Source of the DNA: Podarcis vaucheri
Lineage: Eukaryota
Reading direction: 5' to 3' (one strand)
Assembly (NCBI GenBank): GCA_965113315.1
Contig: OZ220382.1
Length of the DNA stretch: 64,000 nucleotides
A program made the position numbers and the translations under genes. Positions within the stretch are counted from its first letter, which is position 1. The number at the start of each line of letters is the position of its first letter. Below, piece after piece: positions 1 to 64,000 of the stretch. The notes beneath the pieces were generated by a model that was given only the letters and a program-made list of their open reading frames with translations, made no database searches and was not told where the DNA came from.

Positions 1-210
1 TACTGTTTTCTTGGCAGCAACCCTCTGTTGAACGCTCTAAATTAAAGGGTGAGTGGGGGAAATCAATCCAGCCTCTCACCATTTATGTAGTTACGGGAAA
101 GGCACGTTCTTATTAAAACATCTAGGGCACCTTTCTGCAATACTGTCCTTCTTATGTTTTAGACTCTACAGTTCCCATTATCCCTGACTATTCCTGAGCT
201 TAGGTGGTGC

Positions 211-346
211 TAGAGATCAAGGAGAAATTAGATTCATTTCACATCTAAAGGCAAACCTATCTGATTTGCACTTTCTTAACCAATATCCAAAATGAAACAC
301 AGTCATCCTTTTGGAAATTGCACTTCTCCAAATTTGTAATGCCAAG

Positions 347-390
<44 letters not shown>

Positions 391-677
391 TCTGTGTGCG
401 CGCAATACACACACACACATGGGTAAAGTATGTATATAAATGCATGTGTCACTACATCATATTAGGGTAAGGGGAATTGCTTTACTGATAGGTGTGCATT
501 AAACAGAATTACATACGCAAGGTGCATATTAAGAAAAATTCATTAAAATGATGAATTTTCAAGAGGACTTTTCAAATAAGAATCTGGAAACAGATGTTAT
601 AATGTGGAAAAATGAACTTAAGATTGGAAAAATAAGATACTGAGAGAAACCAAAATCAACAGATTCCCCCATCCCTT
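211..677. mobile_element. Non-autonomous hAT-like DNA transposon (TAGGGATG-type termini), inserted into a small palindromic MITE
   Basis: Ends TAGAGATC...CATCCCTT; degenerate 8-bp TSD GGTGGTGC/GCTGGTGT (6/8); internal sequence (GGAGAAATT..TTCACATCTAAAGGCAAACC..TTTGCACTTTC) recurs at 3864, 9997, 42815 and inverted at ~33984. Confidence 0.7.
349..419. repeat. (CT)n plus (AC)n microsatellite
   Basis: Direct reading of dinucleotide runs. Confidence 0.95.
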
Positions 678-3664
678 GCTGGTGTTCTTGGGAGTTGAGT
701 CCTAAACATGTGATTACCATAAGTTTGGGGAAGGTTGATCTAAGGATATAGGTAGTCCTAGCTACAGATCAGCTTTTCCTCCAACTTGCTTACCTTCACC
801 AAGTATCCCTTCTCCCAGCTTGCCAAGAACCAGATCTAAAAACATATTACAAAATTTAGCTTTTCTTGATGCAGAGTTTGAAATCACATGGGTGAAAAAT
901 TGTTTAGGACCACATGCACACAGCCCTTGTATTATGTGTGTGTGTGACAGAGAGAGAGAGAGAGCTGAGGTCTCCACTATGCTGCTGGGCTACAACTCCC
1001 CTCACCCCTCACCACCAGCCATGCTTGCTGGAGCTGAAGGAAGATGGACACCTAAAGTGCCTCAGGTTCCCCATTCTGATCTAGTGGCTAAAGGACTTTG
1101 TCTTGTTCTTGCTGAGAATAATGGCCAATCTCCTCAAATGTGTTTGCTCATACTACCTTTTCTTGCGACAGAATTATCTTTTGGCAACAACTACACTCAA
1201 GTTTGGAGGCAGGAAATGTATATACCCTAACATAGCAATAGATTAAAAAGATGGGGGTATCACAGATAGGAGATAGGTAAAGTCTTTCAATGCTTCGATT
1301 CCCAGCAAAGTGCTGAATATTGCAGGAAGTAAAGATTGTGACTTCCAAATGCTGGCAATTTGGCCAATCTCCAGTTCTAAGTTTATAGATAAAAACCTAT
1401 AATTGCCATGAGAGTGGGGAGAAAGCAAGGAGAAAGAGGTGTGAGTTAAGGACCATCTGGCTCCCCAACTGCAGGGAAGAAGATTAGATAGCATGGATTA
1501 TTAAAAACTCTCAGCCCCTCTATAATTAAATAGCTGGAGCAAGTTTGTATTGATGATACCCCACCATACCTACTAAGTCCTGGTAAAAGCTACCTCCCAA
1601 CACACACACACACTTTTAAATGCCCAGCTGTGTGATTATTATCCTAGGCACAGGACATAATTTAGAAACCAGAGACCAAACTGACATGTCGTACAATTAA
1701 AATATACTTCAGCTGCAATAGTATAAAGCCAGTAATTCCATTTTGACTTCTGGGTGGTAAGTCAGCAGACAGATGAATAAATACAGTGAAGGTAACAAAA
1801 TGTTAAAAGGGTACAGAAATGATTTTTCCCCCTTTACACTAGCATTCAGTAATTCAGGGAAATGTTTTGGAGCCAAGAAATGTCCTTTGTTAAATTCATA
1901 GTAGCTCTCTTAATTAAATGACATTGATTATCCAGGTCAAAATAGTATTTTTTTTTCTTGTTAAAAAAAAGTAGGAGACAGGAAGTTGGTTTCTACATTT
2001 TGGATATATAAGGGGATAGATATGAAGAATGAGCCAGATGTCTTTTGAAAAACAGAGCTCTGTACAACTTCCCTCCACATTCCTAAATCTTGACAATTTC
2101 ATACTAGAGTTCAATGTGTACTTTTAGCTCAATCAGATAATTGAGTTTAAATTGAAAATGGATTCAGAATTCCCAAACACACCAAGAGAAAGGGCTCAAT
2201 CAACAAAAAGATGCCTTTGAGCTTTGCTTCAAAACATTGGCAATTTCCAAACATATGAGAACATTTTAATTACAACCTTTGCCATCAAAATATTTCCAGT
2301 GCTGCCTTTAGTTCTTTGAATTATCATCATCTTCTCCAAAACAGCGTTAAGAAAATGATGTGAAATTTAACATGTTTGCAAACCATGTGACCCCACCACT
2401 GGGATTCACTTTCCACCCAGTTTAGTTCTAAACCATTATTTACCATGTCACTGCAAAGATGAAAAAGTAACTAGGGTGGGTGAGAAATATAAATATTCTG
2501 ATTCAGCCTTGTGGAAACCTCTATGAAATTAACTGGTCTTTGTTGACCTGAATCTACATTGATCTTCTAAACATTATTAAATTGAACATTCTGTATGGTT
2601 CAAGGGCAGTTTCCTTTTGTCAGTGGCTTGCTGCTCTGCAGCGGCCTCTGGTGTTGCATTTAAATAACACATTTTAATGTTATAAACGGCAAGTGTAGAT
2701 CCGTCCTTGGTGTAGAAACCTCTGACTTTTGCATACCTTAGATGTAGCCTACTGGGCATAGCTAAGAGTCTGGCTGCTTTTACGCCTGACCCCATGCAGC
2801 ACTAATAAGCACCCACCCAGCCACCCCTGAATGTTGTTCATGAAGGAATGTGGTCCATAGGATGGAAATGTTTCCACAGCCCTGCTGTAAGCAGCAAAGG
2901 GGAAACAGCTTTTTACCTTTGGGAAAGTGGGAAGAGTGTAAAGCTGCCATGAATTGAAAGTAAGAAGTGTGACTTTGCCATTAAGTTATATTTAAAGTGC
3001 CAAAAGGTGAGGAGGTTCACACTCAGTTATTACTGACTGCTAGCGCAGAGGAAAAGAGGAAGAAAACAATAAACATTTTGCTCAGCAAGCTCTCCAACTA
3101 CTGCTGCTGTTTTTAAAGCAGATTGTGCTTGGGGAATTGGATTATCTCAGGACAGATTTAAAATGGCACCAAAGCCGAGTTGCATCCATAATACTCCCGC
3201 ACTCTGTGCCCCTTCTGTGGGTAGAATTTACATCTCTATTCATTAACCTTGTTTGTAAACCATGTTTTTGTTTTGTTTTAATAAATGATACTGATTTTAC
3301 AAGCTTGCACCACTTCTCCTCATTACAGAGATTCTAAATGACTTAAAGCTGCCCCTTGCCGTTCTCTGGGGATTGCTAATAACACAACCACTCCAGAATG
3401 TAATTATCCTCATTCCCACAGCCAAATGAAAGAAACTTCTAAAACCTTCACTTTCAAGTTAAGGCTCGGCGGAATGAAGAGTTTAGAAGTTCCTTTAAAG
3501 TTATTTTGCTCAGTAGACAAAGGTTATTCATTTTTATTAGAACAATCTCATTACACAATGAGCTGACTCAGCTTTGTTCTTTAGTAGATATAATGTAGAT
3601 TATGAAAATCAGGAGGACACATGCCACAGCAGCTATTGGCTTAAGAACAAGTTATAGAAAGTGC

Positions 3665-3723
3665 GCTCTCTCTCTCTCTCTCTCACTCTCTCTCTCGTGT
3701 GTGTGTGTGTGTGTGTGTGTGTG
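3665..3723. repeat. Compound (CT)n(GT)n microsatellite
   Basis: Direct reading. Confidence 0.95.
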
Positions 3724-3863
3724 GTAGCTGCTGCAAAGGCTTTGATAGTTCATCCCAGAATAACTATGCTAGACCATGTCTTGTGGTGCTTAACAATATT
3801 TTAACTCAGGGGTGAGAAAACGCAAGCTAAACGCAGACCTCTAAAGCTCAATTTCTGACCATC

Positions 3864-4259
3864 TAGGGATGGGGGAGAAATTTTATTCAGTTCACATTTA
3901 AAGGCAAAACTGCCTTATTTGCACTTTCCAAAAGAGTGCAAGTATTAAAATGCAGAGAATTTGTATTTCTGCAAATTTTGTGATGCTGTTCTCCAACCAA
4001 ACATTTACAATAATGCATCTGTTTAGGTGGAAATGTACATGCAAATTACTGTATCAGTGAAAATAACATTCAAAAATGCATTAAAATGTGTGCATTAGTC
4101 AAAACTGCATGCAATAATGTATTTAGTAGGAGAAATTCTAAAATGCTGACAAATTTTCATGGGGATTAAGAAATGGCTAAGGAAACATGGGGAATTAAAT
4201 TTAAGGTTGGGAAAATGAGAAATTTGGGGGAGCAAAATGGACAGATCCATCCATTCCTA
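3864..4259. mobile_element. Non-autonomous hAT-like element, same family as 211-677
   Basis: Termini TAGGGATGG...CCATTCCTA; collinear similarity to 211-677. Confidence 0.7.
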
Positions 4260-4895
4260 CGCAGGACTCTAGGCCACAACCGTCACCAGCCCTGCTCTGT
4301 GTTGTCCTTGAGTGCTTTTGCCTGGTTGAAATGCATCCTTGAATGGTGACAATTCACTTTTCTTGCCTAGGTTGAGAGGGTGTACATGAGTGGCCAATGA
4401 CTGGGTGTGACTGACCACAAAGAAGAATGGCCACAAGGATTACCACATTTTGTGGGGCTTGCTTGCTAGCCTAGGGCACCATATCAAGTGTAGGAATATG
4501 CACCACCATAAACAGATGTGGCCTTGACCAGTAACATGATGCAGTATTGAGAAATGGGGAAGGTAGAAGTCGGTGCGGAATTAGTGCTTCATGGTCTTTG
4601 AAATATCTTGTACGGAGTGTTCTCTTTATTTCTTCGTATCATCAACACAAGTTGATCAATGATAACCACCCCATAAGCCACTTAGAGGTTTTACAGTTAA
4701 GCAGTATATAAGTTTTGTAAAATAAATTAATGAATGTGGAATGTGTACCATTCAACCTGGCCAACCATTATATCACTGACACAGTGCAAAGATGATTGTG
4801 CTCTTTTCTGAATGTTTCTGAAAGTTTTTGTTGGTTGGTTGCAACCGATGGTTTAAAAATCCACATAACATATAATTTGATCAATAATTGGAATA

Positions 4896-5121
4896 CAGTG
4901 GTACTTGGGTTACATACGCTTCAGGTTACATACGCTTCAGGTTACAGACTCTGCTAACCCAGAAATAGTACCTCGGGTTAAGAACTTTGCTTCAGGATGA
5001 GAACAGAAATCGTGCGGCGGCAGCGGGAGGCACCATTAGCTAAAGTGGTATCTCAGGTTAAGAACAGTTTCAGGTTAAGAATGGACCTCCGGAATAAATT
5101 AAGATCTTAACCCGAGGCACC

Positions 5122-5125
<4 letters not shown>
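4896..5125. mobile_element. Tc1/mariner-pogo (Tigger-like) MITE, CAGTGGTACCTCGGGTT family
   Basis: TIRs CAGTGGTACTTGGGTTA / TAACCCGAGGCACCACTG; TA on the left; further copies at 31499, 38261, 47014. Confidence 0.85.

Positions 5126-5164
<39 letters not shown>
5124..5164. repeat. (TG)n microsatellite
   Basis: Direct reading. Confidence 0.95.
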
Positions 5165-5166
<2 letters not shown>

Positions 5167-5904
5167 AACAAGCTTTTGTCACTTTTCATTATTACCCCTG
5201 AATTGCAGATTAGATAGGTCTGAGCTTCTTTGTGCATTATTGAGAAAAGAGGTGCAAGGGCACAGCCAAGTGTGGGGAGGTAAAGTCATATTTTCGCCAC
5301 TTCAAACCCTATGACTCCTGGCAAGTGAACTTCTGGAGTGGGAACCGTGTTAAATCTGTGTGGGTGCTTCCAGTGTGATTGAAAGCCAACGTTCTTGATC
5401 ACATGGGGAGGCTCTACTGACGCAGCAGGGCGCCTACTGCAAAATTTCACTTTCATCAGAAAATTTGCACAACCAAAGGGACAGGGCCATAGCTGCATCC
5501 CTGCAACACCTATATGCTCTCTTCTCTTAGGTTGATAATGCTAAGGGCTTATGAGAAAGCAGCCTTTCTGACAGCCAAATTAGACAGGGTGCCATTCACA
5601 CAGTTATGAGAAAAGGAGAAAAACTGGAAAGCCACACAGCGTCATGATTTAACATTTTAATTATAAAAAGCTTAAAATGCCTAAAAAGTGAGCAATGAAA
5701 TATAATATTCCTAATGCATTTCAAGTGAACTTCTTCTATTAGAAGACTCAACTGGAAAAGAAATATGACAAACCATGTTTAGCACAATATGGAATGAACA
5801 ATGCAGGAAAATCTGTCAACGTGTTAAATAGAAGGAAAGGGTTTTTAATTAAATGTACTAAAATATCTGGAACTTCCCAATGAAGGGTTACATTAGCGTC
5901 ATGA

Positions 5905-6000
5905 TCTACATTGTTAGACTACAACTCCCATCATCCCTGACCACTGGACATGCCAGCTGGGAATGATGGGAATTGTAGGTCACCAACATCTGGAGACCAC
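5905..6000. mobile_element. Short palindromic MITE (ACTACAACTCCCATCAT...ATGATGGGAATTGTAG family)
   Basis: Internal inverted repeat; related copies at ~965, 12520, 16580, 18770, 21380, 30730, 48368, 50270, 50750, 55135. Confidence 0.7.
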
Positions 6001-7022
6001 CATCTCATTACCTATGATCTATATGCATGTTTCACAAATCACTACAATAGCACATTTCATAATGAAATGTGATTTGCCTATTTCTTATTAAGTTTGTCCC
6101 AGTTTTCTGACTCTTGTCTTACAACTCCTAATCTTTCTGTCCATTCAGTCTCACAACACATTGAGAGCTGAGAAATCTTTGCAAAATGAAGGACGGATTG
6201 CTTTCAAGATCTGGGAAGCTTCAGATATGTTATTTTAACCTATTTCTTTTCTCCTCCTTGCAGAATGACAAATGGTTTAGCGGTGAAAGAGCCAACTGTC
6301 AAATGAATTATATTACAAGCTTTAAGCCTGTAGCATCTCTGAAGCTCCTCTAAAGTAAGTTCCTTGAGGACCATGGTCATGGTTGGTTATGCATCCTATA
6401 CCATGTGAAATTATCTAAGAGTTCCTGTCCATAAACACCTTTGACTTCTATAAATCCTCAGAGATTTTATTTAATCTTCTCTGTGCTTTCCAGATGTACA
6501 GAATACATTTTTATACATGGATTACCTCTTTCTTTTTAGCCCCCACCCCAGTTTATGAATAAAACTACACACAGTTCTCATTCTCTGTAATGTATGCATT
6601 TAACCTGTTGGTATCAATCTAGTAAGCTCTTTTTTAATTATTATTAAACAAAACAGTTCTGTTCCATGTTAAGTGTGGATGTATGCCAGGAGAAAAACTG
6701 CAGAAACACCAACCCCCCACCTCTCTCTCTATATATATATATATATACTCTCTCAGCAACTTCCAATCATTTGCTTAACCAGCGAAACAATAGTTCTACC
6801 AGTCAGCTTTAACATCTCAACCTAGGAGTTTGAATTTAAGCTGTGCTCTTTTTGCTGCACTATATCATCACTGGTTCACAGAGCAACTGAAAGCAAAAAC
6901 CTAATTGGGAAAAATTGCAGAGATGTAGATTCAACAGAAATACACTGTCTAGGGAGACAACTATGGTGGCCCCAACTAGAAAAAAAGAAGGAAGAGTTTT
7001 TTGAGCATGGTGGAAGCCCTCT

Positions 7023-7035
7023 ACACACACACACA

Positions 7036-7076
<41 letters not shown>
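7023..7076. repeat. (AC)n microsatellite
   Basis: Direct reading. Confidence 0.95.
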
Positions 7077-7077
<1 letters not shown>

Positions 7078-7254
7078 ATCACCTGAGAGGAAGAGCAGGT
7101 ATCAACCTGATAACTCAGGTTCTAAGTCATATGTAGAGCCTAGACAGGGTTTCAGACAGATGACATTGTCAGCCGTACCTCAAGATGCTGGAGATTAAAA
7201 TTGTCACCTTTTTCACTTTACCACTGAGCTATACCTTTTCCCTAAAGCATATGA

Positions 7255-7443
7255 AAATAGGCGGCTGTTTTATGCTGCCTTTGTCCACCTAGCTCAGTAC
7301 TGTCTAGAGTCTAGACAGCACTGTCCAGACTGTCTGGCAACGGCTTTCCAGGGTTTTAGCAGGATTCCTATCTGGAGATGTCAAGGATTGAATATGGGAC
7401 CTTCTGCAGGCAGAGAAGATGCTCTAGTACTGAGCTACAGCCC
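7255..7443 (-). mobile_element. tRNA-derived SINE with CR1-like tail (likely Squam3 family)
   Basis: Minus strand starts GGGCTGTAGCTCAGTACTAGAGCATC (A box) with a B-box-like TTCAATCC; similar to 44661-44853. Confidence 0.7.
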
Positions 7444-8699
7444 TTGCCTGTAGAACTTGCACCAATGATTGGAGGGCCATGTGGCAATGACATGGTGGGG
7501 TGGGGGCAGTCTGGAAGGCCCCACTCTTTGCCTCATGTTGGGGGTAAACATCTGTACAAGACTAGAGTGTAAACAAATATCTATGCACTTGGGAAACACC
7601 TTTAAAACCTGCTGTAATTGGTGTAACCATTCTGATAGATACCTGTGATATTTGAAAACCTCTCAATACCACCACAATTGTGGATTTAAGGGAGAAGTTG
7701 ACCATCCCCAAAATAAGGTTTGCATCAAAACAGACTTACACAAATTAAGAGGGAGAGTCACTCTAGGAAGCAGGTGATTGCTGTTTACCAAGGAGAACTT
7801 GAATCGGCTGTCAAAACCCCTCAGGCTAGATGTTCCTTTTCTGACTTTTTTCTGACTTCATGGGGAAACAGATGTTATGTAGAATGTTTGCTTGCATTTC
7901 CTGTGAGGTGACAGGTGTGCTACCCTAGCAGTTGCATTGTCTACATGCTGCCTGTCCACAGCCAGTATTGGGTTTTATAGGAAACCTATTGCTGATTTGG
8001 AAAGGAATAATGGGCAATAATAAAAATAAAAACAGAAAAATGGAAGTGCCAAGAACTGTGTTGTCTCAGCTGGAATATCCTTTCTAATAAAGATTCAGAT
8101 CCTTTACAAGAAAGGAATTGTTGCTCCTGTTTTCACAAGAGTTTATTTAACCAAGTCACACATTTCAAAAGTCAGTATCTGACTTATGGTTCATTCCAGT
8201 GGGCCACTAACTAGAATGCAGTGTGAAACAGGTAGATAAAAGAGTGCAGATTTGCCAATAGGACGGGGGGGGGACCTTTTCAGCCTGGGGGCCACATACC
8301 CTCTTGTCAAACCTTCCAAGTGTTGCATGCCAGTGATGGGTGGAGCCAGATGCAAAATGTGGGTGTAACCAGAGGCAAAAGAGAGAGCAACAAATGTGTC
8401 ATACGCCAGTTATGCAGGACTAGCATACAGTACACATACGTACGCAAACCCACAAATACAACCTCTCCATCTTCCATTCAGGGAAACATCTGGAGGGCAA
8501 CAGTTCAGAATTAGACTGCATGATTAACTGGGGCCAACAATTTAGATTACATTATTGCTGCGTTAAGCCATTTTCATTAGCTACTGGTTTGTTTTCAGGT
8601 TTAATTCAAAGTGCTGCATTTCCTTCTCACGTAAACAAACAAACAAACAAACTAAATGCTGTGGGATCTTAAAACAAGGGTATTGTCTGAAGTCAACTG

Positions 8700-8840
8700 A
8701 GACCTTCACCTTGCTGGAGTAAAGCAGGCCTGAGGCCAATCTACACCTGGATGGGTGATTGGCAAGTACATATACACTGCCTTGGGTTCCATGATGGAAA
8801 AAAATGTGAGCTGTAAATGTAAGAAAATAAATAAGTAAAT
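8700..8840 (+). mobile_element. Degenerate 5S-rRNA-derived SINE-like fragment with AAAT-rich tail
   Basis: AAGCAGGCCTGAGGCC..ACCTGGATGGGTGA resembles the 5S internal control region; tail GTAAATGTAAGAAAATAAATAA. Confidence 0.4.
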
Positions 8841-9996
8841 GAACAGCTATCTCAAAAGAGAGAGACATAGGATTCATTTTTCTGATGGATCTGAAACAGT
8901 CAGTCCCAGCAGAATTTAACTGAGCCTTGAAAAGTGCGCGGAACTGAGAGTGAGGTACAGCATCACATGTCCAACTTCCCCCTTCAGCTCTGTGTCCTTT
9001 TCAGTGGTGAAAAAGATAAGCACTCTCATGACAAAGGGGAACAGTGGTGCTGATGCAGGCTCAGAGGCTTCATGGGGACCAGGGAAAGACCTCAAAGGTG
9101 TCATTGCACCTATGGGTGTGACCCCCTGTGTCATGGAGTGGCCTGCAAATGCCACAGATAAATGGTCCTTATTCTGTGTCCATTTAAAGCAGACCCATAT
9201 GGTAAAAATCTGTTTCTGGCTCTGGGTACATTTTCGGACTGCATCTCACTGTGTTACTTTTTGTAGCCTCCCTCCCGTTTCACCCCCTTTTTGACAGATT
9301 TTTTTTATTATTTTGAAAGCAAAGCTAAAATAGCCTTACAACATCTAATCAAGCATCCAATGAGTTTGCTTTTGGGTTTTCATTATACTCCCCCCAATAA
9401 CTACCACAATAAAGAGCAACATTTTCCTCTCGCAGCTGTGTGGTTGCAATCAAATGTATATTGGACAGGGATATGCAAGGAAAAACTGCCAAATACATGA
9501 GTGATAACTCAGGACATCCAATATCTGAGCAATATTTAGTTTATCTTGCCATAAAACCATGTCCTGAAAATTAAAATAATCATGCAATAATGCCATGGAA
9601 GAGAGAAAGGGAAAAGAGAGGAATTGGGTGATCAAGGGGAAATGCTTCATTTAAACTATGCATTTAGAACTCATGATTTCATGAATAGATTATTTCCAAG
9701 CATTTAGGCATATTGCATCAATATCTTCTATGCTTATACACTTCTGTACAAATAGAACGAAAAATATTCAGTCTTGAATTTCCACACACCCCATGCAATA
9801 ATACTGAAGGGCAAAATCATTTCATAAATCCACTCTGCTTTTAGAGTTCTGAGTGGCAGTAAACTAGTAGACAAATCTTGTATGCTTGTGAGCATTGGCT
9901 AGCAAGTAAATTAATTAATTTTCATGGAAATTACTAACTGCTGTCTTGGAAAAGGTGTTGCCTTCATTCACATTCATGCTGAGGATCATCATTGGC

Positions 9997-10295
9997 TATG
10001 GATGGAATAGAAGTTCGATTCAGTTCTCATCTAGTTTGCACTTTCTTAAACAATACATGAACTGAAACACAGCTATCCTTTGAAATTTGCATTTTGCTGA
10101 ATTTTGTGCTGCAGTTCTCCAGCCAAGTAATGTATGCAGAAATGTGTTATGTTGGGGAGAATTATTTGCAAAACACCATTCATAAATGTATTTTTTATAA
10201 GATATTCACACTAAAACGTTGGTGCTTTGTTTTTTTCTTTAAAAATCATAAATTGTTGCAGAGGTGTGGGAAACTGAATTAAAAGATCTCCCCTA
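9997..10295. mobile_element. Internally deleted hAT-like element (211-677 family)
   Basis: TATGGATGG...CTCCCCTA ends, shared internal motifs. Confidence 0.6.
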
Positions 10296-10616
10296 CGATC
10301 CCTGACTGTTATTTCAAACAACAGCCTCTGGTGGCAGAGCAACATCTCAAGCCAATATTTCTTCAGATGTAATGATGGGTGGGGGCCACGTGAGGCCTTC
10401 CAGCCATCACTACCTTGTCCTCTATACTCTCCCAAGACAATGTCTCCCCAGGTCACACCAGGTCGCATTCTTCATCACACATACACACACACCCCACCGA
10501 GTCCTCTTTCTGAATGAAATGTGTCCTTCAACTGAGATAATGCCTCTTGCTTGCCTAGATGGAGGAGGAAGACATATGTCTGTGATTGTAGAAATGTCTT
10601 GTCTTTTGACTGAGTG

Positions 10617-10795
10617 CTATAGGAGCCAATTCCTAGAGGTCGTGGGGGCTTCAGCCCCCACAATAAAATATTTGAGGGGCCTGGGTCCCTGTAAAGGTGA
10701 TGGGCATTGCCATTCAAATGGTGTGTGCGCACCATGTCATACAGGGCAAGGCTTACCTGGGCCTCCACAATATTTTATTCAAAGCACCCCTTGGT
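10617..10795. mobile_element. Degenerate hAT-like MITE
   Basis: Internal palindrome GTGGGGGCTTCAGCCCCCAC; repeated CCACAATA motif; ends resemble hAT TIRs. Confidence 0.4.
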
Positions 10796-12869
10796 GGGTG
10801 CAATGGAAAATTTAAGTTGTAAGTTGCTTTGAACTTCTTTTTTAGGGGGGGGGAGTGCCATTATGTTGTATTTCAATGTTGCAACCCACCCTTGGATCTT
10901 AGGGTGAAGGGCAGGCAATAACTTTAGTAATCATAATAACTATAATCACATCCATTGTTCTGCCTATGGCCTGACCTACCACTGGAATGTGGGTCTTCGA
11001 AGGTTGCCCACAAGGGAATGTGGCCCTTTCACTCCTCTGCCTGAAACCACCACTTGAACAAATTCTGATTTGCAACCAGCTTCTAACTCTGGTCTCAAAT
11101 CTTGGCATAGTGGACACTCAAGCCCATGTGAAGAACCTTCCCTATGCATAGAAACATAGCATGTTCTGGAGAGGCCTTCTTCACAAATGGAGAGAATGCT
11201 GCTGCATTCAAGCCTGCTTACAGGCTTCCCACGGGCATCTGGTTGGCCACTATGAGAACAGGACCCTGGACTAGATGGGCCTTTGATAAAGGGGCAAGCT
11301 CTTCTTTTGATCTTATGAGAACATGGCAGGCTCATATGGAACACAGCTGAAGGAAAGCACTAGCAACATTATTTGCTCCCAATATACATTCATAGATCCC
11401 CAGGAGCTAAAGACTCCCCTAAATTTCCACCTGAACATTTGATAGGATATTTTCTATTCCTATTCCCAGTGTTATCTGCAGAGAATTTTATTTAGAGGTC
11501 AAAGGGGGGGGGGGAGAATGTGAGAGGGAGGGAGAGAGTGCAATCTCAAAGTAGAAATAAGCATACAGCCAATGAATCCTCAGAGAAAAATCCACATGCA
11601 ATTAAACCTTCTCTGTGCTGTGATATATATAGTTCTCTAGGTTAGCATTTCTGGGCTTGTAATGCTAGACTTCTTTTATAATAAAACAAAAAATAAAAAT
11701 TCATTTAATTACACCATATGTAGAGCTTATAAAGTGAAAGCTGGTTATAAATATATAATGCATGAACTGGTATTTTCTCAAAGCTGCCAATGCACACTGG
11801 CGGTATAATCAAGAACTCTGCAAACTACAATAATGATAACCAAAGATCTATATCTAACTTGCTGATTCCCTATTAAACCAGTGACCGTTATTGTGCTTTG
11901 TGTGTTAACACATGGTACCATCAAAAGGCAGTTTAAAAAAAATGTATTTAAGCCTGAAACTCTTCACTGTTCATTACTCCTGGAAGTGAAAGCAGTAACT
12001 ACTTGACTCGCTCACTATCATTACATTTTTTTTATTACCCATTGTGTGTGTACTGCCATCAGTTTCCACCATCTGTTTCCTTAGGTTTCATTTTTTGCAT
12101 GATGATCCATAAAACTCACATCTTTTTCATCTCTTTTTACATTTGCTAAACCTTCTTTTGCTTAGAAATATGTACACAAATTTTTGATGATCAAAATATA
12201 TTTGTTTTCAAAAGGCAGAAGTCTATGCACTCCAATAGACCAAGAGTAAATCCTATTCATGAAAAGGCACTTCAACAGCTCAACCTCTTTGAAGATCAGC
12301 CTCAGTTGTGTACAATAAACTGTGTGCTTTAAAAGTGGGGGGGGGGCCTGTCACATCCCCACCACCATTATATCAAGTCTCTGTGCACCTGTCCAATGGA
12401 CTATGACTAGCAGAGACTGGGAAATTATTCCAAGCTCATATCAGATTAAGTTGCAAATGATTAAAGTTCTTACAAATAAAACTCCAGAAAAACTCAGTTA
12501 AAGGCTTGACACGTGTAATAGCCCTTTGGACAAATCTGGCACTCCAAATGTTCTTGAACTCCAACTCCTATAAGCCCCAGCCAACATTACCAATGAACCA
12601 TGGGTAATGAGAGTTGTAGTCCAACAACACCTGGCAGACCACAGGTTCCCTATCTTTTCCTTAGGAGAATTGTATCAATCACTGCTGGTCCTGCTGGAAT
12701 TTCTCAGTTAGTGGGAATGACAGACAAAGTTTGGCAACAAGGGCTTGGGGACATAAGGATGGGATTGGAGAAGCCAGAGAATTTGGCGGCCTGAAAAGCT
12801 CATCAGCCACTTAGAAGACTATTTTGGCAGATGAAATGATAAAACACCACCATCCCTTCTTTGGATTCT

Positions 12870-13640
12870 TTGAGTACTTCTTCACACAAAGCACTCATGG
12901 ACACCAACTTAGATGACGTCAGAAGAGGCTTAGACAAATTCATGGAGGATAATGCTAACAAAGGCTACTACACTTTGCCTTCATGGTAAGGCTTCTGAAT
13001 ACCTCTCAGGCTTCAGGAACTTGGCTTCCTCCCCTCTTTGGCAGTAGATAAGCAGAACAAAGAGAAATAAGTCTCTTACCAGTTAGAATTTTTAATCACA
13101 GTGAGAGAACAAAAAATCCATTCCTAGGAATGAAGGTGCTCCCAATTAAGGGCTCCACCCACTTCCTCCCTAGTCACCCACATCACTACCACGTCTTGCA
13201 ACCTGATCTCATGGCCACTGTGCTTTCTGTGCTGCCACCTTATCTGCTCTTCTTGACCTTGGGCTCAGCAAAAGTGAGTCTGTTAACTCTCCCAGCTCTC
13301 CTCCTCCTAGCTGTTCCCCATCCAGTACTTCCCAGCTTCTGCCTTCTGAACTATGTCCCTCTGCAAACCACTGTTCCAAATCTATACTGTCCTCCAGCTC
13401 CTGGGAAGATTCAGCATCCTGATCAGAGGAGGGGGAGCTTCCCACCATTACTCCTCAGTGCAGCCCTCCTCAGCGTGGTCCCTGACAATACCAGTTGCTG
13501 GAAAGTGCAAGAGTGGACTGTGCTCTTGTGCTCAGGGCTTGCTTGAGTGTTTCCCATAGACATCTGATTGTCCACTGTGAGAAAAGGATGCTGGAGTAGA
13601 GGATCCATTGGTCAGATCCAGCAGGCTCTTCCTGTGTTGT
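12870..13640 (+). mobile_element. CR1 LINE 3' fragment (ORF2 end plus 3' UTR), split by a solo LTR
   Basis: Encodes a degenerate ..RRGLDKFMEDNANKGY C-terminus; 3' UTR GCTTCTGAATACC|AGTTGCTGG rejoins across the LTR; tail GATCCAGCAGGCTCTTCC. Confidence 0.75.
13004..13487 (-). mobile_element. Solo LTR (484 bp) of an LTR retrotransposon or ERV
   Basis: Ends T(C)TCAGG...CCTGACA (degenerate TG...CA inverted ends); 5-bp TSD ATACC at 12999-13003 and 13488-13492; ATTAAA near the minus-strand 3' end. Confidence 0.8.
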
Positions 13641-14329
13641 TATCAGATCCTGGCTTGGATGAACTACACTGGCAACTGCAACCGATTCTACTTTATAGGG
13701 ATCTCTTTACATGCACCTGAATGAGCTCTTTAGGGAAAGGGCAGGATAAAAATGCAATGCATAAAAAATAAAACACACCATGCAGTTATCCATATTTAAA
13801 AGCTGTGTTTTAAACATCCACAGTATAACAACTCCTAATAAAGCACATCCACACGTAGTAATTGTGTTACTCATAAGCCCCTTTTTAGTCTGTGGGTACA
13901 CAGCAAATTCACAAGAAAGTACGTAGATTATGCAGCACGCCCATTGAATGAGAGCCAACCTCCCACTGAGTTAATAGACTCCAGCAGTTTGTAACATGCT
14001 GTTACCATCCCGTCAATATCAATACACCACAATAATTACGTTTCCCTGATATGCAGCGATGCGATAGAGCGTAACATCTCTCCTGCTTTCAGGAGAATTC
14101 CTGCTGCCCTAGGCATAACAGAAAATGACTCCCTCTTTCTGTTAGAACAATTTCCTACCTGATTTTCTTTTGCCCTGGGCAACTGCTTTGCCTGTCCAAA
14201 GAAAAGAAGGCGTTATAGGGACACAGGGCATAAAATTATCTATCTGACCGTCTGGGACAGTTATTTGCAGATGAATGCCATTTCATGATTGTTCTTTATA
14301 CAAGCCAAAAGTATCTCAACCGGTCAGCT

Positions 14330-14425
14330 CAATTCAAAAAGTATATTGTTGAACTGGAAAATGTAAAAAAATGGGAGGCAAATAAGATTATTTTTCTTGC
14401 TGCCCACTATGAAAAATTACATTTA
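14330..14425 (+). mobile_element. CR1 ORF2 fragment
   Basis: Translates KKYIVELENVKK..HYEKL, resembling the CR1 ELE.VQ.RAT..YEERL motif. Confidence 0.5.
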
Positions 14426-14509
14426 TTTGTTTTATTTCATAAAATTTCTAAACTGTTTGGGGGAGAGACCCTAAAAATGGCACATAACTTCATATAACTT
14501 ATGTCATTA

Positions 14510-14711
14510 AGTTTCTGTGTGCTCTGGCACTCATCGTGGTACTTCATGCACCAGAAGTGGTTTAGTCATGCTGGTCACATGACTGGGAAAGCTGTCTGTG
14601 GGCAAATGCCGGCTCCTTTGGCCTGAACCGCAGAGATGAGAGTTGCACCCCATAGTTGCCTTTGACTAGACATGACCATCTGGGGGTCCTTTACCTTTAC
14701 CATTTTACCTA
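14510..14711 (+). mobile_element. Sauria SINE, 3' half
   Basis: TTAGTCATGCTGG..CATGAC core and (TTTACC)n tail; degenerate 9-bp TSD ATGTCATTA/ATGCCATTA. Confidence 0.8.
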
Positions 14712-14879
14712 ATGCCATTATATAAATTATGCTTTCAGTACATTATTTCACCCCACTCATTTCAATGCAAAAGAAATGTAATGGAAATTGTGGGAGGGGG
14801 ACAAAATCAATGATATAGCATTTGCAGACTGAAAGCAACCACAACAGTGAATGCAGATCGTATTGAATAGTAGGCTCAT

Positions 14880-15138
14880 GGCACGAGTGGCGCTGTGGTC
14901 TAAACCACAGAGCCTAGCATGTCAAAGTGCAAGTAGATAAATAGGTACCACTCTGGCGGGAAGGTAAATGGCGTTTCTGTGTGCTGCTCTGGTTCACCAG
15001 AAGCAGCTTAGTCATGCTGGCCACATGACCTGGAAGCTGTACGCCGGATCCCTCGGCCAATAAAGCGACATGAGCACCGCAACCCCAGAGTCGTCTGTGA
15101 CTGGACCTAATGGTCAGGGGTCCGTTTACCTTTTACCT
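14880..15138 (+). mobile_element. Sauria SINE with internal deletion
   Basis: GTGGCGCTGTGG head, AAGTAGATAAATAGGTACC core, TTTACC tail; lacks the B-box region present in 44147-44492. Confidence 0.9.
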
Positions 15139-15276
15139 ATAATTGTAGAGTTGGAAAGGACCACAAGGGTCATCTAGTCCAATCCCATGTAATGCAGGAA
15201 TATTTCACCCAAACATGGGCTCAAACCCATGACGCTGAGATTAAGAGTCTCATGCTCTACTGACTGAGCTGTCCCA
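15139..15276 (-). mobile_element. tRNA-Lys(CTT)-derived SINE with CR1 3' tail
   Basis: Minus strand AGCTCAGTCAGTAGAGCATGAGACTCTTAATCTCAG..GGGTTTGAGCCC (tRNA-Lys-like) followed by GGACTAGATGACC..TTCCAACTCTAC. Confidence 0.8.
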
Positions 15277-15279
15277 ACC

Positions 15280-16040
15280 TCTCCACCTATGATGAAATGT
15301 GACAATGTTTGGGGCTATTTAGTTTAGAGAAAGGTAACATCAATCAATCAATTCAATTGCATTTATGAATCGCTTCCCATAAAATACCTGGATGGAAGTG
15401 ATTTCACAGTAACCGCAATGAACAAAAAACAAAGCAAAAAAAATCATATTTAAAATCAATTTCAAATTCAATACAGAAACAGACTGAGATAAAGATCTCC
15501 ATTTAAAAGCTTATTGAAAGGGAACATAGGTGCCCAAAACTCAATAGAGACAGCCTGTGCCTGATAGATGGAGTTCCCATTAGAGATGTATAAATCTATG
15601 CATGTTGTGAGAAAGTGGGTAGAGAGATACATTTTCTCCTTCTCTCATAATACTAGAACCTGGTAGAGCCACCCATTGAAGCTGTTGAAAGATCCAGGAC
15701 AGACAAAGGAAAGGTCATTTTTACAAAGCCCATATCAAACTATGGCATTTGTTTGCACAAAATGTAGCAATAGTCAGATTAGATATATTTTAAAATGGAT
15801 GAGGGGAGAATCATGGAAGATAAGACTACTAGAGGCTCCTAACCATGGTGGCTAAGCTCTGCCTTCACTCTTGGAGGCAGTATTGTCTCTGAATACCAGA
15901 GGAGTCACAATTGGGGAGAGTGCTGTTGCGCTCAGGTCCTGGTTGTAGGCTTCTCATAGGCATATGGTTGGCTGCTGTGAGAAGAGAACATTGGACTAGA
16001 GATATTGGACTCCATTCCACCAGGGTTCTTCTTATGTCCT
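15280..16040 (+). mobile_element. CR1 LINE 3' fragment interrupted by an antisense L2-like fragment (~15340-15578)
   Basis: LGLFSLEK motif, degenerate ORF2 end, and a 3' UTR similar to 12870-13640 and ~11190-11310. Confidence 0.7.
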
Positions 16041-17454
16041 TAAAAGGCAGAGGTTGTTTTCGTCATTCAGAGGAATGCTTGTCCCTGCATCTACCTGATT
16101 TGTTATCTGCTGAACCCTCCTCCAATTAACCCCAACATTTGCAGTGTGGCAGGTGGCAAACAGGGACGGAGCATTTTTGGTTGTGGCTAGAGATGCAAAT
16201 CTTGATAAAACTGACATGAATCAGCAGTTCCTGGAGGAATATGAGGACTGGAAGATTCTGCGCATCTCAAAATTCTGCGATGCAATACTTGGCTCAAAAA
16301 ATCAACCAAGATGTCTGTCTAAATGTACATGCTTAGCTAAAATACTGAATGTCGAGAAATTATATTTGTATTCCACCAAAAACTGAGTTAAGAGATGGTG
16401 TTTGCTTATGGTAACCCAATAAGCTTCAGAGCTGGTGTGGGTATTTGAAACCAGGTGTTCCCAGTGCAGGTCCATCACCCTTTTCATTAAAGTACAGTGT
16501 TCCATTTTAGACTGTTCTATCCTTTCTAAGTATAAACCAGGGATGGTGTTCTTATGGCTCTCCATACATTGTTGAACCAATCAGCTACAGCCAGCGCAAT
16601 GGGCCAGGGATTATGGAAGATGGAGTCCAACAACATTTGGAGGGCCACAAATTCTACACCCTGGTATAAACAACACAGAGACTCAATAAATTGTATATGA
16701 TAATAACTTACTGTGGAAATAACTTTCAGTAAATGCAACAAACCTCTTCCCTGTTACATGTTTTAAAATGATGAAAGGTATGAACATTTTAATCCCAACA
16801 GCACTGAAAACAAAATTGAAAGAATATTAAGAGTGGTGGGATTCTTATTTTACTAATTTTCATAGTGTTTCCTGTTTTTAAAAGTCATATTCATTTCCAG
16901 TGACAACAACAAAATCCAGGCTTTTGTAATAGTCTTGTGGTGGGAAGAAGTGTATGTAAAAATTCACTCTCAGAAGACAGAATTTAGTCTGTGATCCAGA
17001 GAGTCAATTAGGTGTGAGAGCATTTCTAAGGAGAAACCAAAGGGAGATAGTGCACATCTGAGATGACAACATTCAAAAGGGAAAAACTATTGCAGCCCAT
17101 GCGTGCTCTTTCACTTTTGAAACTAGCTATTTGTATGTTTCAGATTGGTTTGTAGTTAGCCTGTGAAGCTTTCAGAGACTGTCTCTCCCTAACCTCAAAG
17201 TTTCAAGGCCATCAAGTGGCAGAATCTAGGCCATGAGTGAATGCAAGAGTCTTCTGGCCAGGCAGCCCATCCTTTTAAGAATCCATAAGAATCCAAGAGT
17301 TTTGAAATGCATATTGAGTTTCTATGGCAACATAAAACCCCTACATTCTTATAATCAGAAGCTGGGTTTCCACTGATACTGGCGCGAGAGCTACACAGGT
17401 TCAATCATTTGTTCAAGAAATAGAACTACAATCCCTATTTTATTTGGGGGGGCA

Positions 17455-18275
17455 TTTGCAGTGAGGCCAAGGTCACTGGGGCAGGGGCACATGAAGAAAT
17501 AAAATGACATGACAACATGTCGGGATCAAAATGGCTCAACTTTTATTGATTACAGATGTCAGTAGGCTTTGGCATAGGCAATTGGTATGTATCCTGAGTC
17601 AACCACCCCGATTGCAGGCTAATTACTTCACTAGGGTCAATCCTGAATTAAGAATCCCCATAAGATGCACATCAAATATGGGCAACCCCTCCAGGATAGC
17701 AGTAGGGGGGTTCCATGGCCTGTTAGCCCCTGTCTGGGCATTCAGATAGAACCCTTCCCTTTGGATCCCTTTACTGGGGTACCCTGATACTTTGATCAGG
17801 AAGAGAGGGTCATAGCTCCGTCCCACCCCCTCTGTTTAGACTAAGGATTCAACTCAATGTTTTTTCCCAAGTTGCTGTGAGCTAAGCAAACCCCTCCAAA
17901 CTAGCCCAATCCTCCCAGGACCCAAATACAGCAGCCAAGTAACTTCACAGCAAAGTCATGCACATGTGTTGCCTGCTTAACATCCGGCAGGGCCAAACTT
18001 TCGGGGTGGGCAGGTAGAACATCTGTTGCTGACTGTACTGCTGAAGACAAGGGCAGCCAGTTTAAATGGGCTGGAGATGGACCTGAGTAAAGCCAGGTAC
18101 AGGTAGGCTTCAAGCAGGTCTACCCTAAAAGGACCACCCCCTAAATTGGCTATCATTGGCCCATTTAAATTTAAATTGAACTAGAGCCTCAAAACTCCAC
18201 ATTGTCAGCCAAGTCTAATGACAATGCCAGCCAGTCACATAGGGAGTTTTTCAGGCCTCCCCCCGCCACTTGCCA
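17455..18275 (-). mobile_element. Divergent ~0.8 kb structured non-coding element (copy E1), putative DIRS/Ngaro-like derivative
   Basis: Shares motif order with 28708-29654 and 40045-40845: CAACTTTTATTGATTACAG, TAGGCAATTGG, GGATCCCTTTACTGGGGT hairpin, GAGGGT/ACCCCCTC hairpin, AAGTTG, GGGTGGGC; boundaries approximate. Confidence 0.55.
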
Positions 18276-18558
18276 GCAGTTGCAGCAGCAGCCGTCACCG
18301 CAAAGATGGTGAGTGGTCTTTTTCTTAGATAAATAGAACACGCGTGTGTGCATCTGTTTGTCCTCTCTCTCAAGCTTGTTTTATTCAGATTTCTACAGAA
18401 AGGAAAGAAACCCAAACTAAGCAATGGAAACTGAAACCCAATAGCTCCCAAATACACAAAACTACCATATAAACTTAAAATAAGCTGTACTTCCACCTAG
18501 AATAGTAAGAATGGTGCATTAACAACAATTTTCGAGGTAGACTTATACGGAAAAATCC

Positions 18559-18698
18559 NNNNNNNNNNNNNNNNNNNNNNNNNNNNNNNNNNNNNNNNNN
18601 NNNNNNNNNNNNNNNNNNNNNNNNNNNNNNNNNNNNNNNNNNNNNNNNNNNNNNNNNNNNNNNNNNNNNNNNNNNNNNNNNNNNNNNNNNNNNNNNNN
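18559..18698. other. Assembly gap (140 N)
   Basis: Run of n. Confidence 1.
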
Positions 18699-19004
18699 AT
18701 GGTTGTTGATATGCCCTCCAACTTTAGATTATTAAATATTAAACAATATTTTACAGGTAAGTAACTTCAGGGCAGGGACAGCCAATGTAATGCCATCAAG
18801 ATGCTGCTGGACTTCACCTCCCATCATTCCCAACCAGCATGGCCAATAGCTAGGGAATATGGGAGTTGGAGCACCACAACCCCTGAAGGACACCACATAG
18901 TCTACCTCTTCTGATGGCTATCTGGCCCACCAAGACTTTCCTTGTGTTTTCCACTGGGTCAGGCTGAAAGTTGTGTGAAAAACTGGAGTGCCAATACCTA
19001 TGAT

Positions 19005-19369
19005 GGGACGCGGGTGGCGCTGTGGGCTAAAGCCTCAACGCCTAGGGCTTGCCGATCGAAAGGTCGGCGGTTCGAATCCCCGCGGCGGGGTGCGCTCCCG
19101 CTGTTCGGTCCCAGCGCCTGCCCACCTAGCAGTTCGAAAGCACCCCCGGGTGCAAGTAGATAAATAGGTACCGCTTACCAGCGGGAAGGTAAACGGCGTT
19201 CCGTGTGCGGCTCTGGCTCGCCAGAGCAGCGATGTCACGCTGGCCACGTGACCCGGAAGTGTCCCCGGACAGCGCTGGCCCCCGGCCAATAAATGTGAGA
19301 TGGGCGCACAAACCCCACAGTCTGTCAAGACTGGCCCGTTCGGGCAGGGGTACCTTTACCTTTACCTTT
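19005..19369 (+). mobile_element. Full-length, young Sauria SINE (divergent subfamily)
   Basis: A box TGGCGCTGTGG, B box GGTTCGAATCC, (TTTACC)3 tail, perfect TSD AATACCTATGAT, CpGs retained. Confidence 0.95.
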
Positions 19370-21659
19370 AATACCTATGATGGAAAATGTTACTGTTTTT
19401 CAAAATAACAGCTCTCTTCTGACACCCCTAACAGGAAATATGCTTCCAATGACTTGCTTTTTAGATCACAATAATGTGGTGTTAAAACCATGACTTCCCT
19501 GAAAGGTCAGTTTCACTTAACAGCAAATTTACTCATTACTGAAGTTCTGCAGGGCACTTGATTGTTAACAGAACGACACCTGTGTAGAATATTGCGAGCC
19601 ATGCCACACAAAGAACAGTATAAAACCATGGACCAAAAGTATTTATGTGAGCCAGAAATGAACCCATATGGCTGATATTTTGAGAGTCATCATCTAAAGT
19701 TTCCCTTCGATTTCACCATAAATGGCTCCCTTCTTCTTCATCATACATACTGCCTGACATTTATCTCAAACCCTTCCACATAGCTAAAGTACATGTTATT
19801 TACTGTTATCAGAAACAAAATGTAGGATCTGCAGTACACGTTACCATGTAATTACCATTGCCTGAAGCACGTTGCCATGCACTTTCCTGGGGAAATGATG
19901 TGTTATTTTCACAGTAACTATGTAATTAGGAATTTTCTCTCTATACCTACAGCAGGAACACAGCTTTGAGATTTAACAAAGATTGTTACTTAGAACAACT
20001 CTGTTCTGTATTGATAGGGATGCCATATCAACACTATTATGAGAATAAGATAAAGTTCTGAAATCCTGTGAAGTTAACACAGAAACTATTATCCTTTGTC
20101 AAAATTGGAGTGTATATTCAATTGAATTGTTTTTAATGAGAAGCACAACTGGAGAAAGTAATTGTTAGTAATTGTTACACATAAGCACCACTACTTCTAT
20201 ATTTCCTCCTTTATCAAGCTCTTTGCACGCCTGTAACCAGAGCTCTGTGTGTGTTTATGTGTGTAATAATGTGAGAACACACAGTGTGACCTGGAAGTAT
20301 TTGTGTTCATCAGAACATCTGAATACAGGGATTTCTGCCTCACAGTTCCTCTGGAACTTCTGTAATAATTGCAGGGATTATTGCACCTTCAGCATACAGG
20401 GCATGGTCTTCTTTCAAGGTTTTTAGATCTGGTGGTGGGACTCACCTGAATACCTCTCCTTCTGGGGACTCAGGAGCATTATGTAAACTACAAAAATCAT
20501 AAATTGCCAAATGCTAACCTCATGCCACTTAAGTAGTAAGAATTCTAAAGTGTCTGACAAAAGATAAGAAAACTATTGGTGCTGTGTCTTTGTAACAAAG
20601 TTGATTGCAGATTGGTGAGTCTTTGTAAGATGGCAAAGTGAAAAGAAGAAGAGACTGTAAGGACAGTGATGCAGGTGAAAGCTGACACGCAGGAAAGAGA
20701 AATCTATGTTTCTGTCATGATAGCTTTGATGGAGTGTGTTCGTGATGAAACAGTAAAATCAAATGAAAAAGAAATTCAAGATAAAATGTGCCTGATTAAA
20801 GCTGTGCTCAGTTCTAATACTGCCTTGTAAACTGTTTCTTCCTCCTCCCCATGCAACATAACCTATAGGGAGTACTTTTAAAATGGTAGGACCACTTATG
20901 CTCTCACTTATTCTCACAAGACCTTGCTGTACAATTCGATGCATCTTCCTCAGAGAAATAAAGATAAGAAAGAGCAGCTCACGTGCCTCTCCAGAAGTGT
21001 GTCGCTAGAGCAACTGCATCTGCTTCTGTCCTTTTCATTTTTGTTCAGTAGATGCAATTGTTTAAGGATAAGTCTCAGATACAGCAGGGTGAACTTCTGC
21101 ACTCAGATGCTCTGAGGATAATTTATGCATGCATCCTGCAAAAGAAGACCCTTGAAGCCCATAATTTAAAGCACATCCAAATTATGTGCCATAATTTAAA
21201 GCACATCCAAAATAATTCTGGGAACTGTAGCTCACACCCACACACCCTAGAGTTTGCAGCACCCTTAACTCCATTTCCCTGGATTATTTGGGGGAGAGAG
21301 CATGCTTTAAATATGCTTTAATAGAAAGCTGATTAACACCACCAAAATTTTGACTCATCTAGCTCAATAATGTCTACACCAACTTTCCCAAACGTAGTGC
21401 CTTCCAGATTCTAACTCCCATAAGTCCCATTCATCACTAGCCAATAGTTAAGAACAGGCTCGTAGGGGGCTGGGGGCAGCTGGGTACACTTGCTGTGGGC
21501 CTTGGAAGACTAAGGCAGCCAAGGGGCCCACCAGGAGTCTGCTGGACTTGCACTGTCATGCCAAGAACAAGATTCCTGTCCTGGGCCTCAGACAAGCTCT
21601 ACATGGGCCTGGCTAAGAATGATGAAAGTTGGCATTCAAAACAGCTGGAGAACCACAGG

Positions 21660-21790
21660 TCTACATAGACTGGCAGTGGCTCTCTAAGGTTTCAGACAAG
21701 CCCTTCCCAACCCTTACCTGGGAGAAGCCAAGAATTGACTCTGGATCCTTTTGCATTCAAATCATGTGTTGTAACTAAGAGTTGGAGCTC
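21660..21790 (-). mobile_element. tRNA-derived SINE (Squam3-like), 5' portion; tail at ~21350-21380
   Basis: Similar to 7255-7443; split by nested MITEs. Confidence 0.5.
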
Positions 21791-23252
21791 TTTATCTCAA
21801 TGAAGGTGGCAGTCTTCAAATGAGGACCAATCAGCAGGAAAGTACAGGAAGAGCAAGTTATCCTCACAAGGTATGGTATCTCACAACAAGGGGATCAGGA
21901 CCCCCCCCCTATTTAAAGTCTCTATCCAATGTGATGTAAAATTAGTCAGCTGTTACCATTTCTAGCCCCAAAATGAAGGTATTTCTGGAGTTTTCTGGCG
22001 TTCTGAGTCAACCAGATAACAATGGTGTGTTTGTGCATGTGTGTGTGAATGTTTGTGCATGTGAATGAGACTAGGACATACTATACCTAAATATTTTGCT
22101 CATTTTTAGAGCCATCTGCCATTTTCTGCTTAAATATTTACAGTATTTAGGTTCATTGCGATATTTCTTCTTCCCATGAATGCCTGTTGACCTTCAGGTG
22201 TGAAGATTAGTAATATGGAATGCATCATATCACTATCCAGCTCATCTAGAGAGTTTCTCAAGAGCATCTGGTTGGTCACTGTCAATATAAAAGATGCTAC
22301 ACTTATGTGGACACTTGACTGGACCCAGCTGTACAGCTCCCATGTGATAAAAAGGATACCAGTTCATGAAAAGCATCAACACTAGTCATATCCTGGGGAA
22401 AACAATTTAGCTGAACAACACACCTCTCTCATAACAAGCCTAGACAACTTAATAGCTGCAATTGCCAAGCAAAATGACTCAGGTAGCTACTTTTCTAAAA
22501 TAATAATAATAACAAATCCACACTTCATCATTAGAAAAAGGTGTTAAATCCAAGTCAACTAGCATTAATGTCACTGTGACATCTTTGCTTCCTCTCAACC
22601 AATAAGAAGCTGTCTGCTGCATACTAATTAATTATTCATTGAAAAACAATTACATGTGGATTCAGAATAGAAGCCAAAGTAACAGGTACCAAAATGAATT
22701 TCCAGTGCATTTCAGGGTACTTTAGACAACTGAGCCATATGCATCTCAAGTTTGCACCATAATAGTTTGGTCTTTACTTAAGCACCTGTAAGAAACCCAT
22801 GCATTCCTAGTCAAAAATACATCCCACTGAGTTCAATAATACTTACTCCCAAGTAAGTGCATGTAGGATTGAAACCTATGTTGCATGCCACTCTGGCCTA
22901 GCCAGCCCCCTAGATCAGTAAATGAACCCCAGAAATAAGCTGACAGGACCTTTGAAGTCCTAACAAAAGGGGTTCCAAAGGGAAGTATTACCTGATGTCA
23001 CTACGGCATCAGGTGATTGTTGGGTGCAGAAGGGAAGTGGAAGGAGCTATGGGGACTGGCTGGGGGTAGGAGGAGCTGGGGGAATGTCAGGGGGGGCAAG
23101 GTGTAAAGGGTGGGGTTGTTGGGATAGCAGGTAGGGGTTTAGCAAGCAAGTGGTAGGTGGAGTCGACAAGCAATACTAGTGGGGGGGGGTAGGCCCTAGT
23201 AATACATTTAAAAACCCGTGACTGCAAATCTAAACCCAGTTTTCTGGGAATA

Positions 23253-23512
23253 AAAAGGTAAAGGACCCCTGGATGGTTAAGTCCAGTCAAAGGTGACTAT
23301 GGGATTACAGCGCTCATCTTGCTTTCTGGCTGAGGGAGCCGTCCACAGACAGCTTTCTGGGTCATGTGGTCAGCATGACTAAACTGCTTCTGGTGCAACG
23401 TGACACTGTGACAGAAGCCAGAGCTCACGGAAACGCCATTTACCTTCCCACCACAGAGGTACCTATTTATCTACTTGCACTGACGTGCTTTCAAACTGCT
23501 AGGTTGGCAGGA
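23253..23512 (-). mobile_element. Sauria SINE, 5'-truncated
   Basis: AAAGGTAAAGG tail; GGTACCTATTTATCTACTTGCAC core. Confidence 0.85.
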
Positions 23513-23553
23513 GTAATCCCCATTGCACCCAATTGGACTTACTTTTGAGTCAA

Positions 23554-23744
23554 CATAGAATCATAGAATCATAGAGTTGGAAGAGACCACAAGGGCCATC
23601 GAGTCCAACCCCCTGCCAAGCAGGAAACACCATCAGAGCACTCCTGACATATGGTTGTCAAGCCTCTGCTTAAAGACCTCCAAAGTAGGAGACTCCACCA
23701 CACTCCTTGGCAGCAAATTCCACTGTCGAACAGCTCTTACTGTC
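23554..23744 (-). mobile_element. CR1 LINE 3' end (young subfamily)
   Basis: (CATAGAAT)n equals the (ATTCTATG)n CR1 octamer tail; minus strand reads ..TVRAVRQWNLLPRSVVESPTLEVFKQRLDNHMSGVL*. Confidence 0.85.
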
Positions 23745-25743
23745 TACAGGCTGTGCTGTAAAATGCTTATTTCAAATAATCTGTCAGTAACTTCCTTTCA
23801 GAATTGTCCCATTTTCTCTACCATTCTGGAGAACTTCAATATTACCAAGCATACAGATCTCACAACTTTCTTTCCTGGGAGTGTGGAGGAGGAACACACC
23901 ATAAATAACAGAAAATAGAATCCATCATGTGGCTAACCTGCAAGATGCATTTGCAAGCTTTGTTGCCCTCTTTCAGAACTGTACAACTTCATCCTTTGCC
24001 AGAAGTTCTTAAGTTCTCTTCTTTTTAAGTGAGATCAAAAGCTCTCTTTCTCCATGCCTGAAGGAAATGAAGTCTGAAAGCTAAGCCCTTCGGCTACCCC
24101 TCCAGAAACATGATACTTCCTCAGATAAGCTCAACCACCTTTGGAAACGGGATACCTTTCACCTACCAAGCCAGGTGGCATCATTCCTGGAGTCACTTTT
24201 GGACTTGAGATTCTGATTCAACAACTTTCTAATGTTGTTTTCTATCCATCTCACACTTCCATTGTGCTATTTCTTTGCCCTGTAAAAAGATAACTATGAT
24301 CTCATCTTCTGTTCCCACCAAGCACCTTTATGCATAAACACAAGGACATTTGTTTTGGTTCTTGAGGGGCTTCCTTTTAAAGTTTTATTACTGTGATGTT
24401 TTCTATACACTTCTATTTTCCTAAACTTCACTAAAAGTAATAAGGTTATTTTGCTGGCCAAGCCCATCCCATGATGGTGTGAAGAGACAAAAACAGCAAG
24501 CTTATATGGATATTCTCATAGGGTTCTGCAAAGATCAATCACATCTGTGCATGTTTTCTCATCCTCTGTTTGCTCATTAAAATAATCAAAGGAAGACTCA
24601 ACCTTTAGCAACACAACATATTCGTTCTAGGGTTGGCAGGTTATGTTTGAGAAACCCACATATGGTATAACAACAGATCCTAAAGCTTAGCAGGATTTGT
24701 GTTGTCGGAACTGAAAGGGAGGGGAAAAAACTCAAAGCTATGCATGATTTTTCAATGACTTGCTCCTCTTTACCTAGCACGAAAAGTAAATACCCATTGT
24801 AATCAGTATTTCAGCAGACACAGTCCCCAAAGGGTTTGCATTCATTTGTAACATTTTTGAGAGGCCAAGGGAGCAATTCTTTGCAGAAGGAGCTGGTGTA
24901 ACAGAAGCTGGTTTAAGTTAAGCAGTTGTAAATTTACACCAGATCCAAAACCTGTTCAGTAGTGAGACAGCTGCTGCCACTCTGCCTAAGTCTGAGGGAA
25001 AGCAAACTTTTAAAAATAATGTTATATGCCGGGCAGCCTGGTCACATGATCAGGCTCAATGGGTTGGGGATCCAGCCTAAGTTCCCTTTCTTTGCTCCCA
25101 CACCCCCCATGCCCCTGGAGCACCCCTTTGTGGGGGAGGGGGCAGATTTGCACTGTCCTAGGCTCAACCAGCTAAACCGGGATGTGCAAATTATGCTGGC
25201 ATATCTTCAGCTGAGCCATGAGTGGGGACATAACCCTGGCTGAGCCTAGCTGATCCAGGAAGCAGCCAGCTGAGCCAGAGAGCCACTTCAACCTAAAGCT
25301 GCTAATTCTAACACTTCTTGCCACAGGATTGCCTTTGTTGGTTCTTAAAAGCATGTTACATTTTTAAAGGTGTGCCTCTACAAATATATTTGAACACCTA
25401 CAAATGTAAGGTATATGAATGAAACTAGCATGGACACATTAAATTAAGCATGTACATGTGCCAATTAAATGTGCACATTTGCTAAAAAGCTAGGATTTGA
25501 CATTAGCTCCCAGCTAGCACAGCTACTTGATTTGATCCTGTGTAATTATCGTGATTGATTTGTGGGCCACCTTTCCATAGGAAGTCATATTCAAGATGCC
25601 TCACAATGTCAAAAGAGTTTACAAAATTTGCTAAGAGACACAAAACTTAACAAAATTAAAATAACAATATATATTAAGCTAGTGAGAATATATCTTATTA
25701 AAAAATACACAATAAAATAAACTTTCCACCAATCATTCATAAT

Positions 25744-26125
25744 AAAGGTAAAGGTAAGGTAAAGGACCCCTGGACAGTTAAGTCCCATCAAAGGTGACTA
25801 TGGGGTGTGGCGCTCATCTCACTTTTCAGGCCAAGGGAGCCAGCATTTGTCTGCAGACAGCTTTCCGGGTCATGTGGTTAGCATAACTAACCTGGCACGC
25901 GGAGGACAGTGACGAGTGCCAGAGTGCATGGAAACACCATTTACCTTCCCTCTGCAGTGGTACTTATTTATGTACTTGCACTGGTGTGTTTTCAAGCTGC
26001 TGGGTTGACAGAAGCTGGGACAGAGCAACAGGAGCTCACGCCATTCTGCAGATTTGAACTGCCAACCTTCCGATCGGCAAGCCCAAGATGCTCAGTGGTT
26101 TAGACCACAGCGCTACCCATGTCCC
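25744..26125 (-). mobile_element. Sauria SINE, full length, older copy
   Basis: Tail AAAGGTAAAGGT; head CCACAGCGCTACCCATGTCCC; flanking repeat ATCATTCATAATA. Confidence 0.9.
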
Positions 26126-27512
26126 CATCATAATATCATCATTCATAATAAAAACACAAAAACATACTTTCCTCTTTCAATGAGCCTTTTAAGTTGAGAA
26201 CTTTCTCTATCCACGTCTGTATTAGAATTGTTATTTTAAGAAGTTTAAAATATACTTTTATTATTTGTGCTTATGTTTTGTTTGCTTCCCTGGGCTCATT
26301 TGGGCTAAACAATCAAATTTACATGACATCAAACTAAATGCTTACAGTGAGCTACACTATTTGATGATTCTACAATAAGTTAGGTCATTGCTTCTTCTTC
26401 TGCAGCTAGCAAAGTCTTACAACTACAGATCTTTCCCAAACTTTAGATACAGGCCCAGTTCAAACCCTCACCGAAAACATGGCTTACGGTATATGAACAT
26501 AAATGAGCAGCAATGAGCCTCAGGCTCAAGTGGATCGCCTCTCTCCTCCTCCTTCAGAGGAGAAGAATGAAAACAAGTATTCGCTATGCATGAACTCAAA
26601 GAGCTATAGTTTCCTCCAACCACAGTTTAAACAAACTGTTTATCTTGGTAACTTGGATTAACAGATTAGCTGAAAGAGCTTGTCGGAACAATTTGCAGTG
26701 TGCCATTCACACCATCTGTGACATCTGCCATTGCATCTACCATAGAAAATAATAACTTCATTGTAGAAAAGCTGGGAGCACAAAATAAGAGATGCTTGGC
26801 ATTCTGGGTGCGCATCCATTAAAAAACTACCAGTGCCATGTGGGAATAACTGTTCTAGTCTCCATTAAAGACCATGGTGATAAGATTGCAGCCTGTTATC
26901 ATTCTCCTTTCAAATCTCCTGGCTGCTACAAGCTTCTTTCCGCGAGTCCCGCAGCTGGTGATGTGTTTGAAATAAAATTACATATACAGACACAACCAAG
27001 GGGGCCTCTCACCGTTGCTCCATTTCTTCTGCTTTGTATAGCAAGCATAGCAACAACAAAAAGGAGCTTTTCTTCATTTCTCGAGAGTCGACAGAGATGT
27101 GCAGTGACTAGCAATCGATGCCAAATAGCCTTGCTTTCTGCAGCATAGAAATTCACATTAGTTTTAAAAAGCATTTTAGATTTGTTGTTCCTAAAGGGGA
27201 GGTGCGGGGGGGGGGGAAGCTACACAGCATAATCCAATCTTAATTCTGAAATCAGCCTGGTGATCCACAGCATGACATTCTGGCAGGTTAATGCTTAAGC
27301 CTTTGCTTCATCTGAGCTGCATGCTAGGAAAAGACTGGATATAAGGTTTGCTCAGGTGTGTGTGTGTGTATATAGAGGAGGTGGTGGTTTGGGATGTTGG
27401 CAAACTTAATAGCTGGGTTATTTAGCTATGGCTGTAGCTAAGTTGTAAACTACCTGCCTTGTATGCAGAAGGTCCCGGGCTCAATCCCCAGCAACTCCAG
27501 GGAGGACGGAGA

Positions 27513-28052
27513 GCAGGGCCGGCCCTCCAGCAGCAGGATCACAGGGGCAGCAGATCTGGCCTCCCAGGAATGCATCACTCACTGCCACTGCCCCTGCTGC
27601 AGCAGTGGCAGCAAGATCTGTAGTATGCTCCTTGGAAGCTAGATCTGCTGCTTCCTCAGAAGCAGCAACCACCAAATGCCGCCTTTAGAGTATCCTCTTG
27701 GTGAATAGGATGCTTCCATCCCTTTGTCAGGCTTGACCCAAGGGAGGAGTTGTGGCCTGCTCTCAGCATTAGGCTGCTCTGCAAGAAAGTTGCCTCCACA
27801 GTTCCCTCGTGCACTGGATTCCCACATCAGGGAGGGGCGGCAGCAGTGTTCTCTGCCGCTTCTGCTCCCTGGGTTGGGTCTGGGTGAGGTTGGTGGCTGT
27901 GCCCTCACACAAACCCTCAGCCAGCCCAGGAGCAGCCCGAAGGAGAAGGAGCCACTGCTGCTGCCGCACCAGCCCCGGGCCCAGGTGCAGTTTCTCCTCA
28001 AAAAAATGTGCCTGGGGGGTCCCCTCCACCCCCACCCCCTGCTATGCCATGG
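27513..28052. mobile_element. GC-rich degenerate hAT-like non-autonomous element(s)
   Basis: Starts CAGGGCCGGCCC, ends GCTATGCCATGG; internal inverted repeats GCGGCAGCAG/CTGCTGCCGC. Confidence 0.4.
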
Positions 28053-28707
28053 CTCATGCATGGCAACTATGAGAACGAGACACTGGACTAGATAGGCCAA
28101 TGGCCTGATGATCCATCAGGTTCTTCTCATATTCTTATGTTCTTGATCAGAAATATATATTTCTGTTCTGGTTCTCCAAGATGCAAAGCCATTTCATTTT
28201 CCACCTACCATTTTGTGTAACACACCAAATCATGGTAGGGATACATGTTTATTGGCCCTTAGATAGCAAGACATTATTGAATTGTGTCCATTGCAAGCAA
28301 AAAATAAATTTAAAAAAATCCAGCACACAGTTCTATTCTTTCAAGTGGTACTTGCATGAACACATGGGTAAAAAGCAGATTCATGTGTGCACATATGTAG
28401 ACATGTAAGCAAATCTAGTACTGTGTGAGGGGAGAAAGGATATCAGAAACACAGAAGAAAATGATTCGCAGAATGAATCAGAGAAAGAGAAGGGCATAGC
28501 AGAAAGACACAGAGAGAAAAGGGGTGGTCACTTGTTACTCTGATGCCTCCCACCATTGGCCTTCTCAAGTTACCTCCAAAAGGGTGTGGCACTTGACGGG
28601 GAGGTTGCTCTAAAATAGTTGGCTGAGTGGTACTGCATCTGCTTTGCATGCAAAAAATCCCAGGTTAAATCCATGGCATCTCCAGATGGAGCTGGGGGAG
28701 AATCTTG

Positions 28708-29654
28708 TTGTGATTCGAGGACCCGTCCCCTTAGCTTGGGATAAGAAAGACACATGGACACAGTATTTTAGGTTTTTGGGCTAAAAAAAGGCCACAACTT
28801 TATTGATTACAGCATGTAAGAGGTATTGGCTTAGGCATTGGAATAACAGCAACATTGACTCCACCCACTCAGTGAGGGGTGAGTCTAGCAGGGGTTAATC
28901 ACCAGTAGGGGGAGCCTGTTGACAGTGGCGTAGCATGGGGGGTGCAGGGGGGCAGGCCGCACCGGGCGCAACATCTGGGGGTTAGGGTTAGGGGGCGCAA
29001 ATCCACAGGTTAGGGGGCGCAAATTACTTGCCTTGCCCCAGGTGCTGACAACCCACGCTACGCCACTGCCTGTTGATGCAAATACAACTGTAAGCTCTCC
29101 CCTGATGTCAACGGGGTAATGCCATGGCCACCAGCCCAGCTGGGCATCGGACATTATCCATGACCGCCGGATTCCTTTAACGGAATACCCATAAAAGAAG
29201 GGGTAGATGATGGCCACACCCTACCCTTCCATACACCAACCACACGTTCCAATGCCTAACTGCCAATACCAAAAAGTTGTGATGAATTGCTACGAGGTAG
29301 GCAAAAAACCAAGTGGCCGGTGCCAATTTGCCAAATGGAAAAAACTCCTACCAGGCCCCCTAGGCAACCAGGGCAACCAACCATAGGTCCACAGCAAGGT
29401 CAGGCGCAAAAGGAATGACTAGAGGGAGGGTGGGTGGGTGACCCAATGAAGAACCCGGCAGCGCAATGAGGAACGGGGCTGCTGCGGCCGCGTTTAAGCG
29501 GCTAAACCCCGCCCCCATGCCTGCTGCTGATAGGCAGGATTAATGGGGGTGTGGCGCGTCAGTGATGTCGTAGAGCAGGGGCTGGAACGCCCCCTGCTCC
29601 GCGCGGGAACAGTTCCCGATCACAATGCCTCCCCTCCGTGAGGAGGAGAGGATT
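28708..29654 (-). mobile_element. ~0.8 kb structured non-coding element (copy E2), putative DIRS/Ngaro-like derivative, no TSD
   Basis: Cleanly interrupts the SINE with no visible duplication; minus strand has a CpG-rich promoter-like end, CACCCACCCACCCTCCC, and AATAAAGTTGTGGCC near its 3' end. Confidence 0.65.
28923..29068. mobile_element. hAT MITE (146 bp)
   Basis: TIR CAGTGGCGTAGC/GCTACGCCACTG; perfect 8-bp TSD CCTGTTGA at 28915-28922 and 29069-29076. Confidence 0.95.
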
Positions 29655-29696
29655 TCTGAAACATTGGAGAGCTGCTGCAAGTCAGTTTTGACAATA

Positions 29697-29926
29697 CAGT
29701 GGTGCCCCGCAAGACGAAATTAATTCGTTCCGCAATTTTTGCCGTCTAGCGAATTTTTCTTCTTGCGAAGCACGGTTTAAACGGTTTAACAAACTCGCGG
29801 GACGTTTTCGTCTTGCGAAGCAAGCCCATAGGGGAATTCATCTTGCGAGGCAAATCGCGAATGAAAAAACCTTTCGTCTAGCGAGTTTTTTGTCTTGCGA
29901 GGCATTCGTCTTGCGGGGCACCACTG
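29697..29926. mobile_element. Tc1/mariner-pogo MITE, young
   Basis: Perfect 22-bp TIR CAGTGGTGCCCCGCAAGACGAA; TA TSD on both sides; internal TCTTGCGA repeats. Confidence 0.95.
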
Positions 29927-31262
29927 TACTGAGTTCAATAAACAAATGGTCTAGCTCAGTATAAGTCAGCTTTCTATGCTGTACATTGCTATGCTTCAGA
30001 AGGATTGCTGAGGCATTTTTCTTTTCTTTTTTTTTTACAGGAACTGATTGCAGCCCCCTTTTTAACCCAGAAGGGGTTAAGGGGAAAAAACAAACTTTTT
30101 TTTGAGAGGGAAGAATTACTGTTGTGTGTTGCAAAAACAAGATCACCCACAAGGGACAAAAAGGCATTTGTATTATTAACAGTTAAATGCATCATGGTTT
30201 CTGTTTAAGTACAATTTTGATGAATTGGTTCTAAAAATAGTATTGATCTGAGTAATCAATCTTACACCTTTTGTCAAAAGGGAACCCCCGCCCCCACACC
30301 AAAACTACAATATTGATTACCTGCATCTGTACTATACCCAAGAAAGAAAGGAAAAAGCATTTCTAGGCAACCCGGGCTTTGCTACCACTGAAATCTAAGG
30401 CAATATTAAGGGGGGAGGACCCTCTTTATTTCACTCACATTTGCCACTAATTCTTCATCTCTAAGAAATGGTCAAGCTCAGTGAGGCTCGGACAAGCAAT
30501 TTTCCTAACCACCCAAGTTAACACAGCACACAACAATGACTTAAAAAGCAAATTACATTTCTAAATGCTCACCTGCAAAATATAGGTTAAGGGCACCTTG
30601 CCATTTGCTGCAAAAGAACAAAATATGTTGTGAATCTCTATGTTCTGAAAAAGCGAAAACAAACAAGAAACTGCAGAGTGGATACTTGATTGCTTCCAAC
30701 TGATTTGTGCACACTGAAAAGAGCAGATCAGCCTTCCTCAACCTGACAGCCTCCCTATATTTTGGACTACAAGTCCCATTATCCCTGATCATTGGCCATG
30801 TTGGATAGGGAGAGGTAGTCTGAAACACCTGGAGGGGAAGACTGGTGCAGGGATAGCATATTCTTTTTCCTCTTGTAGGAACATAAAAAGCTGCCTTTTG
30901 CCAAACTGAACCGCTAGTGCATCTATAGTCCAACAAGTCAAGCATCCTGTTTCCAACAATGACTAGCCAGATCTTTTGTGAAGCCCACAAGGAAGAACAA
31001 AAGGCAAGGGCCCTCTGCCAATGTTTCTCTGCAAACAGTATTGAAAGGTACAACTGAGGCATGCAATAACAAGTTGCATTCTGCCCACACTTCCTAGTAG
31101 TTATGCTCTATTCAAGGTTCCTTACAGTAAGCCATCTCCTCCTCTGAGAAGCTATCAGCTATAAAGAGCTACAGCATTCTACCTTTCCTCCAATCTTCTT
31201 ATTTTCCTTTTACTGCTAACAGTTAAAGTGCCTTGGCCACCTGCCAGTGTGATGTGATGTGA

Positions 31263-31467
31263 TGCCAGCGTGGTGTAATGGGAGCCCTGGGTTCAAGTCC
31301 ACACTCAGCCATGAAGCTTACTGGGTGACCTTGGGCAGAGCCATAGCCTCTCAGCCTTCCCTACCTCACAGAGTTGTTGTGAGGATAAAATGTGGAAGGG
31401 AGAATCATGCACACCACCTTGAGCTCCTTGGTGGAAAAGGTTGCATGTAAATGTAATAAATAAAAAA
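31263..31467 (+). mobile_element. MIR/CORE-like SINE
   Basis: B box GGTTCAAGTCC; CORE-like CTGGGTGACCTTGGGC..GTTGTTGTGAGGATAAAATG; AATAAATAAA tail. Confidence 0.75.
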
Positions 31468-31498
31468 TACTGAAGATGCCCATTTGGGCTGGCATTTT

Positions 31499-31728
31499 TC
31501 AGTTACGAACTTAATTCGTTCTGGAGGTCCGTTCTTAACCTGAAACCGTTCTTAACTAGAGGCGTGCTTTCGCTAATGGGGCATCTTATTGCTGCTGCAC
31601 CGCCGGCACACGATTTCTGTTCTCATCCAGGGGCAAAGTTCTCAACTCGAGGTAACTCCTCCAGGTTAGCTGAGTTTGTAACCTGAAGTGTTTGTAACCT
31701 GAGGCATTTGTAACTCGAGGTACCACTG
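31499..31728. mobile_element. Tigger-like MITE, left end truncated
   Basis: Right TIR TAACTCGAGGTACCACTG|TA; inverted copy of 4896-5125. Confidence 0.85.
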
Positions 31729-32229
31729 TAGTTCTAGCTCCAGTTCAGCATGCCCCCAAGGGATCTAATTGCCACTTACATTAATCCTTTTACAAAACAA
31801 ATTAGTTGCTATGATTGCAGAACTGTGAGCAATCCTGGGGCAGCCACCACACATGCAGTACTGTCTTAAACTTTCTATACTACCTGATTTATTTGCATGA
31901 GCTGATAAGCCCCGAGGACTTAAATATAAGTGGTTGGACAAGGCTGCCATGTCAGAACTACCATTTCCAGCACCACAAACCTTAGCAGCAGAGTCTTTCC
32001 TATGTTTCCCACCCCCACCCCCCTAGGATCTTCTGCAGTCCAGGTGCCTTCGAATTTTCTAATTATTATTGTTTATTTGCATATCAAAGTAAAGAACTGA
32101 GGTAAAGCTTGCCAAAATGTGATTAAGGGAATTACACTCTTTACTTAGTGCCGCCAATTGCTTTCTTGTTGGTTTTAATGAGTTCACTGTATATTCAGGG
32201 TGCTACAGGAGGCCACAAAACAAATTTGT

Positions 32230-32420
32230 TCAACTTTGTTGTCTATTCTTCAACCACAATCAATTGGAGGGGGGTTAACTCCCATATTTTCCTGCTGGTG
32301 TAGACTCACAATCTGTAGAGAGGATCCTGTTCTCCATACTATATCTACAGCGGCTGCAGAGGTCTCGTGATCTTGGTTTTAAGCTTCCAGATCTGGAAAG
32401 ATATACGGTACATGGGTTTT
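32230..32420 (+). mobile_element. Possible ancient L1/Tx1 ORF2 fragment
   Basis: Translates ..QRLQRSRDLGFKLPDLERY, resembling the L1 GGL.LPD...YY motif; short and degenerate. Confidence 0.3.
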
Positions 32421-34394
32421 ATTATAATTAAAGTAAAATCCATCTTTGTTATTTTTTTGCCATGCACGTGGTCCAGATGGGGGGGGGGTACATGTTCATT
32501 CTGGGGTGATCACCACAGAAAACAAAAGACAAAACACTGAGGAGCAAAAGATGCACACCACATGCTGAAGAGACAAGCCCACTTTTCAGTTTACTTTAAA
32601 AAAAAATATTGTGGCTTGTCTTCTTAGCAATGCAAACAGATGCATGAAAAAAATCAAAGCACCTTGCTTTGTGCATGGTTTAATGAATGGTTCTGCTCTT
32701 TATATCTGTTTATAGCTTTGTTGGATCATGACCACAAAGAATAAACGCACAGCTTGAAGTCTAGCTCAGATGCTTTTGAAGCATCCTCTCCCTTGTTGAC
32801 TGGAAGATTAGAAAATATGGACATTATATATATCACATATAATATATGTGGAGGATGATGAGGAGAAGTGTCCCACTTCATTGTTGCTATACCTTTAAAT
32901 TCAACTTTCTCCAGGTTGCATCCTGGCAGTTCTATTTCCAGATGTTTCAAATTTTGCAAACCAACACCCCATCTAGAAATGTGTCGGCGCCAAACTACTT
33001 TGTGCCCGCAGAGAAGCATATAATTTCATACCTATCAAGCAGGCTTTCACTATCTAACAGTTTCTGAAACTGCTACATTTCTTTCATCTTTCCTGCATAG
33101 GCACAATTGCCTTCTTTCCGAAGAAGCAATTCTGAAGGGAAGGAGAAGTTTTTTTAAAAAAGAGATTCTGAAAAAGATGGCAGCTGGAGTCTGCTGCAGA
33201 AACTTCTGAAGTCGCATTAAATTTTTATCAGATGTCCAAAGGGGGCACTGTTTGATGCTAAGCATTTTTCCCTCTCCTCTCACCGCCCCCCCCCTTTCCC
33301 ATGTACTTTCAAACAGATTTAGCCAAGCCGTTTTAATATAAATTATTCCTCTGATTATCGGATGTTGCTCTAAACAAGGCAGGTAGTAAGTAGTGATGTT
33401 TGTTTGAAGAGATGTTGGTGAGGAGGGTCAGGGGAAGGGAGGAAGACAGGGGAAAGCGCCTTTCAAAAATAACCAACTTGACTGAGTATGCCATTTTTCA
33501 CTTTGCTATAAGGAATGGGTTCAACGGAGCATTAAAGCCCAGATTACCACAGAGACATCCCAATGCTAGATACCAAGTCAGGAGACATCCCAGTTACTTT
33601 CCTAATTTATGTGTCCCGTCATATCCTTCTGCCAAGGCTGAGTCCCATGACGGATGGAGCAGGCTAATTCGAAAGGCATATGCCGCACTTCATCTTCTCT
33701 CAAGATGCTGAGATGGTGGCAGAAGCTGACACTGGAGCTAAAAGATTTATGGTGATAAGCAGTGTGTGGCCTGCCAAGGCGTGCATTAAACAATGACCGA
33801 CTTCCTCACTCATTGAGTACGCCCGCTAATTAGACCACAGATGCCACATTGAGTTAAGTGTGGCACCCGTGTGTCGAAGGGGGCGAGTGAAGTTGATCAG
33901 GCATTTGGCAAACAGCAATCACTCAGGAAAGCAGCCTCCTGAGACTCAATGTGTTTTTATCCTGTCATGTGCAGTGTATGTTTTATAGCACTTGCAGGAC
34001 AGTAGGGGGTGACCAAATCTGTCAATTTTGTTTTCTTTCGGTTCTTCATCCCCACCCCCCGCTGCCACCGCCCCCAAATGTTAAGTGCAGTTCTCTGTAT
34101 TTCTGCAACTTACTGCAATTCTTTTTCTGTCCTCATGAAAATTCATCAGCATTTTAGAGAAAATTTTCCCTAATGTAATGCATTTTCACTAATATATGCA
34201 TTTGTATGCACACTTTACCCTAGTTCCTATACATTACAAAAGCATGCAAACTTTCATTTCAGCTCTGTATTTTGGCAATATTGCTCCAGGTCACAGGAGG
34301 AAAGGGGGAAGCCCCTCCAAACCCAAAAAGAAGACAAGGAGGGTCCAAATGATGCCTTTTTTATAAAAAAAAATAAAGTCATAAAATAAATATA

Positions 34395-35053
34395 TCGTAT
34401 TTTGCGCTCTATAGGATGCACCCGACCATAGGACGCACCTTGTTTTAGAGGGGGGGGGCCTTCCATTTCTCCTTCCGCTTTGCTGAAGGGGCAATGCGCA
34501 GAGAGAGGGAGAATTTTTTGTTTCTTGTTCTCCCCCTCTAAAACAAGGTGCGTTCTGTGCGTTCAAGGTGCGTTCACCCGAGGCCTCCGGAGCACAGCGG
34601 GAGTTCCCGCTGCACTCTCGAGGCTTCAGGCAGCTACCTTGGAAGCCTGGAGAGCAAGAGGGGTCGCTGCGCACTGACCCCTCTCACTCTCCAGGCTTCA
34701 GTGAAGGCAACCCGAAGCCTCAGGAGCACAGTAGGAGTTCCCACTAGGCTCTGGAGGCTTCGGGTTCCTTTCAACCTGCTCTTTGGGGCTGCTGGGGGGA
34801 AGTACTGCTTTCCCCCACCGCCAGCCCCAAAGAGCAGGTCGGGGAACAGCGGAAAGGCTGCCTTCCCACTGCCCCCCAAGCTTGTGGGGCTGGCAGTGGG
34901 GGGAAGCACTGCTTTCCCTCACCGCCAGCGTCAAAGATCCCTGAAGCCTTCGGAGCGCAGCACAAGTCCCCACTGCGCTCTTCAGGCTTCGGGTTCCTTT
35001 TGCTGAAGCCAGGACTTTCCTGGCTTCAGCGAAAGGAACCTGAAGACTCCGGT
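34395..35053. mobile_element. Non-autonomous pogo/Tc2-like element (CCGTA-type terminus) with foldback internal repeats
   Basis: TA|TCGTATTTTGCGCTCTATAGGATGCAC left end; inverted repeats 34430-34456/34532-34556, 34774-34791/34822-34839, 34987-35014/35018-35045. Confidence 0.65.
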
Positions 35054-36870
35054 AATTCTATAAAATAATGAAAAAACAAATGCACCTGATAGCAGGATAT
35101 TCACATAGGATGCTGCCTTATATACTAAGTTATACCAACAGTTCACCTGCACTCTCCAACATTTCAAGCAGGTCCTTCTCCTAGCTCTGCCTGGAGATGC
35201 TTGGAATTGAACCTGAGGCCCTCTGCATTCAAAGCTGATCCTATACCACTAGGCTACAGCCCTTCCTCAAAGCAATTTTAGCCCTGATCAGTACCTGGAC
35301 AGGAGACCCATCTTGAACTCATTGAGGACAACTGCAGTGTACCAAGAAGATCTGCATTAGAATTCCCATTCATGTCCTGAAACTCCTTAGCTTGTTTTGG
35401 CTCAGATACATCCTCTTTCAATCTAATTTACCTTGAATATGGTTGTGAGGACAAAATAAGGCTAGCCTATGTCCCCTGCCCTGAACCCTCCGTAGCATAA
35501 ATAAACTGCTCAAGACTGGTAGGAGGAGGAGAATAGAAGCCCAGTTAATTAAGAATGTTGTTCTTGTAGCAGGTACAAACATAGTAATACATTGAGCTGC
35601 ATCAGGGATTTATGAATTCCCTGGAAATATTACTGAATTAGGCTATCTATTATGGGTAGGCTTGGATTTAAACCTTCCACTGTGCTGAGCTGCAGTCCAT
35701 GGAACCATTTAGAGGCACCTTTCAACCCAACTAATACAAGGAATTTGAAAGATTTGTTGTATTCCCAATTGTTAAGAGGGCTATTTATAACACTTAGTCA
35801 AAGAGTGCATAAAAGCATCCTTAACTGCTTTTTAAGAAGAAGATAAAATTATCTTTCCATTGCTAACGAAATATATTACTCTGATTTTTTTTCAGCTTCA
35901 GATTTGTTGTTTTGTAGCTCAGGTTGCTTGTCTCGCTGTTTTACCATTGCTACCTCTTCATCACTATGTCTGCAGCTTATAGCAGACATAAGCATGGAAT
36001 CAAAGTTGCTGTTTTTGTTTTATATATTCTGTTCAAATTAAAAATGCATACTACAGATGCAAGAAGGCACTGGTTTCCATTCCAACCTGTGTTCATCACA
36101 TGCATCATTGCTTTTGTTCCACTGCAGTTCAGCTTCTGGAAAAAAAGCAAAAAAAAAAAAAGTGCCTTGGTATTTCTTCTTGAAATGAAAAGTGGTATAT
36201 AAATTCTGTTAATCATAATTTATTCATCATACAGTCTGCTGGGAAGAATCTTACTTGCTTATTTGCATAATTATTTACATTATTTTAATGCTATTCTGTT
36301 ACTATTAGGCTATTGCACCCCATTCACGTCAGTACAATGGAAACCCAATGCAAATGGTAGGGAGCCATCAATTATGTATCATTAGCAGACTGAGAAACAA
36401 CAACAGTGAATATCAATGGTATTCACTGGATTGATTTCCATTCAAGACATGGGATGAACAAGCAAACATCAGCAATTTTCTGTTGCTGTCTCCATCAATA
36501 TTCTTTGACATCCCTACTACACACAATATTTGTCTGAATAGCAAGAATGCAAGTATTGCAGTGCAGAGAGATTGGATCTCATGCAGCCTTGGGCAGGGTG
36601 ATACAATATCCCTCAGTGATTCAACTAGCGCTGCCACCTGCATTGGCAGGTGGTAAACTGGTGTGGCCACTTCAAATATGGCTTTTGGGGTGGGAGATCA
36701 CAACTTATTTAAGAGACATTGCTGAGCTAGATGGGCAAATGGTCTGACTCAGCATAAGTCACCTTCCTAGGTTCAGAAAATGGCTTCTAAAAGGATCGAA
36801 TAAATGAAACAACTCTTGTTGCAGCATTTGAGGCCTTTAGTTTAGAGAAAAGGTAACAAATGGCATGATA

Positions 36871-37218
36871 GGTAAAGGTAAAGGGACCCCTGACCATTAG
36901 GTCCAGTCGTGACGGGCTCTGAGGTTGATGCACTCATCTTGCTTTATTGGCCGAGGGAGTCGGCGTACAGCTTCCGGGTCATGTGGCCAGCATGACTAAG
37001 CCACTTCTGGAGAAGCAGAGCAGCGCACAGAAACGCCATTTACCTTCCCGCTGGAGTGGTACCTATTTATCTACTTGCACTTTGATGTGCTTTTGAACTG
37101 CTGGGTTGGCAGGAGCAGGAACTGAGCAATGGGAGCTCACCCCATCGTGTGGATTTGAACCGCCAACCTTCTGATCGGCAAGCCCTAGGCTCTGTGGTTT
37201 AACCCACAGCGCCACCCA
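36871..37218 (-). mobile_element. Sauria SINE, near full length
   Basis: Collinear reverse complement of 44147-44492; ATGGCATG on both flanks. Confidence 0.92.
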
Positions 37219-38224
37219 TGGCATGGGGAATGGGGAACTTCTCAGCAATTGCCAGTTGCCATTTCTCCCCAGCATGCCCCAGAAACGGTGACCACCCACA
37301 TTCCCCAATAATTTGCTGAGAACAACACTGTCCGGAATTCAGGTGGAGGCAACAACCATTTACAAGCATTAACTGTTCGTTTCTGTTTCCCTCACTGAGC
37401 AGCAGCTGCAAGTCATGGGGCTATGTTTTCATTCCACAGTTCAGTTACTGTTGGGTTCCCACGGGAAAGGGAGACGGGATGTGACGTTTACTGGTTTCCT
37501 GTTTCCTTTGTTCTGTCATTCTTTGTCAGAGTTGCTCTCTGCTCTCACAGAGGCAAAATGTACCTTTGTGTGTTCTCGGTATAGCTTAGAAATAAAGCTT
37601 AGCAATGTAGCACCATACCTGCTTCATCCTTTCGTTTGCGGACACTGGGATTTTACTCTGCTTGGCTCAGGTCAAGATGAGTCGTATCAGCTCAAGGGCC
37701 GGAGCTGAATAAACTGACATTAACCCCCAAAATAGTACCACATAAATGGAACAGAAAGCCATCCTCAAACTTATTAAGAAATTTTGCTCCCTCCACAAAT
37801 AATATGGCCCCCAATTCATGCCTAAGAACTAATTGGCAAATTGAGCAGGGGGCATTTTCACTCAGCCCTGTGACATCTCCCCTGTTCTTTCATGTGTTTA
37901 GCAAGAGAGAGAGGGTTTTTTAAAAATGAAAACCACTTCAATAACCACATAAAGTTCCATTTCTTCCTTACATGCCCCTCAACAGACTTCTACAATGATA
38001 TGCTTGCATTGTATTCACCTGCAGTTTTGTCTGCATAAAAAGGAACTGGTTGGTGCTTGAAATGTCTCGCAACACCTGCAATAAGTCAGGGTCACAGTGA
38101 GATACTATAAAGCCTATAAAGCCTTTTTGATTCTTTTCAGCTCTAACCTTTCTCCCTGTATCTGTAACCCAGGAAAGAGCTGTAGGGACACTTGAGCACC
38201 TGCCTTAAGAGAAATTGTGAATAG

Positions 38225-38248
38225 GTAGAGTAGAGTAGAGTAGAGTAG
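38225..38248. repeat. (GTAGA)n pentanucleotide repeat
   Basis: Direct reading. Confidence 0.9.
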
Positions 38249-38260
38249 TGGGACGAGGTG

Positions 38261-38475
38261 CAGTGGTACCTCGGGTTAAGAACTTAATTCGTTCTGGCGA
38301 TCCGTTCTTAACCTGAAACTGTTCTTAACCTGAGGTACCACTTTAGCTAATGGGGCCTCCCGCTGCCACCACCACACGATTTCTGTTTTCATTCTGAAGT
38401 AAAGTTCTTAACCCAATGTACTATTTCTGGGTTAGTGGAGGTAACCTGAAGCATCTGTAACCCGAGGTACCACTG
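38261..38475. mobile_element. Tigger-like MITE
   Basis: TIR CAGTGGTACCTCGGGTTA / TAACCCGAGGTACCACTG|TA. Confidence 0.92.
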
Positions 38476-38503
38476 TAGAGGATTTGTGGTGCAGTAACAT
38501 CTT

Positions 38504-39017
38504 GGGATGCGGGTGGCGCTGTGGGTTTTCACCCCATTCATTTCAATGCAAAAGAAATGTAATGAAAATTGTGGGAGGGGGACAAAATCAATTATATATC
38601 ATTTGCTGACTGAAAGCAAGCACAACAGTGAATGCAGATTGTATTGAATAGTAGGCTCATAGCGTGGGTGGCGCTGTGGTGTAAATCACAGAGGCTAGGG
38701 CTTGCCGATCAGAAGGTTGACGGTTCGAATCCCTGTGACAGGGTGAGCTCCCGTTGCTCGGTCCATGCTCCTGCCAACCTAGCAGTTCGAAAGCATGAAG
38801 TGCAAGTATATAAATAGGTACCGCTCCAGCGGGAAGGTAAACGGTGTTTCCGTGTGCTGCTTTGGTTCGCCAGAAGCAGCTTAGTCATGCTGGCCACATG
38901 ACCCAGAAGCTGTCTGCAGACAAACGTCAGCTCCCTCAGCCGGTAAAGCGAGATGAGCGCCGCAACCTCAGAGTCATCCGCGACTGCACCTAACGGTCAG
39001 GGGTCCCTTTACCTTTT
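38504..39017 (+). mobile_element. Chimeric Sauria SINE: short head, 134-bp insert, then near-complete SINE
   Basis: TSD TAACATCTT at 38495-38503 and 39018-39026 brackets the whole unit; insert matches 14746-14879. Confidence 0.9.
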
Positions 39018-40044
39018 TAACATCTTGGCTGCATTGTGACATACACCAGATGACTGCTGAAGCAGACACTTCCAGGCTTCCTTCGATGTCATACAGCACA
39101 CCTTTCAGCAGTGGCAAAGTTTTATTAGCTCCAAAGTTCTTAAGAAAAGGCTGACTTAAGAATCCTCTTGGCTTGTAAATGGAAATCAGTCAATGAACTC
39201 TCAAGGACAGCATGGTTTAACTCCACAGATACACTGCAAATTTAAAAAGAAAGGGGAGATATATTTGCTTGAGAGAAGACAGGTTAAAATATACATTTAC
39301 TTTTCTTTTCTTTTTGGCATGAGTTCCTTTGTCGAGAACTAGATGTGTTATCATAACCTAACAGAGTTTAATTCACTTAATTCACAAGAAAATATGAAAC
39401 ACTGAAATTAAGAGAAGGAAAGTGGGACACTGAGAGGAACCAAAATTGACAGATTCACCCATTGTTACTTGACTCACATTGTCACAGCCTCATCATCCCC
39501 CACAGTAGCCAGCTGACAGCAATAGCAGACCCAGAACACTAAGTTTTGTTTTCTATGCCTCATTTCAGGCACAACAGCATGCAAGGTGACTTTGCCCATT
39601 TGTGTGGCCCAGAAACAAGTGGGGGAGGCAGAGTTCCATCTCCCTGTCAGGGTCTCATGAGATTCTTTGAAGGATGGTCATCACCCTGCAGGAACTCACA
39701 AGAGGGAGGAGGGGCTGAGAAAGAGCTAAATGCTAAGTGACTCCCACAGAGGGGGCCAGGGTGCTTTCCAACCCTGACAGAGTGCCATTACATCAAGGCT
39801 GAGTGGAATGAGGAACTGATCCTTGCCCTATTGTCATGCCAACCCTGCTTGCCTGCTGAAGTCAATAACAATTTGACCCGATTTTCACCCAACACTGGTA
39901 TCCTGTTTTAGGGCACAACAATACTTCCTCTTGTTCCATTGCTTTCCCCCAGGGGAAACTACCCTTTGGCACTCAATCAGAGAAAAGAACAATTTGGGTT
40001 TTCTCCAGATTGATACTTGTTCTTGTTTGCGTGTTGAGTTCCAC

Positions 40045-40845
40045 AGTGCCACCCCCCAAATAATTACACACTTCACACATCAATTTTGTTTAAGGTTTTT
40101 GGCATAATTTTGGCCACAACTTTATTCAAAATACAAAAAATTGTGAGTGGTTGCTTAGGCATTGGTTATGACTATCTGTCCTGGCCCTCAAGGACAGGGC
40201 TGGCCCTTCCGGACTCCACCGGAAGCCAGCGTGGGAAACAAGTATTGGATAGAAGGGAGGCCGGGAAACAAGCCCTCACTTCTGACCCTCATGTTCCGGT
40301 GGGGCTTGCACAGCCCAAGTCCGGCTCCACGGACAAGGACAAAAGAATGGCAAGCCCCTGGATTCCTTTAACGGAATTCCCTTTCCGCATCATTTGGAGG
40401 GGTAGGCACTTACCCCTCCAAGCACCAATTAACCAATGCCTAACCGCCAACCTTACAAGTTGTGACGATTTGCTACGCAGTAGGCAAAAACCAAATGGCA
40501 CCAGCCAATCAGCCAGATGGCAAAATTCCTACCGTGCCCCCGCACCAAGGCGAACGACACCATGACAGGCATAGCAAGGTCAAGCGATCAGCTTAAATAA
40601 AAAACCCCCCTATTAAAGGGAGGGAGGGCGGGTGATCCGATGCAAAACGGCCAAGAGGACGTCCCTACATCTGGCCCTTCTATTTAAAGCTTCTGACTCC
40701 TCCTCCAAATTGGTAACAATCATATTCCCCCAGCAACCCGATTAACCCTAAAGGCCAGGGTTGCAGATTAATTTGCCTAGTCATGGCTGGGCGGCCTGTT
40801 CCCCAACCGCAACACGTGCTCTCTGTTAGGGAGAACACGCTTTAG
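40045..40845 (-). mobile_element. ~0.8 kb structured non-coding element (copy E3), putative DIRS/Ngaro-like derivative
   Basis: GGCCACAACTTTATT, TTAGGCATTGG, GGATTCCTTTAACGGAAT, CCAATGCCTAA, AAGTTGTGA, TTGCTACG..GTAGGCAAAAA, AGCAAGGTCA and GGGAGGG motifs in the same order as E2; boundaries approximate. Confidence 0.65.
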
Positions 40846-40983
40846 CACTAAGGAGTGGCTTTTCCATGGGAAAGGAGCTGGATGGTCAAGCAGAAAACTG
40901 ATTTGATCCATGTTTTCTGGTACAGGAACAGGTGTGGATGAGCCCTAAGTAATTCCACCACATCTGCCGGGGCAAAAGTTTCA

Positions 40984-40984
<1 letters not shown>

Positions 40985-41026
<42 letters not shown>
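40985..41026. repeat. (GAAA)n microsatellite
   Basis: Direct reading. Confidence 0.95.
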
Positions 41027-41028
<2 letters not shown>

Positions 41029-41770
41029 CGTGCGGACTACTGCCCTGCCACCATTGCATGGGCCTGGCAACACCACTTGCCTACCCACAAAGCTCCTCTA
41101 AGGAGAGGGGTAGTTTTGCATCAGAACAGTTTTATTTTGGAAAGCATGTGAATTAGAAAACTAATTATGTAATGCCTCCAACTCAGTATGTTGCTCTTGT
41201 GGAACTCATAGTTTAATATTTTGCTGTAGTACGTAGCATTAAGCATAATAGCAACATATGTTATCTTTCTGTTGTACTTGGTAGAATGTAATTCTGTGAT
41301 TTTTGCTGTGCCTATTAGTCCCTGGAAGCAACTTTTATTTACATTACAGAATTTTATTTAAGTTTTCAGCTGTGTTCTTCACATGTTTCTATGAACAAAA
41401 GCGTATAGATAAATAGATTGATAGATAGACAATTTTACTTGGCCTCAGCTGGATTATTGTTAGAAAGTTTTCTCTTCTCCCTCCCCTTGGAAAAAAAAGT
41501 ATGCGCTACACCCCTTATTCTAACTGGTGGATGCTGAAAGAGATGTAAAAGATCAAATAGTGCTATTCAAAGATCAGAGGAAAATCCTGCTGTGTTGATC
41601 CGAAGTCTTTTCTCCAATTAATTCACCACGATGCCTTGTCGCTGAATCCGACAAATGAACCTACAAGACCTGTGTGAGAAATACAATTGACAGCATAATA
41701 GTTGCCACCTCAGCATACACACCAGCCATCACAACAGAGCAACATAATTCATCCTTTTGTGAGTATGTTC

Positions 41771-41772
41771 GT

Positions 41773-41817
<45 letters not shown>
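41771..41817. repeat. (GT)n microsatellite
   Basis: Direct reading. Confidence 0.95.
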
Positions 41818-41818
<1 letters not shown>

Positions 41819-42813
41819 AGGGAAACCATTTTTATCTCATAGTGTATTAAAAGACCTATATAAATGCAAATGCAACCAAAAACACAATTGATTTTCTATG
41901 GATTTTCAAAGACTTCAGTATAACTAACTGCTCTACTAGACAGAAGACGTTGCCTAATAAATGTCACCATGGCTCCCCTAAAGGGAAATGGAACAATGTT
42001 ACTGAAAATCAGAACTTTTTAAAATGTTCTCTAATCTTTTTGATGTCCCTTGGCAGTTTCCTGGATTACAATAAAGCCATGGGAGCCTTTTTTTAAAAAA
42101 CCACTGGTGTCAGGTGAACACTGGGACTAAGCTGCAGTGGAGGAAAACAGGGAGTCCAAACTGTAGTGGAGTCAGAGGCAATGACAGGCAGAACCAACTA
42201 ATTTTAGTGTTGTCCCCATCCTCCTGCCTGCTGAGTTCTACAAGGACAACATGGGGACTAAAAAGGAGAAAGCTGGCAGCTGTTGCCACTGCTTAAAATT
42301 GTAAGTAAGAAAGCAGGCAGGTGGAGGCTGGCTAAGTGCAAACTGAAGTTGGTGGGACACTGTATTGTTTGCCCTAGTGGACCAGCTTCCACACACAAAA
42401 TGAGGTACCTGTACAAACAAATAAATAGGAGTGATAAACTGAATATTGATTTTGTCCTTTTACTCAAAACAATGGAGAAAAGTTAGTATTCAAATATCAT
42501 CACACATTTCTGCAAAATAAATCTACATTTCTGAGAAACAGTTCTGTCCATTTCATTTTCAGAAATAAGGGTCATTTTCACATACCTTTCCTAGTGTGTA
42601 AGCTGCTGCTGCTACTGCATCCAGTTGTTTCACTGGCAGTTTGGGTGCGTGCAAAGACTTCCACCTATGTGTTGGCTTTCTCGTGTGCTTTGCAGCAGCC
42701 ATCATAAGAGTCACAGCATCAAACAAATGTTTTGTAAAATTGCCATGAAGCCAAACCACTTAAGTAGAAATATTTGCATGTACTTCCCCTGGCGAAGGAG
42801 AACTGTAACAGCA

Positions 42814-43075
42814 CTAGGGGGTGAGGAGAAAACAATATTCATTTCACATCTAAAGGCAAACCTACTGTACCTGATTTGCAATTTCTGAAACAATACATGA
42901 ACCAAAACACAGCCATCCTTTGAAATTCACTCTTCTCTGAATTGTGCAATGCAGTTCTCCAGCCAAGAGATGTCTACAAAAATGCATGTTCTAGGGTGAA
43001 ATATATGCATGCATAAAAATACACATATTAGTGAAAACAACATACATTTGGGGAAATTGCTTTGCAAAAACTTGT
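42814..43075. mobile_element. hAT-like element (211-677 family), truncated next to a MITE
   Basis: TAGGGGGTG start; TTCACATCTAAAGGCAAACCTA shared with 211-677. Confidence 0.7.
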
Positions 43076-43076
43076 A

Positions 43077-43285
43077 CAGTCATACTTTGTGTTGCGTTTG
43101 CTTCAGGTTGCGCGTTTTCAGGTTGCATCCCATGGCAATCCAGAAGTACCAGAAAGGGTTACTTCTGGGTTTTGCCACTCGCACATGCACAGATGTACAA
43201 AATGACATCATGTGCATGAGCAGAAGCAGCAAATCATGACCTGTGCCTCCAGAACGGATCCCATTCACAACCAGAGGTACCACTG
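43077..43285. mobile_element. Tigger-like MITE (different subfamily)
   Basis: TA|CAGTCATAC...GAGGTACCACTG|TA; CAGGTTGC subterminal repeats. Confidence 0.75.
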
Positions 43286-44146
43286 TATTGTGAAGTAGTT
43301 TGACTTTACTGCTTTTATATATTATGGGAATGCATGTCTTGCTTGTATGCCTTGTTGCAACTCCTTGGGGAGACTTAGCTGGTGTCCCAAGGCTCATGAA
43401 ACACAAAAGTACAGGCATCTGCCATTGTTGTTGTGACTAACTGCATCTCTCTCTCTCTAAGAGTGGGAAACTTAAAAGCTCAAAACTTCCTTGAACATGC
43501 ATCCCAAGAGGAGGAGCACATGATTGACAGGGGAGAACTATAAAAACAGATAGGCAGCCAGGAGGCTTTAGTTCCAGGTGGAACTCACATGCTAAGCAAA
43601 TTTTGTGTGCACCCGAGAGAGAGGAAAAAAGGAAGAAAGGCCTGCTTGCAAACAAGGAATTTTGCTAAGAGCCAGCTGAGCTTATAGACTGTTCTAGACA
43701 AGGGCCAGTGGATCACATTTATCCAACTTTGATTTGAATTTGCTCCAAAGGGAATATTTTGAGCTTCTGTAATTTTGGGACATCACATTTCTTTTTCTGT
43801 AACATTTACCTGTTTTATTTTTGTTTTAGTGTATTCTTTACTTGTTTCATAAGCAATATGTACTCTCAGTTTAATGTAAACACCCTCGCAATACCTTGAG
43901 ACAATATGCCAACATTATCAGTTGTTTCTTTCCTGACAGCAGTGTATTCTTTTCCAATTATGCATCCATTCCTCACTCAGTACTATTCAGAACTGGTTGA
44001 TATTACACTAAGGGCATTAAAGGCTGGTCTACTTCAAGAAGACAAAAGCTGCAATGATGCAGAATGGCAAAGGTAGTTGTAAACTTAGAAGCTTTACTGG
44101 AAGAACATGCATTAGAATGCATAACATTAAAACATACCTAACTTTC

Positions 44147-44492
44147 TGGATGTGGGTGGCGCTGCGGGTTAATCACAGAGCCTAGGACTTGCCAGAAGGT
44201 TGGCGGTTTGAATCCCCGCGATGGGCTGAGCTCCCGTTGCTCAGTCCCTGCTCCTGCCAACCTAGCAGTTCGAAAGCACGTCAAAGTGCAAGTAGATAAA
44301 TAGGTACCGCTCCGGCAGGAAGGTAAACGGCATTTCCGTGCGCTGCTCTGGTTCGCCAGAAGCGGCTTAGTCATGCTGGCCACATGACCCAGAAGCTGTA
44401 CGCCGGCTCCCTCGGCCAATAAAGCAAGATGAGCGTCGCAACCCCAGAGTCAGTCACGACTGGACCTAATGGTCAGGGGCTCCTTTATCTTT
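44147..44492 (+). mobile_element. Sauria SINE, full length
   Basis: Head, B-box-like GGTTTGAATCC, core and tail; degenerate TSD TAACTTTC/TAACTTAC. Confidence 0.93.
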
Positions 44493-44660
44493 TAACTTAC
44501 GGGAATGTATAAAAATGTGGCATGTGCAAACTACGCATCAACCCAACACACAGGTCTCCCTCTTCAACTCACTCATGTTGCACCAGGTCAGCCTATTATA
44601 TTAGCAAACCACTGTAAGATTATATCAGTAACCACCCCTGGGTGCACTAGCCATCCCAGT

Positions 44661-44853
44661 AAGAGCTGTAGTTCAGTGGTAGAGCATCTTCCTCGGATTC
44701 AGAAGGTCCTATATTTAAACTCCAGCATTTCCAGGCAGACCTAGGAATGACTCTGCCTAAAAATTTAGAAAGCCACTGCAGATCATTGTGGGCAATAGTG
44801 AGCTTGATGGATCATTGGTGTAACTTAGTATAAGGTTGCTTTCTGTGTCCCTA
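44661..44853 (+). mobile_element. tRNA-derived SINE with CR1-like tail (likely Squam3)
   Basis: GAGCTGTAGTTCAGTGGTAGAGCATC head; GATGGATCATTGG..TATAAGGTTGCTTTCTGTGTCC tail. Confidence 0.75.
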
Positions 44854-45234
44854 TACTCCAGTACTGTGCTTACGTCTTCTTTAGGAAAGAATTGTGGCCA
44901 TTCAGTCCTACAGGGAAACTAGAATAGCACAAGGTATGTGAAAAGGGATTCTTTTCTGTCTGCATCGTTAGTGAGAAATTTAGAGTGTAGTCTGGCTAGG
45001 CGTCTGCACTACAGCTTCAGGAAGTGGTCCTCAGCTACCTGCTTTGCATACTGTGCTTCCAGTTTATAGGGGTATCTTCACTCCTTGGAAACAAGGTGGA
45101 TTAGTGGATTCTGATTACTGGTACTTAGTGGAGGATGCTGAACCATCAACATCAGTAGGTGATCCATCCTTTTCCTATGGACAGCCTGCAGAATGCTTTC
45201 CTTCAGACTGAACCTCAAGAGAACTTGAGAACAA

Positions 45235-45432
45235 CCTTGTTTAGATGGCTTTAAAGGGGGTTTAGAAAAATCTATGGGAGATATGGCTGTCAACTGCTAC
45301 TAGCAATAAGAGTATGTGGTACCTCCAGGGTGTGAGGCAACATGCCTCTGGATCCCAGTGACTGTTTGCAGGATTCCCAATGGCATCTAGTTGGCCACTT
45401 TTGGTCTGAGTCAACGGGGCTCTTCTTCTGGG
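45235..45432 (+). mobile_element. CR1 3' fragment
   Basis: LDGFKGGLEKSMGDMAVNCY* C-terminus plus partial 3' UTR. Confidence 0.65.
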
Positions 45433-47013
45433 CTCTTGGCTTGTCTCCATAGAGTTGTCTTCAGCATCAAAATCAGTGTCAGAGTCCTGAATATATGCTG
45501 TTGACATTGACACCACAAGGAATAAAATATTCCTCTAGACATTCCTGCGATATACATGCCCTTCACCCAAATGTACCCTGCCTATCACCATAACATAAGA
45601 CATTTATTTTCTAATAATAAGAACAGCACACAGAAACTGAAAGACAACAAGAAGCCCGGCAACTGAGCTTTACTATGTGATTTAGTCTTACAAGATGAGG
45701 GACCCAAAGGAGCCAATGGAGTTATTACATTTCTCTTCATTTGTAGCTATGTATCTTGAAGCAGAGAAGTTCTACTTCTTACTAGTAGCCTGAGGCAACA
45801 GGCATGGAAGATGAGACTTCAATGAGATTTAGGATGTACAGAAACTAAGCCATGAGGTAGATGTAAGAGTGCTTTCTGATTTACAAGAATAAAAAAAAAA
45901 AATCCCTAGAATGTTGCTCTGGAAGTCTCTCAAGACAAACAACTGAATGACTTTGACAGAGCCTATATAGGAAACTTGCCTTTTCTGCCCCAGCCCCAGT
46001 ACACTCAGTTCCACAACACAGAGGAAATCATCTAACAAAAAGGAAGTGATTTATCGAACCCAAAACACTTCCTCTTTTGATTACGCCACCTTTGAGAATA
46101 CAGGTAACAGATGAAGACTGTCTCTCCAACCTCTGAAGGAACTCTGCAAGTAACAGGACAAATGGGTGTGTGGGGAGAATCAGAGGGAGCAGAGGAGTGA
46201 CAAAGTAAAAACTTGGAAAGCATCCTGCCACTATTACGAGACCAGGAGGGAAGAAATGCCAATTATAAAAAAATAGCAGCACATAGCTTGAGGAGAGGAA
46301 AGGGAACCAAAAGTTAAGAAGATCCACAAAATACATACATACACACACACACACATTGCAGTGAAGATAGGAAAGGACACAAATATTAATTGGCCAGTTC
46401 CTTCCAATTATTTTACAATATTTATGTGCATAGAGTCTCACTAGAGATGCAGCCTTTTAATATTTTTTGCATCTTTGTTTCTTAATTTCTCTCCTGCCTT
46501 TCTACTATCATAGCCAAATTAATTGGGTTAAATCAATATATAGCTAAAGCTTTAGCTGATAACTTGGTCAAGGCACTTTAAAGGGGGATAAATTCTAATT
46601 TTGGGTCGGCACACCTATTTGGTTTCTTGAGGTTGTTTTTCATTCTGCTGTGTTACTGCAGTGAGGAATGAAGTAGAAAACGAACTGCTTCAGCTGTGAT
46701 GCTATGTCTTAGGTTCGTATTCTGAAAATGACCATAGATGAGCCTGCTAAAACCTCCTTGTTTATTGTGTTTTGGTTACAGCCCTGTTGGTACTCACTTG
46801 CTAAGAGCTTATACACACTTGTCCCGCTTCTTTCCCCTGGGGGAAGCTGCTCTTTAGAGCTCAATCAGAGCAATTGGGTTTTCTGCGGATTGCCATTTGT
46901 TCCAATTTGAAGCTAAAGAGTGGGCTTTTTCCTGGAGCAAGAGGAAAACTGCTCAGACCCATGCTTTCTAGGCATGGGCCAAGCAGAAGTGTAGACAAGC
47001 CCTGAGTTCAATA

Positions 47014-47244
47014 CAGTGGTACTTCGGGTTAAAAACTTAATTTGTTCTGGAGGTCCGTTCTTAACCCAAAACTGTTCTTAACCTGAGATACCACTTTAGC
47101 TAATGGGGCCTCCTGCTGCTGCCGCACGATTTCTGTTCTCACCCTGAAGCAAAGTGCTTAACCCCAGGTACTATTTCTGGGTTAGCAGAGTCTGTAACCT
47201 GGAGCATGTGTAACCTGGAGCATGTGTAACCCGAGGTACCACTA
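47014..47244. mobile_element. Tigger-like MITE
   Basis: TA|CAGTGGTACTTCGGGTTA ... TAACCCGAGGTACCACTA|TA. Confidence 0.9.
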
Positions 47245-47347
47245 TATTAGAAGTAGTAACTTTCTGGAAGGCTACCATAACTGAGTGTGTTGAAGAAGAG
47301 CTAAGAGCTAGGTGACCATAAAACCATTTGAGAAAATGGGATCATTA

Positions 47348-47816
47348 CTGTATTTTTCCGTGTATAACACGCCCCCATGTATAAGACGACCCCTATTTGG
47401 GGGGATTCCAAACTAAGAAAATGGGGGGAAGATTGCCCAGAGTTCTTAAGCTTTTTGGGGGGGTTGCTGAAAATCCCTCACCCGCCTGACCGACGCTGAC
47501 AATCAAACATGCCGCCAAAGTTACCAATTGTATGCCTGCTCGCCGCCAGCAACCGCCAGTAGCCCGCCCAATTGCCACCACAGCAGCCAATCGACAGCAG
47601 CCCTTGCTGCAGCCACCAATCACCCGCCCAATCACCGCTGACAATCTCCTGCTCACAGCTGCCACCAATCACCCGCCCAATCACCGCTGACAATCTCCTG
47701 CTCACGGCTGCAACCAATCGCCCGCCCCCCCATGCACTATTCATGTATAAGACGACCCCAAATTTTTAACAATATTTTATAATTAAAAACATTGTCTTAT
47801 ACACAGAAAACTATGG
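47348..47816. mobile_element. Non-autonomous pogo/Tc2-like element with an internal 49-bp tandem repeat
   Basis: TIRs CTGTATTTTTCCGTGTATAACAC / GTCTTATACACAGAAAACTATGG; TA TSD; subterminal direct repeat CATGTATAAGACGACCCC. Confidence 0.85.
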
Positions 47817-48367
47817 TATTTGCCTGTTTGTTCCACTACTATAAATCCACTAGACAGACAGGTAAGCAGGAAACAGGGAGGCCATCCTGAGAAGCTTCTT
47901 CAGAGATGATGATGCCACCTTTCCCACACCCCTGACATTGCTTTACTCTCTCATTTTGTCCCTGATCAGTCGTGAAGGCTAATCCTGGCCTAATTCACAG
48001 AGATCCTATAAGAATTACAGATAACAGCAATGATTATTAGTTGTTTTATTTAACAAAATTTATATACCATTTGATTGTAAGAAAACTCCAAGCAACAGGC
48101 ATGGAAGGCATTAAAAATAAACATAATAATTATATTATTTATTTACGACAAGAAAAATAATATAATTATCACGATAACACATTAAATGTATTGATAAAAA
48201 TATTTTAAAACTTTCAAGAGGTAATTAAAATCAACATTAGCTAAAGAGAGATAAGACACATGTAACTTGTACATGTCTGGATAAGCTTGCCTGAACAAAA
48301 ATATTTTAAGCAGGGATTGAGAAGAATATAGCTTTATCATTTATAGCACATCTAAAATGTTCTGTGT

Positions 48368-48500
48368 CAGGTTTGAGGGATGTGTGGCCCTTCAGATATT
48401 GCTGGACTACAACTCCCATCAGCAACAGCAAGAACGTGCAATGGCCAGGGATTATGGGAGTTGTAGTTCCACAACTATGAAGGGCCAAAGGTTCCTCACT
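48368..48500. mobile_element. Short palindromic MITE
   Basis: GGCCCTTCA..ACTACAACTCCCAT / ATGGGAGTTGTAGT..TGAAGGGCC inverted repeat. Confidence 0.75.
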
Positions 48501-50749
48501 TGTATATAGATCAACACCAAACCAGTCCTTTCCTGCAGGCTCCTACTCTAATGGGTACAACACGAAAGTGGCAGGGGTGGGATGGGAAGGGAAGAGAAAA
48601 GCCAAGCAAAGTCAAACAGCATTATAATGTATGAGAATCACACACAAGAGTTCTATATAAATGCTCAATATCATTATTCAGTGCCTTGATTTTCCTCTGT
48701 CCATTCTGCACCCAGGAGACCAAAGCCACCTTGCTATAACTCTTGCATTCTCCAAATTATCCATCAACTCACTTCATATTTTTCTGTATTCTCTCAGGGA
48801 CGTTGTTAGATTGGACTCAATTTTCACCGGATGAAAACTTGATATGCAACATGGATCTCAGATGCATTTTGAAATCTGCATAATTCTCTCCCCCCACTAC
48901 CCGCCCCGCTTTCTCTCTTCATTTCACTGGAGCATCCTCTCCTTAAATTCAGAACCATCTTTTGCTTGCCTCTGCAATTTCTTGTAATTTGATCCTAATC
49001 TTTCCTCAGGAAAGCAATTCACCTAAGCAAAGGCTTGCAGATGAAGAAGGCATGCTTTTTCTCTATCTTTTTTTGCTTCCTGGTATGATATGCAAAATTC
49101 TTTGAGATTCTTGTTTCAATCCAATCTACAGCACTTATGAAATTGTTTGCTCCTTAGAGGCAAATTCTCTTTCAGCAAGCTTTTGGGAGCTGTGCTACAA
49201 TCAGTGGGCATATTGCTGGCCTGGCCCTGGTTTCTCCCCCCCCCCCCAATTTTTCTTTCCAGTTCCCCTGGTGTCTAGAATTAATTAGGTCCAATTATCA
49301 AATAAAATAATGGTTTTCCCAACAGGTGATGCTAGATCCATCTCCATTCCTATCTGCATAAGACCATGATTTACACAGCACTATCAGCATGCACGGCATT
49401 TTCCTGAGTGATGATGACAGATCTCAGCCCTGAGGAGGCTACAGTTCAAAATACATAATAAAAAAAGATTTTTAAAAAACTGTAATATCTGTTGTCAAAG
49501 GTCACTGCAGGGCTGGACCAACGCATTTTGCCTGAGGCAGAGATCAAGATGGTTCTCCCTCCTATTCCATGTACAAAATCTAATCAGACTGGAAACTGAA
49601 TCTTATTTCAACACTGGTAATTGGACAGTGTCTGTCACTGCTCCTGAGGACAACAGAATGGCTTAAGGCAAGCCACATAGCACATGTAGTTCTGTTGTTC
49701 CAACATCTTACTGCTGCTCTCTTGCCTCCCAGCATTTTCAACCTGTGGCAGCTGCCTCCCTCTGCCAATGGTAGGCAAGCCTGGGCCAAGAATATAATGA
49801 TCACTATGTATACTTTTCTGCATTCCATTCCCTTCTGACCTCACTGTTTATAGCACCACGCCAACTCTCTCTCCGCCCCCCGCCCCTTGTGTGTGTGTGT
49901 GTCTGTCTGTCTGCAGCTCTTGATAACACTTTGCGCATATCATGAATGCTTACATTGTTAAGAATATTTTCTATCTGGGTGACCATTTTTTTGCATTCTT
50001 CAGGGGCACTCAGTTCTCCAGGCAGTGATCATGGGTTGCATCCAATGAACCTATTCAGAGTAAACACATTTAAATTAATAGATGCGACTAATGTATCTCC
50101 ACTGATACTAATGGGTCCTCTCTGTGTAGATTAGTATTGGATACAATGACATGTGTCTATTTTATCACATGTATTTTATCACAAACTGTTATTCTGCCAA
50201 TAATGACGTTGCTGCCCTGTAGCGGTAATGACTTCAGTTATGATTCACTCCATGGCATCACCAGTTGAAACAGAGTAGGGAATCTATGGTCCTCTAGATG
50301 TTGTTGGTTTACAACTCTCCTCATCCTGGATCATTGGCTGGGGCTGATGAGAATTCAACAACACCTAGAGGGCGACAGAATCTTCATAGAGACAGTGATT
50401 ACAGGTAGCAGTGTTGGGAAAGGTTTGGGGAATATGTTGCCCATCGAAGTAGAGAAGACACGTCTAGATGTGAATAGAAATGCTCTGATTCTTCCAGCTT
50501 ATAATTATCCAAGTATCATAGAGTCAAAAGGAATCTCCCTGTCAATGCAGAGGCCCTTAAATGCAGGATCCCTGGTGGATAGACATCCATTCTTGGTTTA
50601 GAAACCTCTATCAAAAAACGCATCGCCTTCCACAGAAGTCCATTCCACTGCTGAATAACTTACTAGCATCTTGTAGTTTTCACTCAAAACAGAGTGCAAA
50701 CATTTTAGCAAACCTAAATTAAAATTTGGTAGAGGGACAAGAGACCACC

Positions 50750-50885
50750 CAAGGATGGGGAAGCTGTGGCCCTCTAGATGTCACTGGACTCCAACTCCCA
50801 GTAGCTCCAGCAAGCCTGGTTAATAGCCAGGTATGATGGGTGTTGTAGTTCAACAACATCTGTAGGGCCCCACAGGTTCCTGTTC
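50750..50885. mobile_element. Short palindromic MITE
   Basis: Same family and symmetry as 48368-48500. Confidence 0.7.
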
Positions 50886-53624
50886 CTTGACACACACCCC
50901 CCCAATACTTTCTTATGTCACATTAGGCAAATCTACTCTGTTCCACAGCCACCATTTTCTCCGAGCTGCTTGGAAGTCCCTTTTCCAACAACCTGTTGGT
51001 TCCTCCAGATCAGAATAAACTTGGAGGTTCTTCGTGCTTCCCATTTTCTTCGCTGGTTTATGAGCAGGCATTAACTCCAGCTCATGCATAAGCATTCTGT
51101 TGCTTTTTTTGCTGAATTTAATTTGTAGCCCTCGTTTGTCTTTGTAATGCTTTGATGCCCTTTATGTTCAAGCCTTAAAACTTGTGCGCTCAATTTTCAT
51201 GGTGTGACTTTTTCCGCTATGCCTCCTTGAAAGCTTTATATGATGGCAGTGTAACAAGAACTGTAAACTCTGCTTTAGATACATTTCCTCAGGTTATTTA
51301 AGTCAGGTTTTTGTTGTTGTTTTTTGCTTTTTTTACTGTTCCAACTCACACCAAGCACAGTATTTTTCTGCCAAGAAAGTATAGGGTTTCATCTCAACCC
51401 CCCCCCCCGTCTTCCAGCTCTCTCTTGCTCTTGATTAGCTAACACTGTCACAGCATTTCCCCTTAAGCTATACAGCCAATACCTGGACCTAGATAGAGGT
51501 CAATATTTTTAATAAGTAGCACTGAGAAATGCTTCCAGTTTCAGAAAAAGGAGGAGGAGGAGGAGGAGAAGTTAGAATGCAGATCTTCCATCTCTACGCT
51601 TTTAATTCTCTTTAAACAAAATTTGTATGCCATTTGGTTGTAATAAAGCCTCCCGGTGTTTTACAAACCAAAAAAAGGAAAAGACACTAAAAGTTTGGTT
51701 TTTTAATTACTCTACTATTGCTGGGGTATATTCTCTTTTAATATCTGGTTTGGTGTGACATCTTAACACCACTTTGAATGTGGTATTGTGTTTTAATTTC
51801 TTTTTGCTTACTGTTGATTTTAATTACCTTTTGCTTCTTTTAAAATACTTGCTTTGAACTTTTATCGATAATTTTAAAGTTCTTTTTTTTAAAAAAAACC
51901 CAATTAGAGGTTTCATTACAGTTAAACAGTATATAAATGCTTCAAAATAAATAAAAATTGTATTGTCAGCACCCTGTGCTCCCATTAGGAGGAAGGGCAA
52001 GATAGAAGCATGAGGAAATAAATGTATAAATAATCATAAAGTCCCTCAGGGACCCAAACAACAACTGAGAAAGAAGCCATGGAAGTTTTGCAGTTTCCTA
52101 CCCTGGGAACTAAAGTCTTCTCTTCCCTGAACTTGAAGGACCTCTGTTTTGTTCCAGTGACTGAAACATCTGAAACAGGATGCATTTAGAAATATACATT
52201 GCCCTCACTCCCACAAATAAGACTCAGGAGGCAACACTTGGTGCAATGGTTATACTTATCAATATAACAGAATTGGAATAAGTGCAAATCAGATTAACTG
52301 GATTAACCAAATTCAGAAAGATGCAACCACAGTCTGTGTCTCCTCAGCAAAGGATAGGTAGGAAATAAACCCCTATTTACTAAGTGAGAGACACTAAATG
52401 TGCATATCAGGCGTAAAGAGCACCCCAAGTCCCCCAGGCAAAATGCACTGGTGGGTCCACAGAGGCTGCCCATAACGCGATAGTGCATCAGTGTCCCTAT
52501 TGTATCTCACCTCAAATTTCTCACCTTCCCATGTTTAATGCCTGAAGAACAACATCACTATGCCACTTCTGGGTTGTCCATCAAATTCTTCCCAGCAGAG
52601 TGAAGTAAGCAAAAAAAATAGCAAGGATCGCCATGGCCTGTCAAGGAACTCTTTCAGAAAAAAACCTCCTCAGCCCCTTCAGCAGGTGACTGGCAGGAGC
52701 TGACACTGCATATAGGGAAGGGGGCACAACAAAGAGTAGAGGGCACACCTGGGGGAGAAATGGGCTTATGAAGCTCTGCCCAACCCCCTTCCCATTGGCC
52801 TTTAGCCCTCAGCTGACTTGCCCTCTGCAAACTCCTGAGTCCCCTTTGCATGTAGTGGAGGCAAACATGCCTCTGAAGGAAGAGCAGGGGCAATATATCT
52901 GAGGATTGTATATTTTTCTGGATTAGATTTTCAGAGTAAATATGTAGTTAACCATTCGGAAACTGCCATTTGCTTACAATTTAAGAGCTTAAGATGCATG
53001 TAATAGTGGCCCTAACTGCATACACTTCTAAAGTGGTGTGTGTGTGCATGTGTTTCCAGCATTATTATTGCCTTTAATGCTGTGAATACATAATATTAAT
53101 TGAAAATGGGGTGATATTAAATGGCCTTCAAATTACCGAGAACTTGCTGGCAGCCAACGTATGTGCCGGACTAATTTTTTCAGTTAGAAAATGCTTGAGG
53201 CTGCAATGTCATCTGCAATTAAGAGCTGGACTGGGAAGCTACTTAATTTGTCGATTTGAATTTTAATAAGCTCACTATGACTGCACTTAGATGCCATGTT
53301 GAAACCTAAAAGGTCAAGCAGTTAGGGTCCAATCTGGGAAATAGTCCTCCATACTGCTCACTATTTTTCACATTATAATGTGTTTCAGTGGGTGTGTTGG
53401 AGCTTGTGGAGGTTGTGTTGATTTCTTTTAGAAGGTATCTATCATTTCCCGTTGTGTGCAGTAGGTGGAAGGTCACTGCTGACCTCCCTTCATCAACCAA
53501 GTTCTCTGGCGCAAACAGAAGAAAATCTGAAGAAGGCAGTACTTGGGGTTTGAAGAGTTTCTCTTTTGCTACTGCTTATCTTTCCCCCAGTGCCTGGTGC
53601 TAAGTGGTGCATATACTAATCCTT

Positions 53625-53730
53625 GGTATAAGGCAGGTTTCTATGTTCCTAAGTCAGACCATCAGACCATTTAGCTCAGCATTGTCAATGACTGGCAACA
53701 GCTCTCCAGGGTTTCAGTCAGGAGTCTCCC
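53625..53730 (-). mobile_element. Squam3-like SINE 3' part with a locally inverted tail
   Basis: Body matches 44661-44853 in minus orientation; the terminal ~26 bp match in plus orientation. Confidence 0.6.
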
Positions 53731-56700
53731 CCCAGACACCACGATGCCCTACCACTGATCTGCAGCCTTGTCCCTGGTCATCCAAGTCTCTTGTGTGCCA
53801 GAGAATTCTGTATGGAAGTGGCCTGGCTGGCCCCTTGTTATTAGAAAGGTTGGAGATACATCCCCACCATTTCTGAGTTTTCGTTAAACAAGATGAAAAC
53901 TAGTTCTCTCACATTGTGCCATCTGGGACAGGTGGGGATTTAACAGGATTAGATTTAAGTTCACCACTGGTAACTTTCTGCCCATGTTTGCGGGTCCCTG
54001 TAAAAAGGCTTTGAGACACTGAATTCAAAATATTGGCATCCTGGCTTATGCTTTTATTCTATCATTGTCAGAAATGTACATGATTTCTTACCAAAAGCCA
54101 GTTCAAATTGTCTTCTTTGTAACCTATTTTTAAATAGTCAACAATAGACCTTCCACAGTCATCTTAGTTCCTTTGTCCAACACCTTCCTAATGGCATTTT
54201 CAGTGCTTGCTGTGGTTTCTACCTACCTGTACATTTTCTAGGATTAGATTTATGGTACTGTATCTCCGCCCCCAGCTCAAACAAATGTAAGAGATTTGTT
54301 ATACAGGTTCTTTTGTTAAGTCCACCTCATCTAAATCTACTCATTGGCGATCAAGATTGTTAAAGCTTCTAGTTCCCTTTCATTGCTGCACAATTCAGGC
54401 GCCTCTCCTAGGATGTCAAACACCCAATAGTTTATTGAAATACATGTCAAATATACAGATATAGATATTGCTATCTCATTTCACTCCATTTCTTTATCAT
54501 CTTTGTTTCCCCCATGCAGTTCAGATGCAGCACTTTCTCTTCCCACTCCCAGGAGAAAGATCCTGTCCAGAAATATTCTTTATATGAATGAATACTCATA
54601 TGGTGCCTCTTAACAGCTTTGAACTCCCATGTTCAAATTCAGTTCTGATTAGCATCCGAAAATTACTAGGAAGCCGTGAGCAGTTTCCAGCTGGTACCGT
54701 GCTGCTTTTCACAACCTGGCGTGTCCTGACAGCAATTGCATCCCATGCTGTTTACACAGAAGAACCAGGAGGCTGGATAATTTGCAGCAACATCAAATGG
54801 AAGTTAAAGCCAGTGAGGGGAATTTTGGATCCTGTATAGCACAGACCGTCAAGGCTGCCATTTTCTTTCTGCCAAGCTTCAAAGTCCCGTGCCCGATGAA
54901 ATTATATGCTTCTAATTCAAAGTCCTACCAAAAATGAGCGCCATAAATTTTGTTTCTTTGAAAATAAAATACACCTACGCAGCGGGATACCAAGACATGA
55001 AGGGAGACTTTCATTACCTGCAACACTTTCACTTCCCACAGAGTTCTTCATTTTCCTGTGTTACTTTTCAGCTAGTAGTAAATGGTCCCATTTTACCTAG
55101 GAAACAACTGCCCCTATCATAACAATCTAAACCTGAAGGCAGCCAACATGGTGCCCTTTAGACATTGTTGGACTACAATTCCAAAAAGATCTGGCCAGGA
55201 TGGCTAATGGTCAGAAATGCTGGGAGTTGCAGCCCAACAATGTCTCGAGCGCATCATGTTGCCTGCCCTATATCTAAAGTTTTATCAACTGCACCTTATC
55301 AGTATGTCTATGCACCATGGGTCTGCAAGAGATATACTGAGATGTGTTCTTAGCGGTTCTTCTGTAACGGTAGAATTTCTCTATCTTAGGGACAATTCAA
55401 ACATTAGGATTCTATTTTCGAATGTGTACGCCTAAGATTTAAATGCACACCTGAATATGCAAAGGAGAAATATGCTTGTTTGGAAAACATGTTACAAAGC
55501 AAGTACAGAAAGGCTTCAGAACCTAGAACAAACTGTAGCTCTCTGTCAAACACACTCAGGGGGTTTCCATGTACTCCCAGACCCAGAAGAGATGTAGTAT
55601 CACTATGGCAGATCTCCACCTGTGACTTATACATGCTCATTTGTACATTTTGAAAAGTAACTCATGCATATGATAATACATGCAGAGCCCTCTATTAGTG
55701 CATTCCAAAACTCTGGAAGAAGCAGCAGACACCATGAATGCATGTAGGTAAGGGGTGCAACCTCCCAGTGGCCCTTCAATGGCGCTTTGGAACTCCGCAG
55801 TCCCACCAATGGAGGCTGGTTCATTAGGGCCCTACTAGCCCCTGCCTGCCTTTAGCCAGCCCCCATCTGCTTACTTACTTCTAGTTTAGTGAGTGGCACT
55901 ACCTGTCAACTTCCTCTTCCTTAGTGTCTGTGTTGCCTCTGTAGAACTCAGCAGGGAGGAGGATGGGCACAAAGCTAGAATTAGTGGGTCCACCCACCAT
56001 TAGCTCTGTCATTGCCTCTGGCTCTTACTGTCTCCCTGCCTACTCAACTAGGAACCTTCTTTTACAGTCAAGGGCAATTCTCCCAGACAGTGTTGTTCTG
56101 GCTTAGGTCACATATTATATTCTGTATTCAAATCAAGTCCCTGTGGACAATTGGGGTGCATCACGCAGAGATACTGAATGCCTGAACCCAAACCTTAGAA
56201 AGTTTCTAAAGGGCATGGGCTGCTGATGTGCTCCCTGTACATGTGGACAGCAGGGGTCAGAGCAAATCCCACATAACTTTATTTTAGCCCTCCCTTCCCC
56301 ATTGACCCAGCAAACAAGTACCAGCTTTGAGTTCTCCACTTATTACAATAGAGGCAATTTTAAAGATCTTAACCATATTGCATTAACAGCATACATTTAA
56401 ACATTTAAGGCATGCAGCTTCCCCCAAATAATCCTGGGAACTGTAGATTGTTAAGGGTGTTGGGAATTGTAGCTCTGTGAGGGGAATTGTAGCTCTATGA
56501 GGGATTTGTTGGGGGGGGGAAGCCATTTGCTTTAAATATACAGTGTGGATGTGTCTAAGATGACGCAGAAAAGAAAGTTGGAATCAAGCTGGGATTTTTG
56601 CCACATGGTGATGTTTATTGATTGATTTCATTTTAAGTAAATTTTATTAGGTATTTAATGTGTCTTTCTTAAATTTCATTCTTGTCTGTCTCTAGTAAAC

Positions 56701-59400
56701 AAGGTCATCCTTTCAAATGTATGTGTGTGTGTAACATCTGCTCATTCCCCAGCTATGAAAGTCAGATAGATTTCCCCCCTTTCAAGTTGTGAAGATTATT
56801 GCCAAAAAAAAAAGAGAGGGAACTTTAATAATGTAGAAGTGTTTACTGGAGTCATTGCTCTTTGGCTTCAGCAGGTATCCTGCAAGCCGCAGAAACCAAG
56901 ATTAAGAACAAAATACTTTACTTATCTGCTTTCTCGCACACACCTGTAGGGAATTAGAGAACTCTGGCACACAAGGCCAGACTTTTGAAACTGATTTTGC
57001 AGCCAAGGTATCACCGATCCTTAATTAGCTAGGATTGCTTTCAGAATAGTTAAAATCCTTTCCCCAGATGATCCTTGGATCAGTAACCTTCCTGGTGACA
57101 GACTGGTTTAAGAATCAGCAGGTGAACAGTCGGATATCCATGCCTAGAATTTTTTCCTTAAGCAAAACAAGGATGAGTTCTGTTGACAGACTCTTTCATT
57201 AGAGACTGTTCAGTCCTGTGAAACTTTTCTTCACATCTTGAAAATTCCAAAAACCAAATAGCTGGAAAAAACAAGAATTGCGATGTGAGCCAGCCAAGGT
57301 TTGTCGGGAAACTTAGCTAAAAGAGCTCCAAAACTCACAATTTTCAAACAAAAGCAAATAAGGCAGGTAGAATTTTTAGCAAGATCTCTCTCTCTCCCTC
57401 CCTCCCTCCCCCCCTCTCTCTCTCTTTCTCACACACACACACACATTTTCTTTCAAGAGAAGTTGTGTAGGCAATAGAGTTTACCACCAAACATAACCTC
57501 AAGCAAGGCAAATTTTAAGGTTCCTGCTAGAGTGGAGCATACAACTGTGGTGTAAACAAGAGGAAATAAGTATTTTGAGACAACTAGCAAAAATTCCTAT
57601 TCCAAGTCAACACCAAGTGGCTGGGTCCAACCACCACTTTAGGTGCCCACAATGTGCCATAATGTAGATGTGAAACAGTGTGGGAAATCAAAACAGAGGA
57701 TGGAAGCTATTGCCCAGGGCCCACAATGGATAAAAGAGTCCGGCAGAGGGCATTTTGCTCAAGTCCCTCTCTAAGCAGCCCTGCCTGGAGTGCACATCTC
57801 ATCTGGGACATTGCTTCACTGATAGCCCCTGGGGATATTTTGCCAATTGCTTTGCTTGTACGGTCAGAGGCAGCCTTAAAGAAGCCTTAGAAATCACCTA
57901 GGCTCTGCCGCAGCAGTGTATTTTTCAACAGTACGGGTGTCTAGACTCTCAATGCCTGAAGGGACACACATTTTTAATAGTCCATTGTTAAAACACTGAC
58001 AGTGAATCACAGCTCTGTAGCAAATGGTGAAGTCTGAGCCATCCAAAAGCCCCAATGCACAAGCAGAGAATTAGGTTTAGGATGATTAAATATCCATAAT
58101 AAAATAAAAAAGAAGAATGATCAGTCTAATTACAATAAAATGCCTTCCACTCAGACACCTGCCTCCATTTCTCTCGGGCCCAGACTATAGGCAAACAGCC
58201 TTTTTTTGTTCTGAACTAATTCCTCTCAGGGCCTGTTAAGATTCAAGGAAAATTGGCCAAAGTTTCAATTCTGGGAATCAATAGCTATATATTCTCCTGA
58301 AAGTACATGGCAAAGGTATTTAATTTGTCAACAGCAAAAGTTCAAGCCTAGCATTATACACTGCCCAAGTTGTTTCTAAAAGCATTCAGAAGCTGGAAGA
58401 AATCTAATAATGCCAGGTGTATGAGAGACAGTGAATATTTTGATGAAACAGACCCAATCCGGATATAATTCAGCACCACCTTTTCCCCTAGGAAAGCTTT
58501 GCATCTTTTACCCAATATTTTTTGCACAGTTGCTTGAACTAAAGGTTTGATTTTCAAACGTAGGTGGCATTCAGAGCACTCTGAGGGGCCATATATTTAT
58601 TTTTCCCCCAACGTGTGGGTTCAAATCCCATGTAGTCAATTTCTAATTTGACAGAATTGTCCCCAAATTGTATTTCAGCTGCAACAGCTTCTGGATTTTT
58701 ACAAACCCTGATCATAATGGAAAATTAACTGCCAGGTCTCCATGGCAACTGGAACATTTCATGTAACGAGACAGAGAGCACACACACCCTGTGGATCTCA
58801 ATTCCTCCTCTGGAGACACAGTAGTAGCCAGAACCACTTTTTTCTATGGCTCAAACTGGTGAGGTAACTTCTGCCTCTCCTAGCATTTTCTATCATGGTA
58901 GCAATCATCCTTATTCCTTCAGCAACCAGAAGAATGCAGTGATTTCTCAGAGAGGTTTTACAAGAAGTTTGATATACCTTCTTTTTTATACAATGAGTGA
59001 GGAAACTCTGCTCTATGGGCCAAATTTGATGCAGCATGGGTCTCAGCTTGGCCTGGAGGTCATTTCCCTCAAACCATGCCCAAATGTCACACACCTGACA
59101 CCTGTGATGTCAGGTGTATGGCAGGTAGAGACATGGTTGGATCAGCTGCATGACTGAGCCAGGGAGCAGCTTTGTAAGCCCTATACCAAGCACTTGGGAT
59201 GCCTATCCTGGACTTCGCACTTTTAGGAAAAATTATATAGGGTTTTTTTTGGGGGGGGCATTTCCAACACTCTTTTAATCACCATGTGTTCAGCAAAATG
59301 GCTGGAGGAGGCTGCAGTCCATTACAAATCCTCAGTAGAAGAACCTGCATATAGTGCCACATAGAAGTTCCTTTAGAGATAACTAATGCTATGAATATAT

Positions 59401-59615
59401 GTCAAAATAAAAAAAAAAATCCTTCCTGTAGCACCTTAAAGACCAACTAAGTTAGTTCTTGGTATAAGCTTTCGTGTGCATGCACACTTCTTCAGATACA
59501 CTGTGCATGCACACGAAAGCTTATACCAAGAACTAACTTAGTTGGTCTTTAAGGTGCTACAGGAAGGATTTTTTTTATTTTGACTATGGCAGACCAACAC
59601 GGCTACCTATCTGTA
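59401..59615. mobile_element. Penelope-like element remnant: inverted pseudo-LTR pair
   Basis: Arms 59401-59486 and 59502-59584 are identical except for poly-A length; 15-nt spacer; TSD TATGAATATAT at 59390-59400 and 59616-59626; hammerhead motif. Confidence 0.8.
59462..59499 (-). ncRNA. Minimal type I hammerhead ribozyme motif (Penelope-type)
   Basis: Minus-strand RNA GUAU CUGAAGA A GUGUG-CAUG-CACAC GAAA GC UU AUAC: CUGANGA and GAAA boxes, helix I GUAU/AUAC, helix II, palindromic AGCU in place of helix III. Confidence 0.75.
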
Positions 59616-61394
59616 TATGAATATATGGTTTACCTTAGCTCTCCCATTTGTACAAATAAATAAAGATATAAACTTAGCTAAACTTCTAAAAGGGGTGGAG
59701 AACATGAGGCCTGGGGGTGGTATATGCGGCCCCTAATCCTATCTATCTGGCTGTCAGGACTCTCTCAGCATAACACTCCTTCTCCCCAGGCCACACTCCT
59801 GAATAGGTCTTCTTTGCACCCTCCTTAAATGTTTTTGCCTGGATGCAATGTGTCTGTAAACTCTGATCATGACCCTTGCTTGCCCAGATGGTGGCTGGAG
59901 ACGGATGTGTGAGTTGAATTTAGCCTAATGTGCAAAGGTAAACTTTGTATTCATTGCTTCACCCACTTTTGCCTCTGGCCCATCACTGGCATGTGGCCCC
60001 CTTTAAATTTATATACCCACACAGTGCTTTTTTTTAAAAAAAGTTTAGGGATACTCTCATTTTGACTCAATAAAATCACCATTTTATAGTTCAAATCAGG
60101 AAAAATAAATACAGTAAATGGACAAAGAACATGCATTACCTCATATTAGGCAGCTGACAACACACAGTAACTTCCACATTGGCATGAGGTTGTGTGCACC
60201 AACAATGAAAATGACCAATCACTGTGCTAGATTCCAATTCCTACTTCACACATTAAACGCTCACTTCCATCTGAGACTCAGGAAACACTGGGAAAGAAAA
60301 TGAGGCTGCCATTGGGGGGTAGCAATGGAACTGACGATTCAACGTACTTTTCAACAGAACTGACAATTCACCGTGCTAGAGAAGAAACAACTTTTTTTTT
60401 AAAAAAAAAGTTTATTCTCCTGTTAGATTCACCAAATGTTTAGGGGTACAAAAAGCACTGTACCCACATATTGTATCATAATTTCAGGGGGGGTTCCTCC
60501 CCCACCCCCTTTTCTTTCATTTTACTCCCTCACTGCAATTTTTTTGTAAACCATAAGGGGGGGGGGGTAAGTTAGATATGTAACTTCTGTGAAAAGGCTA
60601 TTGATGGCTGCAGAGGCAGAACCTTATAATCATCATCAACAACAAAAGCATGCATTAGGGTCTATCAGAGTTCCATTGACTGATGCCATTAATAGACATC
60701 AGCATGATAGCATGCTTGAAAATCCCACGCATCTTAATACACCAGCACAACTTGTGAGCAGCATAATTCAAGCAGATTTACAGACATAACAGAGAAAATG
60801 CCTGACCCTTTACTTTAAGGTGTATGATGCAAACTATCATTTGCAGCTGGGTAGTGTGGGTGGAGAGGAGAGTGATAATGTCAATGCCACTTGACTCTAA
60901 CATCATGGCTGAGAAGGCTGCTATTTCACAAGGTCTGGAAACTTATTAGTCAATTTCTTTCCGGGTTATTTTTTACGGCGAAGTCAAGTTTATTTGGCAC
61001 AAGCTAAAAATCAGCCCTCTCTAAAGTGTTCTCTTAAAGATCACCAAGTATTTTTTTATTAGTAAAACGCATTTGCAGTGCCAAAGAAATTCATAATTTC
61101 TGCTCCCTCTCCCCCACTTAAAGCATACAAGTGACAAATAGTTCTATTACCTCATTTCTTTCTTGCTTCATTTGACTAAACAAATGCCCTAGAGTAGGAA
61201 CACTTACTTGCATAGAAAATATTAATCCATCTTTTAAAAAGAGCTCTTCAGTAATCTGCCTAATTTTCTAATGCCAGTGTCACAGATGAGTGTTCCTTAC
61301 ACAGTTCAACTTTCCCAAAAATACATCAGGGTGTCCTTTATGTCAGGGCCAACAACCCAGTGAACTGAAAAACTGATGCTCATCTTGCCCATTA

Positions 61395-61700
61395 TAAAAT
61401 ATGTAATTGCCTCCTGGTATTTTAATTCCTTCCCTCTTAAACTCTTGCTGGTTTTGACCTTTAAAGACCTTTACATCATAGGATCAGCATACATTAAGGA
61501 CCACTTGCTCCTGTCACTAAGCTCTGCCGAGATGTTGAGTTCTTCAGCTGAGATCCCTCAATGGATCTTCAGACTTTCAGGAGACGGGTGTGTAGTGACT
61601 GACGATAGGGCTTTTTCAGTGTTGGTGCCCTATATTTAGAATGCCTTTATTATAATTTCAGCTCCAGGTAAAGACCCTTTTAATTTAGCCAGGTTTTAAC
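61395..61700 (+). mobile_element. L2 LINE ORF2 C-terminal fragment
   Basis: LLVLTFKDLYIIGSAYIKDHLL...DRAFSVLVP matches L2-type FKAL.GLGP.YL and RAFSV.AP motifs. Confidence 0.75.
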
Positions 61701-62069
61701 AAATGCCTTACCTGGTTCTGGTTCTGATGTTTGATTTTCTGCTCTTAAGTTTTAAAATTATTTAGTGTACTGATCTTCTTATTGTTGTGACTGTTTGATT
61801 TGCAAAATGCTCTGGGAATCCCTTGGGAGTGGAGAGCCAGGGGAAATTTTATGAAGCGAAATAGAGAAAACATTTCCCTAAGATCTGTCTTTGTGTGGTA
61901 AAGCGCTGTTCGTTTACCGATGTCGTATATTCATTCACTTGCAAGAGATTCAAGTGTGCTTCACACATGTGAAATCATCACTTGATGACTGCAACGTCAT
62001 GAGATGAATTGCATGCATGAGAGGATCAACACAGATACCACCTCATATACATGTGGTAATGACAGAGAG

Positions 62070-63106
62070 GGAGAGATACGGATCTATTAGATAGCGAAGG
62101 CTATGGCACCCGCTTTGGATGGCACACATATCTAATTTATGATAAATTGAAGGTCCACGGGGGGTTTTTGGACCATATAATAAGAAAATACAGAGATATA
62201 TTGGAACTGAAAACCCCCTGGTGGACCTCGCCTACAAAAGCTATGGCAGTGAAAAAGAACAATATGCAAGAAAATTGGCCTACATACAAAATGATATTAA
62301 AAGAGGAAAATAACAAATTAAAGATAAAAGAATTTGACGAAATACTATCATATTTGAACAATTGGCTTCAATATTTTCAAATTAACAGAAGATTGAGATT
62401 AGACAAACAAAAAGGATTTGCAAAAGAAATTCTGAAATTAGGAAAAAAAATTAATACAGGCCAAAGGAAAATTTATATAAAAAATGTATAATCTTCTTCT
62501 CGAAAGGGAAGTAAAGGAGAAGGAACTAAAAGCAGCCATGATACGCTGGGCCTAGGACCTTGATCATAACATACTTATGAGTGAATGGGAAAGGTTATGG
62601 AAAAGCGACATCAAATTCACTGCCTGTTACAATCTTAGGGAAAACATATTGAAGATGCAATATGGATGGTATTTAACTCCGGCCAAATTGGCTAAAATGT
62701 ACAAGAACAGTACAGACATATGTTGGAGGTGCAAAGAGGGAACAGGGACCTTCATACATATGTGATGGGAGTGCAAAAAACTAAAAGTTCTGGGATATCT
62801 TCTATAACAAACTGAAAAAAATGTTTAAATTCCCTTTCAAAAACAAAAAACAAAAACTGGAAGCATTCCTGCTTGGTATCATGTCCTTGGAAATCAAGAA
62901 AACATGTAGACCATTCTTTATGTATGCCACCACAGCGGCAATAATTCTCATAGCAAAAAATTGGAAAAGCAACATAATCCACACCAAATCTGACTGGTTA
63001 GCTAAAATGATTGAATATTTACATCTTGCAAAACTAACAGGGAGAGTAAGAGGAAACATTGTTCAAAAAGTTAATAAAGAATGGTTAATCTTTAAAGAAT
63101 ATTTTT
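62070..63106 (+). mobile_element. L1-clade LINE, 5'-truncated ORF2 C-terminus, pseudogenised
   Basis: ORF pieces 62147-62491, 62577-62765, 62821-63111; WYLTP.KL and CWRC..GTFIHM zinc-knuckle motifs; stops and frameshifts. Confidence 0.88.
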
Positions 63107-63982
63107 TTTAAAAAAAGATATTTATTAGAGTTTTTTTAAAAATATAACAATGAAAAAATAAAATAAAAAGAAACAAAATACAAAATACAACATAAAAACA
63201 TTTAAAAAAACAAATAATTTTTCATATCTTTCTTACGCTTATTTCCCCAGACCTCCTCATACCTCCCTTCTTTGTATTCCACTTCAATTTGTTAGTTCAG
63301 CAAATCCTTACCATTAAGCTTTTACCCATTTATAAACCTTTTTTTCCCGTATCTCCTAAAGCATTACAGCTGGAAACCCCTTAGTTTATCCAACATCCTT
63401 CTAACATTCATTAATTTTACAATATTTCTGTAAATAATCTTTACATTTCTTCCAGTCTTCTTTCACCAACTCTTTTCCCTGGTCTCGGATTCTGCCAGTC
63501 ATTTCTGCCAATTCCATGTAGTCAATCACCTTCATCTGCCATTCTTCCAGAGTGGGTAGATCTTGTGTCTTCCAGTACTTTGCAATGAGTATTCTTGCTG
63601 CTGTTGCAGCATACATAAAAAAAGTTCTGTCCTTCTTTGGCACCAATTGGCCGACAATGCCCAGGAGAAAGGCCTCTGGTTTCTTCAGGAAGGTATATTT
63701 AAATACCTTTTTCAGTTCATTATATATCATTTCCCAGAAAGCCTTAATCCTTGGGCACGTCCACCAAAGGTGAAAGAATGTACCTTCAGTTTCCTTACAT
63801 TTCCAACATTTATTATCGGGCAAATGATAGATTTTTGCAAGCTTGACTGGGGTCATGTACCACCTGTATATCATTATCATAATATTCTCTCTTAAGGCAT
63901 TACATGCCGTAAACTTCATACCTGTGGTCCATAACTGTTCCCAGTCAGCAAACATAATATTATGTCCAACATCTTGTGCCCA
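63107..63982 (-). mobile_element. L1-clade LINE, 5'-truncated, younger, inserted into the preceding L1
   Basis: Open 184-aa frame 63401-63955 (YRWYMTPVKL, CWKCKETEGTFFHLWWTC); 3' UTR with AATAAA and A-rich tail; 16-bp TSD TTTAAAGAATATTTTT at 63091-63106 and 63983-63998. Confidence 0.92.
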
Positions 63983-64000
63983 TTTAAAGAATATTTTTAA

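What the first reader, a model, noticed from the sequence alone, without database searches (positions are those of the whole stretch)
28708..29654. Family of ~0.8 kb non-coding mobile units with a large covarying fold that base-pairs next to the poly(A) signal
Seen in E2: long-range helices CACAACTTT(28793-28801)/AAAGTTGTG(29273-29281), GGTATTGGC/GCCAATACC, TTAGGCATTGGAA(28831-28843)/TTCCAATGCCTAA(29247-29259) and GGTTTTT/AAAAACC enclose several local hairpins. E3 has the same helices with compensatory changes (TTGGAA/TTCCAA becomes TTGGTTA/TAACCAA; GGTATTGGC/GCCAATACC becomes GGTTG/CAACC). On the minus strand the order is GC-rich promoter-like end, TTAAA, structured body, AATAAAGTTGTGGCC; the pairing overlaps the AATAAA in E2. 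All three copies share orientation and I see no conserved ORF. Established: tyrosine-recombinase retrotransposons (DIRS, Ngaro) integrate without TSDs and use terminal repeats to form circular intermediates. Inference: these are solo or non-autonomous units carrying a structured cis-element for replication or poly(A) control, which I do not recognise as described. Best candidate for a novel system in this window.
Basis: partly seen in the sequence, partly recalled or inferred. Interest (0 to 1): 0.7.

Follow-up and report, generated by a model that had tools for sequence, protein, structure and literature searches.

The report
Tail-handling fold in solo Ngaro ends
This is the leftover end-repeat of a Ngaro jumping gene, present in thousands of copies; its RNA is predicted to fold one way at the element's true end, where a U-rich loop likely shields the poly(A) tail, and another way at the internal copy, where the end of a gene likely hides the poly(A) signal.

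Summary
The helices are real, but the unit is not a new mobile family. E2 (28708-29654, minus strand, carrying a 146-bp MITE) is a solo A-U-B end block of Ngaro tyrosine-recombinase retrotransposons. Parents in this genome read A1-gag-RT-YR-SGNH hydrolase-B1-A2-U-B2, and E2's B lies beside YR/hydrolase genes at 82-84% identity. At least 2,568 U-bearing copies exist, and solos increase with divergence. Solo AB repeats are described (Cafeteria Ngaro; SIRE of VIPER). That U-tract belongs to an ENE-like U-rich loop (45 of 59 U segments, 10 of 2,950 shuffles). The best long-range covariation lies outside the solo: in B1 the last hydrolase codons pair with the same 3' arm, over the AAT of AATAAA in 9 of 15 elements. 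B1 and B2 are near-identical from the foot of the 11-bp core helix, a possible copying start. No function was shown, and RNA reads were uninformative. This scan had already noted the ENE-like loop, the B-start branch point and the junction hairpin on other DNA; I found no note or paper on the B1 helix.

The parts
28708..29654 (-). E2: solo A-U-B end block of a Ngaro retrotransposon (about 795 bp without the MITE)
   Evidence: 27 of 30 best genome hits share the left end and 26 of 30 the right end; flanks not shared
29439..29654 (-). A repeat (promoter side). Inner boundary inferred by analogy with families where A1/A2 were measured (211-231 bp)
   Evidence: an A1 piece 86% like 29603-29651 precedes YR/hydrolase remnants in L167
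29266..29438 (-). U spacer, found only between A2 and B2
28708..29265 (-). B repeat (includes the inserted MITE)
   Evidence: 82-84% to the repeat directly after the hydrolase ORF in L149/L166 and L150/L167
29296..29352 (-). ENE-like hairpin: 6-bp lower stem, two U6 tracts, 3-bp upper stem
29273..29281 (-). 5' arm of H3 (in U); pairs with 28793-28801, overlapping the end of the poly(A) signal
   Evidence: 98% of cells paired, no two-sided change
29262..29270 (-). 5' arm of H2; pairs with 28822-28830
29247..29259 (-). 5' arm of core helix H1; pairs with 28831-28843; B identity starts 2-9 nt upstream of it
28801..28830 (-). 3' arm that pairs with the last hydrolase codons when the repeat is B1; its partner is absent in this solo
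   Evidence: -34 to -40 kcal/mol against 6 of 6 coding relatives tested
28799..28804 (-). AATAAA poly(A) signal (use not shown)
   Evidence: sequence
29610..29654 (-). A-start half of the hairpin predicted at the B|A junction; other half 28708-28722
28923..29068 (.). Unrelated MITE, 17-nt terminal inverted repeats, 8-bp target duplication (hAT-type; label recalled)
   Evidence: not matched by the other 29 loci
28620..28707 (+). Left part of the host SINE into which E2 inserted; continues at 29655-29691 and 29932-29980 (Squam3-like; name recalled)
   Evidence: repeated elsewhere in the window
40026..40843 (-). E3: solo A-U-B of a young family (99-100% to many copies)
17470..18320 (-). E1: old, degraded member of a distant family; ends approximate; no ENE-like hit

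Best explanation
E2 is a solo A-U-B end block of a Ngaro retrotransposon, likely left when a full copy collapsed, and its conserved fold is predicted to be the element's RNA 3'-end handling device, folding differently in the two copies of B. Shown: full elements read A1-ORFs-B1-A2-U-B2. Inferred: the genomic RNA has to pass the poly(A) signal in B1 to carry the B1|A2 junction, and must end in B2. Predicted for B1: the last hydrolase codons zip onto the 3' arm and cover the first half of AAUAAA, which would favour read-through. Predicted for B2: U supplies other partners (H2, H3) that loop out about 400 nt and place the poly(A) site beside an ENE-like U-rich loop, which would bind the tail as a U-A-U triple helix and slow deadenylation. 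In the solo the fold is inherited cargo. Odds: identity about 0.95; collapse after insertion about 0.8; ENE clamp about 0.6; masking of the B1 signal about 0.45.
For: Architecture: 12 of 13 stretches chosen for a second E3 hit show A1, B1, A2-U-B2 in a 6.0-7.6 kb element, the 13th being cut by the fetch. 15 of 20 YR loci have B1/B2. Pfam finds RT, YR and a GDSL/SGNH-like domain, and YR motifs are conserved in 8 of 8. E2's B lies next to such genes at 82-84%. Collapse with age: among the 40 best hits to one family's A-U-B, an adjacent B1 was listed for 3 of 3 at 99-100% identity, 12 of 22 at 93-95% and 0 of 15 at 91-92%. B1 helix: cognate arms average -31.5 kcal/mol against -23.5 for all pairings of 15 elements (0 of 20,000 permutations as good; within-clade p=0.003). 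The sense strand pairs better than the antisense in 14 of 15, and 4 of 12 pairs changed on both sides. ENE-like loop: motif in 53 of 59 distinct U segments. A generic descriptor hits 45 of 59 sense, 0 of 59 antisense and 10 of 2,950 shuffles; 2 of its 3 minus-strand hits in the window are E2 and E3. Its outer pair runs G-C/G-U/A-U (17/2/2). ENE definition and function: passages in PMC7583470, PMC13541005, PMC12501189.
Against: No RNA end, structure probing or triple helix was observed. Averaged over all six letters, AAUAAA is not clearly less accessible in B1 than in B2 (lower in 10, tied in 1, higher in 6 of 17), because H3 covers its last letters in B2. The B1 helix covers AAT in only 9 of 15 elements and is short in the E3 clade. 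U versus 3' arm shows no overall cognate advantage (p=0.16), so H2/H3 rest on invariance. The SGNH match is below Pfam's cut-off and no RNase H profile hit. U-tracts shrink to 3-4 in part of the E3 clade and the loop is missing in the 2 E1-family copies. Covariation counts come from related sequences and a structure derived from them. U-bearing copies outnumber B1-context copies about 9 to 1 (2,568 vs 279), which collapse alone explains only if long copies are purged.
Confidence: 0.6

Rival explanations
1. H1 is a fold-back primer or start mark. Reverse transcription would begin at the U|B2 border, so B2 is re-copied from B1 each cycle, and the fold's main job is replication. This can hold alongside the best explanation.
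For: In 51 of 52 scored B1/B2 pairs, exact identity starts 2-9 nt upstream of H1's 5' arm (the exception, L080, has a deleted B1). 20 of 51 pairs are identical over 360-426 nt. No substitution is shared by siblings, except one pair of loci with the same flank; G-run length differences recur. 8 of 11 H1 pairs never vary in 18 B1 copies. The DIRS-1 primer is unknown and a 3' hairpin was proposed (passage, PMC7192593). Self-priming is described for some LTR elements (passage, PMC5006619).
Against: Selection for H1 in both copies plus branch migration at circle closure would pin the border at the same place. No cDNA end was seen. A cut in the RNA would be needed to free a 3' end.
Confidence: 0.3
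2. A-U-B units also insert directly as mini-circles (early circle closure during copying, or recombinase excision), so they are a SINE-like non-autonomous family.
For: About 9:1 excess of U-bearing over B1-context copies in the E2-side clades. All 30 E2-like loci fetched are solos. Independent mobility is left open for SIRE (passage, PMC6681497).
Against: In young families full copies dominate: 21 of 31 exact U-motif hits of the E3 family have a B1 or junction hit beside them (my pairing), and 3 of 3 at 99-100%. No B|A junction (tandem dimer) was found for E2's subfamily (0 hits). A solo's own RNA would lack the junction.
Confidence: 0.15
3. The pairing is a protein-binding or single-stranded DNA feature (packaging or recombination), with no role at the poly(A) site.
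For: The long helices are invariant rather than covarying. The B|A junction also folds, better on the sense strand in 12 of 12 elements.
Against: U-tracts and G-U-tolerant changes lie on the transcribed strand next to AAUAAA. The 3' arm tracks the hydrolase end across clades.
Confidence: 0.2
4. Ordinary solo LTR of an integrase retroelement.
For: Promoter-like end, AATAAA, about 0.8 kb, thousands of solo copies.
Against: Ends are AAA...CAA, not TG...CA. Flank letters are mixed beyond a shared AA, and no 4-6 bp duplication is visible. Parents encode YR and have split repeats.
Confidence: 0.01

Closest known systems
Ngaro retrotransposons, Xenopus DIRS-53_XT type (passages and part 1 of PMC9210276)
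   Same: A1..B1-A2-B2 split direct repeats; gag-like, RT, YR and SGNH hydrolase ORFs; no methyltransferase hit
   Different: A unique spacer U (about 170-180 bp) between A2 and B2, and B of 360-430 bp (152 bp in DIRS-53_XT); no RNA fold mentioned in the passages searched
Solo AB repeats of Cafeteria Ngaro (passages, PMC8547959); SIRE = A2+B2 of VIPER (passages, PMC6681497)
   Same: Isolated end block without ORFs, attributed to recombination between repeats
   Different: Vertebrate host, thousands of copies, conserved fold
Single-domain ENE of KSHV PAN RNA, and Evade/Copia93 ENE (passages, PMC7583470, PMC13541005, PMC12501189)
   Same: Stem-loop with U-rich internal loop flanked by G-C pairs, upstream of the poly(A) signal in a retroelement 3' region
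   Different: About 500 nt upstream in sequence and brought close only by long-range helices; no Rfam match; binding untested. [quoted passage not shown]
Retroviral choice between two identical poly(A) signals (passages, PMC3694450)
   Same: Same problem: an upstream copy must be suppressed
   Different: The passages read describe U1 snRNP/splice-donor control or weak sites; here the predicted masker is the coding end of the last ORF

Membership tests
Ngaro | Split direct repeats A1..B1-A2-B2 in parents | tested here: met
Ngaro | RT and tyrosine recombinase ORFs | tested here: met
   PF00078 and PF00589 over cut-off; YR motifs in 8 of 8
Ngaro | RNase H domain | tested here: inconclusive
   no Pfam RNase H hit in 3 pol ORFs scanned
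Ngaro | No methyltransferase (separates from DIRS1/PAT) | tested here: met
   none in 3 pol ORFs scanned, one of them partial
Ngaro | SGNH hydrolase ORF after YR | tested here: met
   PF13472 E=1e-4 to 2e-3 in 4 of 4, below the curated cut-off
Ngaro | RT phylogeny groups with Ngaro references | not tested
   no reference sequences on hand; the metagenome scan found no relatives
Solo LTR (integrase elements) | TG..CA ends with 4-6 bp target duplication | tested here: not met
   (by eye)
DIRS1-like | Inverted terminal repeats with internal complementary region | tested here: not met
   terminal repeats are direct
ENE | U-rich internal loop on both strands between stems, G-C pairs adjacent | tested here: met
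   45 of 59 vs 10 of 2,950 shuffles; 53 of 59 by motif
ENE | On the transcribed strand, upstream of the poly(A) tail | tested here: inconclusive
   strand agrees with ORFs and AATAAA (0 of 59 antisense); the RNA 3' end was not seen
ENE | Forms U-A-U triple helix and blocks deadenylation | not testable with these tools
   needs melting or reporter assay

The most novel reading that the evidence does not exclude
Vertebrate Ngaro elements use one repeat as a two-state RNA switch. At B1 the end of the hydrolase gene hides the poly(A) signal. At B2 the spacer clamps the tail in a triple helix, and the 11-bp core helix serves as the so far unknown primer for reverse transcription, which would explain why B starts exactly there.
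Probability: 0.2. Interest if true: 0.75.

Novelty: new variant of a known kind. Interest (0 to 1): 0.48.

Why it matters
How tyrosine-recombinase retrotransposons prime reverse transcription is unknown (PMC7192593), and how split-repeat elements choose between two identical poly(A) signals was not addressed in anything I read. The fold gives three specific, separately testable sites. An ENE in an animal YR retrotransposon would extend tail-clamping beyond the groups listed in the reviews read. The thousands of solos also scatter promoter-like ends and poly(A) signals through the genome.

Tried and rejected
RNA: no RNA holder was listed for E3. Four raw-read runs of a related organism, about 6-12% of each read, gave 60-103 reads per run on E3, mostly 90-95% alike, with no cluster of ends and no poly(A) loose end among those shown. 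On an A-ORFs-B copy, depth was near zero over the ORFs and low over B. Two reads crossed the B|A junction in one run. This is no evidence either way. Metagenome scan for distant Ngaro: 81 pattern hits, none confirmed, so generality beyond this genome is untested. Rfam: nothing on the units, so a known ribozyme is not supported; self-cleavage was not tested. A tRNA primer-binding site at the TGG that opens B was considered from recall only and not tested. Dfam/Repbase were not available, so the repeat may already be catalogued. PMC4864102 and PMC3430378 (the ENE surveys) are not held; they and their supplements could list DIRS/Ngaro ENEs. Nine literature searches listed no paper on a Ngaro terminal fold. 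Rows dropped: 10 loci fetched twice were skipped, 2 could not be anchored, and L080 is the outlier. In one search, four B1 windows (L113, L115, L123, L162) were anchored further upstream than intended.

Full report
Observation. The 13-bp pair is unusual (10 of 1,000 dinucleotide shuffles; 14 bp in E3, 1 of 1,000), while the 9-bp pairs alone are not (three or more in 143 of 1,000). The span includes a 146-bp MITE with an 8-bp target duplication. E2 sits inside a SINE that also carries a second MITE at 29692-29931. MITE-free relatives of the E2 and E3 U-B region fold better than shuffles (z=-2.5 and -3.4, 20 shuffles each).

What it is. The window lies in a 1.6-Gb genome; a lizard is suggested by a recalled SINE and by the scan's earlier notes. 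E2 has 4,430 first-look candidates. Of 30 loci fetched, 27 share the left end and 26 the right end, with unrelated flanks. For E3, 23 of the 40 best hits had a second partial hit directly adjacent. Fetching 13 of these showed, on the minus strand, A1 (212 bp), a degenerate internal part, B1 (424 bp), A2, a unique spacer U and B2; 12 of 13 show all parts. The internal part holds remnants of RT, YR and hydrolase. A Pfam search for YR gave 65 matches. Of 20 fetched, 15 have B1/B2 and 5 end after B1. Their ORFs match RT, YR and, weakly, a GDSL/SGNH hydrolase. E2's own B lies directly after such genes at 82-84%, and one of those loci also has an A1 piece 86% like E2's A end. This is the Ngaro layout as given in PMC9210276 (part 1 and passages read). 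Solo AB repeats are described in PMC8547959 and, as SIRE, in PMC6681497 (passages). On the sense strand elements begin AAA (59-63 of 67 left ends per position, mixed letters before) and end CAA followed by mixed letters (124 ends; CAA was required by the search). Only AA is shared with the target.

How solos arise. An exact U motif occurs 2,568 times and an exact B1-context motif 279 times (controls 2 and 11). In the young E3 family 21 of 31 U hits have a B1 or junction hit beside them and 10 do not (my pairing). For one family, an adjacent B1 was listed for 3 of 3 hits at 99-100%, 12 of 22 at 93-95% and 0 of 15 at 91-92%. No B|A junction was found for E2's subfamily. Collapse after insertion, by homologous or recombinase-driven exchange between A1 and A2, fits best; the two routes give the same sequence. 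The 9:1 excess leaves room for direct insertion.

The fold in B2 and solos. On 22 copies chosen across subfamilies, 61 pairs are 93.5% paired and 15 changed on both sides, against 6.7 in shuffles (0 of 500). Relatedness, and the structure's origin in the same alignment, inflate this. Eleven of the 15 are in local hairpins. The long helices are mostly invariant: H3 has 0 of 9 such pairs, H2 1 of 9, H1 2 of 13 (its inner extension). AAAAACC follows the signal in only 6 of 47 distinct copies. After a lead from an earlier scan note, I tested the U-tract as half of an ENE-like loop. The motif is in 53 of 59 distinct U segments. A generic descriptor hits 45 of 59 sense, 0 of 59 antisense and 10 of 2,950 shuffles; of 3 minus-strand hits in the 64-kb window, 2 are E2 and E3. 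The loop lies about 15 nt 5' of H3's arm, so H3 would hold the poly(A) site beside it (inference). ENE features and function come from passages of PMC7583470, PMC13541005 and PMC12501189.

The fold in B1. Where B follows the hydrolase gene, its last codons pair with the 3' arm that ends in the AAT of AATAAA. Across 15 elements, cognate arms average -31.5 kcal/mol against -23.5 for all pairings (0 of 20,000 permutations; within clades p=0.003), and the sense strand is better in 14 of 15. The same test on U gives p=0.16 overall and 0.025 within clades. On 18 B1 copies, 4 of 12 pairs of this helix changed on both sides. E2's own arm pairs with 6 of 6 coding relatives at -34 to -40 kcal/mol, although its partner is gone. 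Against masking: AAT is covered in 9 of 15 elements and the helix is short in the E3 clade. Whole-hexamer accessibility is lower in B1 in only 10 of 17 elements. Retroviruses face the same choice between two signals (passages, PMC3694450).

The border of B. In 51 of 52 scored pairs, B1/B2 identity begins 2-9 nt upstream of H1. 20 of 51 pairs are identical, and substitutions are private apart from one duplicated locus. So B appears to be homogenised along its whole length at each cycle (inference). Priming at the foot of H1 would explain this, but so would branch migration pinned by selection on H1. The DIRS-1 primer is unknown (introduction and passages, PMC7192593). The B1|A2 junction also folds, better on the sense strand in 12 of 12 elements.

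RNA reads gave no ends and are uninformative. Distant relatives could not be obtained.

Verdict. The unit is a known kind of object. The RNA architecture was not found in nine library searches, but the main ENE survey could not be read. Earlier notes of this scan already cover the ENE-like loop, the B-start branch point and the junction hairpin, and a word search found none on the B1 helix. New variant of a known kind; interest 0.48.

Noticed in passing
L097, L106, L108, L109, L112; L174-L177: Many copies end after B1 (A1-ORFs-B), the reciprocal collapse product; about 20 of 30 hydrolase loci have host flank after B1.
   Followed up: partly
G000:C41: This 41-Mb contig holds a large share of the hydrolase-bearing copies (14 of the top 30); it may be a non-recombining chromosome (guess).
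   Followed up: no
G000:C41:6596009-6599078 and C31:35505824-35507404: Miniature, internally deleted elements; the first reads A-hydrolase-B-A-hydrolase-B-A-U-B in tandem.
   Followed up: no
L071:450-7697: E3's parent is a young non-coding 7.2-kb family with several partial hydrolase duplicates and a minisatellite.
   Followed up: partly
L175:3841-6985: Two YR-like stretches in one element: a degenerate copy followed by a better one.
   Followed up: no
B1|A2 junction, e.g. L073, L123, L160; window 28708-28722 with 29610-29654: Hairpin with clade-matched changes between the end of B and the start of A; a possible folded recombination site.
   Followed up: partly
window 28620-29980: Nested insertions: a SINE holds E2 and a TA-flanked MITE (29692-29931); E2 holds another MITE.
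   Followed up: partly
window 39797-39905: Fragment like the B 3' end in the opposite orientation, just left of E3 (E=0.0013).
   Followed up: no
window 14916-15143, 19009-19375, 23251-23513, 25756-26121, 36874-37218, 38664-39017, 44152-44493: A separate repeat family of about 350 bp with at least 7 copies in the window.
   Followed up: no
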